In this document: positions 1 through 64,000 of the stretch, one piece after another
Layout: each line of letters starts with the position of its first letter
Numbering within the stretch: position 1 is the stretch's first letter
Assembly: GCA_016390365.1 (NCBI GenBank)
Contig: GCA_016390365.1_3043.1
DNA length: 64,000 bases
Direction: 5' to 3' (one strand)
From: a phage
Made by a program: the position numbers and the translations under genes
Notes under the pieces: model-generated
The model's input: only the letters and a program-made list of their open reading frames with translations
The model's database searches: none
What the model was told of the DNA's origin: nothing

Positions 1-34
1 GTTAACGAACGCTGAATGGTTTACGGATAAGAAT

Positions 35-295
35 ATGCTTCTGTGGTATATCATTAGTCTTCCTGCGTCATCATTCGTATTTTACTTCTTTGGAAAAAAT
101 CCAATGGACAGAATAGGAGATTGGGCTCTTTGTACTATATTTGTTAATATTTTTACTGCAGCAATATTATCCGGAATATGGTGTGTGTTCATTGAAATGC
201 CATGGCGGTTACGCAGACAACAAAAGATTTTTGATGAAAAGAAATATGCTCAAAATTTAAATAACTTTATCACTGAATGCAGGAAATTAAAATGA
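35..295 (+). CDS. hypothetical small membrane protein upstream of nudE
   Basis: 86-codon ORF with hydrophobic segments; overlaps nudE start; function unknown. Confidence 0.4.
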   Translation: MLLWYIISLPASSFVFYFFGKNPMDRIGDWALCTIFVNIFTAAILSGIWCVFIEMPWRLRRQQKIFDEKKYAQNLNNFITECRKLK

Positions 296-732
296 AAACA
301 TTATCAGCTGGTATTATCTTTATGACAGAAGATAAAGATTTATTTATGGGTCGGGTTACTGGTTCTCGTAAGCCTGGAATGATGGCACATCGTTGGGATA
401 TTCCAAAGGGCCGCGTAGAAAATTCTGATTTAAGCGCACTAGATGCAGCACGAAGAGAATGCTTAGAAGAGACTGGTTTTAGCAATTATAATCCAGACCT
501 TCTAGAAGACCTAGGTGTATTTAAATATTCTAGTAATAAAGACTTACAGTTATTTTATTATACGATTCCAGTAGAGCATGAGATGTTCAGAAATTGCTAT
601 TGTGAGTCTTATTTTGAAAATAAAGATGGCGTTATGATTCCAGAGATGGATGCTTTTGCTCTTATTCCTCGTACTCAGTGGCAATATGTGATGGGTCCTT
701 CACTTTACCGAATAATGAACAACCTCTTTTAA
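292..732 (+). CDS. nudE: Nudix hydrolase NudE (e.1)
   Basis: Nudix box GRVENSDLSALDAARRECLEETG; start moved to ATG 292 with SD aggaaa; N-terminus MKTLSAGIIFMTEDKD matches recalled T4 NudE. Confidence 0.85.
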   Translation: MKTLSAGIIFMTEDKDLFMGRVTGSRKPGMMAHRWDIPKGRVENSDLSALDAARRECLEETGFSNYNPDLLEDLGVFKYSSNKDLQLFYYTIPVEHEMFRNCYCESYFENKDGVMIPEMDAFALIPRTQWQYVMGPSLYRIMNNLF

Positions 733-1263
<531 letters not shown>

Positions 1264-1264
1264 A

Positions 1265-1300
1265 GTTGTTTACTTTCTCCTAGAATTGTGATAGTATATT
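1265..1300 (+). promoter_or_regulatory. early promoter (GTTTAC -35, 17-bp spacer, TGn-extended -10) for denV
   Basis: gtttac at 1268-1273; tgtgatagtat -10 region; SD ggaggg before ATG 1323. Confidence 0.5.
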
Positions 1301-1322
1301 CACAGTTAATTGGAGGGATAAA

Positions 1323-1739
1323 ATGACTCGTATTAATTTGACTTTAGTATCTGAACTTGCTGATCAACATTTAATCGCAGAATACCGTGAATTGCCACGT
1401 GTTTTTGGTATAGTTCGTAAACACGTGGCAAATGGTAAACGGGTTAAAGATTTTAAAATATCTTCCGAGTTTATTTTAGGTTCTGGTCATGTCACGTTCT
1501 TTTACGATAAGTTAGAATTTTTGCGAAAGCGTCAATCAGACATTATAACGGAATGCTTAAAACGTGGGTTTAGTATAAAAGATACTGAAGTTCCTGACAT
1601 CAGCGATATTCCAGCAGAATGGAAAAATGATTATAACCCATGCAAATCGGCTATTAAATTGAGTCAACAACGACTCGATGAAAAAATTTTAATGAAGCCA
1701 CACTGGTATAAATACTACGGCAAAAATATTTACATTTAA
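1323..1739 (+). CDS. denV: endonuclease V, pyrimidine-dimer DNA glycosylase
   Basis: 138 aa [17 protein letters not shown]..., matches recalled T4 DenV. Confidence 0.95.
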
Positions 1740-1748
1740 AGGAAACAC

Positions 1749-2222
1749 ATGAAAACATATCAAGAATTTATCACTGAAGCAGCTATTAATTCTCAAATTA
1801 TTGCTGAATCTTTTACTGATCTTTTGAAATTTAAAAAAGGTCAAAAAATCACTGCTGTATTAGATGATGGTACAGAAGTTGAGATGGATGTACAGGGATA
1901 TAATTATGCAGTAGATGGAAAACTGTATAATAAATCTCATGCTAAATTTGATTCATTTGACGATTTTGTTAATACAGTTGAAGATGAAAAAACTCGTAGA
2001 TCCATTGCAACTGGCGACGCTAAGGTTCTTATGGCACACGGTCATGAACGTATCCGCGCCAAACAGAATAAAATGGGCGAAGATAATTTTGCATTAGTTG
2101 GTTATCAATCTGGTAAACAAACTTATGGTTATCAGCGTACTGCTACCATGTATAATAAAAATGGTAAAATCGCTTTCGTGAATAGCAAAGGCTCTATTCA
2201 GTACGTCAAATCATTCAAATAA
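1749..2222 (+). CDS. internal head protein, IPII/IPIII-like, with capsid targeting sequence
   Basis: N-terminus MKTYQEFITEA matches the T4 internal-protein CTS (MKTYQEFIAE, cleaved after E by prohead protease); body differs from T4 IPs. Confidence 0.7.
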   Translation: MKTYQEFITEAAINSQIIAESFTDLLKFKKGQKITAVLDDGTEVEMDVQGYNYAVDGKLYNKSHAKFDSFDDFVNTVEDEKTRRSIATGDAKVLMAHGHERIRAKQNKMGEDNFALVGYQSGKQTYGYQRTATMYNKNGKIAFVNSKGSIQYVKSFK

Positions 2223-2375
2223 GCAAATAAGAAATATGGGAACAACCTGGACCTCATGATTCTATGAGGGATTCCCGCCAACCTGTAATAAGGTCGAGCC
2301 CAAGTGCGGTAATGGGTAAATACAGAAATGGACAATTCATGCGCCACGGAATGGCCCAAATTTAGAGAGAATAAA

Positions 2376-2915
2376 ATGAGAACATTTTTAACTGGCCCGT
2401 ATCTATCCCTGATGAATGCTTTTACACACCATTCTGATGCTAGAGTAGAAGAAATTTGTAAAAACGAATATATCCCGCCATTTGAAGAATTACTTAAACA
2501 GTACTGTACACTTCGACTAGATGGTGGACGTCAATCTGGTAAATCAACTGCGGTAACTAATTTTGCCGCTAATTGGTTGTATGATGGCGGAACAGTTATT
2601 GTTCTTTCTAATACTTCAGCTTACGCTAAAATTTCTGCAGGCCACATTAAAAAAGAATTTTCTCGTTATTCTAGTAATGATATTCGATTCCGCTTATTTA
2701 CTGATTCTGTCCGTAGTTTTATCGGTAATAAAGGAAGCAAGTTCAGAGGTTTATCTCTTTCGCGAATTTTGTATATAATCGATGAGCCTGTTAAATCTCC
2801 TGATATGGATAAAATTTACGATATTCATATTGAAACTGTGCAACACTGCTGTAATAGTAAATGTTGCATTGGTGGTATTACTCGTCCGCAGTTTTTCGTA
2901 ATCGGAATGCAATGA
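2376..2915 (+). CDS. hypothetical protein with P-loop-like motif
   Basis: Walker A-like GGRQSGKST and hhhhDE (ILYIIDE); start placed at ATG 2376 after SD gagaga. Confidence 0.5.
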   Translation: MRTFLTGPYLSLMNAFTHHSDARVEEICKNEYIPPFEELLKQYCTLRLDGGRQSGKSTAVTNFAANWLYDGGTVIVLSNTSAYAKISAGHIKKEFSRYSSNDIRFRLFTDSVRSFIGNKGSKFRGLSLSRILYIIDEPVKSPDMDKIYDIHIETVQHCCNSKCCIGGITRPQFFVIGMQ

Positions 2916-3241
2916 TGACAGACACACAGCTTTTCGAATATCTTTATTTTTCGCCAAAAACTATTAAAAATAAATTGGTGAATCATTTTGAAATTTTGGC
3001 AAATAACAACGTCTTGAGCGAATTTTATCCTAAGCAATACAAATTACAAAAAGGTGTATTCAAAGGATGCAGAGTTTTGTGTACTGCTCCTAATGCAAGA
3101 TTAATGAATAAAATTCCATATTTTACCATGGAATTTATTGATGGACCTTTTAAAGGACTAATCACCCAAAGTTTAATGGCATATGATTCTGAGCCATTTT
3201 TAATTAAAGAACAATCTTGGATAAATTTATTTTCTAATTGA
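2912..3241 (+). CDS. hypothetical protein
   Basis: ORF starting MMTDTQLFEY; ATGATG overlaps upstream stop codon. Confidence 0.45.
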   Translation: MMTDTQLFEYLYFSPKTIKNKLVNHFEILANNNVLSEFYPKQYKLQKGVFKGCRVLCTAPNARLMNKIPYFTMEFIDGPFKGLITQSLMAYDSEPFLIKEQSWINLFSN

Positions 3242-3247
3242 GGTTAT

Positions 3248-3610
3248 ATGAAAGCATATCAAATTCTTGAAGGCACACATAAAGGTACTATTTATTTTGA
3301 AGATGGTATTCAAGCACGAATTATTGTTTCTAAAACCTTTAAAGAGGACTCTTTTGTAGACCCAGAAATTTTCTACGGTTTGCATGCCCGTGAAATTGAA
3401 ATTGAGCCACAGCCTACAGTTAAAATTGAAGGTGGTCAACACCTGAACGTTAACGTTCTGCGTCGTGAAACTTTGGAAGATGCAGTTAAGCATCCGGAAA
3501 AATATCCGCAGCTGACCATCCGTGTATCAGGTTATGCAGTTCGTTTTAACTCTCTGACTCCGGAACAGCAGCGCGACGTTATCGCTCGTACCTTTACTGA
3601 GAGTCTGTAA
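3248..3610 (+). CDS. autonomous glycyl radical cofactor, GrcA/YfiD-like
   Basis: C-terminal [29 protein letters not shown] glycyl-radical motif; 3' half GC-rich with E. coli-like codons. Confidence 0.8.
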
Positions 3611-3831
3611 TGGCAAAGATAATTATTGAAGGTTCTAAAGATGTGCTAAATGCTTTCGCAGAATGGTTTAGTAATTCAGGCGAACAGCAATTTAATGAAG
3701 CGTGGAATATGGGTGATATTAGTGGAATTTATCCTACGACAGAAATTTCTGTTCAGGGATATGGCATTCATGAACCTATTCGTTTAGTTGAATATGATTT
3801 GGGAACGGGCGAGGAAGTCAAATATGATTGA
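3610..3831 (+). CDS. hypothetical protein
   Basis: 73-codon ORF, TAATG coupling to upstream gene. Confidence 0.5.
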   Translation: MAKIIIEGSKDVLNAFAEWFSNSGEQQFNEAWNMGDISGIYPTTEISVQGYGIHEPIRLVEYDLGTGEEVKYD

Positions 3832-4090
3832 AGATATTAAAGGTTATAAGCCTCACACTGAAGAGAAAATCGATAAAGTGAATGCTATCAAAGACGCTGA
3901 AGTTCGTTTAGGACTTATCTTTGACGCTTTATATGATGAATTCTGGGAAGCACTAGATAATTGTGAAGACTACGAATTCGCAAAGAATTATGCTGAAAGC
4001 CTAGATCAGTTAACTATTGCTAAAACGAAACTCAAAGAAGCTAGTATGTGGGCTTGTCGTGCTGTGTTCCAACCAGAGGAAAAATATTAA
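3824..4090 (+). CDS. hypothetical small helical protein at the T4 vs.4 position (candidate Acb2-like)
   Basis: start ATG 3824 after SD gaggaag; syntenic position two ORFs upstream of regB; identity to Acb2 not verifiable from memory. Confidence 0.5.
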
Positions 4091-4368
4091 TGGCTCAATT
4101 AAGCGCAGGGTTTGGTTATGAGTATTATACTGCCCCTCGTCGTGTATCTATTGCTTCTAAGAAAATTCAAAGTCTTGATGATTTCCAGGAAGTAGTCCGT
4201 AAAGCTTTCCAGGACTATGCACGTTATCTTAAAGAAGATTCACAGGACTGTCTCGAAGAAGATGAAATTGCTTACTATGAGCAGCGTCTTGAACAGCTTA
4301 AAAACTTACATGAGGTTCGTGCAGAAGTTTCAAAGTCTATGAATAAATTGATTAGATTTAAAGAATAA
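4090..4368 (+). CDS. hypothetical protein (vs.3 position)
   Basis: 92-codon ORF starting [18 protein letters not shown] coupling. Confidence 0.5.
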
Positions 4369-4375
4369 CTGTTTA

Positions 4376-4412
4376 CTTTTCCTCTTGACTGTGGTATAAT
4401 TTTTCTATCAGT
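4376..4412 (+). promoter_or_regulatory. early promoter for regB
   Basis: gtttac 4381-4386, 17-bp spacer, tgtggtataat. Confidence 0.6.
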
Positions 4413-4427
4413 TAAGAGGAGAATAAC

Positions 4428-4889
4428 ATGACTATCAATACAGAAGTTTTTATCCGTCGAAATAAGCTTCGTCGTCACTTTGAGTCGGAGTTTCGTCAAA
4501 TTAACAATGAGATTCGTGAGGCATCAAAAGCAGCAGGAGTCTCATCGTTTCATCTAAAATATTCTCAGCATCTTCTTGATCGTGCAATTCAACGGGAGAT
4601 TGATGAGACATATGTTTTTGAATTATTCCATAAAATAAAAGACCATGTTTTAGAAGTTAATGAATTCCTGAGTATGCCTCCGCGTCCTGACATTGACGAG
4701 GATTTTATTGATGGGGTTGAATATCGTCCTGGACGTTTAGAAATCACAGATGGAAATCTTTGGCTTGGATTTACAGTTTGTAAGCCTAATGAGAAGTTCA
4801 AAAACCCGTCACTTCAATGCAGGATGGCAATTATCAACAGTCGTCGTTTACCAGGAAAGGCTTCTAAAGCAGTAATTAAAACTCAATGA
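4428..4889 (+). CDS. regB: RegB sequence-specific endoribonuclease
   Basis: 153 aa MTINTEVFIRRNKLRRHFESEFRQINNEIRE, matches recalled T4 RegB. Confidence 0.95.
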   Translation: MTINTEVFIRRNKLRRHFESEFRQINNEIREASKAAGVSSFHLKYSQHLLDRAIQREIDETYVFELFHKIKDHVLEVNEFLSMPPRPDIDEDFIDGVEYRPGRLEITDGNLWLGFTVCKPNEKFKNPSLQCRMAIINSRRLPGKASKAVIKTQ

Positions 4890-4896
4890 GGTAAAC

Positions 4897-5442
4897 ATGA
4901 GAAAAGCACTACTCGCTGGTCTATTGGCCATTTCAATGATGGCACATAGCTCCGAGCATACTTTCAGTAATGTCCAACTCGATAACATGCGTTACGCGTA
5001 TCAATTCGGGGAACAATTTTCTAAGGATGGAAAATATAAAACACACAAAAATATCCACAAGAGCGGATTAGGTCATATAATGGCTGCCATTTTATGGCAA
5101 GAAAGCTCTGGCGGAGTTAATTTAAAATCTAAACCAAAGCATCACGCCTACGGAATGTTCCAAAATTATTTGCCTACTATGCGAGCAAGAGTTAAGGAAC
5201 TTGGTTATAATATGACCGATGCTGAAATAAAAAGAATGTTGAATAAACGGTCCAATTCAGCTTCCTGGGCGTACATTGAACTTTCTTATTGGTTAAATAT
5301 ACATAAGGGCGATATAAGAAAAGCAATATCCTCTTATAATTCGGGATGGAATGTTAAAGCAGGTTCTAAATATGCTTCTGAAGTCCTAGAAAAGGCTAAT
5401 TACCTTAAAAATAATAAACTTTTGGAAATAGTAAATGACTAA
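4897..5442 (+). CDS. secreted lytic-transglycosylase-domain protein (vs.1 position)
   Basis: signal peptide MRKALLAGLLAISMMAHS; SLT-like motifs WQESSGG, YGMFQ, SYNSG. Confidence 0.6.
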   Translation: MRKALLAGLLAISMMAHSSEHTFSNVQLDNMRYAYQFGEQFSKDGKYKTHKNIHKSGLGHIMAAILWQESSGGVNLKSKPKHHAYGMFQNYLPTMRARVKELGYNMTDAEIKRMLNKRSNSASWAYIELSYWLNIHKGDIRKAISSYNSGWNVKAGSKYASEVLEKANYLKNNKLLEIVND

Positions 5443-5776
5443 AATTTTGGTTTTATGTATAGGATTAATTTCATTTTCTGCGTTAGCAGATACATCATAT
5501 ACTGAAATTAGAGAGTATGTAAACCGTACTGCAGCGGATTATTGCGGGAAAAATAAAGCATGCCAAGCTGAATTTGCACAGAAATTAATATATGCATATA
5601 AAGACGGAGAAAGAGATAAATCAAGCAGATACAAAAATGATACATTGTTAAAACGATATGCTAAAAAGTGGAATACCTTAGAATGTTCAGTTGCGGAGGA
5701 AAAAGATAAAGCCGCTTGTCATTCAATGGTTGACCGTTTGGTAGATTCTTATAATCGAGGATTGAGTACTAGATGA
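5435..5776 (+). CDS. secreted small protein (vs position)
   Basis: N-terminal signal-like MTKILVLCIGLISFSALA; synteny with T4 vs. Confidence 0.45.
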   Translation: MTKILVLCIGLISFSALADTSYTEIREYVNRTAADYCGKNKACQAEFAQKLIYAYKDGERDKSSRYKNDTLLKRYAKKWNTLECSVAEEKDKAACHSMVDRLVDSYNRGLSTR

Positions 5777-6252
5777 TTGTAAAATATATCAAGGGCGATA
5801 TTGTCGCCCTATTTCTTCAAGGTAATATTATTGCGCACGGGTGCAATTGTTTTCATACTATGGGTTCAGGTGTAGCGGGTCAATTAGCCAGAGCCTATCC
5901 CAAAATTTTAGAAATAGATAAAACCACTACTGAGTACGGTTCTCGCGATAAATTAGGCGATATGTCTATTGTTTTTAAACATAAACCTAATGGTTTTGGC
6001 ATATGTTATAACTTGTATACGCAATACGAACCAGGTCCTAATCTTGATTATGGTGCTTTAGTAAACTGCATGATAGAATTAAATCTACAGGCAGAAACCC
6101 TTTTGTTTAAACCAGTAATTTACATTCCACGCATAGGTTGTGGTATTGCTGGCGGCGATTGGGATAAGGTTTCTAAATTAATCGACATGTTTACTCCTGA
6201 TATTGATTTAATAGTGGTGGATTATGAAAGTACATTACCCACATCCGTTTGA
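5773..6252 (+). CDS. macro-domain protein (TARG1/Poa1p-like ADP-ribose processing fold)
   Basis: motif HGCNCFHTMGSGVAGQL resembles the HCISxDCxMGAGIA signature of TARG1-type macro domains. Confidence 0.6.
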   Translation: MIVKYIKGDIVALFLQGNIIAHGCNCFHTMGSGVAGQLARAYPKILEIDKTTTEYGSRDKLGDMSIVFKHKPNGFGICYNLYTQYEPGPNLDYGALVNCMIELNLQAETLLFKPVIYIPRIGCGIAGGDWDKVSKLIDMFTPDIDLIVVDYESTLPTSV

Positions 6253-6436
6253 TCCTAAAAACAAAGTGGAAATTATTCGTCAATGGGAACGCATTTGCCG
6301 TACTAAATGTCCAATTAATAGTCCACATGATGTAGATAAAGACTACATTGGAACATTCGTTGAATATACCTTTATTGATAAGAAAGGTCGTAAACAACAT
6401 GTAGAAGAATATTGCTTAAAGGTTACATGGTTATGA
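6224..6436 (+). CDS. hypothetical protein
   Basis: 70-codon ORF; start uncertain (overlap with upstream gene). Confidence 0.4.
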   Translation: MKVHYPHPFDPKNKVEIIRQWERICRTKCPINSPHDVDKDYIGTFVEYTFIDKKGRKQHVEEYCLKVTWL

Positions 6437-6639
6437 GCCAAACTAGTATTCTTAAAAATGCCCACTGTGAAAAGTGTAAGTGGCCTGTTGTTTTTGCTTT
6501 ATGTAATGATGAAATGGCTTGTGATTTCGATTATTGGTGCTATTGTTCTAATAAAGGATGCATCAATCATAAAGGTGAAGGATTTTATTCAGGATTTTAT
6601 CCTTATCCTGATTTCGTTAAAGAAGGTAAACCGAAATGA
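6412..6639 (+). CDS. hypothetical Cys-rich small protein
   Basis: CEKCKW...CNDEMACDFDYWCYCSNKGC, likely metal-binding. Confidence 0.4.
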   Translation: MLKGYMVMSQTSILKNAHCEKCKWPVVFALCNDEMACDFDYWCYCSNKGCINHKGEGFYSGFYPYPDFVKEGKPK

Positions 6640-6809
6640 ATAGTTTTGAGTTACAATATGAAGTGTTACGTGAGCTTGATAATTTAATTGAACTCGCTGT
6701 CAATAAAGGTTTTGCCATTGGAATCGGTCAAAAAGATACTGGTCATTTAACTATGGAAATATTTAAGCAAAAGCGAATTATTTTAAAACTCCTGGAAATT
6801 AATATATGA
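6636..6809 (+). CDS. hypothetical small protein
   Basis: 57-aa ORF MNSFELQYEV..., not in ORF track; ATGA coupling to next gene. Confidence 0.35.
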   Translation: MNSFELQYEVLRELDNLIELAVNKGFAIGIGQKDTGHLTMEIFKQKRIILKLLEINI

Positions 6810-6991
6810 GTCTGAGTAAAGAACAAAAAGATAAATTGTTTGAGCTTATCCATGAACTTCTAGATGAGCATACAGAAGCAAACACCTTTTATGATGAATA
6901 CGGCCCGCTATCTCCCGATCAGCAAGAAGAATTTGCTGATCGGTTTGATAAGAAAGAAAACGAATTAATAGCTTATGTGAATATGCTTTAA
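6806..6991 (+). CDS. hypothetical acidic small protein
   Basis: 61-codon ORF immediately upstream of tk. Confidence 0.4.
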   Translation: MSLSKEQKDKLFELIHELLDEHTEANTFYDEYGPLSPDQQEEFADRFDKKENELIAYVNML

Positions 6992-7000
6992 GAAGGTGAT

Positions 7001-7582
7001 ATGGCGAGTTTAATTTTTACTTACGCAGCAATGAATGCTGGAAAATCTGCTTCTCTTTTGACTGCTGCACATAATTATAAAGAACGCGGAATGGGTGTAT
7101 TAGTTCTTAAGCCTGCTATTGATACTCGTGATTCTGTCTGTGAAGTCGTTTCTCGCATTGGAATTAAGCAGGAAGCGAATATTATTACGGATGATATGGA
7201 TATTTTTGAGTTCTATAAATGGGCTGAAGCACAAAAAGATATTCATTGTGTATTTGTAGATGAAGCTCAGTTTTTAAAAACTGAACAGGTGCATCAATTA
7301 AGTCGAATTGTTGATACATATAATGTTCCTGTTATGGCTTATGGGCTAAGGACTGATTTCGCTGGAAAATTATTTGAAGGTTCTAAAGAACTTTTGGCGA
7401 TTGCAGATAAACTTATTGAACTAAAGGCAGTTTGTCATTGTGGTAAAAAGGCTATTATGACAGCTCGATTAATGGAAGATGGAACACCGGTTAAAGAAGG
7501 TAATCAAATCTGTATTGGTGATGAAATTTATGTTTCTTTGTGTAGAAAACATTGGAATGAATTAACTAAAAAGCTCGGTTAG
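7001..7582 (+). CDS. tk: thymidine kinase
   Basis: 193 aa; P-loop AAMNAGKSASLL; zinc ribbon CHCGKK...C...C; matches recalled T4 Tk. Confidence 0.95.
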   Translation: MASLIFTYAAMNAGKSASLLTAAHNYKERGMGVLVLKPAIDTRDSVCEVVSRIGIKQEANIITDDMDIFEFYKWAEAQKDIHCVFVDEAQFLKTEQVHQLSRIVDTYNVPVMAYGLRTDFAGKLFEGSKELLAIADKLIELKAVCHCGKKAIMTARLMEDGTPVKEGNQICIGDEIYVSLCRKHWNELTKKLG

Positions 7583-7591
7583 TGCAAAAGT

Positions 7592-7599
7592 TATAAATA
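7592..7599 (+). promoter_or_regulatory. late-promoter box TATAAATA
   Basis: exact TATAAATA about 25 nt upstream of ATG 7625. Confidence 0.4.
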
Positions 7600-7624
7600 G
7601 GTTTATCTAACTAAAGGGGTATAT

Positions 7625-7837
7625 ATGCTACAATTAACTGAAAAGCAACTTCGCAATCTTACTGTTCTTCAATTAGATGAAATTCGTAGGGAAGTTGGAA
7701 ATATCATTTCAGCTTTGCGTCGGGAAGTATCACTCAACCAATCTCCGGCAGACTATACTAGATTGCGAAATTTTGAAAAATACCTTGATAAAGTTAAGGC
7801 CGTGCATCGGCATAAAGTAAATACAGGACAAAAATGA
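7625..7837 (+). CDS. hypothetical protein (rI.1 position)
   Basis: 70-codon ORF upstream of rI. Confidence 0.5.
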
Positions 7838-7849
7838 TAGGAGGCCTTT

Positions 7850-8143
7850 ATGGCCTTAAAAGCAACGGCACTATTTGCCATGCTAGGATTAGCGTTTGCT
7901 TTATCTCCACCAATTGAAGCGAATGTCGATCCTCATTTTGATAAATTTATGGAATCTGGTATTAGACACGTTTATATGCTTTTTGAAAATAAAAGCGTAG
8001 AATCATCTGAACAGTTCTATAGTTTTATGCGAACGACTTATAAAAATGACCCGTGCTCTTCCGATTTTGAATGTATAGAGCGAGGCGCGGAGATGGCACA
8101 ATCATACGCTAGAATTATGAACATTAAATTGGAGACTGAATGA
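7850..8143 (+). CDS. rI: lysis inhibition regulator RI (antiholin)
   Basis: 97 aa MALKATALFAMLGLAFALSPPIEANVDPHFDKF, matches recalled T4 RI. Confidence 0.9.
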   Translation: MALKATALFAMLGLAFALSPPIEANVDPHFDKFMESGIRHVYMLFENKSVESSEQFYSFMRTTYKNDPCSSDFECIERGAEMAQSYARIMNIKLETE

Positions 8144-8526
8144 AATTCAGCGACTTTTCACAAAGTGGAAAACCTTCAAAGGCAGATGAATACTTAGGTT
8201 TATTAATGGCTGCACAAGCTTATTTTCATTCTGCGCATTTTGAAACTAAAAGTTATGCTAGACACAAAGCATACGATTTTATTTTCTCTGAGTTGCCAGA
8301 TTTGATTGATAAATTTGGTGAGCAATATTTGGGGTATTCTGGTAGAAAATACACGCCTTCTATTCCAGATGCCAGTAAACTTCCTACCGACACAATTAGA
8401 ATGATTGATCACATACTAGACCAATCTAACAGCATTTATAAAGAAATGCCTCCAGCCATTCAAAGCACGATAGATGATATTACTGGGATGTTTTACCAGA
8501 GCAAATATCTTCTTTCCCTCGAATAA
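8140..8526 (+). CDS. hypothetical protein (rI.-1 position)
   Basis: 128-codon ORF, ATGA overlap with rI stop. Confidence 0.6.
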
Positions 8527-8530
8527 CATT

Positions 8531-8554
8531 AGTCTCCTTCGGGAGACTTTTTTC
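8531..8554 (+). terminator. rho-independent terminator, UUCG tetraloop
   Basis: agtctcc-ttcg-ggagact followed by T6. Confidence 0.75.
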
Positions 8555-8559
8555 ATTTT

Positions 8560-8595
8560 ACCAGTTTACTTTCAATTTGAGCTGTGATACTATAC
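8560..8595 (+). promoter_or_regulatory. early promoter
   Basis: gtttac 8564-8569, 17-bp spacer, tgtgatactat. Confidence 0.5.
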
Positions 8596-8621
8596 AACCA
8601 TCGGATAAAGAGGAGAACATC

Positions 8622-8810
8622 ATGAAAATTGAAGCACTCAATCAAGAAGGAAATATCTACGTCATCATTAATGGTGATTTTTTCGTCGACATGGATGAAG
8701 TTACTAGTGAAGAACTTGTAGAACTTCTTAAGAAACGTTATGATATGTGTGATGAAGCTGCAACTCATATGGCGTGTGCAATATTCTCTCTTTCATATGT
8801 GGTGGAATAA
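8622..8810 (+). CDS. hypothetical acidic small protein
   Basis: ATG 8622 after SD gaggaga. Confidence 0.45.
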
Positions 8811-9013
8811 TGATTAGAATTGAACAAGCAGATAAAATTAAAGAATTGGTAGCTTTAATTCGCAAAGCAGATGAGGAACTTAGTGACTTTGCTTGGTTTT
8901 CGGCAGGCATTGCAAATAAAGGTATTGAAAAATTTGAAGCTAAAGTTGATAATGCTGTAGAAGCTTTAGATATGTTTCTTGATGAAATTATCGATCATAA
9001 TACGAGAGTTTAA
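8810..9013 (+). CDS. hypothetical protein
   Basis: [21 protein letters not shown] coupling. Confidence 0.45.
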   Translation: MIRIEQADKIKELVALIRKADEELSDFAWFSAGIANKGIEKFEAKVDNAVEALDMFLDEIIDHNTRV

Positions 9014-9015
9014 GT

Positions 9016-9210
9016 ATGCTAACACGTGAACAGTTTGAAAAAATTATTAAATTAGCACGTGATGTTGAAATAGATTCATATCAATTAGCAGTTGAGCATT
9101 GTGAAGGATACTCATACGATGGTATAGAAGCAGCTAAAAAGGATTTGGATAAATCCAAAGCTAAGTTAGTTCAATATCTTGAAATGATTAGGTGGAATAA
9201 TGAAAACTGA
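9016..9210 (+). CDS. hypothetical protein
   Basis: 64-codon ORF. Confidence 0.45.
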   Translation: MLTREQFEKIIKLARDVEIDSYQLAVEHCEGYSYDGIEAAKKDLDKSKAKLVQYLEMIRWNNEN

Positions 9211-9373
9211 AAAGCAGATGTTTTTAATGAAGCTAATTGAAGAATATGCTAATGCAGTTTCTGACTATGAGTATTCTGCTCGAGAAAGAGGTACAGCTTT
9301 CGCAAAGGAAGAAATGAAAATCATGGTTGATGCTCACACAAAGCTTCAGAATTTTATTGAAAACGTCATTTAA
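9200..9373 (+). CDS. hypothetical small protein
   Basis: 57-aa ORF MKTEKQMFLMKLIEEY, not in track; overlaps upstream stop. Confidence 0.35.
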   Translation: MKTEKQMFLMKLIEEYANAVSDYEYSARERGTAFAKEEMKIMVDAHTKLQNFIENVI

Positions 9374-9406
9374 TGGTTTACAAGTTGGCAAGGTTATGAT
9401 ATAGTA
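9372..9406 (+). promoter_or_regulatory. early promoter
   Basis: gtttac 9376-9381, 17-bp spacer, tatgatatagt. Confidence 0.45.
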
Positions 9407-9534
9407 ATCTTGTCAACTGCCAAGGAGAAGAGAATGAAAGTTTTGTTTGTTGTGTATGTGATGATTCAATATAATTATCCTTTGTTTACCTATAATCTGG
9501 TGAATAACATTATTGATATGATTCAGAGGAGTAT

Positions 9535-9723
9535 GTGATGACAAGTGAGCAGGCTTTTAAATTAAGAGAATTAATTGAAACATATAGCAAAGCTGTTCAT
9601 ACAGCAACAGTTATTGATGAATCAGCTTTCTCCGGACATGCTAACAAGATTAAATACAAAACTCTTATGGAAGAAGCTAAAGTAAATCTTGATTCTTATA
9701 TTGAAACTTTAATTGGTAAATAA
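9535..9723 (+). CDS. hypothetical protein
   Basis: 62-codon ORF. Confidence 0.4.
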   Translation: MMTSEQAFKLRELIETYSKAVHTATVIDESAFSGHANKIKYKTLMEEAKVNLDSYIETLIGK

Positions 9724-9724
9724 T

Positions 9725-10267
9725 ATGAAAGCTGTAATTGAAACAACTGATTTGTTCGGTGACCTGGTTATCGAAAAACGTGGTAATGTATACGTTCTGA
9801 CGCAGGAAGACGATAGTATTACTATTCTTCCTATGGAACTGGCTGCGATTTTATCTTATGCTCCCTCAGGAGTTACCGGTGTAACTAATATTACAGACGA
9901 CCTCCAAGTTCGTTTTTATCGTGGCCTTTACGGCGGTAATATTGAAACTGAATTTATGTGTCTTTCTATCAGCAATTGGGCAACATTCGTTGTCAAGGTG
10001 AAAGAATTCTTAGAATCTGAAACAGTCGAAACACCCGAAAAGACTAAACTTCAATGGGCTAAAGATCGCGGTGCTAACATTATTAATCCAGTAGCTGCAA
10101 ATTATACTACGACTTTGGATGTCAAGACTTCTTATGAAGATGGTGATGTCTTAACTATTCGTCAAATTGATGATTTTCGATCGTATATTGTCACATTTAC
10201 CAAAGACGAAGCTATTGCGCTAAAGACTTATCTCGATTCTGTCATTCCAACTATGATTTCAAAGTGA
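9725..10267 (+). CDS. hypothetical protein, paralog of the next ORF
   Basis: start ATG 9725; C-terminus TFTKDEAIALKTYLDSVIPTM resembles SLSKSEAEAMIKYLTTVTPSM of 10274..10795. Confidence 0.55.
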   Translation: MKAVIETTDLFGDLVIEKRGNVYVLTQEDDSITILPMELAAILSYAPSGVTGVTNITDDLQVRFYRGLYGGNIETEFMCLSISNWATFVVKVKEFLESETVETPEKTKLQWAKDRGANIINPVAANYTTTLDVKTSYEDGDVLTIRQIDDFRSYIVTFTKDEAIALKTYLDSVIPTMISK

Positions 10268-10273
10268 GGAAAT

Positions 10274-10795
10274 ATGTTTATTTCAAGTGGAAGTGGTTTA
10301 ATTCGTGTTGAATTTAAAAATGACATCTTCCTTATTCAAGGAGATGATATTATTAAAATGAGTTATGATGAAATTAAGAAAATTTGTAATGCTCTTGAAA
10401 GTCATGGAAAAGTGAACGCTGTTATTGATATTGGTGATTTATGGGTGACACTTTATGAAGTATCCGAAGGATTTAATATTGAAGATGAAAACAACATCTT
10501 AGCTATTGATAAAAGAAGCGATTTGTTTGATGTGTTAAAAGTTTATGAACAGTCAAACGGTGGAAGAAAAGCTGTATTGATTTATCAAAAACCACATTCA
10601 TGTGGAACTGCTTCAATCATTTCAGATATTGAAGATGAAACTGATACTTATATGTGTGTTTTAAAAGCTGGTGGTGACCGTCATCCGGATTTTATTTCTA
10701 TTCGTCAAAACAATGGAGAAATTTCATTATCAAAATCAGAAGCTGAAGCTATGATTAAGTATTTAACAACTGTTACACCTTCAATGAAAGGATAA
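10274..10795 (+). CDS. hypothetical protein, paralog of the previous ORF
   Basis: 173-codon ORF with shared C-terminal motif. Confidence 0.55.
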   Translation: MFISSGSGLIRVEFKNDIFLIQGDDIIKMSYDEIKKICNALESHGKVNAVIDIGDLWVTLYEVSEGFNIEDENNILAIDKRSDLFDVLKVYEQSNGGRKAVLIYQKPHSCGTASIISDIEDETDTYMCVLKAGGDRHPDFISIRQNNGEISLSKSEAEAMIKYLTTVTPSMKG

Positions 10796-10797
10796 TT

Positions 10798-10998
10798 ATG
10801 ATTATTAATGAAAACTCTTGGCACTATAAATTATTCAAACTGTTTAACGACGAATGGAAACGACCTAAGACACTGTGTGCATACTTTTGGTCTATTGTTA
10901 TCCCTACATTTTTCGTTTCTTTTTTCGGATGTACTATACTCGCAGGTCTAACTATTATCTGTGCAGAAATCATACAGAAATGGCTTATTTTTTGGTAG
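10798..10998 (+). CDS. hypothetical membrane protein (N-terminal part, possible frameshifted gene)
   Basis: hydrophobic TM segment; ORF ends at a T6 run where the next frame continues. Confidence 0.4.
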   Translation: MIINENSWHYKLFKLFNDEWKRPKTLCAYFWSIVIPTFFVSFFGCTILAGLTIICAEIIQKWLIFW

Positions 10999-11260
10999 TT
11001 TATGGACTCTTATTCCATCAGCATTTATACTTGCCATTTTGCTTATTTTACTTATTATTGGTTCATTTGTTATTCCTGCACAACTGCATGAAAAATATAA
11101 AGATTATAAATGGAAAAAGGATTATGCTTTACATGTAGAAAATATTGATAGGGCGTATAAAGGTTTACCTCCTATTCAACCCAAGAAATCTATTATCGTC
11201 GAATTTTTAAAAGCGCGTAAAGCTAAAGTATGTCCTGTTATTGAATATAAGGCTGAATGA
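10961..11260 (+). CDS. hypothetical membrane protein (C-terminal part, possible frameshifted gene)
   Basis: no ATG (track start is GTG); strongly hydrophobic LIPSAFILAILLILLIIGSFVIP. Confidence 0.4.
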   Translation: MQKSYRNGLFFGSLWTLIPSAFILAILLILLIIGSFVIPAQLHEKYKDYKWKKDYALHVENIDRAYKGLPPIQPKKSIIVEFLKARKAKVCPVIEYKAE

Positions 11261-12270
11261 TGAAAACAGTAATGAAAAGCTATTTTGGTAGTCATCTTTA
11301 TGGAACTTCTACCCCAGAATCTGATGTAGATTTTAAAGAAATCTTTGTTCCTCCTGCTCGCGATATTCTTATCGGAAATGTCAAAGAGCACATGAGTAAA
11401 AACACTAACAACACATCATCTAAAAACACTAAAGATGATATTGACCATGAACTATACAGTCTTAAGTATTTCTTTAAATTAGCGGCAGATGGTGAAACTG
11501 TAGCGTTGGATATGCTTCACACTCCACCTGAACTAGTGGTTAAATCTGATTTGCCTGATGTGTGGAAGTTTATTCAAGACAACCGTTCTCGTTTTTATAC
11601 GACTAACATGAAATCATATTTAGGATATGTCCGCAAGCAAGCTTCTAAATACGGTGTCAAGGGTTCTCGTTTGGCTGCATTACGTGATGTATTGAAAGTA
11701 GTTAATCAAATCCCTGAGCAATGGGTTGATTACCAAGAAGATGGTTCTATTAAGCAGCGTCGTACTAAAGTTGAAGATATTAAGCATCGTCTTCCAGAAA
11801 ACGAATTCTGTGAATGGGTGTTCCATAATCATGAGAAAACAGGCCCACAAACGTTCTACACTGTGTTGGGTCGTAAATATCAGACAACTCTTTCTCTTAT
11901 TGAGCTTAAGCAGTCACTGAACAAATTAGATGCTGAATACGGTGAACGTGCTCGTAAGGCCGAAGCCAACGAAGGCATTGACTGGAAAGCTCTGAGCCAT
12001 GCTTGTCGTGGTGGACTTCAACTATTGGAAATTTACAAAACTGGTGACTTGGTTTATCCACTCCAAGATGCTCCATTTATTCTCGACGTGAAGTTGGGTA
12101 AGCATCCATTTAAAACAGTTCAAGAGTTTTTGGAAGATGTGGTCGATCAAGTAGAAGCAGCATCTACTGAAGCTTCTAAGAACGGTATGCAGCAAAAAGT
12201 AGACATGGGTTTCTGGGATGACTTCCTTGAGAAGGTTTATCTTGAAAACCACCGAAGTTATTATAAATGA
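11257..12270 (+). CDS. predicted nucleotidyltransferase (Pol-beta-like NTase fold)
   Basis: signature GS-x10-DVD in YFGSHLYGTSTPESDVDF. Confidence 0.6.
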   Translation: MMKTVMKSYFGSHLYGTSTPESDVDFKEIFVPPARDILIGNVKEHMSKNTNNTSSKNTKDDIDHELYSLKYFFKLAADGETVALDMLHTPPELVVKSDLPDVWKFIQDNRSRFYTTNMKSYLGYVRKQASKYGVKGSRLAALRDVLKVVNQIPEQWVDYQEDGSIKQRRTKVEDIKHRLPENEFCEWVFHNHEKTGPQTFYTVLGRKYQTTLSLIELKQSLNKLDAEYGERARKAEANEGIDWKALSHACRGGLQLLEIYKTGDLVYPLQDAPFILDVKLGKHPFKTVQEFLEDVVDQVEAASTEASKNGMQQKVDMGFWDDFLEKVYLENHRSYYK

Positions 12271-12272
12271 TA

Positions 12273-12298
12273 GGGAGCCTTCGGGCTCCCTTTTTTTT
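12273..12298 (+). terminator. rho-independent terminator, UUCG tetraloop
   Basis: gggagcc-ttcg-ggctccc followed by T8. Confidence 0.8.
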
Positions 12299-12319
12299 AT
12301 TTCAAAAATTTTTTCACAA

Positions 12320-12387
12320 AATTGTTTACAAGCATAAAGCTTTATGGTACTATACAACTATCAACTGATACGGATTTGGAGAATAAA
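12320..12387 (+). promoter_or_regulatory. early promoter plus conserved leader (PeSL-like cassette)
   Basis: gtttac 12324-12329; TGGTACTATACAACTATCAACT core; leader GATTTGGAGAATAAAATG shared with 38697..38745. Confidence 0.55.
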
Positions 12388-13356
12388 ATGAAAACTGTAA
12401 CTATCAATAAGGGTATTTACTTCGGTAAAGAAATCTCTGGAACTTTTGAGCTCTTAGGCGAATGGTTCCCAGATAATGCTCCAGTAGATGCACAAGGAGA
12501 TGGTAAAGTTTTTGTTGAAATTGACGGTAAACGTCGCGGTGTTTGGGTTTACAAATCAGACATTTCATATGATGGTGTAAAAGTTGAAGAAGTTAAAGAA
12601 TCGTATGAAGATATGAAAACCCGCATTAATAAAAGATTTAATGTTATGGGAATGATGACGAATGGTATTATTAACGGAAACATTCGTTCATTAATTATCT
12701 CTGGTGCGGCAGGCATTGGTAAAACGTATTCTTTAGATAAAGCTTTAAATAAAGCAAATGATATTGGATACATTGAATATAAAAGCATTAATGGTAAAAT
12801 CTCTGGTATTGGTCTTTATGAACAGCTTTGGAATAATCGTGAAGAGAATTCTGTCCTTTTGATTGATGATGTGGATGTTTTCTCTGATATGGACATTCTT
12901 AATCTTCTGAAAGCTGCTCTGGACACCGGAGAGACCCGTAAAGTCTGCTGGAGCACTGCGTCTTCTTACTTAGAAGAAAAAGGCATTGAGCGTGAGTTTG
13001 AATTTAAAGGAACGATTGTTTTTATCACAAACGTTGACATTGACCGCGAATTAGACCGTGGTACTAAACTTGCTCCACATTTACAAGCATTAGTGTCCCG
13101 CTCAGTTTATTTGGATTTGGGTGTTCACACTAATGAAGAAATTATGGTCAGGGTTGAAGATGTTATTCTTTCAACTGACATGATGCAAAAGCGCGGTCTT
13201 TCTGATGAAGAAACTTATAAAGCATTATCATGGATGAAAGTTAATGTTAATCGTTTACGCAATGTTTCACTGCGTACTGCTCTTTATCTTGCTGACTTTA
13301 TTATGACCGACAAAAACGGTTGGGAAGAAATTGCTGAGGTTACTCTTCTGAAATAA
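12388..13356 (+). CDS. AAA+/P-loop ATPase
   Basis: Walker A ISGAAGIGKT, Walker B VLLIDDVD, sensor-like FITN; start ATG 12388. Confidence 0.6.
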   Translation: MKTVTINKGIYFGKEISGTFELLGEWFPDNAPVDAQGDGKVFVEIDGKRRGVWVYKSDISYDGVKVEEVKESYEDMKTRINKRFNVMGMMTNGIINGNIRSLIISGAAGIGKTYSLDKALNKANDIGYIEYKSINGKISGIGLYEQLWNNREENSVLLIDDVDVFSDMDILNLLKAALDTGETRKVCWSTASSYLEEKGIEREFEFKGTIVFITNVDIDRELDRGTKLAPHLQALVSRSVYLDLGVHTNEEIMVRVEDVILSTDMMQKRGLSDEETYKALSWMKVNVNRLRNVSLRTALYLADFIMTDKNGWEEIAEVTLLK

Positions 13357-13454
13357 TTCATAAGAGGACTTCTATGACAAAAAGGCAGTTCAGAAATAGA
13401 TTATATGGACTGCCATTAAAAAGATGACTAGAATTAAACTGGTGAATGGAGGTA

Positions 13455-13760
13455 ATGATGTTATACTCAAAGGCTCGTGAAATTTACGAAACTAAAATTA
13501 AAGAAGCAGTATTTAAGTTCGCAACGACAATGCGATGGACAAATGACTGGGAGTATTCAAAAAATCATAAGAAGCCCATGGTGACAAGAAAGGCTCATAT
13601 GTTAGTGTTAATAGACCGTGAGCAGATTAAAGCCCGAGAAGCCCTCCAGAATCATAAAAAGGCTGCCTTTGAATGGTTTATGGATAACACTGCTCCTGAG
13701 ACTAAGAAAGCGGTAAGCGCATGGTTCAGTGGAAAAAATTGTGAAAGAAGTTTCTTTTAG
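13455..13760 (+). CDS. hypothetical protein
   Basis: start chosen at ATG 13455 after SD ggagg. Confidence 0.45.
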   Translation: MMLYSKAREIYETKIKEAVFKFATTMRWTNDWEYSKNHKKPMVTRKAHMLVLIDREQIKAREALQNHKKAAFEWFMDNTAPETKKAVSAWFSGKNCERSFF

Positions 13761-13805
13761 TGGTTTACAAGACTGTTCCTCTGTGGTACTATACAACTAT
13801 CAACT
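13760..13805 (+). promoter_or_regulatory. early promoter plus conserved core (PeSL-like cassette)
   Basis: gtttac 13764-13769; TGGTACTATACAACTATCAACT core 13784-13805. Confidence 0.5.
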
Positions 13806-13820
13806 ACGGAGGAACACAAA

Positions 13821-14348
13821 ATGAACGCTAAAGATATTTTCAACCTGGTAAATTACAACGATGGTAAATTTAAATCTGAAGCACAAAGCAAGTTCTTTAA
13901 TGACATCTCAATCGGAGGTGAAATCACGGTTGATGGAGGACAAATTTACAAATCTCGTTGGAATTGGATCGTTATTATCGATGAGATTGGTATTGTAGAA
14001 ATTTACAAGAATACGAATAAAAATCGTACATTACACTGGTCTCGTGATACTAACGAACAGTACAAAAAGGATAAAGCATCTAAATTATCTCGTGTAACTC
14101 AAGAAGATATTGAGTTCATCAAGAAAGATATTTTGATGTATGATAACTTAATTGCTGAAGAGCAAGCTGTTATTGATAAATTTGACGAGATTAAAGCTTC
14201 TCGTGAAATTCCTGATTTTATGAAAGAATCAGTAAATGAACGATACACTCTCATTTCAGAGCGTATTGAAACTTACAAAAAGCAAAGAGCTGAACGCCAG
14301 AATACTCTTCGGAAGTTTGAAGAACGGTTAAAGACGGTACTCGCATAA
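13821..14348 (+). CDS. hypothetical protein
   Basis: 175-codon ORF after SD ggagg. Confidence 0.5.
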   Translation: MNAKDIFNLVNYNDGKFKSEAQSKFFNDISIGGEITVDGGQIYKSRWNWIVIIDEIGIVEIYKNTNKNRTLHWSRDTNEQYKKDKASKLSRVTQEDIEFIKKDILMYDNLIAEEQAVIDKFDEIKASREIPDFMKESVNERYTLISERIETYKKQRAERQNTLRKFEERLKTVLA

Positions 14349-14403
14349 CCGCTTTATACCAAGGATGGTATAATGGTTCTAAGCCCTTTTAATTGAGATT
14401 ATT

Positions 14404-14811
14404 ATGAAACAGTTGATAATTAAAAGATTGAATTTATTGATATGTTGTTTATGTATAGTAATTGCATATGGTTATTACGCAATTAATGATTATATGCATT
14501 ATAAAGATTATGATGTTACTGTAGTTAATACCTTTACAGGAACTCAAGGAAAGGGGTCTAGTTTATCGTTTATTGCCGTATATGAACTAAATGACGGTTA
14601 TAGATTTAGCGAATATATTTCACCGGAGATGTATTCTTCAATAGAAAAAGGTGATAATATTACTGTAAGTTTACGTCCTTTCGACGTAAAACAGACATTG
14701 TTTGATAATATTGTTTGGTTCTTTGGAATGGTATTAGTTCAATCTGTGTGTGGTGCTTATATAGTCTGTTCCATCTTATTCTGTATATTTAGTAAAATTG
14801 AAATTGAGTGA
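14404..14811 (+). CDS. hypothetical membrane protein
   Basis: N-terminal and C-terminal hydrophobic segments. Confidence 0.45.
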   Translation: MKQLIIKRLNLLICCLCIVIAYGYYAINDYMHYKDYDVTVVNTFTGTQGKGSSLSFIAVYELNDGYRFSEYISPEMYSSIEKGDNITVSLRPFDVKQTLFDNIVWFFGMVLVQSVCGAYIVCSILFCIFSKIEIE

Positions 14812-14818
14812 GGAAAAT

Positions 14819-15706
14819 ATGTCAGTAGTAATTAATAATGTCAATGCAGTAATTAAATCTTTAGTTAATAAAAAATTGAATGAATGGACTGTACTTCGTC
14901 GTGGAGAGCCAGATAAATTTTTTCATAGATTTAACCCAACTTTGGATTTGAATGTTATTGACAGAGATGTTCATGCTGAAATATTAGATAAGTTTAAAGT
15001 TGATATTGGGTTTGGATTAGATAAACATTTACAACGAACAAACGGGTCTGGAATGGGTTTATCTAATCGCATCATGAAAGCCCTTAATAAAATTGGAGCG
15101 TTGTCTCGTATTAATGCGAGTGAAATCCTTCGCAATTATAATAAAGGATATGACCTTTATGGTCGACTAATGCCGAAATTATCATTCGATCAAATGATTG
15201 CGGATTTGTGGGAAAATCAACGACGATTATTAGCATTAGGCGCTCGATTAGCTAAAGGTCTAGATAAACAAATGATTTTTAAGACCAATAATACAGAAGA
15301 CCTTAAATGCTTTAAATTTAGTATTCGTGGCGATGATTATTATATCAGAGCTCACTCTACAGATTATGTTAATATGGGGCATCATCTCTGTTTAGCTTTT
15401 GAAGTTTTAAAAGAAGCCGGAACATTAGAATATTCATCTGGTGCAAAATGCCCTATTGGTTCAAGTTGTATTTTAATTTATCGCCCGGATGAATCCAGTT
15501 CAACTAAATTGCCTACAAAACCTGTACCAGTTCGTAGTAATGAAAAACATTCTGAGCAAATTGATTATTTTAATAAGCAAATTGAAGAGCTGAATATTTC
15601 TATTCAACAATATGATGATGAAATTTTCAGACTATCTGGACTGAGTAGTAAAGCTAAATCTGAGCGTGAAAAGTTAATTAAAATTATCGATTTACTTAAA
15701 TCTTAA
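14819..15706 (+). CDS. hypothetical protein with C-terminal coiled coil
   Basis: start ATG 14819 after SD gaggaaa; C-terminal heptad-like region. Confidence 0.5.
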   Translation: MSVVINNVNAVIKSLVNKKLNEWTVLRRGEPDKFFHRFNPTLDLNVIDRDVHAEILDKFKVDIGFGLDKHLQRTNGSGMGLSNRIMKALNKIGALSRINASEILRNYNKGYDLYGRLMPKLSFDQMIADLWENQRRLLALGARLAKGLDKQMIFKTNNTEDLKCFKFSIRGDDYYIRAHSTDYVNMGHHLCLAFEVLKEAGTLEYSSGAKCPIGSSCILIYRPDESSSTKLPTKPVPVRSNEKHSEQIDYFNKQIEELNISIQQYDDEIFRLSGLSSKAKSEREKLIKIIDLLKS

Positions 15707-15714
15707 GGAACACC

Positions 15715-16737
15715 ATGAAAACTCGTTCTCAAATTGAAGATATGGTTCGTAATGCCAGCTATACTCGTGATGCTATGACATTTTTGTGCGAAAATAATTT
15801 AGACCTTGGTAAAGTTAATTGTTCCATTCACGCCTTTAAACATCTGAACAGCAGTGAATGGGTGCGTAATTTTAATGAAGCTGGGTATATTACTCAAATG
15901 ACTGCTCGTGAACAGCTCACCGATTTCTGTAAAACTATTGATTATAAAAATCCTCTATTTGTTCAAGGTGTTGGTCAGAGTAAGGTCGATTTATCATCTG
16001 GATTTTTTAATCCAAATCATTATCGTCTTGAATGGAGATTTATTGCTCTATTCCGTAAACAATTAAAGCAAATTTTGTCGACGGCTAGTCGATTAAAAGG
16101 CTCTGATATTAACTTAAAGAATCTGAAATTTGATGGTTATACTCTTCAGATGGAAGTAAGACCGTTAAAAGAAAATAATAGAACTGCACGAATTAGCTTT
16201 AAGCCTAATACTAAAAATTCTCTTTCAATTTGTGAATGCCTTAAATCACAGTTGACAGAAGCATTTAAGTATATGGATGTAGTTGCCGTGGTTCAGTCTA
16301 AGATTTTACCTCATTTTGAGCGAAATTGGGAACATACAACAACGTATGAACTTGATATGATCGTTTCATTTAAATACGATTTTTTGAGAAAGGACGAAGT
16401 CCCGCAAGAGAAAAAGCAGGAAGTGCAAGATATCTTAAATTTATCCAATTACTCATCAAATGATCCTAAATTTTGGATGTATAGTTCAGGTAATAAAGAT
16501 ACATGGAAATTCAATAAAGTGAATTTTCTTCCTATTGAAAATCCGAGTCTTAAACCTGTTGAAAAATGGCACGCGGATGCGATTGAGAAGTCCCTTAAGG
16601 CAGTAGATGATGAACTCGTTAAAGCGACCAATGAAGTGTTAGAAGCTGAAAAGATGCTAGAAAAAGCACAAGAAAAAGTCAAAAATCTCACGAAGCAACG
16701 TTCTAAACTGAACAATGCATTAAATGCACTGAACTAG
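15715..16737 (+). CDS. hypothetical protein, member of tandem paralog family with C-terminal coiled coil
   Basis: MKTR N-terminus; internal motif RLEWRFIALFRKQLKQILSTASRL shared with 16795..17796. Confidence 0.55.
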   Translation: MKTRSQIEDMVRNASYTRDAMTFLCENNLDLGKVNCSIHAFKHLNSSEWVRNFNEAGYITQMTAREQLTDFCKTIDYKNPLFVQGVGQSKVDLSSGFFNPNHYRLEWRFIALFRKQLKQILSTASRLKGSDINLKNLKFDGYTLQMEVRPLKENNRTARISFKPNTKNSLSICECLKSQLTEAFKYMDVVAVVQSKILPHFERNWEHTTTYELDMIVSFKYDFLRKDEVPQEKKQEVQDILNLSNYSSNDPKFWMYSSGNKDTWKFNKVNFLPIENPSLKPVEKWHADAIEKSLKAVDDELVKATNEVLEAEKMLEKAQEKVKNLTKQRSKLNNALNALN

Positions 16738-16768
16738 TTTACTTTACCACAAGGATGTGGTATAATGT
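16735..16768 (+). promoter_or_regulatory. early promoter (30 nt identical to the copy at 61416)
   Basis: gtttac 16737-16742, 17-bp spacer, tgtggtataat. Confidence 0.6.
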
Positions 16769-16794
16769 TCTTACTTTCTACTGAGGAGATTATT

Positions 16795-17796
16795 ATGACT
16801 CGTAACGAATATATCAAATCATTCAATAGCGTTATTGATGATAAAGCTATACCGATGTTTGGTCAAAATATCGTTCTTTCTATTATCAATCAATGGCTCA
16901 ATAGTGTTGATGCAAGTATTGTTTCTTCTACTAAATTTATTCATGAAATTCGTAAAATTTCTAGCCGTGTAGATAAAGATGTTATCAAGAAAACCTTTAA
17001 AGAGTCTCGTCTTCTTTCATATTTGGTTAATCGGGATATTCTTGGTAATTTTGGGAAAGAAATTAAACGAACTAAAGATGTAGTAGGATATAATTGGTTC
17101 GGTGATGTTAATTCTTATCATCTCAATAATAAAGAAGACCCTGAGAATATTTTTACTCGTCGTTGGATTAGTAATTTCAGACTTTTCAAGAAGCAAATTC
17201 TAAAATCAGCTTCTAAATTATGTTATGGCGATTATCGTCAAATTCATCCTTTGGCTTCTGATATGATTATCATAAAAGAATATGAACTTGATAAAAATAA
17301 AGTAGCTATTTTTGTGAATTATGGATTTTTTACACCAGAAACTAACCAAAAGAACATTAATAAATTTTTCTCAATTGCTAGCACTATAACTCGTCAATTA
17401 GAGACCGCATTACTTTGTATGGAAACAGTAGAAAATATTCATACATATCCTTTTAAGAATATATGCGGTTGGGAAGGATATAAAATTGTAGTTAGTCTTC
17501 GTGAAGTGAAATGTACTTATTCACCTACTAGTAAAGAAATTTACCAACAAAAATGTGATGAAATTGTGAATACTCCTAAAGAAGAAACTACCCTTGAGGA
17601 ACTAATGGAATGTCTTGATGATTCACCTGAACCGGTAGAAATTCGTCCAGAAGTTATTGCACTAGAAAAAGCTTATAAAGAAGTTCTAGAAATTTCTAAT
17701 AAAGCGCAGAAAGAATATGAGCAGGCTAAAAGGATTTGGGAAGAATCTGTTAATCGCCTGGATCGTCTTGAACAAGCTTTACAGTTAATTAAGTAA
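16795..17796 (+). CDS. hypothetical protein, member of tandem paralog family with C-terminal coiled coil
   Basis: start ATG 16795 after SD gaggag (track ATG 16765 lies inside the promoter -10); motif FTRRWISNFRLFKKQILKSASKL. Confidence 0.55.
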   Translation: MTRNEYIKSFNSVIDDKAIPMFGQNIVLSIINQWLNSVDASIVSSTKFIHEIRKISSRVDKDVIKKTFKESRLLSYLVNRDILGNFGKEIKRTKDVVGYNWFGDVNSYHLNNKEDPENIFTRRWISNFRLFKKQILKSASKLCYGDYRQIHPLASDMIIIKEYELDKNKVAIFVNYGFFTPETNQKNINKFFSIASTITRQLETALLCMETVENIHTYPFKNICGWEGYKIVVSLREVKCTYSPTSKEIYQQKCDEIVNTPKEETTLEELMECLDDSPEPVEIRPEVIALEKAYKEVLEISNKAQKEYEQAKRIWEESVNRLDRLEQALQLIK

Positions 17797-17848
17797 TTTA
17801 AAGCCAAGGATGGCTCGGAGTATAAATCATTAACCAAGTGAGAAGAAC

Positions 17849-18778
17849 ATGAAAACTCGTAAACATTATATTGATTATTTTGACAGTCTTATTACTAAAC
17901 ATCGTAATTATCAGATAGGGCACAGAGCAGTAATCAATAATATTCTTCGTGATTTCCTTCAATATGTTGGCCAGGAAAATCATATCTGTAAAGATACTCA
18001 AAACGCTTATTCTCATTCGTTAGGCAATTTGCTTGAATGGTTTAAACGTTCTCGTATGTTATCTTCTACTGTAGCTCGCGATAACATTAAAAACTTTATG
18101 AAGCCGAGCTTCATTAAATCTGAGACATCTATAACCGATTTGGTTGAATTTACTATTGTTAACGATGTTAAAAAGACTCATTTGGCTGATTGGTTATCTA
18201 CCATTCCCGAAACTAAATTTGCTGATAAATTCGCTTGTCAATTCAATGACCAAGTGAATATGCTTTTTAAGCATGCTCGTAAACTATTTACCGCGGGCGA
18301 TGACCGTACAAATACAGTTCATGTTAAGGATTGGGTTATTGCTGATGAAGTAACACACAAGCCAGGTGGTTCATCAGTATTAATTAATATCCAGGTTCCT
18401 TATTATTACTCACGTAATCTCGGCACCATGACAGCTAGAGAAATTAATAAGCACAACAAAATTATTCGTTCGTTGTCTTATAAACTCTGCACGATGGTGG
18501 AGATGATGGACGTAGTGGAAATGTATGACGAAACCGAAGATAATGGTTCAATGCTGTACAGTTCACGCATTCTAATTAAACTGAAGAACCCTAATACATA
18601 TAAGCAAGTTGTAAAAGAACCTAAAGCAGAAAAGGCTGATAATCTGAGTGAAGAACGCGAATATCTCAATGCTCGTTTGATTGAAGTTGAAGCCCAAATT
18701 GCAGAACACACCAAATTGTTAAAAGCTCTTAATGCAAAAGCAAATGGTTTACGTAATGCTATTGAGGTATTGAAATGA
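17849..18778 (+). CDS. hypothetical protein, member of tandem paralog family with C-terminal coiled coil
   Basis: MKTRKHYIDYF N-terminus; C-terminal coiled coil EEREYLNARLIEVEAQIAEHTKLLKAL. Confidence 0.55.
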   Translation: MKTRKHYIDYFDSLITKHRNYQIGHRAVINNILRDFLQYVGQENHICKDTQNAYSHSLGNLLEWFKRSRMLSSTVARDNIKNFMKPSFIKSETSITDLVEFTIVNDVKKTHLADWLSTIPETKFADKFACQFNDQVNMLFKHARKLFTAGDDRTNTVHVKDWVIADEVTHKPGGSSVLINIQVPYYYSRNLGTMTAREINKHNKIIRSLSYKLCTMVEMMDVVEMYDETEDNGSMLYSSRILIKLKNPNTYKQVVKEPKAEKADNLSEEREYLNARLIEVEAQIAEHTKLLKALNAKANGLRNAIEVLK

Positions 18779-19089
18779 AAAAGCGTCTATTAGAAGACAT
18801 TGCAGCTTCAAGTAATTCCAGTTTAATTAAAATTATTATGGCCGGTGAAGAAGACGATTTGGAAATGCGTGGAAAGATTCATGGTTGTGATGATTATAGC
18901 AGCCCTATTAATTGGGATTCTGTAATGGTCATGGTTGAACGCCGCGAACGTGCTTCTAAAAACGTTCCTAATTGCCCTGAATGTGGAACTGAACAGGTGC
19001 AATTGGTCCATTGGCAGACTAGTAATCTTCGTTATAAATGTCGCCATTGTAAACACCGATTTGACCGAGAAGAAAATGACAAAGCGTAA
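18775..19089 (+). CDS. hypothetical zinc-ribbon protein
   Basis: CPECG...CRHCKH C-terminal CxxC pair. Confidence 0.5.
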
Positions 19090-19318
19090 AGAATATATGG
19101 AGGCTGCTGAAAAGGCAGTCCGTGAATTAGCAATAGCTTATTATAATGAACACGGTAAATTTCCTGATAGATACAGCGTGCTTAAATCTGCTTTAACTCG
19201 TTCATATAAAAATATGCTATCAGAAGTAAGTGATATTATATACAAACATAAAGAACAAACAGGCCAAAGTCTTGATTACGACGAGACTTTTAAACAAGTA
19301 TTAGGAATTAAGGAATAA
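19076..19318 (+). CDS. hypothetical protein
   Basis: start ATG 19076 (MTKRKEY), overlaps upstream stop. Confidence 0.45.
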
Positions 19319-19319
19319 T

Positions 19320-19583
19320 ATGTTTAAAGTATATGGTTATGATAGCAACATCCACAAATGCGTGTATTGCGATAATGCAAAACGTCTTTTGACCGTGAAG
19401 AAACAGCCGTTTGAATTTATCAACATTATGCCGGAAAAAGGTGTTTTTGATGATGAGAAAATCGCTGAGCTTCTGACTAAACTAGGTCGTGATACTCAAA
19501 TCGGCTTAACAGTGCCTCAGGTATTTGCTCCTGATGGAAGTCATATTGGTGGATTTGACCAATTGCGGGAATACTTTAAATGA
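19320..19583 (+). CDS. nrdC: thioredoxin/glutaredoxin NrdC
   Basis: 87 aa MFKVYGYDSNIHKCVYCDNAKRLL with CVYC active site, matches recalled T4 NrdC. Confidence 0.95.
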   Translation: MFKVYGYDSNIHKCVYCDNAKRLLTVKKQPFEFINIMPEKGVFDDEKIAELLTKLGRDTQIGLTVPQVFAPDGSHIGGFDQLREYFK

Positions 19584-19795
19584 TGCTCGAAGGAACTGAT
19601 TATATCCATGATTACCGCGGAAGCGCGGTATATGTAGGTGATGAAGTTGCAGTTTACTATGGGTATGGAACTTTAATGACAGCCAAGGTTATTCAAATTA
19701 AAAATAACCGTGCTAAACTCGAAGTTTATTATTCTAATGGCGAAAAGTCTATTTCTAAGTGGAAATACGGCGATTGCATGGTCAAACTGGGGTAA
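19580..19795 (+). CDS. hypothetical protein
   Basis: 71-codon ORF, ATGA coupling. Confidence 0.45.
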   Translation: MMLEGTDYIHDYRGSAVYVGDEVAVYYGYGTLMTAKVIQIKNNRAKLEVYYSNGEKSISKWKYGDCMVKLG

Positions 19796-19797
19796 AT

Positions 19798-19968
19798 ATG
19801 ATTTACGATATTAGTGTATCAAGAACTCCATCAATGGTTACTATTCCAGCTGAAGAACTAGATCGTCTTCAGAAAATTGAAGAGCTTCTTTGGGAAATTG
19901 AATCTGATTTGCCATCAGGACTAGAATCCTGGATTGATTATGAAGAACTTAATAAGCTTCGGGGTTAA
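19798..19968 (+). CDS. hypothetical small protein
   Basis: start ATG 19798 after SD ggggtaaat. Confidence 0.4.
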   Translation: MIYDISVSRTPSMVTIPAEELDRLQKIEELLWEIESDLPSGLESWIDYEELNKLRG

Positions 19969-20072
19969 ACCCTGGTGGGCGGCTAGATGGGAAACTGTAG
20001 AGCCAGAGCCGGAAGAACCGGTTTACACTGATGAAGAAACAGTATATAATGAACCAACGATAAATGACTTAA

Positions 20073-20576
20073 TTGATATGGAGATGGGACATGATTACAG
20101 TAGATAAGTGGTTTAGAATTAATCGTGTTGATACAGGGCTATGTAATTACTGGCCGGAACTTAGTGCAGGTACTGTCTTTAAAGTTCGTGAACTTACAAA
20201 AGAATGTGAAGATGATATAGAGCCTGATACTGGAATTATTGAAATTGAACTTTCCGACGGAAAGATTATTAACATCTATGATAAGCCAATTACGTATTGG
20301 TGCTTGTGGAATACTGAATCCGTTGAAAATGGCGAAATTGAAGAAGTTGTAGAGAGAACTAGCCAAGATGTTCAGAAGCCTAAAGCCGCTTTTCAAGGTG
20401 AACGTATTTCATATGCATTAGCTAAAGTGGCATTGAAAAAAGATATTGATGATTATGAAGGTAACCTGATGCAAGCTGCGGCAGAATATATTGAATGGCT
20501 TGAAACACAAAATTCTTTTTCTGACCAAAAGATTCGGCAATATAAGCGATTGAATCAAATGTTTTACAATACTTGA
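20073..20576 (+). CDS. hypothetical protein at the pin position (possible protease inhibitor Pin)
   Basis: 167 aa; synteny nrdC-x-x-pin-x-49 as recalled for T4; sequence identity to Pin not verifiable. Confidence 0.5.
   Translation: MIWRWDMITVDKWFRINRVDTGLCNYWPELSAGTVFKVRELTKECEDDIEPDTGIIEIELSDGKIINIYDKPITYWCLWNTESVENGEIEEVVERTSQDVQKPKAAFQGERISYALAKVALKKDIDDYEGNLMQAAAEYIEWLETQNSFSDQKIRQYKRLNQMFYNT
20529..20576 (+). repeat. direct repeat copy 1 (3' coding module ...IRQYKRLNQMFYNT)
   Basis: about 80 percent identical to 20742..20789; flanked by aaaattctttttctgac copies at 20509 and 20584. Confidence 0.6.
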
Positions 20577-20612
20577 AAAAACTCAAAATTCTTTTTCTGA
20601 CAAGGCATTTTA

Positions 20613-20789
20613 ATGAAAACCGAATTGGTTTATACTGAAAAGTTAAATGGCGGTAAGGTTTGGAAACTTTTTATTAAAGGACATTCTACGGACCCTCATA
20701 TGACCACTTGCGTAGGAACCTATTCTCGTCCTACTAAAAAGATGATTCGACAGTATAAACGATTGCATCGAATGTTTTACAATACTTAA
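20613..20789 (+). CDS. hypothetical small protein sharing C-terminal module with upstream gene
   Basis: 58 aa ending MIRQYKRLHRMFYNT; not in ORF track. Confidence 0.35.
   Translation: MKTELVYTEKLNGGKVWKLFIKGHSTDPHMTTCVGTYSRPTKKMIRQYKRLHRMFYNT
20742..20789 (+). repeat. direct repeat copy 2 (3' coding module)
   Basis: matches 20529..20576. Confidence 0.6.
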
Positions 20790-20790
20790 A

Positions 20791-20822
20791 AATAATAAAT
20801 ACCCTTATCTATTTAAGGTAAG
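20791..20822 (+). terminator. putative hairpin terminator
   Basis: accctta...taagggt stem followed by ttttatt. Confidence 0.45.
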
Positions 20823-20831
20823 GGTTTTATT

Positions 20832-21305
20832 ATGTTATTGACTGGCAAATTATATAAAGAAGAAAAACAGAAATTTTATGATGCACAAAACGGTAAATGT
20901 TTAATTTGCCAACGAGAACTAAATCCTGATGTTCAAGCTAATCATCTTGATCATGACCATGAATTAAATGGACCAAAAGCAGGAAAGGTACGTGGATTGC
21001 TTTGTAATCTCTGCAATGCTGCAGAAGGTCAAATGAAGCATAAATTTAATCGTTCTGGATTAAAGGGACAAGGTGTTGATTATCTTGAATGGTTAGAAAA
21101 TTTACTTACTTATTTAAAATCCGATTACACCCAAAATAATATTCACCCTAACTTTGTTGGAGATAAATCAAAGGAATTTTCTCGTTTAGGAAAAGAGGAA
21201 ATGATGGCCGAGATGCTTCAAAGAGGATTTGAATATAATGAATCTGACACCAAAACACAGTTAATAGCTTCATTTAAGAAGCAGCTTAGAAAGAGTTTAA
21301 AATGA
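20832..21305 (+). CDS. 49: endonuclease VII (Holliday junction resolvase)
   Basis: 157 aa MLLTGKLYKEEKQKFYDAQNGKCLICQ, matches recalled T4 gp49. Confidence 0.95.
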   Translation: MLLTGKLYKEEKQKFYDAQNGKCLICQRELNPDVQANHLDHDHELNGPKAGKVRGLLCNLCNAAEGQMKHKFNRSGLKGQGVDYLEWLENLLTYLKSDYTQNNIHPNFVGDKSKEFSRLGKEEMMAEMLQRGFEYNESDTKTQLIASFKKQLRKSLK

Positions 21306-23119
21306 CAATTGAAAAAGAAATTGAAGGATTGATTCATAAAACTAATAAAGACCTTTTAAACGAGAATGCTAATAAAGATTCTCGTGTTTTTCCAACTCAA
21401 CGGGACCTTATGGCTGGTATTGTGTCTAAACACATTGCCAAAAATATGGTCCCGTCTTTTATTATGAAAGCGCATGAAAGCGGAATTATTCATTTCCATG
21501 ATATTGATTATTCCCCTGCTCTCCCATTTACTAATTGCTGTTTAGTAGATTTAAAAGGAATGCTTGAAAACGGATTTAAGCTAGGTAATGCGCAGATTGA
21601 AACTCCTAAATCAATTGGCGTTGCTACTGCAATTATGGCGCAAATTACTGCGCAAGTTGCTTCCCATCAATACGGCGGAACGACTTTTGCGAATGTAGAT
21701 AAAGTACTTTCTCCTTATGTTAAACGCACCTATGCAAAACATATTGAGGATGCAGAAAAATGGCAAATCGCTGATGCGTTGAATTATGCTCAATCTAAAA
21801 CAGAAAAAGACGTATACGATGCATTTCAAGCTTATGAATATGAAGTAAACACTCTCTTTAGTTCAAACGGACAAACGCCTTTTGTAACAATTACATTTGG
21901 TACGGGAACTGACTGGACTGAACGAATGATTCAGAAAGCAATTCTGAAAAATCGTATTAAAGGTCTTGGTCGTGATGGGATAACTCCTATTTTCCCTAAG
22001 CTTGTTATGTTTGTTGAAGAAGGTGTTAATCTTTATAAAGACGATCCGAACTATGATATTAAGCAGCTTGCTCTAGAGTGCGCAAGCAAAAGAATGTATC
22101 CTGATATTATTTCAGCTAAGAACAATAAAGCTATCACCGGTTCATCTATTCCTGTTTCTCCGATGGGTTGCCGTAGTTTCTTGAGCGTATGGAAAGATTC
22201 GACTGGTAATGAAATTCTTGATGGACGTAATAATCTTGGTGTTGTAACACTGAATCTTCCTCGTATCGCATTAGATTCTTATATTGGAACACAGTTCAAT
22301 GAACAGAAATTTATCGAATTGTTCAATGAGCGAATGGATTTATGTTTTGAAGCTTTGATGTGTAGAATTAGTTCATTAAAAGGAGTTAAAGCGACTGTTG
22401 CTCCTATTCTTTACCAAGAAGGTGCATTCGGGGTTCGTCTTAAACCTGATGACGACATAATTGAGTTATTTAAAAACGGTAGAAGTTCAGTGTCCCTAGG
22501 ATACATTGGTATTCACGAATTGAATATTCTTGTCGGTCGTGATATTGGACAGGAAATTTTAACTAAAATGAATGCTCGTCTTAAACAGTGGACTGAAAGA
22601 ACCGGTTTTGCTTTTAGCTTGTATTCTACTCCCGCTGAAAACCTTTGTTATCGCTTCTGTAAACTTGATACTGAAAAATATGGAAGTGTAAAAGATGTTA
22701 CTGATAAAGGCTGGTACACTAATAGTTTCCATGTTTCAGTAGAAGAAAATATTACTCCGTTTGAAAAGATTTCTCGCGAAGCCCCATATCATTTCATTGC
22801 GACAGGTGGTCACATTTCTTATGTTGAACTTCCTGATATGAAAAATAACCTAAAAGGTCTTGAGGCTGTCTGGGATTATGCTGCACAACATTTAGATTAT
22901 TTTGGTGTTAATATGCCAGTAGATAAATGTTTTACATGTGGAAGTACCCATGAAATGACTCCTACTGAAAACGGATTTGTTTGTTCTATTTGTGGAGAAA
23001 CTGATCCTAAAAAGATGAACACAATAAGAAGAACATGTGGTTATTTGGGAAATCCGAACGAACGCGGATTTAATCTCGGCAAAAATAAAGAAATCATGCA
23101 TAGGGTTAAGCATCAATGA
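21302..23119 (+). CDS. nrdD: anaerobic ribonucleoside-triphosphate reductase NrdD
   Basis: 605 aa continuous ORF; C-terminal zinc site CFTCGSTHE...CSICG and glycyl-radical region RRTCGYLG. Confidence 0.95.
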   Translation: MTIEKEIEGLIHKTNKDLLNENANKDSRVFPTQRDLMAGIVSKHIAKNMVPSFIMKAHESGIIHFHDIDYSPALPFTNCCLVDLKGMLENGFKLGNAQIETPKSIGVATAIMAQITAQVASHQYGGTTFANVDKVLSPYVKRTYAKHIEDAEKWQIADALNYAQSKTEKDVYDAFQAYEYEVNTLFSSNGQTPFVTITFGTGTDWTERMIQKAILKNRIKGLGRDGITPIFPKLVMFVEEGVNLYKDDPNYDIKQLALECASKRMYPDIISAKNNKAITGSSIPVSPMGCRSFLSVWKDSTGNEILDGRNNLGVVTLNLPRIALDSYIGTQFNEQKFIELFNERMDLCFEALMCRISSLKGVKATVAPILYQEGAFGVRLKPDDDIIELFKNGRSSVSLGYIGIHELNILVGRDIGQEILTKMNARLKQWTERTGFAFSLYSTPAENLCYRFCKLDTEKYGSVKDVTDKGWYTNSFHVSVEENITPFEKISREAPYHFIATGGHISYVELPDMKNNLKGLEAVWDYAAQHLDYFGVNMPVDKCFTCGSTHEMTPTENGFVCSICGETDPKKMNTIRRTCGYLGNPNERGFNLGKNKEIMHRVKHQ

Positions 23120-23586
23120 ATTATGACAGAATATACCCGTGCTGCTTCGTGAATGGCCCTGGATGCAGGACCGTTCTTTTCGTTACAGGTTGTTTGCATA
23201 AATGCGAAGGGTGTTATAATAAATCAACATGGAATGCTAGAAATGGTATTCCATTTACTGGTGAAACACTAGAACAATTAATTGAATGTTTGAATAATGA
23301 TTATATAGAAGGATTAACTATAACTGGAGGAGACCCTCTTTATCCTGATAACAGAGACGTGATTCATTGCATTGTTCAAACAGTAAAAAATCTTTATCCC
23401 AATAAAAGCATTTGGTTGTGGACAGGATATAAATTTGAAGATATTAAACAACTAGAAATGCTTAAATATGTTGATGTTATTATTGATGGGAAGTATGAGA
23501 AAAATCTTCCGACTAAAAAGCTGTGGCGAGGATCAGATAATCAGCGGCTTTGGTCAAATACCGATGGGGTGTGGAAACATGATTAA
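23116..23586 (+). CDS. nrdG: anaerobic RNR activating enzyme NrdG (radical SAM)
   Basis: 156 aa with Cys cluster CRTVLFVTGCLHKCEGC. Confidence 0.9.
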   Translation: MNYDRIYPCCFVNGPGCRTVLFVTGCLHKCEGCYNKSTWNARNGIPFTGETLEQLIECLNNDYIEGLTITGGDPLYPDNRDVIHCIVQTVKNLYPNKSIWLWTGYKFEDIKQLEMLKYVDVIIDGKYEKNLPTKKLWRGSDNQRLWSNTDGVWKHD

Positions 23587-23701
23587 ATTGAATTATATTA
23601 TGGATACTATAAATGATATGATTTTTCATTTTGGTCCAGAATTTTATTCGCAATATAGTTTAGTGCTTATCAATGCTTGGTTAATTAATTAAGGGTAAAA
23701 T

Positions 23702-23917
23702 ATGTATAAATTTCGTAAAGGTTTAGCTGATTTTCTTACAACTGTAACATTCTTTCTGTTTATGGCAGTTGGAGCTATTTTCCTTATTCCTTTTATTGTT
23801 ATATTTTTCGTGATCAGTTTAATTTCTCCAGAAAAGGGCTTATCTTCTAGCGAGTTCAATGAGCGTCTGGATAAAATTACTAACAAACTGAATGCTGTTC
23901 TTGATAAAAAGGCCTAA
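23702..23917 (+). CDS. hypothetical small membrane protein
   Basis: TM segment VTFFLFMAVGAIFLIPFIVIFFVISLI. Confidence 0.45.
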   Translation: MYKFRKGLADFLTTVTFFLFMAVGAIFLIPFIVIFFVISLISPEKGLSSSEFNERLDKITNKLNAVLDKKA

Positions 23918-23919
23918 TT

Positions 23920-24231
23920 ATGATTAGTTTTGAGCGATATGTGGTAGAGAGTTGGAAGGGTTTTGATATGTTCGGTAATGACTATTATTTCTATGAATGT
24001 AGTCTAAATCCTAGTTTTTGGGCTGGACGTGAACGAGATCTCGAAGAAATTAATGCTCGTGTCGAATTGTTAGGTGAACTGCCTACGGTTTATTTTACCT
24101 TTGATGCATCTGGATTTGTTATCCAGGTTTATTTTCCTGAAGAAAACTCTGGTGAGGATTCTGTTAATCCTCCTTATTGGGCTTACCAAGGAATTATTTC
24201 TCGTGGAACAAAACTCGAACTTAAAGAATAA
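23920..24231 (+). CDS. hypothetical protein
   Basis: 103-codon ORF directly upstream of nrdH-like frame. Confidence 0.45.
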   Translation: MISFERYVVESWKGFDMFGNDYYFYECSLNPSFWAGRERDLEEINARVELLGELPTVYFTFDASGFVIQVYFPEENSGEDSVNPPYWAYQGIISRGTKLELKE

Positions 24232-24526
24232 GATTGAAGTCTATGGAATTCCAGATGAAGTAGGTCGTTGTCCTGGATGTCAATCAGTTACAAAACTTCT
24301 AAAGGAGCTCAATGCTCCTTTTACTTTCTATAAAGTTCTTACAAATAATGGTAAGATTGAGTATGATCGTCCACTGATTGTATCTCTTGCTAAACGCGCT
24401 GGATTCACATCTCTTAACATTCGTTATCCAGTCATTTTCATCAATGATTCTAGACAAAAGAACATTAAACACTTCAAAGAAACTCTCATTTCACTTGGAT
24501 ATGATAGAGATATCATAGAAGACTAA
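24203..24526 (+). CDS. nrdH: glutaredoxin-like protein NrdH (start codon uncertain)
   Basis: KIEVYGIPDEVGRCPGCQ with CPGC active site; no nearby in-frame ATG, GTG 24203 used provisionally. Confidence 0.6.
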   Translation: MEQNSNLKNKIEVYGIPDEVGRCPGCQSVTKLLKELNAPFTFYKVLTNNGKIEYDRPLIVSLAKRAGFTSLNIRYPVIFINDSRQKNIKHFKETLISLGYDRDIIED

Positions 24527-24553
24527 GGCGGGCCCTCTGGGCCTTTCTTTCTT
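24527..24553 (+). terminator. putative rho-independent terminator
   Basis: gggccc-tct-gggcc hairpin followed by T-rich tract. Confidence 0.5.
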
Positions 24554-24621
24554 ACATTCTGTATATTACCATTCTAAGCTATCGTTCCCTTCTTGTCATT
24601 CCCTAAAATATTTTTCACAAA

Positions 24622-24656
24622 GTTGTTTACAACAAGTTCAAACCGTGGTATTATTA
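24622..24656 (+). promoter_or_regulatory. early promoter
   Basis: gtttac 24625-24630, 17-bp spacer, cgtggtattat. Confidence 0.5.
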
Positions 24657-24684
24657 ACATATGAATTACCTTTGAGGAATTGAT

Positions 24685-24867
24685 ATGGTTGTGGTTGATA
24701 AAGAAATTAAAAAGGGACAATATTATTTTATTAATGGTAATGTTGTTCGTGTTACTTACGTAAATGGTTATGATGTTTATTATCTTATACTTAAGTTACA
24801 TAAACACATGATTTGTGATCGTGCTGTATTTAGTTCAGTTGCTAAGGAAATTAAACTCCATGGGTAA
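24685..24867 (+). CDS. hypothetical protein
   Basis: 60-codon ORF after SD gaggaa. Confidence 0.4.
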   Translation: MVVVDKEIKKGQYYFINGNVVRVTYVNGYDVYYLILKLHKHMICDRAVFSSVAKEIKLHG

Positions 24868-25153
24868 AACGTATCGTCGTAAAGACTTGAAAGTTCGTGA
24901 TTATGACTATTTCGGAAAGCGTAAAGCTCCTGATGGGGTAAGTCATAAAGATATGGTTGAAAACATTTTTCGTTCAGATAAATGGCGACGTATGCGAGGT
25001 GTTGATTCAGAGGTTAAGAATGAATTGAATCGTCAACTGCGTGGTGAAGTAAGAAAGTTGAAAAAATCAGTTTACATTGACGATGATTTTGATTATAATA
25101 CATCTCAACGAGTTGCTAAGCGCAAATCAAACGAGTGTTATCGTTACAGCTGA
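24860..25153 (+). CDS. hypothetical basic protein
   Basis: start ATG 24860; Arg/Lys-rich. Confidence 0.45.
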   Translation: MGKTYRRKDLKVRDYDYFGKRKAPDGVSHKDMVENIFRSDKWRRMRGVDSEVKNELNRQLRGEVRKLKKSVYIDDDFDYNTSQRVAKRKSNECYRYS

Positions 25154-25160
25154 GGAAAAT

Positions 25161-25292
25161 ATGAATATCAAACGAATGCTTTTTAAGCAGGGGTTATACA
25201 CTTTAAATGTTACTCCAAAAGGCGATACAACTAAGTGGTCAGTAAATGACTGGATTAAATTCATTGATGAAAATGGTAATTGGGAAATTTAA
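25161..25292 (+). CDS. hypothetical small protein
   Basis: 43-aa ORF after SD gaggaaa. Confidence 0.3.
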   Translation: MNIKRMLFKQGLYTLNVTPKGDTTKWSVNDWIKFIDENGNWEI

Positions 25293-25493
25293 ATGAATCC
25301 TGAATCTAAATTATCGCAGCGAATTGCTGAAGAACGCGCCAAATTTTTCCAGAACATGAAACACAATGGTATTGAGGATGAAGTTTTTCTAAATTGGTTC
25401 TGGAATAATAAGTATGCAGCATGCGAAGGAGCTTTGTCATTGTCAGTCGCAATGATGTATGAAGGCTGGAAGGGTGCCAAAAAGTTTAGCTAA
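25293..25493 (+). CDS. hypothetical protein
   Basis: 66-codon ORF followed by terminator. Confidence 0.4.
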   Translation: MNPESKLSQRIAEERAKFFQNMKHNGIEDEVFLNWFWNNKYAACEGALSLSVAMMYEGWKGAKKFS

Positions 25494-25512
25494 GGGCTTC
25501 GGCCCCTTTTTT
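25493..25512 (+). terminator. rho-independent terminator, UUCG tetraloop
   Basis: gggc-ttcg-gccc followed by T7. Confidence 0.6.
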
Positions 25513-25547
25513 GGATAATAAAATTTTAACGTAATTGAGGATAATGT

Positions 25548-25874
25548 ATGACTATTCAAATTAAAAACGCCATTAATTCTTACGCATATGATAAAGTAGT
25601 TTCTTTGCTAGAAAAAGGCGATATTGTAACTCCTCAAATTTTGGATAAATGGGAAAAAGAGCTTCATCAGACGATGAAACAGAATGATCAGAAGATTGGA
25701 CGCAATACTGTCCGTGAATTGTTAGTTCAATATATCTTGTCAGAATTTGATGTTAAAGCTTTTGGCGTAGAATCTAAAGCTTATCAAAAACATGAAATTT
25801 CCGATAAAACTATTCGTCGCATGAAAAATCAACGCAAGAAAAAATTTGCAGACCTGAAAATTACTAAGGTATGA
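25548..25874 (+). CDS. hypothetical protein
   Basis: 108-codon ORF after SD gagga. Confidence 0.45.
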   Translation: MTIQIKNAINSYAYDKVVSLLEKGDIVTPQILDKWEKELHQTMKQNDQKIGRNTVRELLVQYILSEFDVKAFGVESKAYQKHEISDKTIRRMKNQRKKKFADLKITKV

Positions 25875-26092
25875 ATATGAACGAAGCTCTTATTAACGAT
25901 TTACGTCTTGCCGGATATGAAGTAAATACAAACGGCAATGGTTTAACTCAAATTGAAGGAAATGGATTCATCATTGAGTATGAATTTAGCCAATGGTGGT
26001 TATATGCCAATTACGGCGAATTGATTGAATATGTTGACCAATTTGATTCACTAGATGCAGCTCTTGGAGCGGCTAAGTTGATGAATGTATGA
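25871..26092 (+). CDS. hypothetical protein
   Basis: 73-codon ORF, ATGA coupling. Confidence 0.45.
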   Translation: MNMNEALINDLRLAGYEVNTNGNGLTQIEGNGFIIEYEFSQWWLYANYGELIEYVDQFDSLDAALGAAKLMNV

Positions 26093-26358
26093 AATTTATT
26101 AATATTTCTATTACTATTGAAAATTATGGCATTTTCTATGTTGACCAATACATGAAAATTTCATTTTTCCCAAATAAGACTGGTGTTGGATATTGGGAAA
26201 GTCATGTTTCTGAATTAAATGAAAGTGAATATGTTAGCACACATGAAAAGTTTTTAGACTTTTTATATCATGCTGATTTAACTAGTCATTATATAGATAT
26301 TCATGAATTTAAAAAGATGATGGAGAAAGTGTTCCAAGCATACTGTTTACTTAGATAA
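26089..26358 (+). CDS. hypothetical protein
   Basis: 89-codon ORF, ATGA coupling. Confidence 0.4.
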   Translation: MKFINISITIENYGIFYVDQYMKISFFPNKTGVGYWESHVSELNESEYVSTHEKFLDFLYHADLTSHYIDIHEFKKMMEKVFQAYCLLR

Positions 26359-26371
26359 CCGATATCCTCTG

Positions 26372-26400
26372 TGCTTTAAGATAGATCTTCAAATATTATG
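26372..26400 (+). promoter_or_regulatory. candidate MotA-box middle promoter upstream of gene 55
   Basis: TGCTTTA at 26372-26378 followed by AT-rich -10 candidates; spacing not ideal. Confidence 0.4.
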
Positions 26401-26436
26401 ATATAATAGATCTATGAATTGAGCTAAGAGGTGAAA

Positions 26437-26994
26437 ATGTCAGAAACTAAGCCTAAATATAATTACGTAAACAATAAAGAGCTTTTACAAGCTATTATTG
26501 ATTGGAAAACAGAATTAGCAAATAATAAAGACCCAAATAAAGTAGTTCGTCAGAATGATACTATCGGATTAGCCATTATGCTTATTGCAGAAGGCTTATC
26601 TAAGCGTTTCAACTTTTCAGGATACACCCAGTCTTGGAAACAAGAAATGATTGCAGATGGTATAGAAGCTTCTATTAAGGGGCTTCACAATTTTGATGAA
26701 ACGAAATATAAAAACCCACATGCATATATAACTCAAGCTTGTTTTAATGCATTCGTCCAACGTATTAAAAAAGAACGTAAGGAAGTTGCAAAGAAATATA
26801 GTTACTTCGTTCACAATGTCTATGACAGTCGTGACGACGATATGGTTGCGTTAGTAGATGAAACTTTTATTCAAGACATCTACGATAAAATGACGCATTA
26901 CGAAGAATCAACCTATAGAACACCGGGGGCTGAAAAGAAAAGTGTTGTAGACGATTCTCCTAGTTTGGATTTTTTATATGAGGCTAACGATTAA
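26437..26994 (+). CDS. 55: late sigma factor gp55
   Basis: 185 aa [24 protein letters not shown] matches recalled T4 gp55; track start 26431 is GTG. Confidence 0.95.
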
Positions 26995-27196
26995 CCTCTC
27001 CGGATTCTTGGAAGAAATACCTGAAGTTGAAGCTATTCCCTATTTACTTAAAATGTATCTCAGGGAAGTTTTAGCTCTTGACATTGATATTGATCCAGAA
27101 AATCCGTACGATACCGCTTTTAAATCTAATGGTGTAGAATTAAATTACAGGTATCATTTAACAGATGATGATTTTTATTTTATATTAGAGAAATAA
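26978..27196 (+). CDS. hypothetical protein
   Basis: 72-codon ORF overlapping 55 stop. Confidence 0.4.
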
Positions 27197-27197
27197 T

Positions 27198-27515
27198 ATG
27201 ACTGATAAACCCGAAATTAATGATGAAGTGGAAAAGCTTATTTCTTCTATTGAAGAAAAGAACCGTCTTGAAGCAGAAAGAAAAGCAAATAAGTTATTGT
27301 CTAAAAACAAACGCGAACTGAATCGTCTTTATAAGCACGCTCAGATCGCAGCTGAAAATAATAATTTTGCTCAATACGAATATGCTATCAAGAAAAGTCG
27401 GGATATTCTAAAACAGCCATATAACGATGAACTTATCAGTATTCTTTGGAAGACTACTAGATCGCAAATTGAGGATATGATTGATGCTTACACACGTAAA
27501 ATTCAAGCGTCTTAA
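27198..27515 (+). CDS. hypothetical protein
   Basis: 105-codon ORF. Confidence 0.45.
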   Translation: MTDKPEINDEVEKLISSIEEKNRLEAERKANKLLSKNKRELNRLYKHAQIAAENNNFAQYEYAIKKSRDILKQPYNDELISILWKTTRSQIEDMIDAYTRKIQAS

Positions 27516-27687
27516 AATTAATGCAGGATTTACTGAATCTTTGAATGGTCATCTTTGTGTGAAAATTTCTGAAAAAGAATACCATGATAGTTCAATTAAA
27601 GAAGTTAATCCTCCTATTGTAAGAGCAGACCCTAATATGAAAGTGTGGGTTGATTCTTATCAAGTTAAAAAATGGTGGCAGTTATGA
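27481..27687 (+). CDS. hypothetical protein
   Basis: 68-codon ORF; start uncertain. Confidence 0.35.
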   Translation: MMLTHVKFKRLKINAGFTESLNGHLCVKISEKEYHDSSIKEVNPPIVRADPNMKVWVDSYQVKKWWQL

Positions 27688-27692
27688 AAGAT

Positions 27693-27866
27693 GAACATCC
27701 AGACTTCTGAAATAGATTATAATAAAATTCGTTCCTCTAAAGAGGAAATGATGAGACGCTTTAAAGAGTCTCATGATAAAGCTAAAGCAGAAGGAACTAT
27801 AACATATAAGCGCATAAAATTTAAAAGTTCTAATGAGCCTCTGTATGGCGTATTATGTGGATAGGA
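27693..27866 (+). CDS. hypothetical small protein
   Basis: 57-aa ORF MNIQTSEIDYNKIRSSKEE, not in track. Confidence 0.3.
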
Positions 27867-27888
27867 GCTTCGGCTCCTATATTGCTTT
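27862..27888 (+). terminator. hairpin terminator, UUCG tetraloop
   Basis: taggagc-ttcg-gctccta. Confidence 0.55.
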
Positions 27889-27906
27889 ATAAATTTTTGG
27901 TAAAAT
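27883..27906 (+). promoter_or_regulatory. candidate MotA-box middle promoter for a-gt
   Basis: TGCTTTA 27883-27889, 11-nt gap, TAAAAT. Confidence 0.4.
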
Positions 27907-27930
27907 AAACCAAAACAAAGAGGATATTAA

Positions 27931-29133
27931 ATGAAAGTATGTATTTTTATGGCTCGAGGTCTTGAAGGTTGTGGTGTAACAAAATTCTCACTCGAGCAAC
28001 GTGATTGGTTTATTAAAAATGGTCATGAAGTGACTTTGGTTTATGCTAAAGATAAATCATTTACTCGTAATTGCGCGCATGATTATAAATCATTTTCAAT
28101 TCCGGTTTTATTGGCAAAAGAATATGATAAAACACTTAAGCTGGTAAATGATTGTGATATTCTAATTATCAATTCAGTTCCTGCTACTTCGGTTGAAGAA
28201 GACACGATTAATAACTATAAAAAAATTATTGATAACATTAAACCTTCTGTTCGTGTTGTAGTTTATCAACATGACCATTCTTCTCTTTCTTTGCGTCGAA
28301 ATTTGGGATTAGAAGAAACTGTTCGTCGAGCTGATGTTATTTTTAGCCATTCTGATAATGGTGATTTTAATAAAGTTCTGATGAAAGAATGGTATCCTGA
28401 AACAGTTTCTCTGTTTGATGATATTGAAGAAGCACCGACAGTATATAACTTTCAGCCTCCTATGGATATTGCGAAGGTTCGGTCAACCTACTGGAAAGAT
28501 GTTTCTGAAATTAACATGAATATCAACCGTTGGATTGGTCGTACGACCACATGGAAAGGTTTTTATCAGATGTTTGATTTTCATGAAAAACATCTTAAAC
28601 CTGCAGGACTAAGTACTATTATGGAAGGTCTGGAACGTTCTCCAGCGTTCATTCCTATTAAAGAAAAAGGAATTCCATACGAGTATTATCGTCTTCATCA
28701 AGTAGACCAAATTAAAATTGCTCCTAATTTGCCAACGCAAATTCTTGACCGTTATGTAAATAGCGAAATGCTTGAACGTATGAGTAAATCCGGTTTTGGT
28801 TATCAGTTGAGTAAGTTGGATAAAAAATATCTACAACGTTCTTTAGAATATACTCATCTCGAGCTTGGTGCATGTGGAACAATTCCGGTATTTTGGAAAT
28901 CTACTGGCGAAAATTTAAAATTCCGTGTTGATAATACTCCTTTGACCTCGCATGATAGCGGTATCATTTGGTTTGATGAAAATGACATGGAATCAACATT
29001 TGAACGTATTAAAGAACTGTCATCTGACCGAACTCTTTATGACCGCGAACGCGAAAAAGCTTATGAATTTTTGTATCAGCATCAAGATTCAAGCTTCTGC
29101 TTTAAAGAACAGTTTGACATTATTACAAAATAA
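27931..29133 (+). CDS. agt: DNA alpha-glucosyltransferase
   Basis: 400 aa; N-terminus ICIFMARGLEGCGVTKFSLEQRDWFIKNGHEV matches recalled T4 alpha-gt. Confidence 0.9.
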   Translation: MKVCIFMARGLEGCGVTKFSLEQRDWFIKNGHEVTLVYAKDKSFTRNCAHDYKSFSIPVLLAKEYDKTLKLVNDCDILIINSVPATSVEEDTINNYKKIIDNIKPSVRVVVYQHDHSSLSLRRNLGLEETVRRADVIFSHSDNGDFNKVLMKEWYPETVSLFDDIEEAPTVYNFQPPMDIAKVRSTYWKDVSEINMNINRWIGRTTTWKGFYQMFDFHEKHLKPAGLSTIMEGLERSPAFIPIKEKGIPYEYYRLHQVDQIKIAPNLPTQILDRYVNSEMLERMSKSGFGYQLSKLDKKYLQRSLEYTHLELGACGTIPVFWKSTGENLKFRVDNTPLTSHDSGIIWFDENDMESTFERIKELSSDRTLYDREREKAYEFLYQHQDSSFCFKEQFDIITK

Positions 29134-29156
29134 AGGGCTTCGGCCCTTTAGCTTTA
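29133..29156 (+). terminator. hairpin terminator, UUCG tetraloop
   Basis: agggc-ttcg-gccct followed by ttagcttt. Confidence 0.6.
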
Positions 29157-29172
29157 TGCGGAGTTTGATATA

Positions 29173-29313
29173 ATGATATTTCTTGGATATGTGATACTTT
29201 TTCTCGCGTTTTATCTTTTCACTAGAGCGTGTTGGATTGGATTCTTTAGCACTCCAGATGGATTTATTTCAATAATTTTATTTTGCATTTCAATGACGGT
29301 TCTTGATATATGA
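29173..29313 (+). CDS. hypothetical small membrane protein
   Basis: 46-aa hydrophobic ORF MIFLGYVILFLAFYLF..., ATGA coupling to gene 47. Confidence 0.35.
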   Translation: MIFLGYVILFLAFYLFTRACWIGFFSTPDGFISIILFCISMTVLDI

Positions 29314-30329
29314 AAATTTTAAATTTAGGTGATTGGCATTTAGGCGTTAAAGCCGATGATGAGTGGGTTCAATCCATTCAGTTGGATGGAATTAAACAAG
29401 CAATAGAATATTCTAAGAAAAATGGAATTACTACATGGATTCAATACGGCGATATTTTTGATGTGCGAAAAGCAATCACGCATAAAACTATGGAGTTCGC
29501 TCGTGAAATAGTTCAAATGCTTGATGATGCTGGTATTACCCTACATACTGTTGTAGGAAACCATGATATGCACTTTAAAAATACTTTAACTCCAAATGCC
29601 TCTACTGAGCTTTTGGCTAAATATCCTAATGTTAAAGTATATGATAAGCCTACTACAGTAGATTTTGACGGATGTTTAATTGATTTAATTCCTTGGATGT
29701 GTGAAGAAAATACTGGTGAAATTCTTGAACACATCAAAACTTCATCTGCTTCTTTTTGCGTTGGTCACTGGGAACTGAACGGATTTTATTTTTATAAAGG
29801 AATGAAATCTCACGGTCTTGAACCTGATTTCCTTAAGACTTATAAGGAAGTGTGGTCTGGTCACTTCCATACTATCTCTGAGGCTGCTAACGTCAGATAT
29901 ATTGGGACACCATGGACACTAACTGCAGGTGACGAGAATGACCCTCGTGGGTTCTGGATGTTTGATACAGAAACAGAACGAATGGAATTTATTCCAAACA
30001 ATACTACCTGGCATCGTAGAATTCATTATCCATTTAAAGGAAAAATTGACTATAAAGATTTTACAAATCTATCAGTACGTGTTATAGTAACTGAGGTAGA
30101 CAAAAATCTGACGAAGTTCGAATCTGAACTAGAGAAAGTTGTGCATTCGTTACGAGTTGTGTCAAAGATTGATAACTCTGTCGAGTCAGATGACAGCGAA
30201 GAGGTTGAAGTTCAATCTCTTCAGACGTTGATGGAAGAATACATTAATGCAATTCCAGACATCACTGATTCTGACCGTGAAGCATTTATTCAATATGCAA
30301 ATCAGTTATATGTAGAGGCAACACAATGA
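29310..30329 (+). CDS. 47: recombination nuclease subunit gp47 (Mre11-like)
   Basis: 339 aa; phosphoesterase motifs GDWHLG, GNHD, GHWE, GHFH. Confidence 0.95.
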   Translation: MKILNLGDWHLGVKADDEWVQSIQLDGIKQAIEYSKKNGITTWIQYGDIFDVRKAITHKTMEFAREIVQMLDDAGITLHTVVGNHDMHFKNTLTPNASTELLAKYPNVKVYDKPTTVDFDGCLIDLIPWMCEENTGEILEHIKTSSASFCVGHWELNGFYFYKGMKSHGLEPDFLKTYKEVWSGHFHTISEAANVRYIGTPWTLTAGDENDPRGFWMFDTETERMEFIPNNTTWHRRIHYPFKGKIDYKDFTNLSVRVIVTEVDKNLTKFESELEKVVHSLRVVSKIDNSVESDDSEEVEVQSLQTLMEEYINAIPDITDSDREAFIQYANQLYVEATQ

Positions 30330-30589
30330 CTTTTGATGAATTTAAAAATGTTATGATGAGTCAGCATTTTGAATGCGAAGTAAAAGATGATATTGGGCAT
30401 AAAGAAATTATTGAATATTGGTTTGAACCGCTAGAGGTTGAAGATAATTGTATTAAAAAGGTTACGGTCTGCACTGACTGGGCTGTATCTTTTAACTTCA
30501 ACATTTTAGATAATGACACACCTAAATCATTGCGAGATATGGCCGTATCTTGTATTAAGGATGCATACTGTGAAGTTTTCGACATTTGA
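30326..30589 (+). CDS. hypothetical protein
   Basis: 87-codon ORF, ATGA coupling. Confidence 0.45.
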   Translation: MTFDEFKNVMMSQHFECEVKDDIGHKEIIEYWFEPLEVEDNCIKKVTVCTDWAVSFNFNILDNDTPKSLRDMAVSCIKDAYCEVFDI

Positions 30590-30776
30590 CATTAATGATG
30601 AATTCATAGCAAACATTGATTATACCGAAGAAGATTCTAGATATGTTGGAATAATTTATATTACATCAAAAACAGCACAAGGCGTTGTTTGCATGGCTGA
30701 ATTTGATGAATACTTTTTAGATTATAATGATATGATAGAATGGTCTAAAAGATACATTAAAAGGAATCTTTTGTGA
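30561..30776 (+). CDS. hypothetical protein
   Basis: start uncertain (ATG 30561 or GTG 30570). Confidence 0.4.
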   Translation: MHTVKFSTFDINDEFIANIDYTEEDSRYVGIIYITSKTAQGVVCMAEFDEYFLDYNDMIEWSKRYIKRNLL

Positions 30777-32455
30777 AGAATTTTAAACTAAACCGAGTTA
30801 GGTATCAAAATATAATGTCAGTAGGTGGAAATCCTATTGACATTCAATTAGATAAGGTTCAAAAAACTCTTATTACTGGCCGAAATGGCGGTGGTAAGTC
30901 TACTATGTTAGAAGCCATCACATTTGGGCTTTTTGGCAAGCCATTTCGTGATGTAAAGAAAGGTCAATTAATAAACAGCACAAATAAGAAAGAACTTTTA
31001 GTTGAATTGTGGATGGAATATGATGAGAAAAAGTACTATATCAAAAGAGGACAAAAACCAAACGTTTTCGAAATCACCGTTAACGGTACACGTCTTAATG
31101 AATCTGCCAGCAGTAAAGATTTCCAAGCAGAATTTGAACAGCTTATCGGAATGTCATATGCCAGTTTCAAGCAGATTGTTGTTCTTGGTACAGCAGGGTA
31201 TACCCCTTTCATGGGTTTGTCGACCCCTGCGCGAAGAAAGCTTGTGGAAGACCTGCTTGAGGTAGGAACATTAGCTGAAATGGATAAGCTTAATAAAGCA
31301 CTAATACGTGAATTAAATTCACAAAACCAAGTGCTTGATGTTAAAAAAGATAGTATTATCCAACAAATTAAAATATATAATGATAACGTTGAACGCCAGA
31401 AAAAATTAACGGGTGACAACCTTACTCGTCTTCAAAATATGTATGATGATTTGGCAAAAGAAGCTAGAACGCTAAAATCGGAAATAGAAGAAGCTAATGA
31501 AAGATTAGTTAATATTGTTTTAGATGAAGACCCGACTGATGCATTTAATAAAATCGGTCAAGAAGCATTTTTAATTAAATCAAAAATTGACTCGTATAAT
31601 AAAGTCATTAATATGTATCACGAAGGTGGATTATGTCCAACCTGTTTGTCACAATTAAGTTCCGGTGATAAAGTTGTTTCTAAAATTAAAGATAAAGTTT
31701 CTGAATGCACGCATTCGTTTGAACAGCTTTCAACACATCGTGATAATTTAAAAGTTCTTGTTGATGAATACCGAGATAATATTAAAACCCAGCAGTCGTT
31801 GGCAAATGATATTCGCAATAAAAAGCAATCTCTAATCACGACGGTAGATAAAGCTAAAAAAGTTAAAGCAGCTATAGAAAAAGCATCTTCTGAGTTTATT
31901 GACCATGCTGATGAAATAGCATTGCTTCAAGAAGAACTTGATAAAATTGTTGAGACAAAAACTAATTTAGTAATGGAAAAATACCACCGAGGAATTTTGA
32001 CTGATATGCTCAAAGATTCTGGTATTAAAGGTGCTATTATTAAAAAGTACATTCCATTATTTAATAAGCAGATTAACCATTATCTTAAAATAATGGAAGC
32101 GGATTATGTGTTTACATTAGATGAAGAATTTAATGAGACAATTAAATCTCGTGGTCGTGAAGATTTTAGTTATGCTTCATTTAGTGAAGGTGAAAAGGCA
32201 AGAATTGATATTGCTCTTTTATTTACTTGGCGTGATATTGCTTCTATTGTATCTGGTGTTAGTATTAGTACATTAATACTCGATGAAGTGTTTGATGGGT
32301 CATTTGACGCCGAAGGTATTAAAGGTGTAGCTAATATTATAAATTCAATGAAAAACACTAATGTTTTTATAATTTCGCATAAAGACCATGACCCGCAAGA
32401 ATATGGTCAGCATCTTCAAATGAAGAAAGTTGGTCGATTTACTGTAATGGTTTAA
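30773..32455 (+). CDS. 46: recombination nuclease subunit gp46 (Rad50/SbcC-like ATPase)
   Basis: 560 aa; Walker A GRNGGGKST, zinc hook CPTC, signature motif SFSEGEKARI, D-loop LILDEVFD; GTG start. Confidence 0.95.
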   Translation: MKNFKLNRVRYQNIMSVGGNPIDIQLDKVQKTLITGRNGGGKSTMLEAITFGLFGKPFRDVKKGQLINSTNKKELLVELWMEYDEKKYYIKRGQKPNVFEITVNGTRLNESASSKDFQAEFEQLIGMSYASFKQIVVLGTAGYTPFMGLSTPARRKLVEDLLEVGTLAEMDKLNKALIRELNSQNQVLDVKKDSIIQQIKIYNDNVERQKKLTGDNLTRLQNMYDDLAKEARTLKSEIEEANERLVNIVLDEDPTDAFNKIGQEAFLIKSKIDSYNKVINMYHEGGLCPTCLSQLSSGDKVVSKIKDKVSECTHSFEQLSTHRDNLKVLVDEYRDNIKTQQSLANDIRNKKQSLITTVDKAKKVKAAIEKASSEFIDHADEIALLQEELDKIVETKTNLVMEKYHRGILTDMLKDSGIKGAIIKKYIPLFNKQINHYLKIMEADYVFTLDEEFNETIKSRGREDFSYASFSEGEKARIDIALLFTWRDIASIVSGVSISTLILDEVFDGSFDAEGIKGVANIINSMKNTNVFIISHKDHDPQEYGQHLQMKKVGRFTVMV

Positions 32456-32510
32456 TTTATAAGAGATTATGCTTTAATTTATTAGAGTATAATCTCTATG
32501 GAGGAAAAAC

Positions 32511-32699
32511 ATGGAATATTCAACTGGACAGCATTTATTAACTTTTCCTGAAATAAAACGATATATTCTGAGAAATAATTTTTCTAATGAAGAGCATATA
32601 GTTACTGAATCTATGCTTAGGAATGCATTTAAAGCAGAATATACAAAAATAATGTCCAATAGAAATGAAGCTTGGACTGTTACTGATTATTATGACTAA
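32511..32699 (+). CDS. hypothetical protein
   Basis: 62-codon ORF after SD ggaggaaa. Confidence 0.45.
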   Translation: MEYSTGQHLLTFPEIKRYILRNNFSNEEHIVTESMLRNAFKAEYTKIMSNRNEAWTVTDYYD

Positions 32700-32708
32700 A
32701 GGTGTATT

Positions 32709-33098
32709 ATGACTAAAATTACTGTGAATTATACTGTTGATGTAAAAGATATTCAGCCAAAACACGTGCGTTCTGAATCAAATCCACAAAACCAAAATAA
32801 AATTCGTCGCGCATGGGTTTTGTCTCTTTCTGATAACGCAATGGAAGTTATTCAGAACAAAATTAAATCTGCACCTGCTCGTCATGCGTATTATGAAGCT
32901 ATCGATCGTGAAGTAAGTAATAAATGGATTGAACTAATGCGCAAACATACTACAGAATCCCTAAACGCCGGTGCTAAATTTATTATGACTTCATGCGGTG
33001 AACGTCTTGAAGATGATTATTGCGGTAATGCAGATGAACGTCTAATTGTTGCTGCTCAAATTGTTGCGGAAACAATTGCGGCTGATTTTAATCGTTAA
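32709..33098 (+). CDS. rpbA: RNA polymerase-binding protein RpbA
   Basis: 129 aa; position between 46 and 45; matches recalled T4 RpbA. Confidence 0.8.
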
Positions 33099-33099
33099 T

Positions 33100-33124
33100 T
33101 GCTTTATTAAATTAGTTATAAAAT
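33100..33124 (+). promoter_or_regulatory. candidate MotA-box middle promoter for gene 45
   Basis: TGCTTTA 33100-33106, 12-nt gap, TAAAAT. Confidence 0.4.
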
Positions 33125-33153
33125 TAAATCTCATTTGAATTGAAGGAAATTAC

Positions 33154-33840
33154 ATGAAACTGTCTAAAGATACTACTGCTCTGCTTAAAAATTTCGCTAC
33201 TATTAACTCTGGCATTATGCTTAAATCTGGTCAATTTATTATGACTCGCGCAGTTAATGGTACAACTTATGCGGAAGCAAATATTTCCGACACCATTGAT
33301 TTTGATGTAGCAATTTACGATTTGAACGGTTTTCTCGGTATTCTGTCCCTAGTTAATGACGATGCAGAAATTTCCCAGTCAGAAGATGGAAATATTAAAA
33401 TTGCTGATGCTCGTTCAACAATTTTTTGGCCAGCAGCCGATCCGAGTACAGTAGTTGCTCCTAATAAACCAATTCCATTCCCGGTAGCATCTGTTGTTAC
33501 TGAAATTAAAGCTGAAGACCTTCAACAGCTGTTGCGTGTATCTCGTGGTCTGCAGATTGATACAATTGCTATCACAGTAAAAGAAGGTAAAATCGTAATT
33601 AACGGTTTTAATAAAGTAGAAGATTCTGCTCTTACCCGTGTTAAATATTCTTTGACTCTTGGTGATTATGATGGTGAAAATACATTTAATTTCATTATCA
33701 ATATGGCAAATATGAAAATGCAACCAGGAAATTATAAACTTCTGCTCTGGGCAAAAGGTAAACAAGGTGCTGCTAAATTTGAAGGTGAACACGCGAATTA
33801 TGTAGTAGCTCTTGAAGCTGATTCTACCCACGATTTTTAA
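33154..33840 (+). CDS. 45: sliding clamp gp45
   Basis: 228 aa MKLSKDTTALLKNFATINSGIMLKSGQFIMTRAVNGTTYAEANI. Confidence 0.95.
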   Translation: MKLSKDTTALLKNFATINSGIMLKSGQFIMTRAVNGTTYAEANISDTIDFDVAIYDLNGFLGILSLVNDDAEISQSEDGNIKIADARSTIFWPAADPSTVVAPNKPIPFPVASVVTEIKAEDLQQLLRVSRGLQIDTIAITVKEGKIVINGFNKVEDSALTRVKYSLTLGDYDGENTFNFIINMANMKMQPGNYKLLLWAKGKQGAAKFEGEHANYVVALEADSTHDF

Positions 33841-33842
33841 TA

Positions 33843-33864
33843 GAGGGCTTCGGCCCTTAAATTT
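33843..33864 (+). terminator. hairpin terminator, UUCG tetraloop
   Basis: agggc-ttcg-gccct; weak T-tract. Confidence 0.5.
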
Positions 33865-33889
33865 ACACTAAAACTTGAATGAGGAAATT

Positions 33890-34849
33890 ATGATTACCGT
33901 AAATGAAAAAGAACACATTCTTGAACAGAAATATCGTCCATCTACTATCGATGAATGTATTCTTCCTGCCTTTGATAAAGAAACCTTTAAATCTATTACA
34001 AGTAAAGGTAAGATTCCACATATTATTCTTCATTCTCCTTCTCCAGGAACAGGTAAAACAACTGTAGCAAAAGCATTGTGTCATGATGTAAATGCTGATA
34101 TGATGTTTGTGAATGGTTCAGATTGTAAAATTGATTTCGTTCGTGGTCCTTTGACTAATTTTGCCAGCGCCGCTTCATTTGATGGTCGTCAAAAAGTAAT
34201 CGTTATTGATGAATTTGACCGTTCAGGTTTAGCAGAATCTCAGCGACATCTTCGTTCCTTTATGGAAGCTTATAGTTCAAACTGTAGTATTATTATTACT
34301 GCTAACAATATTGATGGTATTATTAAACCACTTCAGTCACGCTGCCGAGTTATTACGTTCGGTCAACCGACCGATGAAGATAAAATTGAAATGATGAAGC
34401 AGATGATTCGTCGATTGACTGAAATCTGTAAACATGAAGGTATTGCTATAGCTGATATGAAAGTTGTAGCAGCTTTGGTTAAAAAGAATTTTCCTGATTT
34501 TCGTAAAACTATTGGCGAGCTCGATAGTTATTCATCTAAAGGTGTTTTGGATGCTGGTATTTTATCACTGGTTACTAACGATCGTGGTGTTATTGATGAT
34601 GTTCTTGAGTCTCTCAAAAATAAAGATGTTAAACAACTCAGAGCTTTAGCACCAAAATATGCAGCCGATTATTCTTGGTTTGTTGGTAAACTTGCCGAAG
34701 AAATCTATTCACGTGTAACTCCACAGAGCATTATTCGTATGTACGAAATTGTCGGCGAAAATAATCAGTATCATGGTATTGCAGCTAATACTGAATTGCA
34801 TCTAGCTTATCTTTTCATTCAATTAGCATGCGAAATGCAGTGGAAGTGA
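33890..34849 (+). CDS. 44: clamp loader large subunit gp44
   Basis: 319 aa from ATG 33890 ([17 protein letters not shown]); Walker [11 protein letters not shown]. Confidence 0.95.
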
Positions 34850-34850
34850 T

Positions 34851-35414
34851 ATGAGCTTATTTGAAGATGATATTCAATTAAACAAGCATCAAGTTGCTTG
34901 GTATTCAAAAGATTGGACAGCTGTCCAATCCGCTGCTGATTCTTTTAAAGAAAAAGCTGAAAATGAATTTTTTGAAATAATTGGAGCTATTAATAATAAA
35001 ACTAAATGCTCTATTGCTCAAAAAGATTATTCAAAATTCATGGTTGAAAATGCATTATCACAATTTCCAGAGTGCATGCCAGCTGTATATGCTATGAATT
35101 TAATCGGTTCTGGATTAAGTGATGAAGCTCATTTTAATTATCTAATGGCTGCAGTTCCTCGGGGTAAAAGATATGGTAAATGGGCAAAACTAGTTGAAGA
35201 TTCCACCGAAGTATTGATTATTAAGTTACTTGCTAAGCGGTATCAAGTTAATACAAATGATGCAATTAACTATAAATCAATTATTACTAAAAATGGAAAA
35301 CTACCTTTAGTATTAAAAGAACTTAAAGGATTAGTCACGGATGATTTTTTGAAAGAAGTGACTAAGAACGTAAAAGAACAGAAACAGCTCAAAAAACTAG
35401 CATTGGAATGGTAA
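34851..35414 (+). CDS. 62: clamp loader small subunit gp62
   Basis: 187 aa [22 protein letters not shown]. Confidence 0.95.
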
Positions 35415-35415
35415 A

Positions 35416-35784
35416 ATGATTGAAATTACTCTTAAAAAACCTGAAGATTTTCTGAAAGTAAAAGAAACTTTGACTCGTATGGGAATTGCTAATAATAAAG
35501 ATAAAGTTCTGTATCAGTCCTGTCATATTCTTCAGAAAAAAGGACTATACTATATCGTTCATTTTAAAGAAATGCTTCGTATGGATGGTCGCCAGGTTGA
35601 AATGACAGAAGAAGATGAAGTTCGTCGTGATTCGATTGCATGGCTGTTAGAAGATTGGGGACTGATTGAAATCGTTCCTGGTCAAAGAACTTTTATGAAA
35701 GATTTAACTAATAATTTCCGAGTTATTTCTTTTAAACAAAAACATGAATGGAAACTCGTTCCTAAATATACGATTGGTAATTAA
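35416..35784 (+). CDS. regA: translational repressor RegA
   Basis: 122 aa MIEITLKKPEDFLKVKETLTRMGIANN. Confidence 0.95.
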   Translation: MIEITLKKPEDFLKVKETLTRMGIANNKDKVLYQSCHILQKKGLYYIVHFKEMLRMDGRQVEMTEEDEVRRDSIAWLLEDWGLIEIVPGQRTFMKDLTNNFRVISFKQKHEWKLVPKYTIGN

Positions 35785-35786
35785 GC

Positions 35787-35806
35787 AAGGGGCTTCGGCC
35801 CCTTAA
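35787..35806 (+). terminator. hairpin, UUCG tetraloop (weak T-tract)
   Basis: aagggg-c-ttcg-g-cccctt. Confidence 0.45.
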
Positions 35807-35819
35807 TTGGAGTATAATA

Positions 35820-35862
35820 TATCAAGAGCCTAATAACTCGGGCTATAAACTAAGGAATATCT
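35820..35862 (+). promoter_or_regulatory. gene 43 translational operator region (hairpin plus SD)
   Basis: gagcc-taataactc-gggct hairpin just upstream of SD aaggaa and ATG 35863, as described for gp43 autoregulation. Confidence 0.5.
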
Positions 35863-38559
35863 ATGAAAGAATTTTATATCTCTATTGAAACAGTCGGAAA
35901 TAACATTGTTGAACGTTATATTGATGAAAACGGAAAGGAACGTACTCGTGAAGTAGAATATCTTCCGACTATGTTTAGGCATTGTAAGGAAGAGTCAAAA
36001 TACAAAGACATCTATGGTAAAAATTGTGCTCCTCAAAAATTTCCATCAATGAAAGATGCACGAGACTGGATGAAACGAATGGAAGACATTGGTCTCGAAG
36101 CTCTCGGTATGAACGATTTTAAACTCGCTTATATCAGTGATACATATGGTTCAGAAATTGTTTATGACCGAAAATTTGTTCGTGTAGCTAACTGTGACAT
36201 TGAGGTTACTGGTGATAAATTTCCTGACCCAATGAAAGCAGAATATGAAATTGATGCTATCACTCATTATGATTCAATTGACGATCGTTTTTACGTCTTT
36301 GATTTGTTGAATTCAATGTACGGTTCAGTATCAAAATGGGATGCAAAGTTAGCTGCTAAGCTTGACTGTGAAGGTGGTGATGAAGTTCCTCAAGAAATTC
36401 TTGACCGAGTAATTTATATGCCATTCGATAATGAGCGTGATATGCTCATGGAATATATCAATCTTTGGGAACAGAAACGACCTGCTATTTTTACCGGTTG
36501 GAATATTGAGGGATTTGACGTTCCGTATATCATGAATCGCGTTAAAATGGTTCTCGGTGAACGCAGTATGAAACGTTTCTCTCCAATCGGTCGAGTAAAA
36601 TCTAAACTAATTCAAAATATGTACGGTAGCAAAGAAATTTATTCTATTGATGGCGTATCTATTCTTGATTATTTAGATTTGTACAAGAAATTCGCTTTTA
36701 CTAATTTGCCGTCATTCTCTTTGGAATCAGTTGCTCAACATGAAACCAAAAAAGGTAAATTACCATACGACGGTCCTATTAATAAACTTCGTGAGACTAA
36801 TCATCAACGATACATTAGTTATAACATCATTGACGTAGAATCAGTTCAAGCAATTGATAAAATTCGCGGGTTTATCGATCTAGTTTTAAGTATGTCTTAT
36901 TACGCTAAAATGCCTTTTTCTGGTGTAATGAGTCCTATTAAAACCTGGGATGCTATTATTTTTAACTCATTGAAAGGTGAACATAAGGTTATTCCTCAAC
37001 AAGGTTCGCACGTTAAACAGAGTTTTCCGGGTGCATTTGTGTTTGAACCTAAACCAATTGCTCGTCGATATATTATGAGTTTTGACTTGACGTCTCTATA
37101 TCCTAGCATTATTCGTCAGGTTAACATTAGTCCTGAAACTATTCGTGGACAATTTAAAGTTCATCCAATTCATGAATATATCGCAGGAACAGCTCCTAAA
37201 CCGAGTGATGAATATTCTTGTTCTCCGAATGGATGGATGTATGATAAGCATCAAGAAGGTATCATTCCAAAGGAAATCGCTAAAGTATTTTTCCAGCGTA
37301 AAGACTGGAAAAAGAAAATGTTCGCTGAAGAAATGAATGCCGAAGCTATTAAAAAGATTATTATGAAAGGCGCAGGGTCTTGTTCAACTAAACCAGAAGT
37401 TGAACGATATGTTAAGTTCAGTGATGATTTCTTAAATGAACTATCGAATTATACTGAATCTGTTCTCAATAGTCTGATTGAGGAATGTGAAAAAGCAGCT
37501 ACACTTGCTAATACAAATCAGCTGAACCGTAAAATTCTTATTAACAGTCTTTATGGTGCTCTTGGTAATATTCATTTCCGTTACTATGATTTGCGAAATG
37601 CTACTGCTATCACAATTTTCGGCCAAGTTGGTATTCAGTGGATTGCTCGTAAAATTAATGAATATCTGAATAAAGTATGCGGAACCAATGGCGAAGATTT
37701 CATCGCAGCAGGTGATACTGATTCGGTATATGTTTGTGTAGATAAAGTTATTGAAAAAGTTGGTCTTGACCGATTCAAAGAGCAGAACGATTTAGTTGAA
37801 TTCATGAATCAGTTCGGTAAGAAAAAGATGGAACCTATGATTGATGTTGCATATCGTGAGTTATGTGATTATATGAATAACCGCGAGCATCTGATGCATA
37901 TGGACCGTGAAGCTATTTCTTGCCCTCCACTTGGTTCAAAGGGCGTTGGTGGATTTTGGAAAGCGAAAAAGCGTTATGCTCTGAACGTTTATGATATGGA
38001 AGATAAGCGATTTGCTGAACCGCATCTAAAAATCATGGGTATGGAAACTCAGCAGAGTTCAACGCCCAAAGCGGTCCAAGAAGCTCTCGAAGAAAGTATT
38101 CGTCGTATTCTTCAGGAAGGTGAAGAGTCTGTCCAAGAATATTACAAGAACTTCGAGAAAGAATATCGTCAACTCGACTATAAAGTTATTGCTGAAGTAA
38201 AAACTGCGAACGATATAGCGAAATATGATGATAAAGGTTGGCCAGGATTTAAATGTCCGTTCCATATTCGTGGTGTGCTAACTTATCGTCGAGCTGTTAG
38301 CGGTTTAGGTGTAGCTCCAATTTTGGATGGAAATAAAGTAATGGTTCTTCCATTGCGTGAAGGAAATCCATTTGGTGACAAATGCATTGCTTGGCCGTCG
38401 GGTACAGAACTTCCAAAAGAAATTCGTTCTGACGTACTGTCTTGGATTGACTACTCAACTTTGTTCCAAAAATCGTTTGTTAAACCGCTTGCGGGCATGT
38501 GTGAATCGGCTGGTATGGACTATGAAGAAAAAGCTTCGTTAGACTTCCTGTTTGGCTGA
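35863..38559 (+). CDS. 43: DNA polymerase gp43 (family B)
   Basis: 898 aa; exo motifs and polymerase motifs SLYPS, YGDTDS. Confidence 0.97.
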   Translation: MKEFYISIETVGNNIVERYIDENGKERTREVEYLPTMFRHCKEESKYKDIYGKNCAPQKFPSMKDARDWMKRMEDIGLEALGMNDFKLAYISDTYGSEIVYDRKFVRVANCDIEVTGDKFPDPMKAEYEIDAITHYDSIDDRFYVFDLLNSMYGSVSKWDAKLAAKLDCEGGDEVPQEILDRVIYMPFDNERDMLMEYINLWEQKRPAIFTGWNIEGFDVPYIMNRVKMVLGERSMKRFSPIGRVKSKLIQNMYGSKEIYSIDGVSILDYLDLYKKFAFTNLPSFSLESVAQHETKKGKLPYDGPINKLRETNHQRYISYNIIDVESVQAIDKIRGFIDLVLSMSYYAKMPFSGVMSPIKTWDAIIFNSLKGEHKVIPQQGSHVKQSFPGAFVFEPKPIARRYIMSFDLTSLYPSIIRQVNISPETIRGQFKVHPIHEYIAGTAPKPSDEYSCSPNGWMYDKHQEGIIPKEIAKVFFQRKDWKKKMFAEEMNAEAIKKIIMKGAGSCSTKPEVERYVKFSDDFLNELSNYTESVLNSLIEECEKAATLANTNQLNRKILINSLYGALGNIHFRYYDLRNATAITIFGQVGIQWIARKINEYLNKVCGTNGEDFIAAGDTDSVYVCVDKVIEKVGLDRFKEQNDLVEFMNQFGKKKMEPMIDVAYRELCDYMNNREHLMHMDREAISCPPLGSKGVGGFWKAKKRYALNVYDMEDKRFAEPHLKIMGMETQQSSTPKAVQEALEESIRRILQEGEESVQEYYKNFEKEYRQLDYKVIAEVKTANDIAKYDDKGWPGFKCPFHIRGVLTYRRAVSGLGVAPILDGNKVMVLPLREGNPFGDKCIAWPSGTELPKEIRSDVLSWIDYSTLFQKSFVKPLAGMCESAGMDYEEKASLDFLFG

Positions 38560-38571
38560 TAGAATAAATCT

Positions 38572-38593
38572 AGGGACCTCCGGGTCCCTTTTT
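38572..38593 (+). terminator. rho-independent terminator
   Basis: gggacc-tccg-ggtccc followed by T5. Confidence 0.8.
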
Positions 38594-38671
38594 CATACAA
38601 GTAATATAAATCTATACTTAGGAAAAATAGATGATTCTGGACCCTTTGGATTCATTAAAATTTTTTCACAA

Positions 38672-38742
38672 AACTGTTTACATCCCTGTTCTTCCATGGT
38701 ACTATACAACTATCAACTACTGATACAGATTTGGAGAATAAA
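38672..38742 (+). promoter_or_regulatory. early promoter plus conserved leader (PeSL-like cassette)
   Basis: gtttac 38676-38681; core TGGTACTATACAACTATCAACT and leader GATTTGGAGAATAAAATGAAAA shared with 12345..12392. Confidence 0.55.
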
Positions 38743-38979
38743 ATGAAAATTGTTATGGGATGCTTAGCAGTTTGTTTAGTTGCATTAGCAGCAGTTCCAT
38801 TTGTTAGTGTTGAAAATGATACTCAACCTGTGATTGAATCTAGCACTGTTATTCACACTAATGGTAAAATATCAGTTAAAATTGATGATAATCTTCATGC
38901 GAATACAAATGGATCTTTAGGTGTGCAAATGGGTAATACCTGCATAAGCACTACTGGAGTAATTACTACTTGCATTTGA
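38743..38979 (+). CDS. hypothetical secreted small protein
   Basis: start ATG 38743; signal peptide MKIVMGCLAVCLVALAAVPFVSV. Confidence 0.5.
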   Translation: MKIVMGCLAVCLVALAAVPFVSVENDTQPVIESSTVIHTNGKISVKIDDNLHANTNGSLGVQMGNTCISTTGVITTCI

Positions 38980-38989
38980 GGAAATTATT

Positions 38990-39370
38990 ATGAAAATCGC
39001 TATTTTGGTTATTGCATTAGGTCTTACTGGTTGTGTAGCTCAAGGACCGGTAGTAAATCAGTCTGATGTAGGAAAAATTGTAAACTGTTCAAGCAAGTTT
39101 TATAATCCTAATGTCAAGTGTTATAAAGAAGCTCCAAAACAGACAGTAGAACAAATGCAGGCGAATTTTGACGAAGCTATTCGTCCAGATGAATCTGCTC
39201 AAGCATATCGTAATTCTGATGTAATTACACGCGAAGAAAAAATTGAAAACTACTGCGCCGAAATTTGGGCTAATTGGGCTAATAATTACCAATGGCGTAC
39301 TGGTAAAAATGCTCCGATGGAGTATGTAGTGAATTCTTATAATTCATGTGTAAAAAATTTGACTAAGTGA
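38990..39370 (+). CDS. hypothetical lipoprotein
   Basis: signal peptide with lipobox LTGC (MKIAILVIALGLTGC). Confidence 0.55.
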   Translation: MKIAILVIALGLTGCVAQGPVVNQSDVGKIVNCSSKFYNPNVKCYKEAPKQTVEQMQANFDEAIRPDESAQAYRNSDVITREEKIENYCAEIWANWANNYQWRTGKNAPMEYVVNSYNSCVKNLTK

Positions 39371-39377
39371 GGAAAAC

Positions 39378-39629
39378 ATGGAAACTTTAGTAGCAGGTTC
39401 AATTTTTATGGTTTTAGTTTCAGGTGTGTTGGCTATTATTATATACATGCTTCCATGGTTCATCGCCTTGATGCGTGGGTCAAAATCAACAGTAGGAATC
39501 TTTTTCACGTCTTTACTGTTTAACTGGTCAATTATTGGTTGGTTTATTACATTTATTTGGTCAATTGCGGGTGAAACTAAAAAGTCTGCACAACCAAATC
39601 AGGTAATTATCATCAGAGAGAAGGAATGA
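39378..39629 (+). CDS. imm: superinfection immunity membrane protein Imm
   Basis: 83 aa, two hydrophobic TM segments; position between 43 and 42. Confidence 0.7.
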   Translation: METLVAGSIFMVLVSGVLAIIIYMLPWFIALMRGSKSTVGIFFTSLLFNWSIIGWFITFIWSIAGETKKSAQPNQVIIIREKE

Positions 39630-39775
39630 AAAGCAAAATTATAACAGTGTTGCTTTTAATCTTGATGATTATAATAAGTATATACTATAGTGTAACGGTT
39701 CCTCTTATGATTCCAACTATTATTTTAGGTTGGAGCTTATTACTGTTACAAGTTAAATATGAATGTATCAATTGA
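39626..39775 (+). CDS. hypothetical small membrane protein
   Basis: 49-aa hydrophobic ORF, ATGA coupling to imm; not in track. Confidence 0.35.
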   Translation: MKSKIITVLLLILMIIISIYYSVTVPLMIPTIILGWSLLLLQVKYECIN

Positions 39776-39782
39776 GGTTTAA

Positions 39783-40523
39783 ATGATTAGTGACTCTATG
39801 ACAGTTGAAGAAATCCGTCTTCATTTGGGGCTTGCATTAAAAGAAAAAGATTTCGTAGTTGATAAAACCGGTGTTAAAACTATTGAAATTATTGGCGCAT
39901 CATTTGTAGCAGATGAACCGTTTATTTTTGGCGCTCTTAATGATGAATACATTCAGCGCGAACTTGAATGGTATAAATCTAAGAGCTTGTTTGTTAAAGA
40001 TATTCCAGGTGAAACACCAAAGATTTGGCAGCAGGTAGCATCTTCTAAAGGCGAAATTAACTCGAATTATGGTTGGGCTATTTGGTCAGAAGATAACTAT
40101 GCCCAGTATGATATGTGTTTAGCTGAACTTGGTCAAAATCCTGATTCTCGGCGTGGTATCATGATTTATACTCGTCCATCCATGCAATTTGACTACAATA
40201 AAGATGGTATGTCAGATTTCATGTGTACTAATACAGTACAGTACCTGATTCGTGATAAGAAAGTCAATGCAGTAGTAAGCATGCGCTCAAATGACGTGGT
40301 CTTCGGATTCCGTAATGATTATGCATGGCAAAAATATGTATTAGATAAATTAGTATCTGATTTGAATGCAGGCGATTCAACTCGTCAGTATAAAGCAGGT
40401 TCTATTATATGGAATGTTGGAAGTCTTCATGTATATTCTCGTCATTTTTACTTGGTTGATCATTGGTGGAATACTGGCGAAACTCATATTGTGAAAAAAG
40501 ATTATAACGGTGAGTGGAAATGA
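39783..40523 (+). CDS. 42: dCMP hydroxymethylase gp42
   Basis: 246 aa; thymidylate-synthase-like fold; matches recalled T4 gp42. Confidence 0.95.
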   Translation: MISDSMTVEEIRLHLGLALKEKDFVVDKTGVKTIEIIGASFVADEPFIFGALNDEYIQRELEWYKSKSLFVKDIPGETPKIWQQVASSKGEINSNYGWAIWSEDNYAQYDMCLAELGQNPDSRRGIMIYTRPSMQFDYNKDGMSDFMCTNTVQYLIRDKKVNAVVSMRSNDVVFGFRNDYAWQKYVLDKLVSDLNAGDSTRQYKAGSIIWNVGSLHVYSRHFYLVDHWWNTGETHIVKKDYNGEWK

Positions 40524-41362
40524 TTCAATTCGTAATTCCAAGCTATCAACGTGTAGGGGCAGTTTCTGCCCTTGATATGTTTCCGACTGATTATGAACCT
40601 CATATCGTAGTACGTGAACATGAAGAAAAAGCTTATTATGATGCCTATGGGTCTAGAGCTAAAATTATAACTATTCCTGATGATGTAAACGGAATTGCCG
40701 GTACTCGTAAAGCAATTACTGATATGTATGCAGGTCAACGAATCTGGATGATTGACGATGATACTACTATTCGTATGAGTTTAATGCGAAAAAGAGATGA
40801 CCGTCGTTGTGTAGATAAAGTCAATCAATTGACTCGTGAACAGTTCTATGAATTGATTCAATATGTTGAGGATGCCATGGATTGCGGGTATTATCATGGC
40901 CATGCTCGTCTACCAATTTTTAAAATTACTTCATCTTGGGGTAATTATCGTGAAAATTCATATGGATTTACGAATACATGGTATGACCTCGGAAAACTTA
41001 CGACAGAACAAATTGGGTATGGAAAAATTGATTTATGCGAAGATATGTATGCATTTCTCAATTTAATTAATCAAGGTTATCCGCATTTGGCCTTGTTCAA
41101 ATATCTGGTTGTATCTGGAAAAGCACAAGCTCCTGGCGGGTGTAGTTCAATTCGTAGTAATTCTAAACATAATAGAGCGCTTGAGCAAATCAATAGAGAG
41201 TTTCCAGAGCAAGCTCGTTGGAAAACTTCTAATATCGAAAAACGAAAATCGTTGGGTGAAGAAGACGAGCCATTAAAGGTTCTTCGCATGTGTGTTTCGC
41301 GCAAAGAAAAATCAGAAGCATTTCATAAGTTTAATGCTATTCATCCGATAGCAGTTGATTAA
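40520..41362 (+). CDS. DNA glucosyltransferase, GT-A-like with DxD motif (beta-alpha-gt type rather than T4 beta-gt)
   Basis: 280 aa with IWMIDDDTTI DxD motif; occupies the bgt slot between 42 and uvsX but does not resemble T4 beta-gt. Confidence 0.6.
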   Translation: MIQFVIPSYQRVGAVSALDMFPTDYEPHIVVREHEEKAYYDAYGSRAKIITIPDDVNGIAGTRKAITDMYAGQRIWMIDDDTTIRMSLMRKRDDRRCVDKVNQLTREQFYELIQYVEDAMDCGYYHGHARLPIFKITSSWGNYRENSYGFTNTWYDLGKLTTEQIGYGKIDLCEDMYAFLNLINQGYPHLALFKYLVVSGKAQAPGGCSSIRSNSKHNRALEQINREFPEQARWKTSNIEKRKSLGEEDEPLKVLRMCVSRKEKSEAFHKFNAIHPIAVD

Positions 41363-41439
41363 TGCCTAAATTTATTGTGTTATAATTACTCTATCTTTAA
41401 CCAGTGAGGAAAATATAATGATGCCTATGGAAAAAATGA

Positions 41440-42621
41440 ATGTCTATTGCAGATTTAAAATCCCGTTTGATTAAAGCTTCCACTTCTAAAATGACTGCTG
41501 AACTGACTACATCTAAATTCTTTAATGAAAAGGATGTAATTCGTACAAAAATTCCAATGCTTAATATTGCTATTTCTGGTGCGATTGATGGCGGCATGCA
41601 GTCTGGTTTAACTATTTTCGCAGGGCCTTCTAAACACTTTAAATCAAATATGTCTTTGACTATGGTTGCGGCGTATTTGAACAAATATCCTGACGCGGTT
41701 TGTCTATTCTATGATAGTGAATTTGGTATTACTCCAGCTTATTTGCGATCCATGGGAGTTGACCCGGAACGAGTAATTCATACGCCAATCCAGTCAGTTG
41801 AACAGCTGAAAATTGATATGGTGAATCAGCTTGAAGCTATTGAGCGCGGTGAAAAAGTTATTGTATTCATCGACTCAATTGGTAATATGGCTTCTAAGAA
41901 AGAAACGGAAGATGCCTTGAATGAAAAATCTGTGGCAGATATGACTCGTGCTAAATCACTGAAGTCATTATTCCGTATTGTTACTCCTTACTTTAGCATT
42001 AAAAATATTCCATGTGTTGCGGTTAACCATACAATTGAAACAATTGAAATGTTTAGTAAAACCGTGATGACAGGTGGTACAGGCGTAATGTATTCGGCTG
42101 ATACCGTATTCATTATCGGTAAGCGTCAGATTAAAGATGGTTCTGATCTTCAGGGGTATCAATTTGTTCTAAATGTAGAAAAATCTCGTACCGTTAAAGA
42201 AAAAAGTAAATTCTTTATTGATGTTAAATTTGACGGTGGTATCGATCCTTATTCTGGATTGTTAGATATGGCTCTAGAATTAGGATTTGTAGTAAAACCT
42301 AAAAATGGCTGGTATGCTCGTGAATTTCTTGACGAAGAAACCGGCGAGATGATTCGCGAAGAAAAATCTTGGCGTGCAAAAGATACTAACTGCACTACAT
42401 TCTGGGGTCCTTTATTTAAGCATCAACCATTCCGAGATGCTATTAAACGTGCTTATCAGTTAGGTGCTATTGATAGTAATGAAATTGTTGAAGCTGAAGT
42501 CGATGAATTGATTAACTCAAAGGTTGAAAAATTTAAATCTCCAGAAAGTAAAAGTAAATCAGCTGCTGATTTAGAAACTGACCTCGAGCAGTTAAGTGAT
42601 ATGGAAGAATTTAATGAATAA
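41440..42621 (+). CDS. uvsX: RecA-like recombinase UvsX
   Basis: 393 aa; Walker A GPSKHFKS; closely matches recalled T4 UvsX. Confidence 0.95.
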   Translation: MSIADLKSRLIKASTSKMTAELTTSKFFNEKDVIRTKIPMLNIAISGAIDGGMQSGLTIFAGPSKHFKSNMSLTMVAAYLNKYPDAVCLFYDSEFGITPAYLRSMGVDPERVIHTPIQSVEQLKIDMVNQLEAIERGEKVIVFIDSIGNMASKKETEDALNEKSVADMTRAKSLKSLFRIVTPYFSIKNIPCVAVNHTIETIEMFSKTVMTGGTGVMYSADTVFIIGKRQIKDGSDLQGYQFVLNVEKSRTVKEKSKFFIDVKFDGGIDPYSGLLDMALELGFVVKPKNGWYAREFLDEETGEMIREEKSWRAKDTNCTTFWGPLFKHQPFRDAIKRAYQLGAIDSNEIVEAEVDELINSKVEKFKSPESKSKSAADLETDLEQLSDMEEFNE

Positions 42622-42958
42622 AGATGATTTAGATTTAGATCTAGAAATTATCGATGAATCCCCCTCTTCGGAGGGGGAAGAAGAAAGAAAAGAACGTCTT
42701 TTTAATGAATCTCTTAAGATAATTAAATCCGCTATGGAAAATGTTATCCAGGAGATTGTCATTAAACTAGAAGATGGTTCTACACATATAGTGTATGTAA
42801 CTAAACTGGATTGGGTTGATGGAAAGGTTGTAATGGACTTTGCTGTTCTTGACCAAGAAAGAAAAGCTGAGTTAGCTCCTCATGTAGAAAAATGTATTAC
42901 AATGCAACTACAAGATGCATTTAATAAAAGGTCAAAGAAAAAGTTTAAATTCTTTTAA
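42614..42958 (+). CDS. 40: head vertex assembly chaperone gp40
   Basis: start ATG 42614 overlapping uvsX stop; acidic N-terminus. Confidence 0.75.
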   Translation: MNKDDLDLDLEIIDESPSSEGEEERKERLFNESLKIIKSAMENVIQEIVIKLEDGSTHIVYVTKLDWVDGKVVMDFAVLDQERKAELAPHVEKCITMQLQDAFNKRSKKKFKFF

Positions 42959-42967
42959 GGAGTAAGT

Positions 42968-44395
42968 GTGGTAGAAATTATTCTTTCTCATCTTATATTT
43001 GATCAAGCTTATTTTTCAAAAGTTTGGCCATATATGGATTCAGAATATTTTGAAAGTGGTCCAGCTAAAAATACATTCAAATTAATTAAATCTCATGTTA
43101 ATGAGTACCATAGCGTTCCATCTATTAATGCGTTAAATGTTGCATTAGAAAATAGTTCATTTACTGAAACAGAATATTCTGGTGTAAAAACACTTATTTC
43201 GAAACTAGCCGATTCTCCAGAAGACCATAGCTGGTTAGTAAAAGAAACAGAAAAATATGTTCAGCAAAGGGCGATGTTTAATGCTACGTCTAAAATAATT
43301 GAAATTCAAACTAATGCTGAGCTTCCTCCGGAAAAACGAAATAAGAAAATGCCAGATGTAGGTGCTATTCCTGACATCATGCGCCAAGCATTATCAATTT
43401 CATTTGATAGTTACGTTGGTCATGATTGGATGGATGACTACGAAGCACGTTGGCTATCTTATATGAATAAAGCTCGTAAGGTTCCATTTAGACTCAAAAT
43501 TCTAAATAAAATTACTAAAGGTGGAGCTGAAACTGGAACACTGAACGTTTTAATGGCTGGTGTTAACGTCGGTAAGTCATTAGGTCTGTGTTCATTGGCA
43601 GCAGATTATTTGCAGCTCGGACATAATGTTCTTTACATTTCCATGGAAATGGCAGAAGAAGTCTGTGCTAAGCGTATTGATGCTAATATGCTTGATGTTT
43701 CTCTTGATGACATTGATGACGGGCATATTTCTTACGCTGAGTATAAAGGAAAAATGGAAAAATGGCGCGAGAAATCTACTCTCGGTCGTTTAATAGTTAA
43801 ACAGTATCCTACTGGTGGAGCAGATGCTAATACATTTCGATCGCTTTTAAACGAATTAAAGCTCAAGAAGAATTTTGTTCCAACAATCATTATTGTCGAC
43901 TATCTGGGTATTTGTAAATCTTGCCGCATTAGAGTTTACTCAGAAAATAGTTACACAACTGTTAAAGCCATTGCAGAGGAATTACGTGCTCTTGCTGTTG
44001 AAACCGAAACTGTTCTTTGGACTGCAGCACAGGTTGGTAAACAAGCTTGGGATTCTTCTGATGTTAACATGAGCGATATTGCAGAATCTGCCGGTCTTCC
44101 AGCAACAGCTGATTTTATGCTTGCGGTCATTGAAACCGAGGAGTTAGCAGCTGCTGAACAACAACTTATTAAGCAAATCAAATCACGATATGGTGATAAG
44201 AATAAATGGAATAAGTTTTTGATGGGTGTTCAAAAAGGAAATCAGAAATGGGTAGAAATTGAACAAGATTCTACTCCAACTGAAGTGATTGAGGTAGCAG
44301 GTTCACAACAGATACAAGCTGAACAGAATCGCTATCAAAGAAATGAATCGACTCGAGCTCAGTTAGATGCTTTGGCAAATGAATTAAAATTTTAG
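42968..44395 (+). CDS. 41: replicative DNA helicase gp41 (DnaB-like)
   Basis: 475 aa, GTG start; Walker A GVNVGKS. Confidence 0.95.
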   Translation: MVEIILSHLIFDQAYFSKVWPYMDSEYFESGPAKNTFKLIKSHVNEYHSVPSINALNVALENSSFTETEYSGVKTLISKLADSPEDHSWLVKETEKYVQQRAMFNATSKIIEIQTNAELPPEKRNKKMPDVGAIPDIMRQALSISFDSYVGHDWMDDYEARWLSYMNKARKVPFRLKILNKITKGGAETGTLNVLMAGVNVGKSLGLCSLAADYLQLGHNVLYISMEMAEEVCAKRIDANMLDVSLDDIDDGHISYAEYKGKMEKWREKSTLGRLIVKQYPTGGADANTFRSLLNELKLKKNFVPTIIIVDYLGICKSCRIRVYSENSYTTVKAIAEELRALAVETETVLWTAAQVGKQAWDSSDVNMSDIAESAGLPATADFMLAVIETEELAAAEQQLIKQIKSRYGDKNKWNKFLMGVQKGNQKWVEIEQDSTPTEVIEVAGSQQIQAEQNRYQRNESTRAQLDALANELKF

Positions 44396-44426
44396 TTTAC
44401 AAGCTGACAAGACTATGGTATAGTAG
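44392..44426 (+). promoter_or_regulatory. early promoter with stem-loop around -10
   Basis: gtttac 44395-44400; inverted repeat acaagact/agtcttgt flanks atggtatagt. Confidence 0.55.
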
Positions 44427-44453
44427 TCTTGTTGGTTAAATGAGGAGATTGTT

Positions 44454-44636
44454 ATGGAATTGGTAAAGGTAGTTTTTATGGGGTGGTTTAAGAATGAAAG
44501 CATGTTTACTAAAGAAACCACAATGATGAAAGATGACGTTCAATGGGCTACTACTCAATATGCTGAAGTTAATAAAGCATTAGTTAAAGCTTTCATTGAT
44601 GACAAGAAAGTATGTGAAGTTGATTGCCGAGGATAA
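44454..44636 (+). CDS. dmd: Dmd, antitoxin against RnlA/LsoA
   Basis: 60 aa MELVKVVFMGWFKNESMFTKE... matches recalled T4 Dmd. Confidence 0.9.
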   Translation: MELVKVVFMGWFKNESMFTKETTMMKDDVQWATTQYAEVNKALVKAFIDDKKVCEVDCRG

Positions 44637-44637
44637 T

Positions 44638-44895
44638 ATGCATATTGTTTTATTTAAACCTACACCGTATAACATCAGGAAAAATACTCAATTCAAAGCA
44701 CTTATTGCAGATACGTGGGAATTGGTGTTAGATATTCCACCAGAAGAAAGTCCTCCATCTGGTCGAGTGGAATTTATTAAGTTTGCTGTACGTCCTACGA
44801 AGCGACAGATTCGCCAATGCAAAAGATACTTTCGTAAAATCGTCAAGCTAGAGAAACAGTTTGTAACATGTGATTACGCAGAAGTTTTAAAATAA
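44638..44895 (+). CDS. 61.4-like small protein (possibly TifA-like anti-ToxIN factor)
   Basis: start ATG 44638 after SD gagga; synteny dmd-61.4-sp; TifA identity from memory only. Confidence 0.5.
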   Translation: MHIVLFKPTPYNIRKNTQFKALIADTWELVLDIPPEESPPSGRVEFIKFAVRPTKRQIRQCKRYFRKIVKLEKQFVTCDYAEVLK

Positions 44896-44955
44896 CTATT
44901 TACTTTTGTTGGAAATTGAGATATTATATAAACATAAACTACCGAGGAGATTATC

Positions 44956-45249
44956 ATGAAAAAATTTATCTTTGCTGCAATTTTTGCTTTAGCTTCTTGC
45001 GCTGCTCAACCTGCCATGGCAGGCTATGATAAAGATTTGTGCGAATGGTCTATGACTGCGGATCAGACTGAGGTTGAAACTCAAATTGAAGCAGATATTA
45101 TGAATATCGTTGAGCGCGATCGCCCCGAAATGAAAGCTGAAGTGCAAAAACAGCTTAAGTCTGGTGGTGTAATGCAGTATAATTATGTTCTGTATTGCGA
45201 TAAAAACTTTAATAATAAAAATATCGTAACCGAAATCACAGGCGAATAA
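44956..45249 (+). CDS. sp: Spackle periplasmic protein Sp
   Basis: 97 aa MKKFIFAAIFALASCAAQPAMAGYDKDLCEW matches recalled T4 Sp. Confidence 0.9.
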   Translation: MKKFIFAAIFALASCAAQPAMAGYDKDLCEWSMTADQTEVETQIEADIMNIVERDRPEMKAEVQKQLKSGGVMQYNYVLYCDKNFNNKNIVTEITGE

Positions 45250-45250
45250 T

Positions 45251-45883
45251 ATGATTTATTATATGCACAAAAATCCACCGTTTAAATACGGTAAATTTCC
45301 TGATGCACAATGTTATAATATAACGCCTGATGAAAATAACCGTGGATATCTTATTGGCACAATTTTTGTAATTGTTAAAGATAACGAAATCGTTGCCTGG
45401 GCAGATTTTAAAGGTACAACATATGATGTTAATCCGGTGCCTTTCACATATTACAATTTAATGGATTTGGCATACGATTATAATTGGTTTAATCATGATA
45501 CTTTGGCTCATATTGAAGGTGTAGGATTTGATATTTCATATTCGGAATACACTTTAAGCCCTATGAGTCGAGCCCATAAAGAACCTGAATATTTTTCATT
45601 TAGGAAACGTGTAAACTTTAAACGCAGCACAGAGTATGTCGGTGGAATTTTTGTTAAAGATAATCGAATTATTCGTATTAATTATCCTTTGAGCGTTAGT
45701 CAAAAAGATATTGATGTTGATTTAGATTTCACTGAAAATAATATTAATAATATTGCTTCTGTGTATTTTGGTATCGATCACAAAATTGTAATATGTGGAT
45801 ATGAATTACCGTTTGAAGAACAGCCTAAAGTAAAAGTTTCTATTGACGATCAAATTTTTAATGCTTTTATGAATAAAGGTTAA
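45251..45883 (+). CDS. 61.2-like protein with internal repeats
   Basis: 210 aa; repeated VKDN-containing motifs; C-terminus IDDQIFNAFMNKG. Confidence 0.6.
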   Translation: MIYYMHKNPPFKYGKFPDAQCYNITPDENNRGYLIGTIFVIVKDNEIVAWADFKGTTYDVNPVPFTYYNLMDLAYDYNWFNHDTLAHIEGVGFDISYSEYTLSPMSRAHKEPEYFSFRKRVNFKRSTEYVGGIFVKDNRIIRINYPLSVSQKDIDVDLDFTENNINNIASVYFGIDHKIVICGYELPFEEQPKVKVSIDDQIFNAFMNKG

Positions 45884-45887
45884 TATG
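45839..45887 (+). repeat. direct repeat copy 1 (gene 3' end)
   Basis: 49 nt, about 4 mismatches to 46197..46245. Confidence 0.7.
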
Positions 45888-46241
45888 TATAGTTCTGAAT
45901 TTTCATATTTAAAAATGGAAAAAATTTCATACGATTTTATAGATGAAAAGGTTTATTACAGTTTCCATGAACCGCGTTTTAATAGTGAGGTTGGGTTTAT
46001 TGTAGTAAAAGACAATTTCATTTTAAAGATATATTCGGCATTAAAGGATTTTCACTACGAAAATATTAACCTAAAATTTGATAAAGAAAACGTTCGTAAT
46101 TGTGCAGTAACAATTACAGGAAATAAAGGTGCATGTGTTATGCTATCTGATGAAATTAATGATTTGCTAAATGATGCAGAAAATATTACTGCGCCATCTA
46201 TTGATGACCAAATTTTTAATGCTTTTATGAATAGAGGTTAA
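45885..46241 (+). CDS. hypothetical protein sharing C-terminal module with 61.2-like gene
   Basis: 118 aa ending IDDQIFNAFMNRG. Confidence 0.5.
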   Translation: MYSSEFSYLKMEKISYDFIDEKVYYSFHEPRFNSEVGFIVVKDNFILKIYSALKDFHYENINLKFDKENVRNCAVTITGNKGACVMLSDEINDLLNDAENITAPSIDDQIFNAFMNRG

Positions 46242-46245
46242 TATG
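46197..46245 (+). repeat. direct repeat copy 2 (gene 3' end)
   Basis: matches 45839..45887. Confidence 0.7.
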
Positions 46246-46407
46246 AAAACATATAAAGAATTTATCAAAGAAGATATGGTTGCTGGAGATTCAGGTGGTA
46301 ATCCTGAAAATATCTCTACTGGAACAGCGTCAGGCGCTGTAGTAAATAAAGGCCCTGAACAGATTTCTAAAAAGAAAAAAGAGGAATCTAAAGAAAAAGA
46401 AGAGTAA
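46243..46407 (+). CDS. hypothetical small protein with capsid-targeting-like N-terminus
   Basis: 54 aa MKTYKEFIKEDMVAGDSGG...; N-terminus resembles internal-protein CTS; Lys/Glu-rich tail; not in track. Confidence 0.4.
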   Translation: MKTYKEFIKEDMVAGDSGGNPENISTGTASGAVVNKGPEQISKKKKEESKEKEE

Positions 46408-46409
46408 AA

Positions 46410-47438
46410 ATGTCATCAATACCTTGGATTGATAATGAGTTTGCGTATCGTGCATTAGCTCATTTACCTAAATTCACACAAGTAAATAATAGTTCAACTT
46501 TTAAATTACGGTTTAGATGCCCAGTGTGTGGAGATTCAAAAACCGACCAGAATAAAGCCCGTGGATGGTATTATGGTGATAATAATGAAGGAAATATTCA
46601 TTGTTATAACTGTAACTATCATGCACCAATCGGAATATATTTAAAGGAGTTTGAACCCGATTTATATCGTGAGTATATCTTTGAAATAAGAAAAGAAAAA
46701 GGTAAAAGTCGTCCAGTAGAAAAACCTAAAGAACTTCCTAAACAACCTGAGAAGAAAATAATTAAATCTCTTCCGTCATGTGTTAGATTAGATAAACTGG
46801 CGGAAGACCATCCAATTATAAAATATGTAAAAGCTCGTTGTATTCCAAAGGATAAATGGAAATATCTTTGGTTTACAACTGAATGGCCTAAATTAGTTAA
46901 TAGTATAGCTCCAGGAACATATAAAAAGGAAACACCTGAGCCTCGTCTTGTTATTCCAATTTATAATGCTAACGGAAAAGCTGAGTCTTTTCAAGGACGT
47001 GCATTAAAGAAAGATGCTCCTCAAAAATATATCACCATCAAAGCTTATCCTGAGGCAACAAAAATCTATGGAGTCGAACGAGTCAAAGATGGTGATGTAT
47101 ATGTTCTAGAAGGACCTATAGATTCGCTTTTTATTGAAAATGGTATAGCTATTACAGGTGGTCAATTAGACCTAGAAGTTGTTCCATTTAAAGATAGACG
47201 TGTGTGGGTTTTAGATAATGAACCTCGTCATCCTGACACTATTAAGCGAATGACTAAATTAGTTGATGCAGGAGAAAGGGTTATGTTTTGGGATAAATCT
47301 CCCTGGAAATCAAAAGATGTTAATGATATGATTAGAAAGGAAGGTGCAACCACTGAACAAATTATGGAATATATGAAAAATAATATTGCTCAGGGGTTGA
47401 TGGCTAAAATGCGGTTATCTAAATATGCTAAGATTTAA
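46410..47438 (+). CDS. 61: DNA primase gp61
   Basis: 342 aa; zinc ribbon CPVCGDSK...CYNC; Toprim region. Confidence 0.95.
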   Translation: MSSIPWIDNEFAYRALAHLPKFTQVNNSSTFKLRFRCPVCGDSKTDQNKARGWYYGDNNEGNIHCYNCNYHAPIGIYLKEFEPDLYREYIFEIRKEKGKSRPVEKPKELPKQPEKKIIKSLPSCVRLDKLAEDHPIIKYVKARCIPKDKWKYLWFTTEWPKLVNSIAPGTYKKETPEPRLVIPIYNANGKAESFQGRALKKDAPQKYITIKAYPEATKIYGVERVKDGDVYVLEGPIDSLFIENGIAITGGQLDLEVVPFKDRRVWVLDNEPRHPDTIKRMTKLVDAGERVMFWDKSPWKSKDVNDMIRKEGATTEQIMEYMKNNIAQGLMAKMRLSKYAKI

Positions 47439-47647
47439 ATTAACCCAACTAAAGCGAATGCTAAATCTACGAATGTATCAAGAGTAACTACTGGAATATT
47501 AATACCATGTGCAATTGCAACAGGTGATAAAATAAAGTTCCAGAGTAAAATTCCTACCATAGCAGAAATAGTAAAAGCTATACGCTTTTTATTACCTTTA
47601 TGGCATTAACAAGTGCCATTAATTTTTGTACCATGTGTCCTCCTTAT

Positions 47648-47671
47648 TGCTTTATATATTTATTGTATAAT
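47648..47671 (+). promoter_or_regulatory. MotA-box middle promoter for gene 56
   Basis: TGCTTTA 47648-47654, 11-nt gap, TATAAT 47666-47671. Confidence 0.5.
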
Positions 47672-47705
47672 TAATCTACTAACCCATGAATTGAAAGGAA
47701 AAATA

Positions 47706-48224
47706 ATGGCATACTTTAATGAATGTTCACAACTGATTGAAGGCGCTGATAAAGCTCAAAATGAATACTGGGATATTCTCGGTGATGAAAAAGACCCGTT
47801 GCAAGTTATGCTTGATATGCAGAAATCTCTGCAGGTTCGTTTAGCTAAAGATAAACCTGAATATAACCGTCATCCTGATGATTTGGCTACTGCGGGTGAA
47901 GTTGTTGATTGGCTGCGTAATCAGAAAGATTATATTGATGATGAATTCCGCGAACTATTGACTTCTCTTGGTGGTATGAGCAATGGTGAAAAAGATGCAT
48001 CTGCTGTATGGAAGCCTTGGAAAGCTCAACATGGTGAACGACGTGAAACTCTGATTACTGATTTGTCTCCACAAGACCAGTTGGAAATTAAATTCGAAAT
48101 GATTGATATTCTTCATTTCGTTCTGAACATGTTCCAAGGCCTCGGTCTTACGGCTGAAGAAATCTTTAAACTTTATTATCTGAAAAATGCTGAAAACTTC
48201 GCTCGTCAAGACCGAGGTTATTAA
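47706..48224 (+). CDS. 56: dCTPase/dUTPase gp56
   Basis: 172 aa from ATG 47706 (MAYFNECSQLIEGADKAQNEYWDILGDEKDP), matches recalled T4 gp56. Confidence 0.9.
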   Translation: MAYFNECSQLIEGADKAQNEYWDILGDEKDPLQVMLDMQKSLQVRLAKDKPEYNRHPDDLATAGEVVDWLRNQKDYIDDEFRELLTSLGGMSNGEKDASAVWKPWKAQHGERRETLITDLSPQDQLEIKFEMIDILHFVLNMFQGLGLTAEEIFKLYYLKNAENFARQDRGY

Positions 48225-48424
48225 TGGCTCGTTTAAATAAACGCCAGCTTAAGAAAGCCCACAAGAAACGTATTGACCAGCTATTTAAAAATTATGACAA
48301 GGAGCTCACATACGAGCTCTTATCTAATCAGCTTCGTGTAGTTGATTGGGGTGTAGAAGAAGGTCTTGATGAAATTTTTGTCAGTAAAGAAGCCTTAAAA
48401 TTAATTATAGAGCATTCAAAATGA
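48224..48424 (+). CDS. hypothetical basic small protein
   Basis: 66-codon ORF, TAATG coupling to 56. Confidence 0.45.
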   Translation: MARLNKRQLKKAHKKRIDQLFKNYDKELTYELLSNQLRVVDWGVEEGLDEIFVSKEALKLIIEHSK

Positions 48425-48594
48425 AAATATCCAAAGAAGAATTTATTAGACGACAAAAAGCTTTAATTAATTTATACGAGTGGTATGCCTATCAACTTAA
48501 AGTAGATAGCTCTAATATAAATGCTGTAATGGCTTTATATAAACAAATTCAAGATGAACACGAATTCCTGGCACAAGTTTTCATTGAAGACTGA
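48421..48594 (+). CDS. hypothetical small protein
   Basis: 57-aa ORF MKISKEEFIRRQKAL; not in track. Confidence 0.4.
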   Translation: MKISKEEFIRRQKALINLYEWYAYQLKVDSSNINAVMALYKQIQDEHEFLAQVFIED

Positions 48595-48602
48595 TATAAA
48601 TA
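48595..48602 (+). promoter_or_regulatory. late-promoter box TATAAATA upstream of soc
   Basis: exact TATAAATA about 30 nt upstream of ATG 48634. Confidence 0.5.
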
Positions 48603-48633
48603 CACCTGTAATTAAACAATAAAGGAGTTTATT

Positions 48634-48870
48634 ATGGGTGGTTTCGTTAACATCAAGACCTTTACTCATCCAGCAGGTGAAGGCAAAGAAGTTAAAGGTA
48701 TGGAAGTTTCTGTAGCATTTGATGTATATTCAAATGAACACCGTATTGCAGATTCTCATTATCAAATCTTTCCGTCAGAAAAAGCAGCTTATTCTGATGT
48801 AGTTTCCGATGCAACAACTTGGAAAACTAAGAATGCTGCAATGTTTACGCCTACAGAAATAGGTGGTTAA
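48634..48870 (+). CDS. soc: small outer capsid protein Soc
   Basis: 78 aa GFVNIKTF...EVSVAFDVYS...HYQIFPSEKAAYS resembles recalled T4 Soc; late promoter upstream. Confidence 0.8.
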   Translation: MGGFVNIKTFTHPAGEGKEVKGMEVSVAFDVYSNEHRIADSHYQIFPSEKAAYSDVVSDATTWKTKNAAMFTPTEIGG

Positions 48871-48878
48871 TAATTCAA

Positions 48879-48903
48879 GGACTCCTTCGGGAGTCCTTTT
48901 TTC
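48879..48903 (+). terminator. rho-independent terminator, UUCG tetraloop
   Basis: ggactcc-ttcg-ggagtcc followed by T6. Confidence 0.8.
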
Positions 48904-48909
48904 ATTTTA

Positions 48910-48944
48910 CCGGTTTACTTTCCAAAATGAGTATGGTATAATAG
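48910..48944 (+). promoter_or_regulatory. early promoter
   Basis: gtttac 48913-48918, 17-bp spacer, tatggtataat. Confidence 0.55.
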
Positions 48945-48968
48945 AATTATCTTATAGAGGAGAGCACT

Positions 48969-49175
48969 ATGTTAAATCGCTGGATTAAACCAAATGAAGA
49001 TTTAGATATTATCATTTCACGGCATGTAATGAAGAAATATGAACTACAGCCATGGTCTACAGAAGTTGTTGTGCATTCATTTATGATGTACGCAGATGGT
49101 TCTGTTGAATTTAATGCAGAGATTCGATATGATTATGGCGAGAAGCAAGTTGAATTCAAAAGAGGCTTTTTGTAA
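48969..49175 (+). CDS. hypothetical protein
   Basis: 68-codon ORF after SD gaggagag. Confidence 0.45.
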   Translation: MLNRWIKPNEDLDIIISRHVMKKYELQPWSTEVVVHSFMMYADGSVEFNAEIRYDYGEKQVEFKRGFL

Positions 49176-49513
49176 TGTTTATCTTTAATTGGTTTAAAAG
49201 TTTCTTTACGGATTTTTTCTCTACAACTCCCGGAGAAGGTGTAGTTCCTATTTCAAATGACTACCTTCCTTTAACTGTAGTTGAATATGTTTATATGGGA
49301 GATGGAACAGTAGAAGCGGTTACTATGACTTATGAAGAAGCCCAGGAATATTATAAAAATCCTTGGCGTTGGTCAACACCTACATCATCTAATACGCAGA
49401 ATACACAGCCTAGTTCTGATTCATATGACACTAATGTTCCTGTTCATGTATGGACGGGCGATTCATGTGGAAGTTCTTGTGATTCTAGTTGTTCATCTAC
49501 ATCTTGTGATTGA
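49175..49513 (+). CDS. hypothetical protein with Ser/Cys-rich C-terminal tail
   Basis: C-terminus [17 protein letters not shown]. Confidence 0.45.
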
Positions 49514-49521
49514 GGAAAATT

Positions 49522-50007
49522 ATGGAAGCGATTTTGTTTGAAATGTATATTAGCAGTAATAGTATGTCGTTTGCTAAAGACGTTCCAATTACCGTAGCAG
49601 TAATGATTGATAAGGGTTATTGTGACCCAATGTATCTCGTAGAAAATTTCGTTTCAATGCCAGTTCCAGAAGATGCTGAAATAAAACTTAAAAAGATTGG
49701 TATTATTGAAACTGTACCAAATATTCCATTTAGAGCAATTGAAGCATTTACTAAATCCGAATACATTAATGTTAGCGCAGAACAATATAATGATAAGCCT
49801 TTATCTTTTTATTCGTACGATTCACTATATAGTTGGAAAATAGATAAAGGAAATAAATTTATAATTGCAAGTGAAGATGCGTTATCATACTTTATTTCTT
49901 CTGTATGGAATAGTTTACATCCAAATTTGCTAAAAATTCATGAATTTGATGATGCTCCTACTGTTGTTTTAGGTAAAACAAATGAAAGCTCTGAAGAAGA
50001 TGCTTGA
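49522..50007 (+). CDS. hypothetical protein (mrh position)
   Basis: start ATG 49522 after SD gaggaaa; 161 aa, same length as recalled Mrh; identity unverified. Confidence 0.45.
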
Positions 50008-50185
50008 ATGGTTCAATAGACCAAACTCAATGTATATTGATGATGGTTGGGTTGAACAAGCAAATAAAGAAATACAGAACGAGTCAGAAGAATGGATGAA
50101 ATCAATGATTAGTGCTGAGAAAGAAAAGAAATTAGAACGCTCAGCGCTTAAATTGATGAGAGACATCTATGGTGATAAATCATGA
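49982..50185 (+). CDS. hypothetical protein
   Basis: 67-codon ORF. Confidence 0.4.
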
Positions 50186-50345
50186 CCAAAGATATGACGT
50201 TAGAAGAGGCAAAGGCTAAAGCAAATGAAGCAATGGATTTGCTTCTTAAAATTGGCAGTAAAATGATGGAAGAAAATGAGAAATATATCCAGGAAAATAA
50301 AATTCCTGACGGTCCATTAGTAGGCAAGAGGAAATCGCATGATTG
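50181..50345 (+). CDS. hypothetical small protein
   Basis: 54-aa [19 protein letters not shown]; not in track. Confidence 0.35.
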
Positions 50346-50644
50346 AAGTAGCAAAACATTATTCAATAGAATTTATGTCTAAAGAAGGTAAATCAGTAAA
50401 TACACTTGATAAAAAATGCTCATTAATTATTCCTTTAGCAGAAAATCCGGATCTTTTAATTAAAGATATAAAAGAAAGAAAATATCCAGAAAATGTTATT
50501 CTAATTATAAAGCATACTGAAGATATTTTACAGAATACTGATTCACCGTTTTCTTCTTCTGAAGCTTTAACTATTAAAGGCTATAAAAGAGCTCATGAAT
50601 ATGGGGTCTTTTTGCCCTGTTTGAAGACGATAAAGTTAAATTAG
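50339..50644 (+). CDS. hypothetical protein (possibly 5' part of a frameshifted gene)
   Basis: 101-codon ORF; downstream frame stays open to 50823. Confidence 0.45.
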
Positions 50645-50831
50645 CACTTAATTTAGCAGGTCAACCTTCTAAAAGTAAAACATTCATTATTGAAGATATT
50701 AAAGATATAAATGCATTTGTTAAGATGGTCTGGGCTCATTTTGATGTTGGACTACGCTGGAGAATATCTGAAGAAGAAAGAAAGATTATTGAAGCTAATC
50801 GTTATTTTGGTTTTTATCGCTAGGAATTAAT

Positions 50832-51014
50832 ATGGATTTATTTGAGATGTTAGAAGATAATCATTCTACGAATATCCAGAATGATTCTAGTGATTATAAG
50901 AAAGAGTACCGTATAGTATTACAGAATTATGGAATTGAAGCCCCAGATGCTCTTCTAGAAGAACTAGCTTCATACCATCTTGACCCTCCGCCTTGGGCTC
51001 CCTGGGCAAAATAA
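50832..51014 (+). CDS. hypothetical protein
   Basis: 60-codon ORF. Confidence 0.4.
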   Translation: MDLFEMLEDNHSTNIQNDSSDYKKEYRIVLQNYGIEAPDALLEELASYHLDPPPWAPWAK

Positions 51015-51021
51015 TTCAAAA

Positions 51022-51057
51022 AGTTGTTTACTTTCCTTTCTAACGATGATATGATAG
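51022..51057 (+). promoter_or_regulatory. early promoter
   Basis: gtttac 51026-51031, 17-bp spacer, gatatgatag. Confidence 0.5.
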
Positions 51058-51082
51058 CTTCTGAAAGTATACGGAGGCTATC

Positions 51083-51694
51083 ATGATTATTAATCTTGCA
51101 GATGTTGAACAGTTATCTATAAAAGCTGAAAGCGTTGATTTTCAATATGATATGTATAAAAAAGTCTGTGAAAAATTTACTGACTTTGAGCAATCTGTTC
51201 TTTGGCAATGTATGGAAGCTAAAAAGAATGAAGCTCTTCATAGGCAGTTGAATAAAATCATTAAAAAGCATTTAACTAAATCACCTTATCAGCTATATCG
51301 TGGTATATCAAAATCAACAGAAGAACTTATTAAAGATTTACAAGTCGGAGAAGTGTTTTCAACGAACAGGGTAGATTCATTTACTACTAGTTTGCACATA
51401 GCATGTGGTTTTTCTTATGTGTATTTCACTGAAATAATATTTCGCTTAAAAACTAATAAAGCTTTTAATTATTCTGACCATATCAGCGATATTATACTTT
51501 CTTCTCCTAATACTGAGTTTAAGTACACGTATGAAGATACTGATGGATTAGATTCAGAGCGTACTGATAACTTAATGATGATTGTGCGTGAACAAGAATG
51601 GATGATTCCAATTGGAAAGTATAGAATAACTTCATTTCAAAAGAAAAATTACACGATTCATTTGGAACATTTAAAGTTTATGATATTGAGGTAG
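51083..51694 (+). CDS. modB: ADP-ribosyltransferase ModB
   Basis: 203 aa; R-S-ExE pattern: R73 (LYRG), TTS, EQE 170-172. Confidence 0.75.
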   Translation: MIINLADVEQLSIKAESVDFQYDMYKKVCEKFTDFEQSVLWQCMEAKKNEALHRQLNKIIKKHLTKSPYQLYRGISKSTEELIKDLQVGEVFSTNRVDSFTTSLHIACGFSYVYFTEIIFRLKTNKAFNYSDHISDIILSSPNTEFKYTYEDTDGLDSERTDNLMMIVREQEWMIPIGKYRITSFQKKNYTIHLEHLKFMILR

Positions 51695-51698
51695 TTGA

Positions 51699-52301
51699 AT
51701 GAAATACTCAGTAATGCAACTAAAAGATTTTAAAATAAAATCAATGGATGCATCGGTGCGTGCTTCTATTCGTGAAGAATTACTTTCTGAAGGATTTAAT
51801 TTATCTGAAATTGAACTTTTAATTCATTGTATTACCAACAAACCAGATGACCATACTTGGTTAAATGAAATAATCAAATCTCGTTTGGAACCAAACGATA
51901 AACCTCTTTGGAGAGGTGTTCCAGCTGAGACTAAGCAAGTATTAAATCAAGGAATTGATATTATTACATTTGATAAAGTAGTATCAGCTTCATATGATAA
52001 AAATATAGCTCTGCATTTTGCTTCTGGTTTAGAGTATAACACACAAGTTATTTTTGAATTCAAAGCTCCTATGGTATTCAATTTCCAGGAGTATGCTATA
52101 AAAGCTCTACGCTGTAAAGAATACAATCCAAACTTTAAGTTTCCAGATAGCCATCGTTATCGTAATATGGAATTAGTTTCAGATGAACAAGAAGTAATGA
52201 TACCAGCTGGAAGTGTATTTAGAATTGCAGATAGATATGAGTACAAAAAGTATTCAACATACACTATCTATACTCTTGATTTTGAAGGATTTAATCTATA
52301 A
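51699..52301 (+). CDS. modA: ADP-ribosyltransferase ModA
   Basis: 200 aa; R72 (WRG), SAS, EQE 163-165, matching recalled ModA catalytic residues R72/E165. Confidence 0.75.
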   Translation: MKYSVMQLKDFKIKSMDASVRASIREELLSEGFNLSEIELLIHCITNKPDDHTWLNEIIKSRLEPNDKPLWRGVPAETKQVLNQGIDIITFDKVVSASYDKNIALHFASGLEYNTQVIFEFKAPMVFNFQEYAIKALRCKEYNPNFKFPDSHRYRNMELVSDEQEVMIPAGSVFRIADRYEYKKYSTYTIYTLDFEGFNL

Positions 52302-52355
52302 TGGAAGGACTTAGATTCATTATACCATGAAAGTTTTAAAGCATTTTTACATAAA

Positions 52356-52390
52356 GTTGTTTACAAGTTAAGGTAAAAATGTTATAGTAT
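52356..52390 (+). promoter_or_regulatory. early promoter
   Basis: gtttac 52359-52364, 17-bp spacer, atgttatagtat. Confidence 0.5.
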
Positions 52391-52424
52391 AAGTAGTTAA
52401 CCGTCCGTAAGATGTGAGAAAAAT

Positions 52425-53171
52425 ATGAAGCTGTCTAATAATCAAATTCGTAAAATTAAACGTCGTTTAGAGCATACTCAGGCATCTGCTAAAAGACGTT
52501 CTAAAGATTTTAACTTAGACTTCAATTACATTAAGAACATTTTAGACCAAAAAGTTTGTGCTTACTCGGGAGAACCTTTTGATAATCGTATTGAAGGAGA
52601 GAAATTATCATTAGAACGTTTTGATAATAACGTTGGATACATTAAAGGGAATGTTATTGCAGTAAAGAAAAAGTATAATACATTTCGTTCTGATTATACT
52701 TTAGAAGAGCTGATTGAAAAGCGTGATTTATTTGCTTTGCGAATTGGTCGTTCATCTGCGAAAAAAGTTCATAAACTAAATTTAGATGAAAAGAAATGGG
52801 CTAAAATCAAAAAGACTTATAATCAAATTAAAGCTATACAGAAAAAACGTGAAAACCGAATTGAACACATTTCTCGGCTTTCTAAATCAAAACAAACCTC
52901 TGACGTTAAGCTAACGATTGTAGCACTCAAAGCTCGTATTGATGGTTCTCGTATAGCAGAAGGCGCTGAAGTTGTTAAATTGAACGTTCTTCTTAAAGGC
53001 TCTGATTGGAAAACTGTGAAAAAGTTGTCAGAAGCAGAAATGCAATATGATATGTGTGATAAAATTATTCAAGGTGTAGAGCGGTATCAAAACTTGTCTT
53101 TTATTGATAAACTTAAACTGAAAAGAGGATACCCGTTAAATTGTTCAATTTTTAAACTTATCCGAGGATAA
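52425..53171 (+). CDS. hypothetical basic protein at the srd position
   Basis: 248 aa, Lys/Arg-rich; synteny modA-srd-dda.1-dda; identity to Srd unverified. Confidence 0.5.
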   Translation: MKLSNNQIRKIKRRLEHTQASAKRRSKDFNLDFNYIKNILDQKVCAYSGEPFDNRIEGEKLSLERFDNNVGYIKGNVIAVKKKYNTFRSDYTLEELIEKRDLFALRIGRSSAKKVHKLNLDEKKWAKIKKTYNQIKAIQKKRENRIEHISRLSKSKQTSDVKLTIVALKARIDGSRIAEGAEVVKLNVLLKGSDWKTVKKLSEAEMQYDMCDKIIQGVERYQNLSFIDKLKLKRGYPLNCSIFKLIRG

Positions 53172-53172
53172 T

Positions 53173-53484
53173 ATGTTTTATGTATATGCGATAGTGTATA
53201 GAGATAAAGATGGATTTACGGCGCCAGTTCCACTTGATGAACATCGTCCTGCTGTATTTTTTGAAAGGGAGATTGCTGATAAAGTATTTACCACTCTTAA
53301 AGAGCAGTATCGACTAGCTTTAGGTATGGGAATTCCGAGATTAGTTGAGACTCCACGCAAGTTTTGGTTTAATAAAATAGAAGTTAAACATGTTAAGCCT
53401 GATGTAGACACACAAAGATTATATCGGCGAATTTTAGATACTGGGCGTATTGTTAGTATACCAATTGCAGGGAATTTACGATGA
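53173..53484 (+). CDS. hypothetical protein (dda.1 position)
   Basis: 103-codon ORF overlapping dda start. Confidence 0.5.
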   Translation: MFYVYAIVYRDKDGFTAPVPLDEHRPAVFFEREIADKVFTTLKEQYRLALGMGIPRLVETPRKFWFNKIEVKHVKPDVDTQRLYRRILDTGRIVSIPIAGNLR

Positions 53485-54800
53485 CATTTGATGATTTGAC
53501 TGAAGGCCAGAAAAATGCCTTTAACATCGTTATGAGGGCTATTAAAGAAAAGAAACATCATGTAACTATTAATGGACCTGCTGGTACTGGTAAGACTACT
53601 CTTACTAAGTTCATCATTGAAGCTTTAATATCTACGGGTGAAACTGGTATCATTTTGGCAGCTCCTACACATGCAGCTAAAAAGATTCTTTCAAAACTGT
53701 CGGGGAAAGAAGCAAGTACTATTCACAGTATTCTTAAAATTAACCCAGTTACGTATGAAGAAAACGTTCTTTTTGAACAGAAGGAAGTACCAGATTTAGC
53801 TAAATGCAGGGTATTAATCTGCGACGAAGTGTCAATGTATGATAGAAAGCTATTTAAAATTCTGCTTTCAACTATCCCGCCGTGGTGTACTATAATTGGA
53901 ATAGGGGATAATAAGCAGATTAGACCTGTTGATCCAGGAGAAAACACCGCTTATATCAGTCCGTTCTTTACACATAAAGATTTTTATCAGTGTGAACTCA
54001 CTGAAGTTAAACGCAGTAATGCTCCTATTATTGATGTAGCTACTGATGTTCGTAACGGTAAGTGGATTTATGATAAAGTTGTTGACGGGCATGGAGTACG
54101 TGGATTTACTGGTGATACCGCTTTACGCGATTTTATGGTAAATTATTTTTCAATCGTAAAATCATTAGATGATTTGTTTGAAAATCGCGTAATGGCATTT
54201 ACGAATAAATCTGTTGACAAGTTAAATAGCATTATTCGTAAAAAGATTTTTGAAACTGATAAAGATTTTATTGTCGGTGAAATTATTGTAATGCAGGAAC
54301 CATTAATTAAAACATATAAAATTGATGGAAAGCCTGTGTCAGAAATTATTTTTAATAATGGACAATTAGTTCGTATTATAGAAGCAGAGTATACATCGAC
54401 GTTTGTTAAAGCTCGTGGTGTTCCTGGAGAATACTTAATTCGTCATTGGGATTTAACAGTAGAAACTTACGGCGATGATGAATATTATCGTGAAAAGATT
54501 AAAATAATTTCATCTGATGAAGAGCTGTATAAGTTTAACTTATTTTTAGGTAAAACGGCAGAAACATATAAAAATTGGAATAAAGGCGGAAAAGCTCCAT
54601 GGAGTGATTTTTGGGATGCTAAATCACAGTTCAGTAAAGTGAAAGCACTTCCCGCATCAACATTCCACAAAGCTCAGGGCATGTCTGTAGACCGTGCTTT
54701 CATTTATACGCCTTGTATTCATTATGCAGACGCTGAACTAGCTCAGCAGCTTCTTTATGTTGGTGTTACTCGTGGTCGTTATGATGTGTTTTATGTGTGA
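53481..54800 (+). CDS. dda: Dda 5'-3' DNA helicase (SF1B)
   Basis: 439 aa; Walker A GPAGTGKTT; matches recalled T4 Dda. Confidence 0.95.
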   Translation: MTFDDLTEGQKNAFNIVMRAIKEKKHHVTINGPAGTGKTTLTKFIIEALISTGETGIILAAPTHAAKKILSKLSGKEASTIHSILKINPVTYEENVLFEQKEVPDLAKCRVLICDEVSMYDRKLFKILLSTIPPWCTIIGIGDNKQIRPVDPGENTAYISPFFTHKDFYQCELTEVKRSNAPIIDVATDVRNGKWIYDKVVDGHGVRGFTGDTALRDFMVNYFSIVKSLDDLFENRVMAFTNKSVDKLNSIIRKKIFETDKDFIVGEIIVMQEPLIKTYKIDGKPVSEIIFNNGQLVRIIEAEYTSTFVKARGVPGEYLIRHWDLTVETYGDDEYYREKIKIISSDEELYKFNLFLGKTAETYKNWNKGGKAPWSDFWDAKSQFSKVKALPASTFHKAQGMSVDRAFIYTPCIHYADAELAQQLLYVGVTRGRYDVFYV

Positions 54801-54806
54801 GGATAT

Positions 54807-54998
54807 ATGATTAACATCAATTCAAAATATTTAAATCGTCTAATAGATGGTATAAAGAAGCATACTGATAAGCAAGATAACCTCAGTGTTATGGTAACAG
54901 GAGCTGAGCTCCTTTATAAACTTAATCTTATAAGTGATACTATACTAGCAATTAAACGAATTGAAAACAATCATATCATAGTAATACAGACACGGTAA
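54807..54998 (+). CDS. hypothetical protein
   Basis: 63-codon ORF after SD gagga. Confidence 0.45.
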   Translation: MININSKYLNRLIDGIKKHTDKQDNLSVMVTGAELLYKLNLISDTILAIKRIENNHIIVIQTR

Positions 54999-55052
54999 TT
55001 ACATTAGATGAAAGTGTCTGTAAGCTGCTGATTAAATTTGAGGAAGCTATTC

Positions 55053-55298
55053 GTGGAAATAACTAAAGACCAGTTTTATCTGCTTCAAGATAAAGTGAGC
55101 GAAATTTATGAAATAGCTTATAGTAAAAATCGCAAAAACGTGAAAATTGAATCAGGCAAGTTAATGCTTCAATTGGAAGAAATTGAACGAGATTTGATTG
55201 CGTTAGAATTCTTTTGCGGTGAAGTGAAAACTGTTACAATCAATGATTATATTTTAGGCGAAATTAGCTATCTTTATAAGGCGATTATTAATGATTGA
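55053..55298 (+). CDS. hypothetical protein, paralog of next ORF
   Basis: GTG 55053 after SD gaggaag; motifs EIERDLIALE and VTINDYILGEI parallel the next ORF. Confidence 0.45.
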   Translation: MEITKDQFYLLQDKVSEIYEIAYSKNRKNVKIESGKLMLQLEEIERDLIALEFFCGEVKTVTINDYILGEISYLYKAIIND

Positions 55299-55533
55299 AT
55301 TAAGTTGGTGTCAGTTTAAATCTCTTATGACAAATGTTAAAGCTGTCATTGAGAAAAATTCTGGTCCTGAAAATATTACTATTCGCGAAAAAGCTTTAAA
55401 GATAATATACAGTCTTGAAGAGATGCAAAAAGATATTGAATCTATGGCAAAATTTATTGATGAGCCCATTAATAAAGTTTATATCCAAGATTATACTGTA
55501 GGTCAAATTCGCGATTTAGCGAGGAAAGTTTAA
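55291..55533 (+). CDS. hypothetical protein, paralog of previous ORF
   Basis: motifs EMQKDIESMA and VYIQDYTVGQI. Confidence 0.45.
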   Translation: MIELSWCQFKSLMTNVKAVIEKNSGPENITIREKALKIIYSLEEMQKDIESMAKFIDEPINKVYIQDYTVGQIRDLARKV

Positions 55534-56216
55534 TGTTTGATTTTATTATAGATTTTGAAACGATGGGAAGCGGTGAAAAAGCAGCTGTTATTGATTTGGC
55601 TGTAATTGCTTTTGACCCTAACCCGGAAGTTGTTGAAACATTCGATGAACTAGTTTCACGTGGCATTAAAATCAAATTTGATTTAAAAAGCCAAAAAGGA
55701 CATCGTCTTTTTACTAAAAGCACTATCGAATGGTGGAAAAATCAGTCTCCTGAAGCTCGAAAAAATATTGCACCATCTGATGAAGATGTAAGCACTATCG
55801 ATGGTATTGCAAAATTTAATGATTACATCAATGCGCATAATATCGATCCTTGGAAATCTCAAGGCTGGTGCCGTGGAATGTCGTTTGATTTTCCAATTTT
55901 AGTCGATCTCATTCGTGATATTCAACGTCTTAATGGTGTTTCTGAGAATGAGCTTGACACATTTAAGTTAGAACCGTGTAAATTCTGGAATCAGCGTGAT
56001 ATTCGTACCAGAATTGAAGCACTTCTGCTTGTTCGTGATATGACCACATGTCCTCTTCCAAAGGGAACTTTAGATGGATTCGTTGCACATGATTCTATTC
56101 ATGACTGTGCAAAAGACATCCTGATGATGAAGTATGCTTTGCGCTATGCTATGGGTCTTGAAGACGCTCCATCAGAGGAAGAGTGCGATCCTCTATCTCT
56201 TCCAACAAAACGATAA
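55533..56216 (+). CDS. dexA: exonuclease A DexA (DnaQ-like 3'-5' exonuclease)
   Basis: 227 aa; DFET exo motif (MFDFIIDFETMG); matches recalled T4 DexA. Confidence 0.95.
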   Translation: MFDFIIDFETMGSGEKAAVIDLAVIAFDPNPEVVETFDELVSRGIKIKFDLKSQKGHRLFTKSTIEWWKNQSPEARKNIAPSDEDVSTIDGIAKFNDYINAHNIDPWKSQGWCRGMSFDFPILVDLIRDIQRLNGVSENELDTFKLEPCKFWNQRDIRTRIEALLLVRDMTTCPLPKGTLDGFVAHDSIHDCAKDILMMKYALRYAMGLEDAPSEEECDPLSLPTKR

Positions 56217-56218
56217 AA

Positions 56219-56254
56219 AGTTGTTTACTTCCTCGGTTAGTTGTGGTATTATAA
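56219..56254 (+). promoter_or_regulatory. early promoter
   Basis: gtttac 56223-56228, 17-bp spacer, tgtggtattat. Confidence 0.5.
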
Positions 56255-56279
56255 CACCATAGCTACTGAGGATAATAAA

Positions 56280-56633
56280 ATGAAAATTTATCGTGTTGAA
56301 TCATCGTTTAGCGCATTAAATGATGATAGTGGTATAATGAAAATTAGGAAAGAGTTATGCGTCCAATCGACTCCTTATCGTGGATTTGATTCTATGAAAA
56401 CTCGAACTTGGTTAAAATTTTGTGGTATTAATTCATCATCATTTCATCATCATAGCGATAATTATGAAAGTCATGAAAGTATTCCTATTCCACACGATGA
56501 TAAGTTATTAGTTGAAAATGCTAATGATGCTATTAAAACTAAATGGAATAAAGATTATTTACGAATTGAAAATTATATTCCATTGTGGTTTATTGCATTA
56601 TATCTTTTGCTTTCGCTACTGAATATGATATGA
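56280..56633 (+). CDS. hypothetical protein with C-terminal hydrophobic segment
   Basis: start ATG 56280; His-rich SSSFHHHSDNYESHES; C-terminal TM-like tail. Confidence 0.45.
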   Translation: MKIYRVESSFSALNDDSGIMKIRKELCVQSTPYRGFDSMKTRTWLKFCGINSSSFHHHSDNYESHESIPIPHDDKLLVENANDAIKTKWNKDYLRIENYIPLWFIALYLLLSLLNMI

Positions 56634-56791
56634 TGAGATGGTTCACCCGAGAAGAGCGTGAAGACTTAAAAGATCGTGGAATGTACACTGCGATTTATGA
56701 AGTGCCAGATGACCAAGTTATCATTGGTGGGCATCAAGTAATGTTCCGTAAATCCCATGCTGAACTTGTAGATTTTATTGAAATGAGATAA
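56630..56791 (+). CDS. hypothetical small protein
   Basis: start ATGATG 56630 overlapping upstream stop. Confidence 0.4.
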   Translation: MMRWFTREEREDLKDRGMYTAIYEVPDDQVIIGGHQVMFRKSHAELVDFIEMR

Positions 56792-56793
56792 TT

Positions 56794-57336
56794 ATGAAAT
56801 TTAATTATAATCCTGAATACACACCGAATCCTGTAGATAAACCGTTTGATATGGATATAGCAAGCATGTACGGCACTCTTGTTAAACCATTAGAAATTAA
56901 GGAAACATTTATGACTGCTCGGACCATCGAAACTGGCAAAACCTACAAACTGGTTGAAACTGAAATTAAAACTACTGAACTAGATTTGGGTTATAAAGCA
57001 TTGACTAGTGTTTTTGGTGAAGGCGAGTTTGTGGTTAAAAGTTTTTCAAAAAGTAATTGGCATGATAAGAATAAAGCTTATGTGATTCGAGCACATCGCT
57101 TAGATAATGATGAAGTAATTAAAACTATAGTCTTTGAAGCAGAGCTTATCCTCTTCCAAGAAGTTGATCCTACTGACCTTTTGACTCGTGCAGTTGCTAT
57201 CAAGACTCCATTCATTTGCGTCTGCGGTTGGGTAACAGACCAATGGATTGAAGATGGTGTTGAACTCCTGAACGTTGTTCATGCAGGTGATTTTAGCGTA
57301 GTACCTCGTAGTGCAGTGGTAGCTATTTTGAATTAA
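56794..57336 (+). CDS. MotB-like paralog
   Basis: C-terminal motif ICVCGWVTDQWIEDGVELLNVVHAGDFSVVPRS parallels MCAYITDQWVEDGVKLYNAVFLGTYKVIPES of motB. Confidence 0.5.
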   Translation: MKFNYNPEYTPNPVDKPFDMDIASMYGTLVKPLEIKETFMTARTIETGKTYKLVETEIKTTELDLGYKALTSVFGEGEFVVKSFSKSNWHDKNKAYVIRAHRLDNDEVIKTIVFEAELILFQEVDPTDLLTRAVAIKTPFICVCGWVTDQWIEDGVELLNVVHAGDFSVVPRSAVVAILN

Positions 57337-57374
57337 TAGTTTACAAACTCTTGGGACCAGAGTATAATGGTCCT
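57337..57374 (+). promoter_or_regulatory. early promoter with stem-loop around -10
   Basis: gtttac 57339-57344; inverted repeat ggacca/tggtcc flanks agtataat. Confidence 0.55.
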
Positions 57375-57412
57375 GTGGAGTATAAAATCTTTTTAACAAG
57401 TGAGAGATAATT

Positions 57413-57904
57413 ATGAATATTAATATCGGTGAAATTGCTCGTGTATCTGATAAATCCCGTTCTAAAGCAGCAGGAAAATTGGTCGAAGTTGTAAGCATTC
57501 AGCTTAAACACGGTGTTAAAGATGAAGATTCTGAAGTAAAAGTACGTATCATTGCTAAAGATGGAATGTCTAAGCCCCAGTTTGGTTATGTTCGATGGAA
57601 ATTTCTTGAGCCTGCGTTTTTGAAAGCTGTTCCTGCTAAAGGAATTGAAACGATTGATACTTCGCATGTAGGTGTAGACTTTAAGTGGAAACTTGGTCAA
57701 GCTATCAAGTTCATTGCTCCTTATGAGTTTGAATTTACCGAAGGTGGACAACCACTTCCTCGGCGTACTCGCGCTATGTGTGCATACATTACTGATCAAT
57801 GGGTAGAAGATGGCGTTAAGTTATACAACGCGGTATTTTTAGGAACATACAAAGTCATTCCTGAAAGTTGGATTAAACACTATAGCAAAGCTCGCTATGC
57901 ATAA
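57413..57904 (+). CDS. motB: MotB (modifier of transcription B)
   Basis: 163 aa; position dexA-x-x-motB-cef-goF as recalled; sequence consistent with recalled T4 MotB. Confidence 0.7.
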   Translation: MNINIGEIARVSDKSRSKAAGKLVEVVSIQLKHGVKDEDSEVKVRIIAKDGMSKPQFGYVRWKFLEPAFLKAVPAKGIETIDTSHVGVDFKWKLGQAIKFIAPYEFEFTEGGQPLPRRTRAMCAYITDQWVEDGVKLYNAVFLGTYKVIPESWIKHYSKARYA

Positions 57905-57934
57905 AGTTTAAAATTTTTTCATAAAACTATATAC

Positions 57935-58004
57935 ATCAGTAGTTGATTATGGTACTATATCAATATCAACTACTGATATAGAAAATAATTTGGAGAATAA
58001 AATG
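57935..58004 (+). repeat. PeSL-like cassette with 13-bp perfect inverted repeat and orphan start
   Basis: atcagtagttgat ... atcaactactgat flank tatggtactatat; leader TTTGGAGAATAAAATG followed by only an 11-codon ORF. Confidence 0.55.
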
Positions 58005-58076
58005 GAAAATTTGCCAAAGGTGCTGCTACTCTTCTGAAACGCATCGCTCCAATGTTCAATTAACGAGGAAATTGTA

Positions 58077-58292
58077 ATGAAACGTAAAATTGTTCAGAAC
58101 TGCACTAATGACGAATTTGAAGATGTGTTATTCGATCCAGATTTGGTAGTAGTTCAAAAGGAACACACTGCTAAGTTTACTCACTTGACTTCGGTTTATG
58201 TGTATGAAAAGGTTGGGGATAAACAACCAATTTACGGTGTATTTCGTGAAATCACTGAAGATGGTACAACTTACTGGAAGGAAATTTATTAA
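58077..58292 (+). CDS. hypothetical protein (cef position)
   Basis: 71 aa; synteny suggests cef, unverified. Confidence 0.45.
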
Positions 58293-58711
58293 TGGCTATT
58301 AAATTTGAAGTTAATAAATGGTATCAATTTAAAAATAAACAAGCTCAAGAAAATTTTATTAAAGACCATACTGATAACGGAATCTATGCGCGGCGTTTAG
58401 GTATGGAACCTTTTAAAGTTATAGATATTGACCATCTTGGTCGTCCTACTAAAATTGTGACATCTACTGGAAGATTGGCGTTATCCTCCGGTAAAGATAT
58501 TTTGGATGAAGATTTTATTTGGCTTTCAACGAGCGAAGCTGAGTTCTTTAATGAAGTGGAAAATCCATATCAGGCAGCTGAAGAACAAGAGCAGGAAGAG
58601 CAAGAACAAATAGAAGATTTCACAGAATTCCCGATCATGAAAGTTACTATTGAAAATAATGAACAAGCATGGTCCTTGTATCAGATGTTGAAAGCACACT
58701 TTAAGGAATAA
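58292..58711 (+). CDS. hypothetical acidic protein (goF position)
   Basis: 139 aa with [10 protein letters not shown] tract; synteny suggests goF, unverified. Confidence 0.45.
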
Positions 58712-58713
58712 TT

Positions 58714-58890
58714 ATGCCAATGTATGATTATAAATGCCAATCCGAAGATTGCGGGCATGAATATGAAAAAATTAAAAAGATTTCTGAACGAGAAAATGAT
58801 GTTTGCCCTAAATGTCATCGTCTGTCTACTCGTCGGCCTTCTGCTCCTAAGCATGTGAATGGTGGATTTTACGACTTACTTAAAGGGTAA
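58714..58890 (+). CDS. FmdB-family zinc-ribbon small protein
   Basis: MPMYDYKCQSEDCGHEYE...CPKCH matches the MPxYxYxCxxCG zinc-ribbon pattern; not in track. Confidence 0.45.
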   Translation: MPMYDYKCQSEDCGHEYEKIKKISERENDVCPKCHRLSTRRPSAPKHVNGGFYDLLKG

Positions 58891-58892
58891 TT

Positions 58893-59264
58893 ATGTTTAA
58901 AATCGGTAAGAAATATCGCATTCGTGAAGGTGAAGAACAGAAATATCTACTTTCTGCTAGTAATAGGAATAGTTCTATTAATGCTGTAATATTGACTAGT
59001 GAATTTATCGTTGAAGATATGAAAGGTCATAATGTTACAATGATTAGTACAGCATCTGGAAATGATGGAAAAATTCTTCATAGTTGTCAGAGTAATGTTC
59101 TAATTTATGATGAAGAATTTGACTTCTTCAAAGAAGTTTCCGAAGATTTTGATTTTGAATGTACTATTACTATGAAATCTGGTGACCCTCTTTCTTTTAC
59201 AGTTAAAGATGAAAGAAGTCGTTTGAGAGTTATTAGTCTCCTTCAAGCCATTAAATTTGAGTGA
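58893..59264 (+). CDS. hypothetical protein
   Basis: 123-codon ORF. Confidence 0.45.
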   Translation: MFKIGKKYRIREGEEQKYLLSASNRNSSINAVILTSEFIVEDMKGHNVTMISTASGNDGKILHSCQSNVLIYDEEFDFFKEVSEDFDFECTITMKSGDPLSFTVKDERSRLRVISLLQAIKFE

Positions 59265-59268
59265 AATT

Positions 59269-59529
59269 ATGAAATATATTAATCGTTCTATCGCAGCATT
59301 AGTATTAGCAGTGTCTTTAGCAGGATGTACTGATACTGATAATGCAACCAAAATTTTATCATCAAGCGGTTTTACTAATATTGAAATCACTGGATATAAT
59401 TGGTTTGGTTGCTCTGAAAATGATTTCCAACACACTGGATTTCGTGCTATTGGACCTACCGGGCAGAAAGTAGAAGGAACAGTATGTTCTGGTCTATTCT
59501 TCAAAGATTCGACTATCCGTTTTAAATAA
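59269..59529 (+). CDS. hypothetical lipoprotein
   Basis: start ATG 59269; signal peptide with lipobox LAGC. Confidence 0.45.
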   Translation: MKYINRSIAALVLAVSLAGCTDTDNATKILSSSGFTNIEITGYNWFGCSENDFQHTGFRAIGPTGQKVEGTVCSGLFFKDSTIRFK

Positions 59530-59552
59530 AAGGCCTTCGGGCCTTTAGCTTT
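59530..59552 (+). terminator. hairpin terminator, UUCG tetraloop
   Basis: aggcc-ttcg-ggcct followed by ttagcttt. Confidence 0.6.
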
Positions 59553-59598
59553 ATGATTACCGGAGTATAATATTCCCGAAACCAAACGAGGATAAGTG

Positions 59599-61416
59599 AT
59601 GATTAAGAATGAAATTAAAATTCTGAGCGATATTGAACATATCAAAAAGCGTAGCGGCATGTATATTGGCTCTTCTGCTAATGAAATGCATGAGCGCTTT
59701 CTGTTTGGTAAATGGGAAAGTGTTCAGTATGTACCTGGTCTTGTTAAGCTTATTGATGAAATTATCGATAACTCAGTAGATGAAGGTATTCGTACTAAGT
59801 TTAAATTCGCAAATAAAATTAATGTTACTATTAAAAACAATCAAGTAACAGTTGAAGATAACGGTCGCGGTATTCCACAAGCGATGGTTAAAACACCTAC
59901 CGGTGAAGAAATTCCTGGTCCTGTTGCTGCATGGACTATTCCAAAAGCAGGTGGTAACTTTGGTGATGATAAAGAACGCGTCACTGGCGGTATGAATGGT
60001 GTTGGTTCTAGTTTGACAAACATTTTTTCTGTGATGTTTGTCGGTGAAACTGGTGATGGTCAAAATAATATTGTAGTTCGTTGTTCAAATGGCATGGAAA
60101 ATAAATCATGGGAAGATATTCCTGGAAAATGGAAAGGAACTCGTGTTACTTTCATTCCTGATTTTATGTCATTTGAAACTAATGAGCTGTCCCAAGTTTA
60201 TCTTGACATTACACTAGATCGTCTCCAGACACTTGCAGTAGTTTATCCTGATATTCAATTTACCTTTAATGGTAAAAAGGTTCAGGGCAATTTTAAGAAA
60301 TATGCACGCCAATATGATGAGCATGCTATTGTTCAAGAACAAGAAAATTGCTCTATTGCGGTTGGTCGTTCACCGGATGGTTTTCGTCAATTAACTTATG
60401 TGAATAACATTCACACTAAGAATGGTGGCCATCACATTGACTGTGTTATGGATGATATTTGTGAAGACCTTATTCCACAAATCAAACGTAAGTTCAAAAT
60501 TGATGTGACTAAAGCACGCGTTAAAGAATGTTTGACTATCGTTATGTTTGTCCGTGATATGAAAAACATGCGATTTGATTCTCAAACTAAAGAGCGTTTG
60601 ACTTCTCCATTTGGCGAAATTCGTAGTCATATTCAACTCGACGCTAAAAAGATTTCACGCGCTATTCTAAATAATGAAGCAATTCTGATGCCGATTATTG
60701 AAGCTGCACTAGCTCGTAAATTGGCGGCGGAAAAGGCAGCAGAAACTAAAGCAGCTAAAAAGGCTTCTAAAGCTAAGGTTCATAAACATATTAAAGCGAA
60801 TCTTTGTGGTAAAGATGCTGACACTACTCTTTTCTTGACTGAGGGTGATTCGGCTATCGGATATCTTATTGATGTTCGTGATAAAGAACTTCACGGTGGT
60901 TATCCATTACGTGGTAAAGTTCTCAACAGTTGGGGTATGTCTTATGCAGATATGCTTAAAAACAAAGAACTATTTGATATTTGCGCAATCACTGGATTAG
61001 TTCTCGGTGAAAAAGCTGAAAACTTGAATTATCATAATATCGCTATTATGACTGATGCTGACCATGATGGCCTAGGAAGCATTTATCCTTCTCTGCTTGG
61101 ATTTTTTAGTAATTGGCCAGAACTGTTTGAGCAAGGACGAATTCGCTTTGTCAAAACTCCTGTAATCATCGCACAGATTGGTAAAAAACAAGAATGGTTT
61201 TATACAGTCGCTGAATATGAGAGTGCTAAAGATGCTCTACCTAAACATAGCATCCGTTATATTAAAGGACTTGGCTCTTTGGAAAAATCTGAATATCGTG
61301 AGATGATTCAAAATCCAGTATATGATGTTGTTAAACTTCCTGAGAATTGGAAAGAGCTTTTTGAAATGCTCATGGGAGATAATGCTGACCTTCGTAAAGA
61401 ATGGATGAGCCAGTAG
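59599..61416 (+). CDS. 39: DNA topoisomerase II large subunit gp39 (GyrB-like ATPase), unsplit form
   Basis: 605 aa continuous; GHKL ATPase and Toprim motifs (EGDSA); no separate gene 60. Confidence 0.95.
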   Translation: MIKNEIKILSDIEHIKKRSGMYIGSSANEMHERFLFGKWESVQYVPGLVKLIDEIIDNSVDEGIRTKFKFANKINVTIKNNQVTVEDNGRGIPQAMVKTPTGEEIPGPVAAWTIPKAGGNFGDDKERVTGGMNGVGSSLTNIFSVMFVGETGDGQNNIVVRCSNGMENKSWEDIPGKWKGTRVTFIPDFMSFETNELSQVYLDITLDRLQTLAVVYPDIQFTFNGKKVQGNFKKYARQYDEHAIVQEQENCSIAVGRSPDGFRQLTYVNNIHTKNGGHHIDCVMDDICEDLIPQIKRKFKIDVTKARVKECLTIVMFVRDMKNMRFDSQTKERLTSPFGEIRSHIQLDAKKISRAILNNEAILMPIIEAALARKLAAEKAAETKAAKKASKAKVHKHIKANLCGKDADTTLFLTEGDSAIGYLIDVRDKELHGGYPLRGKVLNSWGMSYADMLKNKELFDICAITGLVLGEKAENLNYHNIAIMTDADHDGLGSIYPSLLGFFSNWPELFEQGRIRFVKTPVIIAQIGKKQEWFYTVAEYESAKDALPKHSIRYIKGLGSLEKSEYREMIQNPVYDVVKLPENWKELFEMLMGDNADLRKEWMSQ

Positions 61417-61447
61417 TTTACTTTACCACAAGGATGTGGTATAATTA
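61413..61447 (+). promoter_or_regulatory. early promoter (30 nt identical to copy at 16737)
   Basis: gtttactttaccacaaggatgtggtataat. Confidence 0.6.
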
Positions 61448-61470
61448 ATTGGGCAAATGAGGATATTGAA

Positions 61471-61674
61471 ATGAAATCATATAAAGTAAATTTAGAGCTT
61501 TTTGATAAAGCAGTTCATCGAGAATATAGAATAATTCAACGCTTTTTCGATATGGGAGAAGCCGAAGAATTTAAAAACCGCTTTAAGGATATTAGAGATA
61601 AAATTCAATCCGACACCGCAACTAAAGATGAACTACTAGAAGTTGCTGAAGTTATTAAACGCAATATGAATTAA
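61471..61674 (+). CDS. rIIA.1: rIIA.1 small protein
   Basis: 67 aa [22 protein letters not shown], position between 39 and rIIA. Confidence 0.8.
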
Positions 61675-61684
61675 TGAGGAAATT

Positions 61685-63862
61685 ATGATTATCACCACTG
61701 AAAAAGAAACAATTCTTGGTAATGGTTCTAAATCAAAAGCATTTAGCATCACAGCATCTCCTAAAGTATTTAAAATTCTATCATCTGATTTGTATACAAA
61801 CAAGATTCGCGCAGTAGTCCGTGAATTGATTACTAACATGATTGATGCCCATGCTCTCAATGGAAATCCTGAAAAATTTATCATACAAGTTCCAGGACGT
61901 TTAGACCCACGATTTGTTTGTCGAGATTTTGGTCCGGGTATGAGTGATTTTGATATTCAAGGTGATGATAATTCTCCTGGTCTGTATAATTCATACTTCA
62001 GTTCATCTAAGGCTGAATCTAACGATTTCATTGGCGGATTTGGTTTAGGTTCTAAATCTCCGTTTAGTTATACTGATACGTTTAGTATTACTTCGTATCA
62101 TAAAGGTGAAATTCGTGGTTATGTAGCTTACATGGATGGTGATGGTCCACAGATTAAACCTACATTCGTAAAAGAAATGGGTCCAAATGATAAAACTGGT
62201 ATTGAAATCGTAGTTCCAGTTGAAGAAAAAGACTTTAGAAACTTTGCTTATGAAGTTTCTTATATCATGCGACCATTCAAAGATTTGGCTATCATTAATG
62301 GTCTTGACCGCGAAATTGATTATTTTCCTGATTTTGATGACTATTACGGTGTAAATCCAGAAAGATACTGGCCAGATCGTGGTGGATTATATGCTATCTA
62401 TGGCGGTATTGTTTATCCTATCGATGGTGTTATTAGAGACCGTAACTGGCTAAGCATCCGCAATGAAGTGAATTACATTAAGTTTCCAATGGGTTCACTT
62501 GATATTGCTCCATCTCGCGAGGCTCTTTCACTGGATGATCGTACTCGTAAAAATATTATTGAACGAGTTAAAGAACTCAGTGAGAAAGCATTTAATGAAG
62601 ATGTAAAACGATTTAAAGAATCTACATCTCCTCGTCACACATATCGTGAATTGATGAAGATGGGGTATTCTGCTCGAGATTATATGATTAGTAATTCAGT
62701 CAAATTTACGACTAAAAATCTGTCATATAAGAAGATGCAAAGCATGTTTGAACCTGATAGTAAGTTATGCAACGCGGGGGTTGTGTATGAAGTAAATCTT
62801 GACCCTCGACTGAAACGAATTAAACAAAGCCATGAAACTTCGGCCGTTGCATCAAGTTATCGTCTGTTTGGTATTAATGCAACAAAAATTAATATCGTTA
62901 TTGATAATATTAAAAATCGTGTTAATATTGTCCGTGGATTAGCACGTGCGTTAGATGATAGTGAATTTAATAACACTTTGAATATTCATCACAACGAACG
63001 CCTTCTGTTTATTAATCCAGAAGTAGAATCGCAGATTGATTTGCTTCCTGATATTATGGCGATGTTTGAAAGTGATGAAGTTAACATTCATTATTTGTCA
63101 GAAATTGAAGCTTTAGTTAAAAGCTATATTCCAAAGGTAGTTAAAAGTAAAGCTCCTCGTCCTAAAGCTGCTACAGCATTTAAGTTTGAAATTAAAGACG
63201 GACGCTGGGAAAAAGAGGAATTATTTACGCTCACATCAGAAGCAGATGAAATTACTGGGTATGTAGCGTATATGCATCGTTCTGATATTTTCTCTATGGA
63301 TGGTACTACATCTCTTTGTCATCCATCTATGAATATTTTGATTCGTATGGCTAATCTTATTGGCATTAATGAATTTTATGTTATTCGTCCGCTTTTACAG
63401 AAAAAGGTAAAAGAACTCGGTCAGTGCCAATGTATTTTTGAAGCTTTGCGTGATTTATATGTAGATGCTTTTGATGATGTAGATTATGATAAGTATGTAG
63501 GTTATTCAAGTTCAGCTAAACGATATATTGATAAAATTATCAAGTATCCTGAGTTAGATTTTATGATGAAGTACTTCAGTGTAGATGAAGTTTCTGAAGA
63601 ATATACACGACTCGCTAATATGGTTAGTTCATTACAGGGTGTATATTTCAACGGTGGAAAAGATACCATCGGTCATGATATCTGGACAGTAACTAATCTT
63701 TTTGATGTATTATCAAATAATGCTTCAAAAAACAGTGATAAAATGGTTGCTGAGTTTACCAAGAAATTCCGTATTGTTTCCGACTTCATCGGATATCGCA
63801 ACTCTTTAAGTGATGATGAAGTTTCTCAAATCGCTAAAACTATGAAGGCCCTTGCGGCCTAA
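61685..63862 (+). CDS. rIIA: rIIA protein
   Basis: 725 aa [32 protein letters not shown], near-identical to recalled T4 rIIA. Confidence 0.97.
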
Positions 63863-63873
63863 TAAGGAAAATT

Positions 63874-64000
63874 ATGTACAATATTAAATGCCTGACCAAA
63901 AACGAACAAGCTGAAATTGTTAAACTGTATTCAAGCGGTAATTACACCCAGCAGGAATTGGCTGATTGGCAAGGTGTATCGGTTGACACAATCCGTCGTG
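63874..64000 (+). CDS. rIIB: rIIB protein (5' partial, runs off window)
   Basis: MYNIKCLTKNEQAEIVKLYSSGNYTQQELADWQGVSVDTIRR matches recalled T4 rIIB N-terminus. Confidence 0.9.
   Translation, partial: MYNIKCLTKNEQAEIVKLYSSGNYTQQELADWQGVSVDTIRR

Follow-up and report, generated by a model that had tools for sequence, protein, structure and literature searches.

What is encoded in the short interval between the replicative helicase and primase genes of this T-even phage, and does the additional open reading frame (ORF) of 118 aa found there share the function of its neighbours? In the window, i.e. the whole 64,000-nucleotide stretch of phage DNA that was analysed, a sequence-only reading had placed a counter-defence islet at 44454-46241, between helicase gene 41 and primase gene 61. 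The islet itself is borne out. Gene 41 (42968-44395, + strand) and gene 61 (46410-47438, + strand), both assigned from their ORFs, by synteny with T4 and by the NR1 annotation, flank it on the left and on the right, and all the ORFs that had been listed for it are present on the + strand exactly where they had been placed. In this Tequatrovirus, the gene order over 44454-46241 is dmd, tifA (61.4), sp, adfA (61.2) and the 118-aa ORF, followed by 61.1 and primase 61, and JK1 and PhiZZ23, among other Tequatrovirus isolates, match the DNA of the region at 98% identity. The 54-aa product of 61.1 (46243-46407, + strand) is a conserved, low-complexity protein (PHROG 1823, E 7e-32; 92.6% identical to T4 61.1), for which the profile search gave no Pfam family.

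The islet was already known, because Srikant, Guegler & Laub (2022, eLife, PMC9391042) proposed this region as the "anti-TA island" of T4, and dmd-tifA-spackle-adfA is the anti-toxin island that had been described before in T4-like phages. In this respect the islet adds nothing new, both its genes and the idea of an "anti-TA island" having been published. The gene set, the gene order, the position between 41 and 61 and the early-type promoters are common to this phage and T4, and the two phages show 94-98% identity in Dmd, TifA and Sp. Unlike T4, however, the phage studied here carries in addition the 118-aa ORF and a second copy of the module that contains the middle promoter P61, its TifA is the Ser41 allele, and its AdfA, which is of the RB69/AR1 type, has Asn164. 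Taken as a whole, the locus is quite probably a T-even accessory anti-toxin island between 41 and 61 that includes a 118-aa AdfA paralog and a P61 repeat.

The label of counter-defence fits dmd, tifA and adfA, which belong to known toxin inhibitor families, but not sp, which encodes a lysozyme inhibitor. Sp acts in the periplasm on the tail lysozyme, in superinfection exclusion, and sp is not a counter-defence gene. The identities proposed for dmd, 61.4 and sp from the letters alone were nevertheless all correct. The 60-aa product of dmd (44454-44636, + strand) matches Pfam Dmd (PF17587; E 1.8e-45, 153.5 bits against a cut-off of 27) and PHROG 2102, and is 98.3% identical to T4 Dmd and 100% identical to T2 Dmd; it would bind and block the RNase toxins RnlA/LsoA. 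This is the first gene 3′ of helicase 41; an early promoter precedes it, and it shares an operon with tifA. The 97-aa Sp protein (44956-45249, + strand) matches Pfam T4_Spackle (PF25676; E 1.5e-45, 154.2 bits against a cut-off of 27), is 93.8% identical to T4 Sp and begins with a signal peptide, MKKFIFAAIFALASCAAQPAMA, read directly from the sequence. It would exclude superinfecting phage by inhibiting lysozyme in the periplasm.

The 85-aa product of 61.4 (44638-44895, + strand) matches Pfam DUF7279 (E 8.8e-20, 70.8 bits against a cut-off of 24.5) and is 95.3% identical to T4 TifA over 85 aa, the changes being V13I, A35P, F41S and I83V. Its link to TifA, suggested by the sequence-only reading, agrees with the literature, in which 61.4 was renamed tifA (PMC9391042). 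TifA binds ToxN and needs RNA binding. The basic cluster needed for RNA binding, altered in the K55A R56A R59A mutant (PMC10853763), is kept here as K55, R56 and R59 (RPTKRQIRQCKRYFRK, read directly from the translation). The interface residue 41 is Ser in this phage. At this residue Phe is weak and Ser or His strong, and F41S, which strengthens ToxN inhibition, occurs naturally in phage Thu1/R2 (PMC10853763). The Ser41 protein, for which strong inhibition of ToxN is predicted, would trap the toxin by binding it together with RNA.

Two transcription units can be proposed for these genes. The predicted early promoter of the dmd-tifA operon (44396-44424, + strand; TTTACA, 17-nt spacer, TG-TATAGT), with 10/12 matches plus TG in a sigma-70 scan, has both hexamers and the spacer in common with its T4 counterpart, and T4 dmd-61.4 was reported to be under an early promoter (PMC9391042). 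The same type of scan predicts a second early-type promoter 5′ of sp (44899-44927, + strand; TTTACT, 17-nt spacer, TATTAT). This promoter-like site is kept in T4 with two substitutions, and is annotated as a promoter in the record of phage Lutter; Srikant et al. mention a promoter downstream of tifA (PMC9391042). The first promoter would drive dmd-tifA and the second sp-adfA-118aa-61.1, a unit whose genes are chained by overlapping stop/start codons (TAATATG). No intrinsic terminators were found in a scan of the region, no RNA family was found by an Rfam scan of 44000-47000 at E up to 1, and none of the six proteins matched the PADLOC defence models.

The 210-aa protein of adfA (45251-45883, + strand) had been described as a 61.2-like repeat protein, with a suggested link to AdfA. 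The link is confirmed in the literature (PMC9391042; PMC11825919), and the protein is a full-length member of the AdfA family (PF23813; LeRoux et al. 2022; Johannesman et al. 2025, PMC11825919), matching profile positions 1-211/211 of Pfam AdfA (E 3e-139, 461.7 bits). It is 74.4% identical to T4 AdfA and 83.5% identical to RB69 AdfA, the latter alignment being one of the two, along with that to T4 61.4/TifA, by which the sequence-only reading had proposed to be judged. The term "repeat protein" is only partly justified. In the AlphaFold2 model (pLDDT 73.8) the protein consists of two halves, each with five strands and a helix, and a VKDNxI hairpin is shared between them. Sequence statistics, however, give no strong support, as the hhalign comparison of the N-half with the C-half aligned only 12 columns, those of the VKDNxI motif, with a probability of 11%. 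An internal duplication of AdfA is plausible from the repeated strand-helix pattern of the model.

AdfA would be a two-domain protein that neutralises DarT1 through direct binding, and residue 164, on a surface helix, would set its specificity. At this position (RB69 numbering) the protein studied here has Asn, in the motif NNINNIASVYF, where T4 has His and RB69 has Arg. Among the published alleles, His at 164 binds DarT1 and Arg does not: RB69 AdfA(R164H) binds DarT1 in the two-hybrid assay, R164 does not, and direct binding is reported only for the His164 alleles, strong for RB69 and weak for T4 (PMC11825919). In contrast to these DarT1-binding alleles, neither the 210-aa nor the 118-aa protein of this phage has His164. 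Since His164 is absent, DarT1 activity cannot be assumed for the Asn164 AdfA despite its family membership, and any activity of this allele is putative. Asn is a third natural allele at AdfA position 164, beside the His and Arg that have been studied. Three other factors, AdfB of ICP1, AdfN (T4 gp30.3, NADAR) and AdfM (T4 Tk.4, macrodomain), target the same defence system as AdfA. AdfB appears to act by toxin binding, like AdfA, whereas AdfN and AdfM are enzymes that take ADP-ribose off DNA. No sequence or fold relation was found between the AdfA family and these other anti-DarTG factors.

Theoretically, the AdfA family could mainly serve a role other than against DarT, in replication or with the primase, or on another host factor through the C-terminal helix, and the DarT1 binding of His164 could be a side activity. 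Such a role would be consistent with the dispensability of T4 AdfA for DarTG1 resistance (T4 ΔadfA has no DarTG1 phenotype) and the weak binding of T4 AdfA to DarT1, with the location of the genes within the 41-61 replication cluster, and with the tail helix, not the 164 helix, being most conserved in every family member. It is nonetheless unlikely. The single change R164H makes RB69 AdfA a strong DarT1 binder and rescues the phage; position 164 varies naturally between R, H and N, as expected for an arms-race interface; and toxin inhibition is proven for the neighbours dmd and tifA (PMC9391042).

The ORF at 45885-46241 (+ strand) was rightly called "extra" relative to T4, because T4 has no ORF between 61.2 and 61.1. 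It encodes a single-domain AdfA-family paralog of 118 aa (PHROG 4122, E 7e-72; Pfam AdfA, 31.8 bits against a cut-off of 27). The match is confined to AdfA profile positions 113-211, and there is no counterpart of AdfA residues 1-110, so that the two-domain architecture of ~210 aa is lacking. Comparison with the AdfA C-half by hhalign gave a probability of 97.8% (E 1.2e-12), BLASTP gave 36% identity to AdfA over 103 aa, and homologs of the protein carry a precomputed PF23813 annotation. The protein shares with AdfA the C-terminal domain, the VKDNxI hairpin, the position-164 helix and the C-terminal tail, but it is without the N-terminal domain and only ~36% identical. Its counterpart of the position-164 helix spans residues 67-78. 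Its AlphaFold2 model (pLDDT 82.6) has the fold pattern and the VKDNxI hairpin common to AdfA, and it ends with the conserved tail [SV][IV]DDQIFNAFM[NK][RK][GD], here SIDDQIFNAFMNRG. The column aligned to 164 holds Asn, not His, although an identity of ~35% makes the alignment of any single residue uncertain. The whole ORF is under purifying selection, with dN/dS of 0.12 against T2 and 0.34 against Elenatom, and these values argue that it is a real gene. Judged by its sequence, it is an uncharacterised half-size AdfA relative and a member of a known family. It is probably an old, selectively kept paralog of the C-half of AdfA, the half with the 164 helix.

In the current dataset, matches to the 118-aa ORF or a diverged relative were found in 338 phage records (294 of them at 90% identity or more), and adfA and the 118-aa gene are adjacent in 158 records. 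Three natural layouts occur: adfA only (T4), the 118-aa gene only (T2) and both (this phage). Separate counts of T2-type and T4-type junctions (254 and 271) were dropped, since genomes that have the two genes together also enter them, the query joining pieces up to ~650 nt apart. The T2 protein encoded between sp and 61.1 ([GenBank:PV958097.1], XYW65410.1), HY01_0032 and AR1_036 are orthologs of the 118-aa ORF, 95-99% identical and in the same slot. In T2 the ortholog is the sole AdfA-family gene, whereas here a full-length adfA precedes it. The literature describes T2 as without an adfA homolog. Many T-even phages, T2 included, carry a second, half-size AdfA-family gene, which is to be taken into account when T2 or a similar phage serves as an "adfA-free" background. 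Gaprivervirus, a different genus, has an ortholog 45% identical to the 118-aa protein, and in Elenatom adfA is broken and the paralog intact. When 1.84 billion representatives were searched with a profile, the 10 matches obtained were all AdfA-type, 118-type or fragments, and neither a bacterial origin nor an antitoxin relative was found among these representatives; BFVD contained only T-even relatives. Across both collections, the AdfA family is confined to T-even phages. An apparent tandem amplification in Yersinia phage phiD1 (two apparent copies of the 118-aa gene) was set aside, the interval being full of ambiguous bases and possibly an assembly artefact.

The 118-aa gene is bounded by a direct repeat of 49 nt that also encodes the tail SIDDQIFNAFMN(K/R)G. 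In RB69 and Gaprivervirus, the DNA of this tail has synonymous changes that leave its amino acids conserved. Copy A (45839-45887, + strand) is 94% identical to copy B and aligns to the T4 middle promoter P61. Copy B (46197-46245, + strand) is identical at 49/49 nt to the T4 sequence of the mapped P61, whose start site, 19122, is listed in Table 1 of the Hinton 2010 review (PMC2988021). Middle promoters dependent on MotA are defined by a box (a/t)(a/t)(a/t)TGCTTtA located 12±1 bp 5′ of a -10 element TAtaaT, and both copies have this arrangement in sequence, with a box of 9/10. In copy A, the MotA box TAATGCTTTT (45859-45868) is followed by a 12-nt spacer and the -10 TAATAT (45881-45886). This -10 overlaps both the stop codon of adfA and the start codon (ATG) of the 118-aa ORF; at this site phage Lutter annotates a 27-nt promoter. 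In copy B, the box TAATGCTTTT (46217-46226) is again 12 nt from a TAATAT (46239-46244). The MotA box, spacer, -10 and position at the stop/start junction are those of T4 P61, but the module occurs twice here, and the putative promoter in copy A precedes the 118-aa ORF rather than 61.1. Transcription is predicted to start at ~45893 from copy A and at ~46251, inside 61.1, from copy B. Because transcripts from copy A would lack the first nucleotides of the 118-aa ORF, its product would be made only from upstream early transcripts.

The extreme conservation of the tail is explained by its DNA being the primase middle promoter P61. On one and the same stretch, the repeat specifies the conserved C-terminal helix of the AdfA family (SIDDQIFNAFMN[KR]G) and carries the MotA-dependent P61. 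Could promoter constraint only (P61, RBS and stop/start) account for how closely adfA and the 118-aa ORF agree over their final 49 nt, with no shared protein motif and no recombination module? The 9/10 MotA box, the 12-nt spacer, the TAATAT and the match to the mapped T4 P61 all agree with such a constraint. As a full account it is quite unlikely, however, since the adfA-only, 118-only and combined layouts differ exactly at the module. The shared module would be the likely recombination substrate behind the three layouts.

The sequence-only reading had also suspected an anti-defence role for the 118-aa ORF. The paralogy to the AdfA C-half supports this suspicion, but homology does not support a function by itself. 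Our best guess is that the protein is a toxin-binding inhibitor, which would act as a stoichiometric binder of a host toxin; the target would probably be some DarT variant that differs from the E. coli DarT1 used in the published tests. T2 ΔadfN forms no plaques on DarTG1 cells and is fully sensitive. As T2 carries the gene, its copy of the protein being 96.6% identical, the paralog does not neutralise the tested DarT1 at native levels. T4 AdfA likewise does not neutralise the tested DarT1 at native expression.

It is very unlikely that a partial duplication of adfA left the 118-aa ORF behind as a remnant without function, kept only for P61 and for signals coupling 61.1 and the primase: the ORF matches only half of AdfA, it ends in the P61 module, T4 does without it and T2 ΔadfN is DarTG1-sensitive in its presence, but against this stand the dN/dS of 0.12-0.34 over the whole ORF, an intact frame in ~300 genomes, the ortholog retained in Gaprivervirus at 45% identity, the intact paralog beside a broken adfA in Elenatom, the confidently predicted compact fold and the retention of the gene in T2, where the preceding gene, and hence the need for a second promoter, is gone.

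We hold more tentatively a specific form of the toxin inhibitor reading, in which the 118-aa protein would be a stand-alone inhibitor with a target of its own (a DarT homolog or another toxin), and the tail with P61 would be a portable recombination joint. This is possible, if somewhat doubtful. If true, AdfA-type cassettes could be acquired, lost and stacked by T-even phages at this joint, with the expression of the primase left undisturbed, and the coincidence of the tail peptide and P61 on the same DNA would offer a simple route to such gain and loss. In T4-type genomes, cassettes are shuffled at early promoters; the P61 joint would be the middle-promoter analogue.

A simple microhomology deletion of adfA as the source of the T2 layout was considered and rejected, the junction sequence giving no exact fit. 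In T2, 13/14 nt located 5′ of the 118-aa ortholog are similar to the final part of the tail module.

The window is a genome segment of a Tequatrovirus (T4-like), in which the + strand ORFs uvsX and gene 40 lie ahead of helicase 41 (42968-44395, +). The 2-kb stretch that follows (44396-46409) is 98% identical to JK1, PhiZZ23, JK38 and many more phages, with 665 matching phage records. It holds, all on the + strand, dmd (44454-44636; Pfam Dmd, E 1.8e-45), 61.4 or tifA (44638-44895; Pfam DUF7279, E 8.8e-20), sp (44956-45249; Pfam T4_Spackle, E 1.5e-45), 61.2 or adfA (45251-45883; Pfam AdfA PF23813 over its full length, E 3e-139), a 118-aa ORF (45885-46241; PHROG 4122, E 7e-72) and 61.1 (46243-46407), followed by primase 61 (46410-47438, +). 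The gene order is that of T4, except that T4 has no gene between 61.2 and 61.1. ORF positions, family scans and T4 order together therefore bear out the coordinates and calls made for dmd, 61.4, sp, 61.2 and the 118-aa ORF in the sequence-only reading. The arrangement TAATATG (stop/start) recurs at four successive junctions between 44620 and 46256, namely dmd/tifA, sp/adfA, adfA/118-aa ORF and 118-aa ORF/61.1, which suggests translational coupling along both operons. The conserved 61.1 product (54 aa) is of low complexity and without a Pfam family.

The same reading had linked 61.4 to TifA and 61.2 to AdfA, rightly: Srikant et al. 2022 renamed 61.4 as tifA and pointed out that the near-by 61.2 is adfA (PMC9391042). 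The alignments agree. Dmd is 98.3% identical to its T4 counterpart, TifA 95.3%, Sp 93.8% and the 61.1 product 92.6%, while the 61.2 product, at 83.5% to RB69 AdfA and 74.4% to T4 AdfA, is closer to RB69. In the study of Srikant et al., the tifA product is a protein inhibitor of ToxN, dmd is co-transcribed with tifA from an early promoter, the region "may be an anti-TA island" and its other genes are "attractive anti-toxin candidates" (PMC9391042). The interpretation as a counter-defence islet is supported, yet not novel, the islet being already known. It needs one correction, for sp. The sp product inhibits the tail lysozyme in the periplasm and serves superinfection exclusion, so that counter-defence is not the only function in the islet. 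Between tifA and sp of RB69, imm and imm.1 (superinfection immunity) are inserted (4012-4690 of the RB69 comparison locus), and helicase 41 and dmd are separated there by two more small ORFs; thus the islet is a general hotspot for the insertion of accessory genes. New here is the 118-aa gene as a member of the AdfA family not characterised before; the duplicated P61 module described below and the alleles Asn164 and Ser41 add useful annotation but no surprise.

The window TifA differs from T4 TifA at four positions, F41S among them, and keeps the RNA-binding residues K55, R56 and R59. TifA binds both ToxN and RNA (Guegler et al. 2023, PMC10853763). Residue 41 is at the predicted ToxN interface, and F41S, with which ToxN binding and inhibition are markedly stronger, arose in experimental evolution and is natural in Thu1/R2, a phage able to grow on toxIN hosts with one tifA copy. 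Position 164 of AdfA is Asn in the window (NNINNIASVYF), NR1 and Lutter, His in AR1, RB27, CrRp10, phiD1 and T4, and Arg in RB69; the codons AAT, CAT and CGT are single steps apart. RB69 AdfA with Arg164 does not bind DarT1; with its R164H escape variant, binding is strong and the phage is rescued; T4 AdfA (His164) binds weakly and is dispensable, the main anti-DarTG1 factor being AdfN (gp30.3) (Johannesman et al. 2025, PMC11825919). The window AdfA is a member of this family by sequence, and anti-DarT1 activity of its Asn164 allele cannot be assumed. There are two candidate adfA starts, 45251 (MIYYMHKN...) and 45263 (MHKN...); the gene is annotated from the second Met in RB69 (and was cloned so) and from the first in T4, and therefore residue numbers differ by 4 between records.

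All annotations call the 118-aa ORF a hypothetical protein (HY01_0032 and AR1_036, for example). It matches 338 phage records in tblastn, 294 of them at at least 90% identity, with dN/dS of 0.12 in comparison with T2 and 0.34 in comparison with the copy in Elenatom (75% identical); by these measures the gene is real. Homology to the AdfA C-terminal half is seen from 36% identity over 103 aa (BLASTP), a Pfam AdfA match of 31.8 bits (cut-off 27 bits) confined to profile positions 113-211, a family-to-family hhalign probability of 97.8% (E 1.2e-12, 95 columns) and a PF23813 match already precomputed for its cluster representatives. Its predicted model (pLDDT 82.6) has five strands, a helix, a short strand and two helices, and that of AdfA (pLDDT 73.8) has a five-strand-plus-helix unit twice and then a tail helix. 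The motif (F/V)VxVKDNxI sits at one and the same hairpin of the 118-aa protein and of each AdfA half. With its doubled unit, AdfA therefore resembles a tandem duplicate of the domain of which the 118-aa protein has one copy; sequence statistics between the AdfA halves are weak (12 aligned columns in hhalign). The column aligned to AdfA residue 164 falls in the helix after the sheet; the 118-aa protein has Asn there, and the Elenatom ortholog has His. An ortholog with 45% identity occupies this slot in Gaprivervirus phages, behind an unrelated protein of 145 aa that has only the tail in common; on these comparisons the paralog is an old lineage and not a recent duplicate. The 145-aa protein fills the adfA position at 2062-2499 of the EAWsc9 locus and 2017-2454 of the DK-13 locus, and its resemblance to AdfA is essentially limited to the C-terminal tail VDDQIFNAFMKRD. 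It is labelled 'serine/threonine protein kinase' in one record and is without a Pfam match; the label looks unfounded.

The islet comprises two early-promoter units. Judged by their tested homologs, Dmd and TifA are direct inhibitors of toxins, and AdfA is a family member with the specificity allele Asn164. The 118-aa protein would bind a toxin through the helix-bearing domain matching the AdfA C-half, and we tentatively suggest that it could be a stoichiometric host-toxin binder, most likely for a variant of DarT different from the DarT1 already tested. The literature treats T2 as a phage that naturally has no adfA homolog; strictly, it has a half-size family member, the 118-aa gene. T2 ΔadfN forms no plaques on DarTG1 hosts (PMC11825919), and therefore the paralog at native levels, like T4 AdfA, does not counter that DarT1. 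A role of the AdfA family unrelated to DarT is possible, and the weak phenotypes of T4 AdfA are consistent with it. A functionless remnant kept for its promoter is disfavoured by the purifying selection on the ORF, its retention across genera and its persistence in T2.

This promoter lies in a repeat bounding the gene. The last 49 nt of adfA (copy A, 45839-45887) and of the 118-aa ORF (copy B, 46197-46245) are 94% identical; in the remainder of the two genes, protein identity is about 35%. Copy B matches T4 19170-19122 exactly, and the middle promoter P61 has its start site at T4 19122 (Table 1, Hinton 2010). The module consists of a MotA box TAATGCTTTT, a 12-nt spacer and the -10 TAATAT, in agreement with the published consensus; the -10 runs across the stop TAA into the following ATG, with the predicted start site 8 nt beyond that ATG. 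In the Lutter record, an independent annotation places a 27-nt promoter at each module site. The repeat is thus recognisable as the primase middle promoter P61, of which the window phage would have two. Transcripts would start inside the 118-aa ORF when made from copy A and inside 61.1 when made from copy B (at about 46251, 8 nt downstream of its ATG, by alignment with T4 P61), so that the 118-aa protein and 61.1 would be made only from upstream early transcripts and the middle transcripts would serve primase. The module tail, predicted as a C-terminal helix in the AdfA and 118-aa models, is also a conserved peptide: (V/I)DDQIFNAFM is kept in RB69 and Gaprivervirus, even with a degraded MotA box, via synonymous changes, a pattern that disfavours conservation for promoter reasons alone.

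Since every gene in the slot between sp and 61.1 ends in the module, it would be an obvious substrate for homologous exchange. Slot layouts differ exactly at these 49 nt: T4 has adfA only, T2 the 118-aa gene only, the window, NR1, Lutter, AR1, RB27 and CrRp10 have both, and RB69 has adfA with two unrelated small ORFs. In T2, the 14 nt upstream of the 118-aa gene (TAGAGGTTAGTATG) still resemble the module end. The layout with both genes occurs with RB69/AR1-type and with T4-type AdfA, and 158 records contain the adfA-118 junction. In Elenatom (1868-2490 of its locus), adfA is broken into a 98-aa N-terminal and a 64-aa C-terminal ORF and is probably a pseudogene, next to an intact 119-aa paralog. 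Yersinia phage phiD1 has an apparent second 118-aa copy and a 33-aa tail fragment (1886-2437 of its locus); because this interval has many ambiguous bases, it could reflect a genuine tandem amplification, heterogeneity of the population or an assembly artefact caused by the repeat. Elsewhere in the window, 5773-6237 (+) encodes a homolog of the T4 macrodomain protein Tk.4, only 57% identical to it and far more diverged than the adjoining core genes; Tk.4 was lately named AdfM (anti-DarTG2 factor) in a HIDEN-SEQ preprint.

Follow-up and report, generated by a model that had tools for sequence, protein, structure and literature searches.

The locus analyzed here raises the question of why two consecutive genes of a T4-like phage should end in nearly the same 49 nucleotides. 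It lies in a 64,000-nt stretch of DNA (the window) that belongs to a Tequatrovirus, and in the databases it is best matched by phage JK1 of the same genus, with 98.6% identity over 1.6 kb. The genes form a replication cluster of the T4 type on the + strand, in the order 41, dmd, 61.4, sp, adfA, X, 61.1 and 61, with helicase gene 41 at 42968-44395. The variable pair, adfA and X, is bounded on the left by sp (44956..45249), a 97-aa ORF named spackle periplasmic protein after the annotation of JK1 and T4 and whose orthologues match Pfam T4_Spackle. On the right it is bounded by gene 61.1 (46243..46407, 54 aa), which directly follows adfA in T4, and the DNA primase gene 61 (46410..47438) is part of the conserved downstream context.

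The first gene of the pair, adfA (45251..45883), belongs to the small number of T-even genes shown to counteract a defence system, in this case the DarTG1 toxin-antitoxin system. Its 210-aa product, which terminates in SIDDQIFNAFMNKG, matches the Pfam family PF23813 (AdfA) over the full length with E = 3e-139, belongs to phrog_3781 and is 73% identical to gp61.2 of T4. According to the LeRoux-lab work summarized in PMC11257639, anti-DarT factor A is gp61.2 of T4 and RB69, and it is defined in RB69, where an R164H change lets AdfA bind DarT1. The second gene, which we call X (45885..46241, 118 aa, terminating in SIDDQIFNAFMNRG), belongs to the RB32ORF033c family and to phrog_4122, and its product is AdfA-like with a single domain.

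The 3' module common to adfA and X

The near-identical 49-nt repeat noticed in a sequence-only reading of this DNA was recovered by a repeat search at 45839-45887 (r1) and 46197-46245 (r2), with 46 of the 49 positions identical (94%) and 358 nt from start to start. No other pair of 49-nt segments in the 64 kb of the window has as few as three mismatches, and 30 Markov-1 random sequences contained none. The reading had put the differences at about four; they are real but number three, namely two synonymous changes in Asp codons (GAC/GAT at 45847/46205 and GAT/GAC at 45850/46208) and a Lys/Arg change (AAA/AGA at 45876/46234), which leave exact runs of 8, 2, 25 and 11 nt. In RB32, the two copies share exact runs of 37 and 11 nt. 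As had also been described, both copies encode the end of one gene and the start of the next: each translates as the 14-codon tail SIDDQIFNAFMN[K/R]G that closes both genes, followed by TAA, a single T and the ATG of the next gene. Accordingly, r1 extends from the 14 final adfA codons to the start codon of X, and its AAA (Lys) codon gives a weak Shine-Dalgarno sequence, AAGG, while r2 extends from the 14 final codons of X to the start codon of 61.1, and its AGA (Arg) codon gives the Shine-Dalgarno sequence GAGG. Of the 49 nt, 42 are coding (86%), and a single nucleotide separates TAA from ATG. DNA identity drops abruptly to background at both edges, so that only 49 of the 358 nt align. The block is thus a 3' module common to adfA/61.2 and X, made of the tail codons followed by a Shine-Dalgarno/stop/start junction.

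Scans gave no sign of a structured RNA or a terminator in the block: neither copy displays unusual RNA fold stability (z-scores of +1.60 and -1.55), no terminator-like site is found in 44400-47500, and an Rfam scan of the same interval at E <= 1 gave no match. Another possibility is that the block is a duplicated regulatory element, kept for a MotA-dependent middle promoter driving downstream genes such as primase gene 61. The pattern used for such promoters is a box (a/t)(a/t)TGCTT(t/c)A, 11-13 bp and TAnnnT, and the scan predicted one on the + strand of each copy (45860..45886 in r1 and 46218..46244 in r2), in both cases as AATGCTTTT, which fits the MotA box at 8 of 9 positions, 12 nt and TAATAT. 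Of the occurrences of this pattern, 12 lie on the gene-bearing + strand and three on the - strand, and the identical 27 nt are annotated as 'promoter' in phage Lutter. This annotation, however, is itself a prediction, and a literature search on the T4 middle promoter at 61.1 gave no experimental paper. Moreover, the motif is not conserved in Gaprivervirus and Mosigvirus, being broken to TGCCTTC and TGCATTT, respectively, where the peptide is kept; transcription starting about 7 nt past TAATAT would begin inside the next ORF, beyond its ATG; and a sigma-70 scan of the + strand found no promoter-like site inside 45839-45887 or 46197-46245. A real Tequatrovirus promoter at the motif is conceivable but would leave the block unexplained, and we regard a regulatory origin of the repeat as very improbable.

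Relationship and age of ORF X

The position and sequence of X at first sight favor a recent event in which the 3' part of 61.2 was partially duplicated in tandem, in line with the duplication proposed in the sequence-only reading; the 49 nt would then be the undiverged remnant of a 358-nt unit. The spacing of the copies equals X plus the 1-nt spacer, X starts at the ATG that closes the block, and BLASTP aligns X collinearly with residues 111-210 of AdfA (37% identity, E = 7e-11). Likewise, X matches positions 113-211 of the PF23813 profile, the C-terminal half, with 31.8 bits (gathering cut-off of 27 bits; E = 1.2e-7). The RB32 genome annotation describes RB32ORF033c as 'similar to gp61.2'. 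The VKDN motifs that had been reported as shared are indeed present, once in X (residues 41-44) and twice in AdfA (residues 42-45 and 135-138). Yet most of the BLAST and Pfam signal between X and AdfA comes from the tail. X exceeds the Pfam threshold because of the tail only, since X with its last 14 residues removed has no Pfam match; a phmmer search of 1.84 billion (1.84e9) representatives with this truncated sequence returned no AdfA, only proteins of the X family with 118, 119 and 125 aa. Profile comparison with hhalign in the absence of the tail gave weak matches of X to the C-terminal half (P = 0.0055) and to the N-terminal half (P = 0.0012) of AdfA, and the two halves of AdfA match each other with P = 0.002. 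All three weak matches (P of about 0.001-0.006) rest on a G-x-I-x-VKDN-x-I hairpin, and the homology of the X body to AdfA appears weak once the tail is set aside.

Predicted structures bring the two proteins somewhat closer together. In the AF2 models, of which that of X has a pLDDT of 81 and that of AdfA is weaker (pLDDT of 68), X and both halves of AdfA display the same order of elements: two strands, hairpin, strand, helix and strand. In a Foldseek search of predicted viral structures (BFVD), X finds AdfA with E = 6.6e-5 and a TM of 0.51 and AdfA finds X with E = 1e-3 and a TM of 0.45; they are each other's closest matches, with nothing else significant, and a search of the PDB with the X model matched no known fold (best E of 0.18). 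Taken together, the sequence and the models make it probable that X is an old relative of the AdfA repeat unit with a single domain. A word-indexed protein search with X gave only five close clusters, and a literature search found no paper describing X, the X indel or the shared tail, a search for RB32ORF033c being also empty. X as a mobile or homing element was rejected, given its mere 118 aa and the absence of any nuclease or recombinase domain.

The distribution of X outside Tequatrovirus also bears on its age. Orthologues with 43-50% identity are present in Gaprivervirus and relatives (SP18, VR20, DK-13, pEC-M719-6WT.2 and vB_YenM_P8), where X comes after a different gene of about 146 aa that carries the same tail and block. 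Having X behind a tail-bearing gene is therefore an arrangement older than the separation of these genera. AdfA, X and the proteins of about 146 aa all carry the tail unchanged, even where their bodies are at most 34% identical or unalignable. Scans with degenerate tail patterns located 16 loci in IMG/VR and 12 metagenome loci, all T4-like, so in these two collections the tail was not found outside the T4-like phage group; the exact 25-nt core pattern occurs at only five loci in IMG/VR. In view of the age of X behind a different gene in Gaprivervirus, the sharp end of DNA similarity at the block edges and the failure of tail-less X to find AdfA, together with the fact that a uniform clock cannot yield about 94% identity in 49 nt beside saturated divergence, a recent duplication is largely refuted and we consider it quite unlikely. 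What remains of the proposed tandem duplication is at most an ancient origin: adfA and X appear to be ancient paralogues, X resembling one AdfA domain plus the tail. Since X is old and the bodies are barely alignable, the near-identity of the 49 nt needs another explanation.

Presence and absence of X and the similarity of the two copies

The locus is far from invariant among relatives; an invariant locus would have spoken against repeat-mediated rearrangement. Four haplotypes were found: adfA and X together, as in the window, JK1, Lutter and RB32; adfA only, as in T4, where a single block separates adfA from 61.1; X only, as in T2, with the order sp, X, block and 61.1; and neither, as in BP32, where 61.1 directly follows sp. 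T2 is counted in the literature as having no adfA homologue, in agreement with this gene order. Junction searches in 50,697 phage records put the number with the adfA|X junction at about 158, that with the sp|X junction at about 141 and that with adfA alone at about 170, the last number being approximate (326 minus the joined types with both genes) and blurred because the synthetic-junction query joins its two pieces in genomes that have adfA and X. The block occurs at 910 places in 710 phage records.

Two nearly identical adfA alleles are found in different states. The AdfA allele ending in NKG (P0012) is followed by X in four of four contigs, and the same protein ending in NRG (P0013) is followed by 61.1 in three of three; between the two groups the adfA DNA differs at 1-3 of 633 nt and the flanks by 2-4%. 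In one pair of contigs, L018 and L023, the sole difference in adfA is the Lys/Arg base inside the block, and L018, together with L019 and L020, has one block and no X. With vB_Eco_CP as the lone exception, in the Tequatrovirus loci examined the copy before X reads AAAGG and the copy before 61.1 reads AGAGG whatever gene precedes, a pattern which is the expected product of an exchange between r1 and r2 to the left of the Lys/Arg base; it could instead stem from selection acting on the Shine-Dalgarno sequence that precedes 61.1. The 169-nt junction that such an exchange would produce from the window, built in silico, is present uninterrupted in phage FJ1 (98.2% identical). FJ1 as a carrier of the adfA allele of the window was rejected, its adfA being a mosaic allele of the T4 type. 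In the JS98/Gaprivervirus-like clade, which has different flanking genes, there are, independently, also loci with X (146-aa gene, X, next gene) and loci without (146-aa gene, next gene). One contig of this clade without X, L036, keeps an r1-type block up to the last 8 nt and fits a crossover inside the block less well. The block exactly delimits the natural presence or absence of X both in Tequatrovirus and in the JS98/Gaprivervirus-like clade. A deletion mediated by the repeats, which had been proposed as possible, is thus in keeping with the relatives, namely the single block of T4 and the occurrence of the same adfA allele with and without X; amplification, proposed along with it, is seen only in vB_Eco_CP, where 59 nt at the end of X are duplicated in tandem and provide a third block copy.

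In order to understand why the two copies are so alike, their codons were compared with the expectation from peptide constraint alone, which is 6.6 identical codons out of 12. The copies share 10 of 12 codons in the window (P = 0.035), 12 of 12 in RB32 (P = 5e-4), 11 of 12 in VR20 (P = 6e-4) and 8 of 10 in SP18 (P = 0.037); the values for M719 (6 of 10) and YenP8 (7 of 11) are not significant. Within a genome, r1 and r2 differ at 2.0 positions per 49 nt in Tequatrovirus and at 5.8 (1.8 in the core) in Gaprivervirus-like phages, versus 10.2 for r1 against r1 and 6.9 for r2 against r2 between genera. The genus-specific changes, AAT to AAG, AGA/AAA to CGA, GCT to GCC and TTT to TTC, are present in both copies. 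Synonymous sites differ in 3-5 of 11 codons between genera, which indicates that the DNA of the block is not under strong constraint across genera, and in 0-2 within most genomes. On the basis of these sequence comparisons we propose, with moderate confidence, that the DNA of the tail is kept alike by selection at the peptide level together with episodic gene conversion, a view supported by only two independent lineages at the level of genera. Conversion would be episodic at best, because the codons of the two copies in M719 and YenP8 agree no more often than expected from peptide constraint, and a genus-wide shift in codon usage could contribute to the pattern between genera.

The same data can be read as pure purifying selection, in which the tail and the ribosome-binding, stop and start signals are constrained, the block has no role in recombination and the X indel stems from unrelated events. 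The invariance of the tail in three protein families and three genera agrees with this, as does the chance level of codon identity, given the peptide, in M719 and YenP8. In addition, 14 nt of the junction, TAGAGGTTAGTATG, recur before X in T2, where they encode no tail, which indicates that the junction cassette is selected in its own right. Selection of this kind does not account for the excess of identical codons in RB32 and VR20 (P of about 5e-4 each), nor for synonymous differences that are more numerous between genera than within most genomes, nor for the fact that the indel ends at the block in both genera and on adfA alleles that are almost the same. We therefore regard it as unlikely to be the whole explanation. 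The explanation that we favor overall, and consider probable, combines a shared 3' module, ancient paralogues, peptide selection with conversion, and exchange between r1 and r2 that removes or restores X.

As regards the last component, homologous recombination between the copies is the most likely way in which X is excised and re-inserted. The two copies, each of about 50 bp, are directly oriented and in frame, the ends of the indel fall on them and both states occur on one allele; direct repeats of this length in a phage with very active homologous recombination are a plausible substrate, and patches of homology smaller than 50 bp suffice for T4 recombination according to Singer et al. 1982, as cited in PMC2839356. 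An exchange between r1 and r2, whether intramolecular or unequal between concatemers or co-infecting genomes, would excise X cleanly and in frame and leave an adfA-61.1 junction of the T4 type, and the reverse exchange would re-insert X. Phage populations could in this way assort anti-defence cassettes with the translation of downstream genes undisturbed. As the longest perfect run in the window is 25 nt, the exchange should be rare. With both haplotypes in circulation, X can also be carried between phages by ordinary recombination in the long flanking regions, and the rate of r1 x r2 events is not obtainable from population data alone.

Significance of the locus and comparison with known systems

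The mechanism proposed here is conventional, as optional ORFs flanked by repeats are well known in T4-like phages. The new aspect is that the recombining junction would be a coding tail joined to a translational coupling signal, in an anti-defence locus. A bolder reading, which we put forward tentatively and with more doubt than conviction, is that the interval from sp to 61.1 is an array of anti-defence cassettes without a recombinase, in which the coding tail and the coupling signal double as the recombination site, X is a second anti-DarT or other anti-defence factor, and SIDDQIFNAFMN[KR]G is a functional peptide reused by different cassette bodies, for example as a common docking motif; T2, though described as having no adfA, would then still carry an effector of the AdfA type. 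Under the explanation that we favor overall, adfA would sit in a small array of optional genes that are seamlessly lost or regained, and the array would include an AdfA-like putative paralogue, X, in about 300 sequenced phages, T2 among them. This would also explain why the presence of adfA does not track resistance to DarTG. X and the invariant tail are accordingly suggested as targets for anti-defence screens, and for phage engineering and therapy the locus would represent a site of predictable instability.

With its probable relative AdfA, X has in common the 14-aa tail, the VKDN hairpin motif, the predicted order of secondary structure and the position of mutual best neighbor among predicted viral structures, but it is half the size, has one domain and is undetectable as AdfA when the tail is removed. 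The similarity of the two block copies resembles the concerted evolution of paralogous segments, in that copies within a genome are closer than orthologues between genera in most lineages; it differs from concerted evolution in general in that the tract is just 45-49 nt or so, with unalignable sequence on either side, and in that the signal is missing in some lineages. Deletions between short repeats are also known from the rII genes of T4. As in T4 recombination in general, direct repeats of about 50 bp are a sufficient substrate and the product keeps one hybrid copy; in contrast to such deletions, the repeats of the present locus lie in frame at the ends of genes, the deletion is seamless and both states are natural, at comparable frequencies. 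Integron cassettes (attC) offer a looser parallel, an array of optional ORFs with a recurring junction and all combinations of presence and absence, which is an analogy only, given that an integrase, an attC structure and a dedicated promoter are all missing here.

The closest known system is the modular shuffling mediated by PeSLs in T4-type phages (Arbiol et al. 2010, PMC2839356; Comeau et al. 2014, PMC4122927). In both cases short conserved direct repeats surround a non-essential ORF, and close relatives have one copy and no ORF; here the optional ORF is X, and one copy is left in T4, FJ1 and L018-L020. The proposed mechanism is also alike, homologous recombination by the phage's own system, which takes the ORF out, perhaps as a mini-circle, or puts it back. 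A PeSL, however, lies between the upstream stop and the downstream ATG, whereas the block is coding over most of its length, with a spacer of a single nucleotide. A PeSL contains a strong early promoter similar to those of sigma-70 and a stem-loop that acts as terminator or attenuator, whereas the block has no such promoter, no terminator-like hairpin and no stable fold. In place of the transcription signals of a PeSL, the block carries a protein tail and a junction for translational coupling. It works like a pair of PeSLs but is not a PeSL, and the idea that short conserved junctions guide modular shuffling would thereby be extended to a coding junction.

Mosaic adfA alleles and the DarT1-neutralisation position

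The adfA alleles are mosaics: the window gene (45251-45883) and that of phage FJ1 (L049) share 57-70% identity over the 5' third, climbing to 96-99% close to the 3' end. At the protein level, the window AdfA shares 73% amino acid identity with that of T4 (L001) and 81% with the Mosigvirus alleles. Variation also touches the position equivalent to residue 164 of RB69 AdfA, at which His allows neutralisation of DarT1 and Arg does not (PMC11257639). His is found at this position in T4 and in many other alleles and Arg in the Mosigvirus alleles, while the window carries Asn (residue 167, codon at 45749-45751). The target specificity of the window allele may thus be different.

Block copies and junctions around X

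The 49-nt block that closes adfA and X, the 118-aa ORF preceding 61.1, recurs in vB_Eco_CP (L011): there, X and 61.1 are separated by a 59-nt tandem duplication of 2.1 copies (2434-2556 of that locus). The duplicated unit consists of TGCTGCACCT plus the block, and its duplication creates a third block copy, AAAGG-type like the other two, together with a mini-ORF of 6 codons. This tandem duplication may reflect either a genuine rearrangement or an error of the assembly. In BP32 (L025), which has neither adfA nor X, sp is linked to 61.1 by GAATAATTAGAGGTTAATATG (1490-1515 of that locus), and a nearly identical stretch is present in T2 (L009), in the form of a 14-nt partial copy of the block 3' end located between sp and X (1480-1505). 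Since this partial copy separates sp from X, short repeats flank X in T2-type genomes as well. A T2-type locus from a metagenome (L043, contig UMED01024097.1) contains a frameshifted X, due to a 1-nt deletion within an A-run that changes GGAAAAAATTT to GGAAAAATTT, and this X is a pseudogene unless the deletion stems from a sequencing error.

Middle-promoter-like sites and the region downstream of primase

The window was scanned for a MotA-box-like pattern ([AT][AT]TGCTT[TC]N, 10-13 nt, TAnnnT), which matched 12 sites on the plus strand, among them 27881, 31921, 33098, 47646 and 63719, versus 3 on the minus strand. This strong plus-strand bias of the sequence pattern suggests that the window holds several real middle promoters.

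In T4 the primase gene 61 is followed by the dam methyltransferase gene and gene 56. In the window (47438-47700), as in JK1, only a short minus-strand ORF stands between primase and the gene-56 dCTPase homologue, and thus dam is missing from this interval. The Gaprivervirus-like phages vB_YenM_P8 (L016, 4286-5053) and DK-13 (L017, 4443-5192) carry, directly 3' of the primase gene, an annotated homing endonuclease gene that is absent from the window.

Follow-up and report, generated by a model that had tools for sequence, protein, structure and literature searches.

Head assembly in phage T4 is textbook material, and foreign proteins are loaded into T4 nanoparticles by means of the capsid targeting sequence (CTS) of its internal proteins. 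The prohead protease gp21 processes the major capsid protein gp23 after Glu65 (L-T-E|A-E-I-G-G-D), and gp24 is cut after the leader MAKINELLRE. In IPIII, an Asp at position 10 of the CTS prevents processing yet leaves targeting intact. Small gp21-processing products include the acid-soluble internal peptides II and VII, which derive from the core proteins gp67 and gp22 and some of which remain in the head. Mutational work has shown that CTS residues 4 and 7 govern targeting, and residues 8 and 10 processing (summarised in PMC9026906). In the unexpanded prohead, the gp23 N-terminal region is disordered, lies inside the shell and probably contacts the scaffolding core (PMC9546572). In the expanded shell, the N-fist of mature gp23 (gp23*), an unusual 25-residue segment, touches four neighbouring subunits (PMC9958956), and the head-length mutations A66D, A94V and G97S map to the gp23 N-terminal region (PMC9958956, PMC9546572). 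Head proteins of the giant phage SPN3US carry propeptides of >100 residues that are removed by a T4-type prohead protease (PMC5694885).

Within the window, the whole 64,000-nucleotide stretch of phage DNA analysed here, we studied gene 61.1 (46243..46407, plus strand; ATG at 46243, TAA at 46405-46407), which comprises 54 codons plus the stop and encodes the 54-residue product MKTYKEFIKEDMVAGDSGGNPENISTGTASGAVVNKGPEQISKKKKEESKEKEE. A Shine-Dalgarno element read from the sequence, GAGG (46234..46237, plus strand), stands 5 nt before the ATG, and the stop codon of an AdfA-like upstream ORF (46239-46241) falls between the two, ending 1 nt before the ATG. The conserved downstream neighbour, gene 61 for DNA primase (46410..47438, plus strand), has its ATG 2 nt past the 61.1 stop, so that 61.1 is tightly packed in its operon by the upstream stop and the primase start. 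The first-pass annotation had called the ORF unannotated, but it was absent only from the gene track consulted there; public records already name it ('gp61.1 hypothetical protein' in T2, LC348380; T4p034/P39228 in T4), and it is annotated as a hypothetical protein in T2, T4, RB32 and others. T2-like phages match the 61.1 region at 98% identity (megablast), and T4 gp61.1 is 94% identical to the window product, with 3 differences in 54 residues. The product matches the short-form family phrog_1823 end to end (residues 1-54, E 7.3e-32) and the long-form family phrog_2086 over residues 8-53 (E 8.3e-16), and a Pfam scan returned no match at E<0.1. The gene is listed among the conserved T4-like ORFs without assigned function (Nolan et al. 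2006). What our analysis adds to the known gene, and what we did not find in the searchable literature, is that its leader is of CTS type, that the sequence behind it is homologous to the cleavage junction and N-fist of gp23, that relatives have late-promoter boxes and that cyanophages encode proteins which copy their own gp23.

The first ten residues of gp61.1, MKTYKEFIKE (46243..46272, plus strand), share the form MKTY-x-EFI-x-E with the leaders of IPI, IPII, IPIII, T2 IpIV and Alt and, like them, end in the gp21 motif (aliphatic-x-Glu). All four known CTS determinants are kept, with Y4 and F7 at the targeting positions and I8 and E10 at the processing positions, so that the capsid-targeting resemblance remarked on in the first-pass annotation extends to every residue experimentally shown to matter. 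The comparator in the window is the internal head protein ipIV (1749..2222, plus strand; 100% identical to T2 IpIV), whose leader, MKTYQEFITE, is identical to that of gp61.1 at 8 of 10 positions. Across all six frames of the 64 kb, the pattern MK[TS][YF]x[ED][FVILM][ILMV]x[ED] occurs at only two ORF starts, those of 61.1 and ipIV, and the leader match is therefore not a chance one. The two genes are indeed remote from each other, as had been noted: 61.1 lies about 44 kb from ipIV, inside the 41-61 replication cluster, whereas internal proteins are encoded in the hypervariable ip locus. ipIV comes after e (lysozyme) and denV, with neighbours at 769-1263 and 1323-1739. It has a TATAAATA late-promoter box at 1707, 42 nt upstream of its ATG; unlike ipIV, 61.1 is without a late promoter in the window phage. 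gp61.1 differs further from the internal proteins in that it has no folded cargo, only 44 residues following the presumed cut, and in that it is deeply conserved rather than hypervariable, with a post-leader sequence homologous to gp23.

Short-form leaders differ between lineages (MKSFKEVMNE, MKTYKEFVKLNE and MTLLEKYKQSLSE; MKTFLECSG...QVDE in Aeromonas phages), and MKxFxEF[VIL]-type starts recur in very distant short forms. We also scanned IMG/VR DNA with the degenerate pattern MK[TS][FY]x[ED][FLV][ILVM]xE, which gave at least 120 matches (loci L091-L210). Among the matches listed, nearly all marked the genuine start of an ORF, and the encoded proteins were highly varied: NMNAT-like enzymes (HHVMSFGRMNPPTTGHLKL) were among them, as was a family with the motif YD(K/P)EV(M/Q)G(S/R)SQIR(R/K). 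Judged by these motif matches, leaders of CTS type seem to have a much wider distribution than the ip loci of T-even phages.

Beyond the leader, the similarity is to the major capsid protein. Residues 2-46 of gp61.1 align without gaps to T4 gp23 residues 57-101 (BLASTP, E 6e-8), and hhalign, comparing a profile of the family module (52 sequences) with one of the gp23 N-terminus (12 sequences), paired residues 6-47 with gp23 61-102 (98.2%, E 5.9e-14). When the family profile was searched against all 177,635 distinct PDB sequences, T4 gp23 came first (E 5.8e-13), mature gp23* chains reached 4.8e-11 and the first unrelated match had E 0.055. The shared motifs are G-D-x-G, N-I-A-x-G-x-T-S-G-A-V and G-P, with a basic pair or run at the same place, and family members such as P0103 (EAEVIGDSGYDAENIASG) and P0114 (SEANIAGDHGGDADDIAAG) link both sequence types, the linking members having GDHG or GDSGYD motifs. 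By these pairwise and profile alignments, gp61.1 and residues 61-101 of gp23 are homologs whose cleavage sites fall at the same place.

The leader also aligns with gp23 residues 57-65, QAFGSFLTE, in which F59, F62, L63 and E65 match the functional positions of the CTS. At the predicted prohead-protease (gp21) site, I-K-E|D (46264..46275, plus strand), Glu10 is aligned with gp23 Glu65 (L-T-E|A). The gp23 N-fist/N-arm-like segment that follows, DMVAGDSGGNPENISTGTASGAVVNKGP (residues 11-38; 46273..46356, plus strand), forms the invariant core, and it is this gp23-like segment, not the leader, that is invariant across the family; within it, residues 11-35 are the counterpart of the N-fist, 25 residues long, in mature gp23. 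The protein ends in a Lys run and Lys/Glu tail, KKKKEESKEKEE (residues 43-54; 46369..46404, plus strand), and the Lys run, which is conserved family-wide, aligns with gp23 M-V-R-R (98-101), including the invariant Arg100-Arg101. The first-pass annotation had described the composition of the Gly/Ser-rich middle and the Lys/Glu tail correctly, but the middle is not a linker, being homologous to the cleavage junction and N-fist of gp23. An A-run (AAAAAGAAAAAAGAGG, window 46369-46404) codes for the Lys tail, and in the T6-type sequences P0002 and P0003 a frameshift at this run leads to a product of 62 aa (…KKKKRNLKKKKSKNVINTLD), the reading frame continuing into the beginning of gene 61.

A hydrophobic-x-Glu motif directly before the core is present in 38 of 41 short and 77 of 79 long family members, with varying flanking residues, and the junction Glu is >90% conserved in the family. 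As this motif is kept in an otherwise variable, disordered junction, a retained protease site is the simplest reading, and we infer that gp21 would cleave gp61.1 after Glu10. gp61.1 thus resembles the gp23 propeptide junction (57-65) and N-fist/N-arm (66-101), ungapped over ~41-45 residues with the Glu in register; unlike gp23, with 54 aa it is without the HK97-fold body (P, A and I domains) and so cannot be a shell subunit. The gp24 propeptide (MAKINELLRE|S) is, like the gp61.1 leader, ten residues long, spaces its hydrophobic residues in the same way and ends in Glu, but gp24 is a full HK97-fold capsid protein and, unlike gp61.1, has no N-fist-like Gly-rich segment. Peptides II and VII come from core proteins, whereas gp61.1 is the product of a dedicated small gene with capsid-protein homology.

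Only stray automated labels have hinted at this likeness to head proteins. The Pfam Gp23 model (PF07068) begins at gp23 residue 88, which explains both the absence of the gp23 relationship from Pfam output and the stray labels 'major capsid protein' and 'putative head morphogenesis protein' on 61.1; the 'major capsid protein' labels on 61.1 homologs are mis-transferred from partial similarity. A library-wide HMM search with a close-relative profile listed no gp23-sized protein at E<=1e-3, so that a broader profile was needed to detect the relationship, and a protein search with the gp23 N-terminus returned fragments only. We considered and rejected two further candidates. Recent gene conversion as the source of the gp23 similarity is contradicted by third codon positions that are essentially randomised, with 7 of 32 identical in the cyanophage S-SM2 and 14 of 45 between T4 gp23 and the window. 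A Gol/Lit mimic was rejected because the gp23 alignment ends at residue 101-102, before the most conserved gp23 block (RRAIPNLIAFDICGVQP...), which a review equates with the Gol region.

The first-pass annotation had named lack of conservation in related phages as grounds for dismissing the ORF. Gene 61.1 is instead real, deeply conserved and under purifying selection: tblastn matches came from at least 1409 records of Escherichia, Klebsiella, Aeromonas, Acinetobacter and Vibrio phages, 51 clusters at 50% identity emerged when 1.84 billion representative proteins were searched exhaustively with an HMM, and dN/dS between short-form genes had a median of 0.15 and a maximum of 0.46 (Nei-Gojobori, 96 pairs). 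No 61.1 homolog was found in the 50-kb stretch examined of Vibrio phage V05. The ORF is short, low in complexity and AT-rich, and has never been assigned a function (Nolan 2006), as a non-functional ORF with a chance resemblance might be, but the breadth of matches and clusters, the low dN/dS, the Shine-Dalgarno element and operon-style packing, the occurrence of the strict leader motif just twice in six frames of 64 kb and the strength of the PDB-wide match to gp23 all speak against that explanation. We regard it as extremely improbable, and as effectively refuted already by the conservation data.

Our preferred reading, which we hold tentatively and give slightly less than an even chance, is that gp61.1 serves in head assembly as a mini-protein that is brought to the prohead and cut there by gp21. 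The protein would consist of a capsid-targeting-type leader, a prohead-protease site and a gp23 N-fist-like segment. From the leader we infer that gp61.1 would be directed to the prohead, where the leader, and possibly the gp23-like segment too, would associate with the scaffolding core during assembly; this step is modelled on the internal-protein leaders and the gp23 N-terminus. Activated gp21 would then cut after Glu10, the equivalent of gp23 Glu65, and free a disordered 44-residue peptide, DMVAGD...KKKKEESKEKEE, with a basic tail. The uncut form would carry EDMVAGDSGGNPENISTGT(T/A)SGAVVNK, and the cut form DMVAGDSGG...VVNK, with Asp11 as its N-terminus. The peptide might stay with the DNA and be injected, dock where N-fists bind the shell, or leave the head; injection of a gp61.1-derived peptide, which the first-pass annotation had raised, seems to us quite unlikely.

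Several lines of evidence favour the head-assembly reading: the homology to the gp23 junction and N-fist with the cleavage sites aligned, together with the CTS determinants; the position of the gp23 N-terminus inside the unexpanded prohead and the head-length mutations that map there; the conserved hydrophobic-x-Glu junction, together with the recurrence of MKxFxEF[VIL]-type leaders; and the median dN/dS. It is weakened by the shortness of the gp21 recognition motif and by the finding that, in five T-even-type genomes (T4, fHyAci03, P545, phiKp19 and B614), gp61.1 tracks its own gp23 no better than those of the others. In that co-variation comparison, 41 of 120 permutations reached the observed identity sum, and the result is uninformative because the gp23 N-fist is too conserved in those five genomes.

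Expression timing bears on the same question. The late-promoter box TATAAATA is absent from the plus strand between 7592 and 48595 of the window and from the 400 nt upstream of 61.1 in T2 and T4, and the supplement of a T4 RNA-seq study assigns 61.1 to the early class (PMC9697503). These observations count against the head-assembly reading, as does the lack of any mention of 61.1 in the text or supplements of the T4 head mass-spectrometry study. However, PMC9697503 flags ipI, which is known to be packaged, as 'early RNA, late protein', and packaging is therefore compatible with an early RNA class. In relatives, an exact TATAAATA starts 20-50 nt before the 61.1 ATG in 15 of 27 short-form loci, representing 7 distinct leader types, against a background of 0.0016 per equivalent window; among long-form loci, TATAAATA is found in 1 of 39, and NATAAATA in a further 8 of 39. 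The late boxes of these many relatives support a role in head assembly, although they could serve the primase gene rather than 61.1. In the searchable literature we found nothing relevant on gp61.1 function, virion proteomics or ribosome profiling, and neither N-terminal sequencing or semi-tryptic peptide data for gp61.1 nor a report of the protein in proheads or virions turned up there.

The gene neighbourhood points in another direction. In the window, gene 41 for the helicase (42968-44395) is followed by dmd, 61.4 and sp; then come 61.2, which Pfam identifies as AdfA (45251-45883; full-length, E 3e-139), and a 118-aa ORF (45885-46241, plus strand; PF23813, E 1.2e-7). The first-pass annotation had rightly placed 61.1 upstream of the primase gene, but its '61.1-like' upstream neighbour is this 118-aa ORF, a paralog of the C-terminal half of AdfA/61.2. 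AdfA/gp61.2 is an anti-DarT factor; the tandem full-length and 118-aa copies both end in DDQIFNAFMN(K/R)G, and at the tandem position T4 has the full-length gene only and T2 the short one only.

Primase lies downstream on the same strand in 71 of 71 IMG/VR loci, usually <100 nt off and 2-3 nt off in T-evens; T2 and T4 share the arrangement of the window. This linkage points towards replication and away from head assembly. With helicase gene 41 directly upstream in Aeromonas phages (order 41, 61.1, 61) and in KVP40-like phages, and with the early RNA class in T4, it would suit a replication-linked small protein or a coupling ORF for primase gene 61 in which the capsid-like sequence is a relic. 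We consider this very unlikely: a coupling ORF needs neither amino-acid conservation from Vibrio to Escherichia phages nor so low a dN/dS, the gp23 homology with its cleavage sites in register is left unexplained, one or two ORFs come between 61.1 and primase in phages of Pantoea and in Slopekvirus phages, and the S-SM2 homolog described below is not beside the primase gene. In the Aeromonas phages Riv-10 and B614, a terminator-like GC-rich hairpin followed by T's lies between 41 and 61.1 (L006:1440-1500, L018:24040-24088), and a second hairpin lies between 61.1 and primase; hairpins on both sides suggest for this lineage a small transcription unit of 61.1 alone, insulated from its neighbours.

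Proteins of parallel build occur in cyanophages. The protein at locus L091, MKSFKEFIKE|ETPTNSVGTGGYTSTATSGGPVAGFD..., matches the cyanophage-type gp23 N-terminus (S-SSM7) at E 1.6e-11 with the cleavage motifs aligned, and has no match to T4 gp23. In S-SM2, SSM2_108 (L211:5377-5805) combines a CTS-like leader with a copy of the N-terminus of the phage's own gp23 (L211:16851-18254): SSM2_108 (MKTLKQFLKE|TPTNSVGNGGYTSAGGQTVAGYD...) and this gp23 (MIAE|QPTNAVGNGGYTSSGGQTVAGFD) are 69% identical over 32 residues (E 6.5e-14), whereas the match of SSM2_108 to S-SSM7 gp23 is far weaker (E 5.6e-6) and T4 gp23 gives none. The DNA behind the two S-SM2 sequences has an identity of just 56%, and the codons differ for 17 of the 22 shared residues; to judge from these codons, it is selection, not recent gene conversion, that keeps SSM2_108 like its own capsid protein. 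The SSM2_108 gene lies between tail-fibre and terminase genes, away from primase. In S-SKS1, SWZG_00088 (L212:28684-29142, minus strand) likewise joins a CTS-like leader to a copy of the gp23 N-terminus of S-SKS1. A single ORF separates its gene from the primase gene downstream, and its C-terminal part holds a second 61.1-like module, complete with a Lys run; both this position and this module tie the cyanophage proteins to the 61.1 locus. The cyanophage copies add to the support for a head-assembly protein.

The selected likeness of SSM2_108 to its own gp23 would also be expected of a cytoplasmic mimic of the nascent gp23 N-terminus, acting early and never entering heads. Such a mimic might occupy gp21 or gp22 ahead of assembly, a chaperone, EF-Tu or a defence system that senses the capsid, and would thereby time assembly or blunt a sensor. 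The early RNA class in T4, the missing late promoter in the window, the disorder predicted for the peptide in the long-form model and the place of T-even 61.1 beside the counter-defence genes dmd, sp and adfA are all in keeping with this. These neighbours, however, are T-even-specific insertions that the Aeromonas gene order does without, and anti-defence genes are seldom conserved over a whole superfamily, as 61.1 is over that of T4; the gp23 alignment stops upstream of the block equated with the Gol region, many relatives have a late-promoter box, and the conserved CTS-type leader and junction Glu would go unexplained. We judge such a mimic unlikely.

The head-assembly reading may be extended to the whole T4 superfamily, T-evens and cyanophages alike, which would then carry a trans-acting, selection-kept copy of its own capsid cleavage junction and arm as an unrecognised component of head assembly or maturation; we put this forward as a doubtful but possible generalisation. 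The copy could fill N-fist docking sites left empty beside gp24 vertices or the portal, or, by competing with the N-termini of gp23 for places on the scaffolding core, it could adjust the contacts between shell and core and with them head length. A role in head assembly would give 61.1, conserved and without a function since its listing in 2006, a concrete and testable part to play. The alignments suggest that the targeting leader and the gp23 propeptide junction are evolutionarily the same module. If the superfamily-wide reading is true, the targeting sequence of the internal proteins would derive from the propeptide junction of the capsid protein itself, and the best-studied phage head would have an overlooked conserved player. 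Copies of a phage's own capsid N-terminus recur in distant lineages, which points to a general, unexplored way to address or regulate proheads. If the peptide is not packaged, 61.1 would still be a capsid-protein mimic with a target worth finding.

The same C-terminal module occurs in long forms of ~155 aa (PHROG 2086), found in Acinetobacter, KVP40-like Vibrio, Pantoea, Yersinia TG1, EcS1 and CkP1 types, where it follows a conserved helical N-domain of ~105 residues and the junction P-L-F-E|D-MVAGD. Long forms are without a CTS-like leader, which counts against the head-assembly reading; the folded N-domain stands in place of the ten-residue leader. In an AlphaFold model of the long form, the N-domain has a pLDDT of 82-95, and the C-terminal module is disordered (pLDDT <50). 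A domain of ~105 residues before the junction recalls the >100-residue propeptides of SPN3US head proteins, but as an analogy only, since comparison of the two found no sequence or fold relationship. Some members of 240-250 aa (P0070, P0072, P0092, P0110 and P0111) have an extra conserved C-terminal domain after the Lys run; the long-form N-domain matched no known fold, and neither domain had a recognisable fold or function. In BFVD, the long-form N-domain is found inside the larger viral proteins A0A411BBR2 (672 aa) and A0A1B1IT15 (913 aa). At L043:2510-2680, and also at L056-L059, a module beginning VEEVVAGDAGGNPQNIAAG... stands directly after the helicase stop codon; with no in-frame ATG, GTG or TTG before the core of the L043 module, it may be a pseudogene or else a form that has no leader and starts in an unusual way.

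What the first reader, a model, noticed from the sequence alone, without database searches (positions are those of the whole stretch)
56794..57904. MotB duplicated: a diverged paralog directly upstream of motB
ORF 56794..57336 shares a C-terminal block with motB (ICVCGWVTDQWIEDGVELLNVVHAGDFSVVPRS versus MCAYITDQWVEDGVKLYNAVFLGTYKVIPES) but has a different N-terminal region. This is a paralog pair separated by an early promoter.
Basis: seen in the sequence. Interest (0 to 1): 0.45.

Follow-up and report, generated by a model that had tools for sequence, protein, structure and literature searches.

The report
MotB.1-type gene sharing MotB's C-terminal domain

Summary
ORF 56794-57336 (180 aa) and motB (57413-57904) share a C-terminal block of 16/32 identities (BLASTP E 5e-11). 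It is the only such pair in the six-frame translation of the window. Profile comparison extends the homology to the whole C-terminal domain: 50 columns, E 8.8e-17, with a 14-residue insertion in MotB. AlphaFold2 models give both proteins the same five-stranded SH3-like barrel there. The N-terminal parts are not detectably related. MotB has a KOW-type barrel. [quoted passage not shown]

The window is a Tequatrovirus (about 96% identical to T6, PST and AV122). The ORF is the MotB.1 positional homologue (RB32ORF010c type) and is 97% identical to PST YP_009153613.1. That protein is listed among the MotB/MotB.1 homologues of Patterson-West et al. 2021 (Viruses 13:84), which reported the shared C-terminal domain and proposed duplication. 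The T6 GenBank record carries the same remark.

The sharing is ancient and at domain level: third codon positions match 10/32, and the same domain is joined to several different N-terminal regions. It is not a simple whole-gene duplicate. Function remains unknown; the ORF is acidic (pI 4.9), unlike basic MotB (pI 9.4). Novelty: already known.

The parts
56224..56252 (+). Promoter-like site upstream of motB.2 (TTTACT-17-TATTAT, with TG before the -10). It is the probable early promoter for the motB.2 / ORF180 unit.
   Evidence: Consensus scan. The sequence is almost invariant in T4 and T6. Not tested experimentally.
56280..56791 (+). motB.2 (phrog_1106), the upstream neighbour. In this window a 1-nt deletion near 56606 splits it into 56280-56633 and 56585-56791.
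   Evidence: Alignment with T4 and T6, ORF list and PHROG match of the intact T6 copy. None of 68 matching phage records shares the deletion.
56794..57336 (+). ORF180, a MotB.1-group protein of the RB32ORF010c type (Patterson-West 'Category 4', phrog_2333).
   Evidence: It is 97% identical to PST YP_009153613.1. Codon differences (synonymous:nonsynonymous) are 9:3 versus AV122 and 10:5 versus T6.
56848..56904 (+). Conserved motif DMDIASMYGTLVKPLEIKE (residues 19-37) inside the predicted disordered N-terminal tail (residues 1-42).
   Evidence: pLDDT is below 50 for residues 1-42. D21, Y26, P32, L33, I35, K36 and E37 are invariant in alignment A4. Five KOW-type relatives (P0126, P0129, P0130, P0133, P0135) carry the same D-x-D-V-x-x-[MA]-Y motif in their linkers, and P0136 a weaker form.
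56929..57165 (+). Central small beta-barrel (residues 46-124) of the fold class described as LSm-like for the GoF/Frd.2/MotB.1 N-terminal domains.
   Evidence: The AF2 model has strands 50-53, 78-86, 95-102, 108-114 and 121-124, with a helix at 61-74. Foldseek against BFVD hits T4 MotB.1 (P39415) at E 3.4e-6. Both N-terminal regions match phrog_2333. The match to RB32ORF005c is weak, E 3e-4 to 7e-4.
57166..57333 (+). C-terminal MotB-type five-stranded SH3-like barrel (residues 125-180).
57340..57368 (+). Sigma-70 / T4 early-type promoter for motB (TTTACA-17-TATAAT).
   Evidence: 11 of 12 consensus matches, identical in T4 and T6, and annotated as a promoter in wV7.
57347..57408 (+). Two predicted RNA hairpins in the intergenic region. 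The first (57347-57381) overlaps the -10 element. The second (57387-57408) pairs with the GAGAGAU Shine-Dalgarno region of motB.
   Evidence: RNA fold of -22.1 kcal/mol, z -3.2 against shuffles. Significance is unknown.
57413..57904 (+). motB. It has a KOW-type N-terminal barrel (residues 1-68), a disordered linker (about 69-89) and a C-terminal barrel (residues 90-163). The shared block is 57773-57868 (residues 121-152).

Best explanation
Shown: ORF 56794-57336 is the MotB.1-group early gene of a T6/PST/RB32-type Tequatrovirus. It sits in the conserved order dexA - motB.2 - motB.1 - (promoter) - motB - cef. [quoted passage not shown] The last part is homologous over its whole length to the C-terminal domain of MotB.

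Inferred (evolution): the relation to motB is an ancient domain-level duplication or shuffling. One C-terminal module has been combined with different N-terminal modules. MotB's copy acquired a 14-residue extension of the first beta-hairpin, which carries three of MotB's basic residues, and a C-terminal tail.

Inferred (mechanism, about 30% confidence): the conserved acidic core (TDQW-x-EDG-x-x-L-x-N-x-V) is the fold or partner-binding core of the barrel rather than the DNA-binding surface. ORF180, which is uniformly acidic, probably does not coat DNA non-specifically as basic T4-type MotB does. Instead it would use the shared barrel, plus its LSm-like barrel and N-terminal motif, to engage a nucleic-acid or protein target during early host takeover. 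Like T4 motB.1, it is likely dispensable in laboratory conditions.
For: Identity and synteny: (97% identity to PST MotB.1).

N-terminal domains differ: nothing aligns outside the C-terminal domain. The ORF's N-terminal region groups with T4 MotB.1 and the GoF family.

Modular architectures.

Mosaic joint: DNA identity between the window and T4 is 12-46% in 50-column windows of the alignment (gaps counted) across most of the N-terminal region (56847-57196). It rises to 86-98% from 57244 through the promoter.

Ancient divergence: the block is 53% identical at nucleotide level, with third positions matching 10/32.

Purifying selection: and 232 homologue clusters.

Charge: ORF180 has pI 4.9 and its C-terminal domain 4.3. 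118 ORF180-type proteins range from pI 4.65 to 5.5, against pI 9.4 for the window's MotB.

Literature: the shared C-terminal domain and the duplication proposal are in PMC7827196. T4 delta-motB.1 has wild-type burst size and latent period, and MotB.1 has an LSm-like N-terminal domain, in PMC12152347. MotB binds dsDNA non-specifically, is toxic to E. coli and copurifies with H-NS/StpA (PMC6070864).
Against: No experiment bears on ORF180 itself. The charge argument is weak at family level, because MotB-type proteins range from pI 4.7 to 9.5. The AF2 models are of moderate confidence (mean pLDDT 73.6 and 80.8), were built from shallow alignments, and could not be superposed directly. Sequence links between the ORF's N-terminal barrel and the GoF family are marginal: E 3e-4 to 7e-4, and GoF itself is not significant. 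Both proteins are tandem small barrels, so extreme divergence after a whole-gene duplication cannot be excluded by fold alone.
Confidence: 0.8

Rival explanations
1. Whole-gene tandem duplication of motB. The upstream copy kept the C-terminal core while its N-terminal barrel diverged beyond sequence recognition.
Against: No N-terminal similarity appears at profile level. The ORF's central barrel has its only detectable links to T4 MotB.1 and the GoF family. Relatives exist with a KOW-type N-terminus joined to a MotB.1-type C-terminal domain, and the same C-terminal domain follows one or two LSm-like barrels. There is a sharp DNA mosaic joint at the domain boundary.
Confidence: 0.15
2. ORF180 is a second non-specific DNA-binding protein that is functionally redundant with MotB, using the shared C-terminal barrel as the DNA-binding domain.
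For: The C-terminal domain is homologous. PMC7827196 considers that this domain could account for MotB's DNA binding. Many database records name the ORF 'transcriptional regulator'.
Against: ORF180 has a net charge of -8, and its C-terminal domain is at pI 4.3. The shared 34-residue block is net negative in every group examined. The ORF lacks MotB's extended first hairpin (which holds three of MotB's basic residues) and its C-terminal tail. The database names are transferred annotation, not tests.
Confidence: 0.15
3. The shared block reflects a recent gene-conversion or recombination patch between neighbouring genes rather than old common ancestry.
For: T4-like genomes are highly recombinogenic, and the locus is mosaic.
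Against: Nucleotide identity in the block is only 53%, third positions match 10 of 32, and only 8 of the 16 identical residues use the same codon.
Confidence: 0.02
4. The similarity is due to chance or composition.
For: The block is short (32 residues).
Against: Pairwise E is 5e-11. The pair is a reciprocal unique hit in the window. The Pfam match is above the gathering score. The profile-profile E is 8.8e-17.
Confidence: 0.01

Closest known systems
MotB.1 of RB32/RB14/PST/T6 (RB32ORF010c; PST YP_009153613.1); the last group (green, 'Category 4') of MotB homologues in Patterson-West et al. 2021 (PMC7827196)
   Same: It has the same gene position, the same length (180 aa) and 97% identity to the PST protein. 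It is a full-length match to phrog_2333. The T6 record already notes 'C-terminus similar to RB69ORF012c, motB'.
   Different: Nothing substantive: there are five amino-acid differences from the PST protein.
T4 MotB.1 (NP_049627 / P39415; 143 aa in re-sequenced T4)
   Same: It is the positional homologue, lying between motB.2 and motB. The C-terminal domains are nearly identical (DPTDLL...GWVTDQWIEDGVELLNVVHAG...VVPRSAVVAILN). Both belong to phrog_2333. Foldseek E is 3.4e-6.
   Different: The N-terminal barrel is strongly diverged: 22% identity in the hhalign of the N-terminal region alone, E 0.003, and 12-46% DNA identity (gaps counted). T4's protein lacks the roughly 45-residue N-terminal tail carrying the DMDIASMY motif.
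T4 MotB (PF17613, phrog_1671), a non-specific dsDNA-binding early protein that alters H-NS repression
   Same: The C-terminal five-stranded barrel is homologous. Both are early-region genes in the same dispensable cluster.
   Different: MotB has a KOW-type N-terminal barrel, a 14-residue extension of the first hairpin of the C-terminal domain, a C-terminal tail, and pI 9.4. ORF180 has an LSm-like barrel, a short hairpin and pI 4.9.
GoF / Frd.2 / MotB.1 LSm-like fold family (Kim et al. 2025, PMC12152347)
   Same: The ORF's central domain is modelled as a five-stranded small barrel. It has weak profile links to RB32ORF005c, which belongs to the same PHROG as GoF, phrog_622.
   Different: GoF itself gives no significant alignment. 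ORF180 carries the MotB-type C-terminal domain, which GoF and Frd.2 lack.
SH3-like small beta-barrels (Tudor, KOW, BAH/PWWP, EF-P domain I)
   Different: Sequence identity is only 5-20%, there is no evidence of common descent, and no aromatic-cage or KOW signature was tested.

Membership tests
MotB.1 group (phrog_2333; Patterson-West 2021 Categories 2-4) | The gene lies immediately upstream of motB and downstream of motB.2, on the same strand. | tested here: met
   Gene order in the window and in T4, T6, PST, AV122 and wV7.
MotB.1 group (phrog_2333; Patterson-West 2021 Categories 2-4) | The C-terminal domain has the DPTDLL...GWVTDQWIEDGVELLNVVH core and is closer to MotB.1 than to MotB. | tested here: met
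   hhalign against T4 MotB.1 gives probability 99.95%, with a near-identical core. Identity to MotB in the block is only 50%.
MotB.1 group (phrog_2333; Patterson-West 2021 Categories 2-4) | Full-length profile match. | tested here: met
   phrog_2333 at E 8.7e-76, residues 1-180 against profile positions 1-210. The PST orthologue is listed in Table S4 of PMC7827196.
MotB proper (Pfam PF17613 full length; phrog_1671) | N-terminal KOW-type barrel. | tested here: not met
   Pfam aligns only residues 142-175 to profile positions 120-153 of 162. hhalign aligns the C-terminal domain only.
MotB proper (Pfam PF17613 full length; phrog_1671) | C-terminal MotB core domain. | tested here: met
MotB proper (Pfam PF17613 full length; phrog_1671) | Basic protein with tight non-specific dsDNA binding, toxic to E. 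coli. | not testable with these tools
   Only charge could be computed: pI 4.9 against 9.4 for MotB. This argues against the feature but is not a test.
LSm-like fold family of Tevenvirinae (GoF/Frd.2/MotB.1 N-terminal domains) | Bent five-stranded antiparallel beta-sheet in the N-terminal half. | tested here: met
   AF2 model, residues 46-124, pLDDT about 77-87. Foldseek hit to T4 MotB.1 P39415, E 3.4e-6, TM 0.59 on the target.
LSm-like fold family of Tevenvirinae (GoF/Frd.2/MotB.1 N-terminal domains) | Detectable sequence relation to GoF/Frd.2. | tested here: inconclusive
   RB32ORF005c (same PHROG as GoF) gives E 3e-4 in hhalign at probability 39% and 7e-4 against phrog_2333. GoF gives E 0.19.
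OB-fold / cold-shock domain (published prediction for the MotB C-terminal domain) | Five-stranded barrel with OB topology, and structural neighbours among OB folds. | tested here: inconclusive

The most novel reading that the evidence does not exclude
ORF180-type MotB.1 proteins are not DNA binders. They are acidic partners or antagonists that use the shared barrel, together with the conserved N-terminal motif (D-x-D-I-A-S-M-Y-G-T-L-V-K-P-L-E-I-K-E, predicted to be disordered), to dock onto the same target as MotB. That target could be MotB itself or H-NS/StpA-DNA complexes. If so, the motB.1/motB pair would be a functional two-component module rather than two independent paralogues.
Probability: 0.1. 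Interest if true: 0.45.

Novelty: already known. Interest (0 to 1): 0.12.

Why it matters
As posed, the finding matters little. The shared C-terminal domain of MotB and MotB.1-group proteins, their adjacency and the duplication hypothesis were published in 2021, and the GenBank record of T6 carries the same remark.

This re-analysis adds four things.
- The homology covers the whole C-terminal barrel, with a MotB-specific extension of the first hairpin.
- The sharing is old and modular.
- The fold looks SH3-like rather than OB.
- This gene type is uniformly acidic, which argues against simply transferring MotB's 'DNA-binding transcriptional regulator' label to it.

The by-product with the most practical weight concerns T4 itself. 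The reference genome carries an extra G that truncates MotB.1 to 119 aa, and published synthetic motB.1 constructs were designed on that reference.

Tried and rejected
- **PDB sequence search with MotB:** no meaningful relative; best E 0.18, to an unrelated LPS-binding protein.
- **Further copies of the block or the DMDIASMY motif in the window:** none found in the six-frame translation.
- **GoF against the ORF180 family profile:** not significant, E 0.19.
- **Gene conversion between the two blocks:** rejected on codon evidence.
- **Exhaustive HMMER search of 1.84 billion representative proteins:** only 18 clusters, with no relative of known function. Seventeen are MotB, MotB.1 or ORF180 relatives. 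The other, P0134, is a 408-aa four-repeat protein matching residues 32-109 at 28% identity (E 3.3e-6). I regard it as probably repeat-inflated and did not follow it.
- **Charge as a family-wide discriminator:** only half works. ORF180-type proteins are always acidic, but MotB-type proteins span pI 4.7-9.5.

Full report
**Observation.** The window carries an ATG-initiated ORF at 56794-57336 (180 aa), followed after 76 nt by a 163-aa ORF at 57413-57904. The second ORF is MotB (Pfam PF17613, E 5.8e-94, full length). BLASTP of the two proteins gives one significant segment, ORF residues 142-173 against MotB 121-152, with 16/32 identities and E 5e-11. Pfam's motB model matches ORF residues 142-175 at 34.1 bits, above the gathering score of 25. 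I translated the window in six frames (1668 segments of at least 20 aa) and searched with each protein and each C-terminal part. Each finds only the other (E about 3e-8 to 1e-9), and everything else has E above 1. The block is real, unique to this pair in the window, and not due to chance.

**What the locus is.** The region 55500-58100 is 96-97% identical to Escherichia phage AV122, Yersinia phage PST and phage T6, all in genus Tequatrovirus. Gene order is dda, dexA.2, dexA.1, dexA (55533-56216), motB.2, the ORF, motB, cef (58077-58292), goF (58292-58711).
- In T6 the orthologue is annotated 'C-terminus similar to RB69ORF012c, motB; RB32ORF010c'.
- In RefSeq PST it is noted as 'MotB.1' (YP_009153613.1) and is 175/180 identical to the window protein.
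- The family is common in T4-like phages: 232 clusters at 90% identity. It is also narrow: only 18 clusters at 50% identity among 1.84 billion representative proteins.
- Codon differences from AV122 and T6 are mostly synonymous, 9:3 and 10:5.

**Extent of the homology.** I built two alignments with the chimeric relatives left out: ORF180-type proteins only (A4) and MotB-type proteins only (A5). Their profile-profile comparison gives probability 98.8% and E 8.8e-17 over 50 columns. ORF residues 129-178 align with MotB 93-157, with a 14-residue insertion in MotB between the first two strands. PHROGs agrees: ORF residues 121-178 match the MotB family phrog_1671 at 1.4e-16, over profile positions 89-160 of 166. 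Nothing aligns in the N-terminal halves.

**Predicted structures.**
- AlphaFold2 on the ORF180 family alignment (mean pLDDT 73.6) gives a disordered tail (residues 1-42, pLDDT below 50) and a barrel at residues 46-124, with strands 50-53, 78-86, 95-102, 108-114 and 121-124 and a helix at 61-74. A second five-stranded barrel follows at 125-180, with strands 133-137, 142-153, 156-163, 166-171 and 175-179.
- MotB (mean pLDDT 80.8) has an N-terminal barrel (1-67), a disordered linker (70-86) and a C-terminal barrel with strands 97-108, 117-132, 135-142, 145-150 and 154-157. The strand order is the same as in the ORF, with a longer first hairpin that corresponds to the insertion seen by hhalign.
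- Both C-terminal barrels have a short helical turn before the last strand, which from my own knowledge is typical of SH3-like small barrels. The 2021 paper predicted an OB fold for the MotB C-terminal domain from HHpred hits to aIF5A. My models look SH3-like, but I could not inspect coordinates, so this stays inconclusive.

**The N-terminal regions.** MotB's is KOW-like according to PMC7827196. The ORF's central barrel is of the same kind as the N-terminal domain of T4 MotB.1.
- Foldseek against BFVD hits P39415 (T4 MotB.1) at E 3.4e-6, with TM 0.59 on the target.
- Both N-terminal regions match phrog_2333, at 1.4e-27 and 1.5e-40.
- A pairwise hhalign of the N-terminal regions alone is weak (E 0.003).
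- Kim et al. 2025 describe the T4 MotB.1 N-terminal domain as an LSm-like fold shared with GoF and Frd.2.
- In this window RB32ORF005c (58893-59264) belongs to the same PHROG as GoF. It gives marginal matches to the ORF's central barrel: hhalign E 3e-4 and phrog_2333 E 7e-4. GoF itself does not match.

**Evolution.** The same C-terminal module follows several N-terminal arrangements:
- motif plus one LSm-like barrel, as in this ORF;
- an extra N-terminal domain before that arrangement (P0121);
- two LSm-like barrels (P0122);
- the T4-type barrel (P0128), with the motif placed after it in P0125;
- a KOW-type barrel plus the same motif (P0126, P0129, P0130, P0133, P0135; P0136 has a weaker form of the motif).

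Between the window and T4, DNA identity is 12-46% in 50-column alignment windows (gaps counted) across most of the ORF's N-terminal region (56847-57196). It jumps to 86-98% from 57244 through the promoter, a mosaic joint at the domain boundary. Within the window the two blocks are only 53% identical at DNA level, with third codon positions matching 10/32. The sharing is therefore old, and recent gene conversion is excluded. I conclude domain-level paralogy through duplication and shuffling. A whole-gene duplication with extreme N-terminal divergence is not excluded by fold, since both proteins are tandem small barrels, but I consider it less likely (about 0.15).

**Promoter.** TTTACA-17-TATAAT at 57340-57368 (11 of 12 matches) is invariant in T4 and T6, and wV7 annotates a promoter there. 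A second promoter-like site, at 56224-56252, precedes motB.2. The intergenic RNA is predicted to form two hairpins (z -3.2), one over the -10 element and one over motB's Shine-Dalgarno region. Their meaning is unknown.

**Function.** T4 MotB binds dsDNA tightly and non-specifically, is toxic to E. coli, raises burst size two-fold, copurifies with H-NS/StpA and alters H-NS repression (PMC6070864, PMC7827196). T4 delta-motB.1 has wild-type burst size and latent period, the motB.1 amber mutant plates with similar efficiency on suppressing and non-suppressing hosts, and MotB.1 had no effect in an RNA-stability reporter (PMC12152347).
- ORF180 is acidic: pI 4.9 overall and 4.3 for the C-terminal domain. 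All 118 ORF180-type proteins lie between pI 4.65 and 5.5. The window's MotB has pI 9.4, with both barrels basic.
- The shared block is net negative in every group examined. Of the 14 residues that MotB has and ORF180 lacks in the first hairpin, three are basic, and MotB also has a C-terminal tail that extends past the end of ORF180.
- My inference, at about 30% confidence, is that the shared core is a structural or partner-binding core and that ORF180 does not coat DNA as MotB does. It would be an accessory early protein whose specificity comes from the LSm-like barrel and the conserved N-terminal motif.
- The caveat is that MotB-type proteins as a family span pI 4.7-9.5.

**Comparison with what is known, and verdict.** Patterson-West et al. 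2021 (section 3.2) describe exactly this. [quoted passage not shown] The PST and RB32 orthologues of the window ORF are in their Table S4. They sit in the last group, after RB69ORF012c, which by the stated list order is Category 4. The finding is therefore confirmed but already known, and I score its interest low.

**Side observations.**
1. The T4 reference sequence (AF158101.6 / NC_000866.4) has an extra G inside the conserved core of motB.1 (CAATGGATTGGAAGATGG). Five other T4-lineage records that I read directly lack it: KJ477684, MT984581, OZ209023, HM137666 (T4T) and RB55. So do T6, AV122, wV7 and the window. All 13 other near-identical records (99.6-99.8%) span 451 nt rather than 452.
2. 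Without that G, T4 MotB.1 is 143 aa with a complete MotB-type C-terminal domain. The 119-aa, 13.8-kDa form lacks most of the core. According to the Methods of PMC12152347, plasmids were made by gene synthesis; NC_000866.4 coordinates are given for the amber-mutant constructs, and MotB.1 is reported as 13.8 kDa. Neither paper mentions a frameshift.
3. The window's motB.2 is split by a 1-nt deletion near 56606 that no other phage record shares.

Noticed in passing
L003 (NC_000866.4, T4) around locus position 3300, minus strand; corresponds to window 57241-57258: The T4 reference genome has an extra G inside motB.1 (CAATGGATTGGAAGATGG). This truncates the annotated protein to 119 aa (ending ...GGWVTDQWIGRWR). 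Five other T4-lineage records that I read directly, plus T6, AV122, wV7 and the window, lack the extra G; in the T4-lineage records the gene then encodes 143 aa with a complete MotB-like C-terminal domain. Published work on MotB.1 reports the 13.8-kDa form, made its plasmids by gene synthesis and cites NC_000866.4 coordinates for its T4 constructs (PMC12152347, section 4.2), so it probably used a truncated protein.
   Followed up: yes
window 56280-56791 (deletion near 56606): motB.2 is frameshifted in this window by a 1-nt deletion (TATATC-TTTTGC against TATATCATTTTGC in T4 and T6). This splits it into ORFs 56241-56633 and 56585-56791. None of the 68 matching phage records shares the deletion, so it is either a private mutation or a sequencing error.
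   Followed up: yes
window 56848-56904 (ORF180 residues 19-37): A short, strongly conserved motif (D-x-D-[IV]-A-S-M-Y-G-T-L-[VI]-K-P-L-E-I-K-E) lies in a region that AlphaFold2 predicts to be disordered. The same D-x-D-V-x-x-[MA]-Y motif occurs in the linker between the KOW-type barrel and the C-terminal domain of five distant relatives (P0126, P0129, P0130, P0133, P0135; P0136 has a weaker form), and between the barrel and the C-terminal domain in P0125. It is a candidate docking motif with an unknown partner.
   Followed up: partly
P0132 (43 aa): This is a deletion derivative in which the first 14 residues of MotB.2 are fused to the last 29 residues of the MotB.1-type C-terminal domain. It resembles the 29-aa RB69ORF012c 'peptide' that forms Category 3 in PMC7827196. 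Such remnants suggest frequent deletion in this dispensable cluster.
   Followed up: no
window 57347-57408: The motB.1-motB intergenic RNA is predicted to form two hairpins (-22.1 kcal/mol, z -3.2). One overlaps the -10 element of the motB promoter. The other pairs with motB's Shine-Dalgarno region.
   Followed up: partly
window 58292-58711 (goF) and 58893-59264 (RB32ORF005c): These two nearby genes belong to the same PHROG (phrog_622) and so form another local paralogue pair, of the GoF LSm-like family. In T4 the second gene is not annotated at the corresponding place, between 39.2 and 39.1.
   Followed up: partly
L001 (AV122) 4003-4272 against window 57905-58076: AV122 carries an extra 89-aa ORF between motB and cef. 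It is absent from the window and from T6, where the spacer contains an inverted repeat (ATCAGTAGTTGAT...ATCAACTACTGAT, about 57935-57977).
   Followed up: no
P0134 (408 aa): A four-repeat protein of unknown origin matches ORF180 residues 32-109 at E 3.3e-6 and 28% identity. The score is probably inflated by the repeats, but it could mark a distant relative of the central barrel.
   Followed up: no
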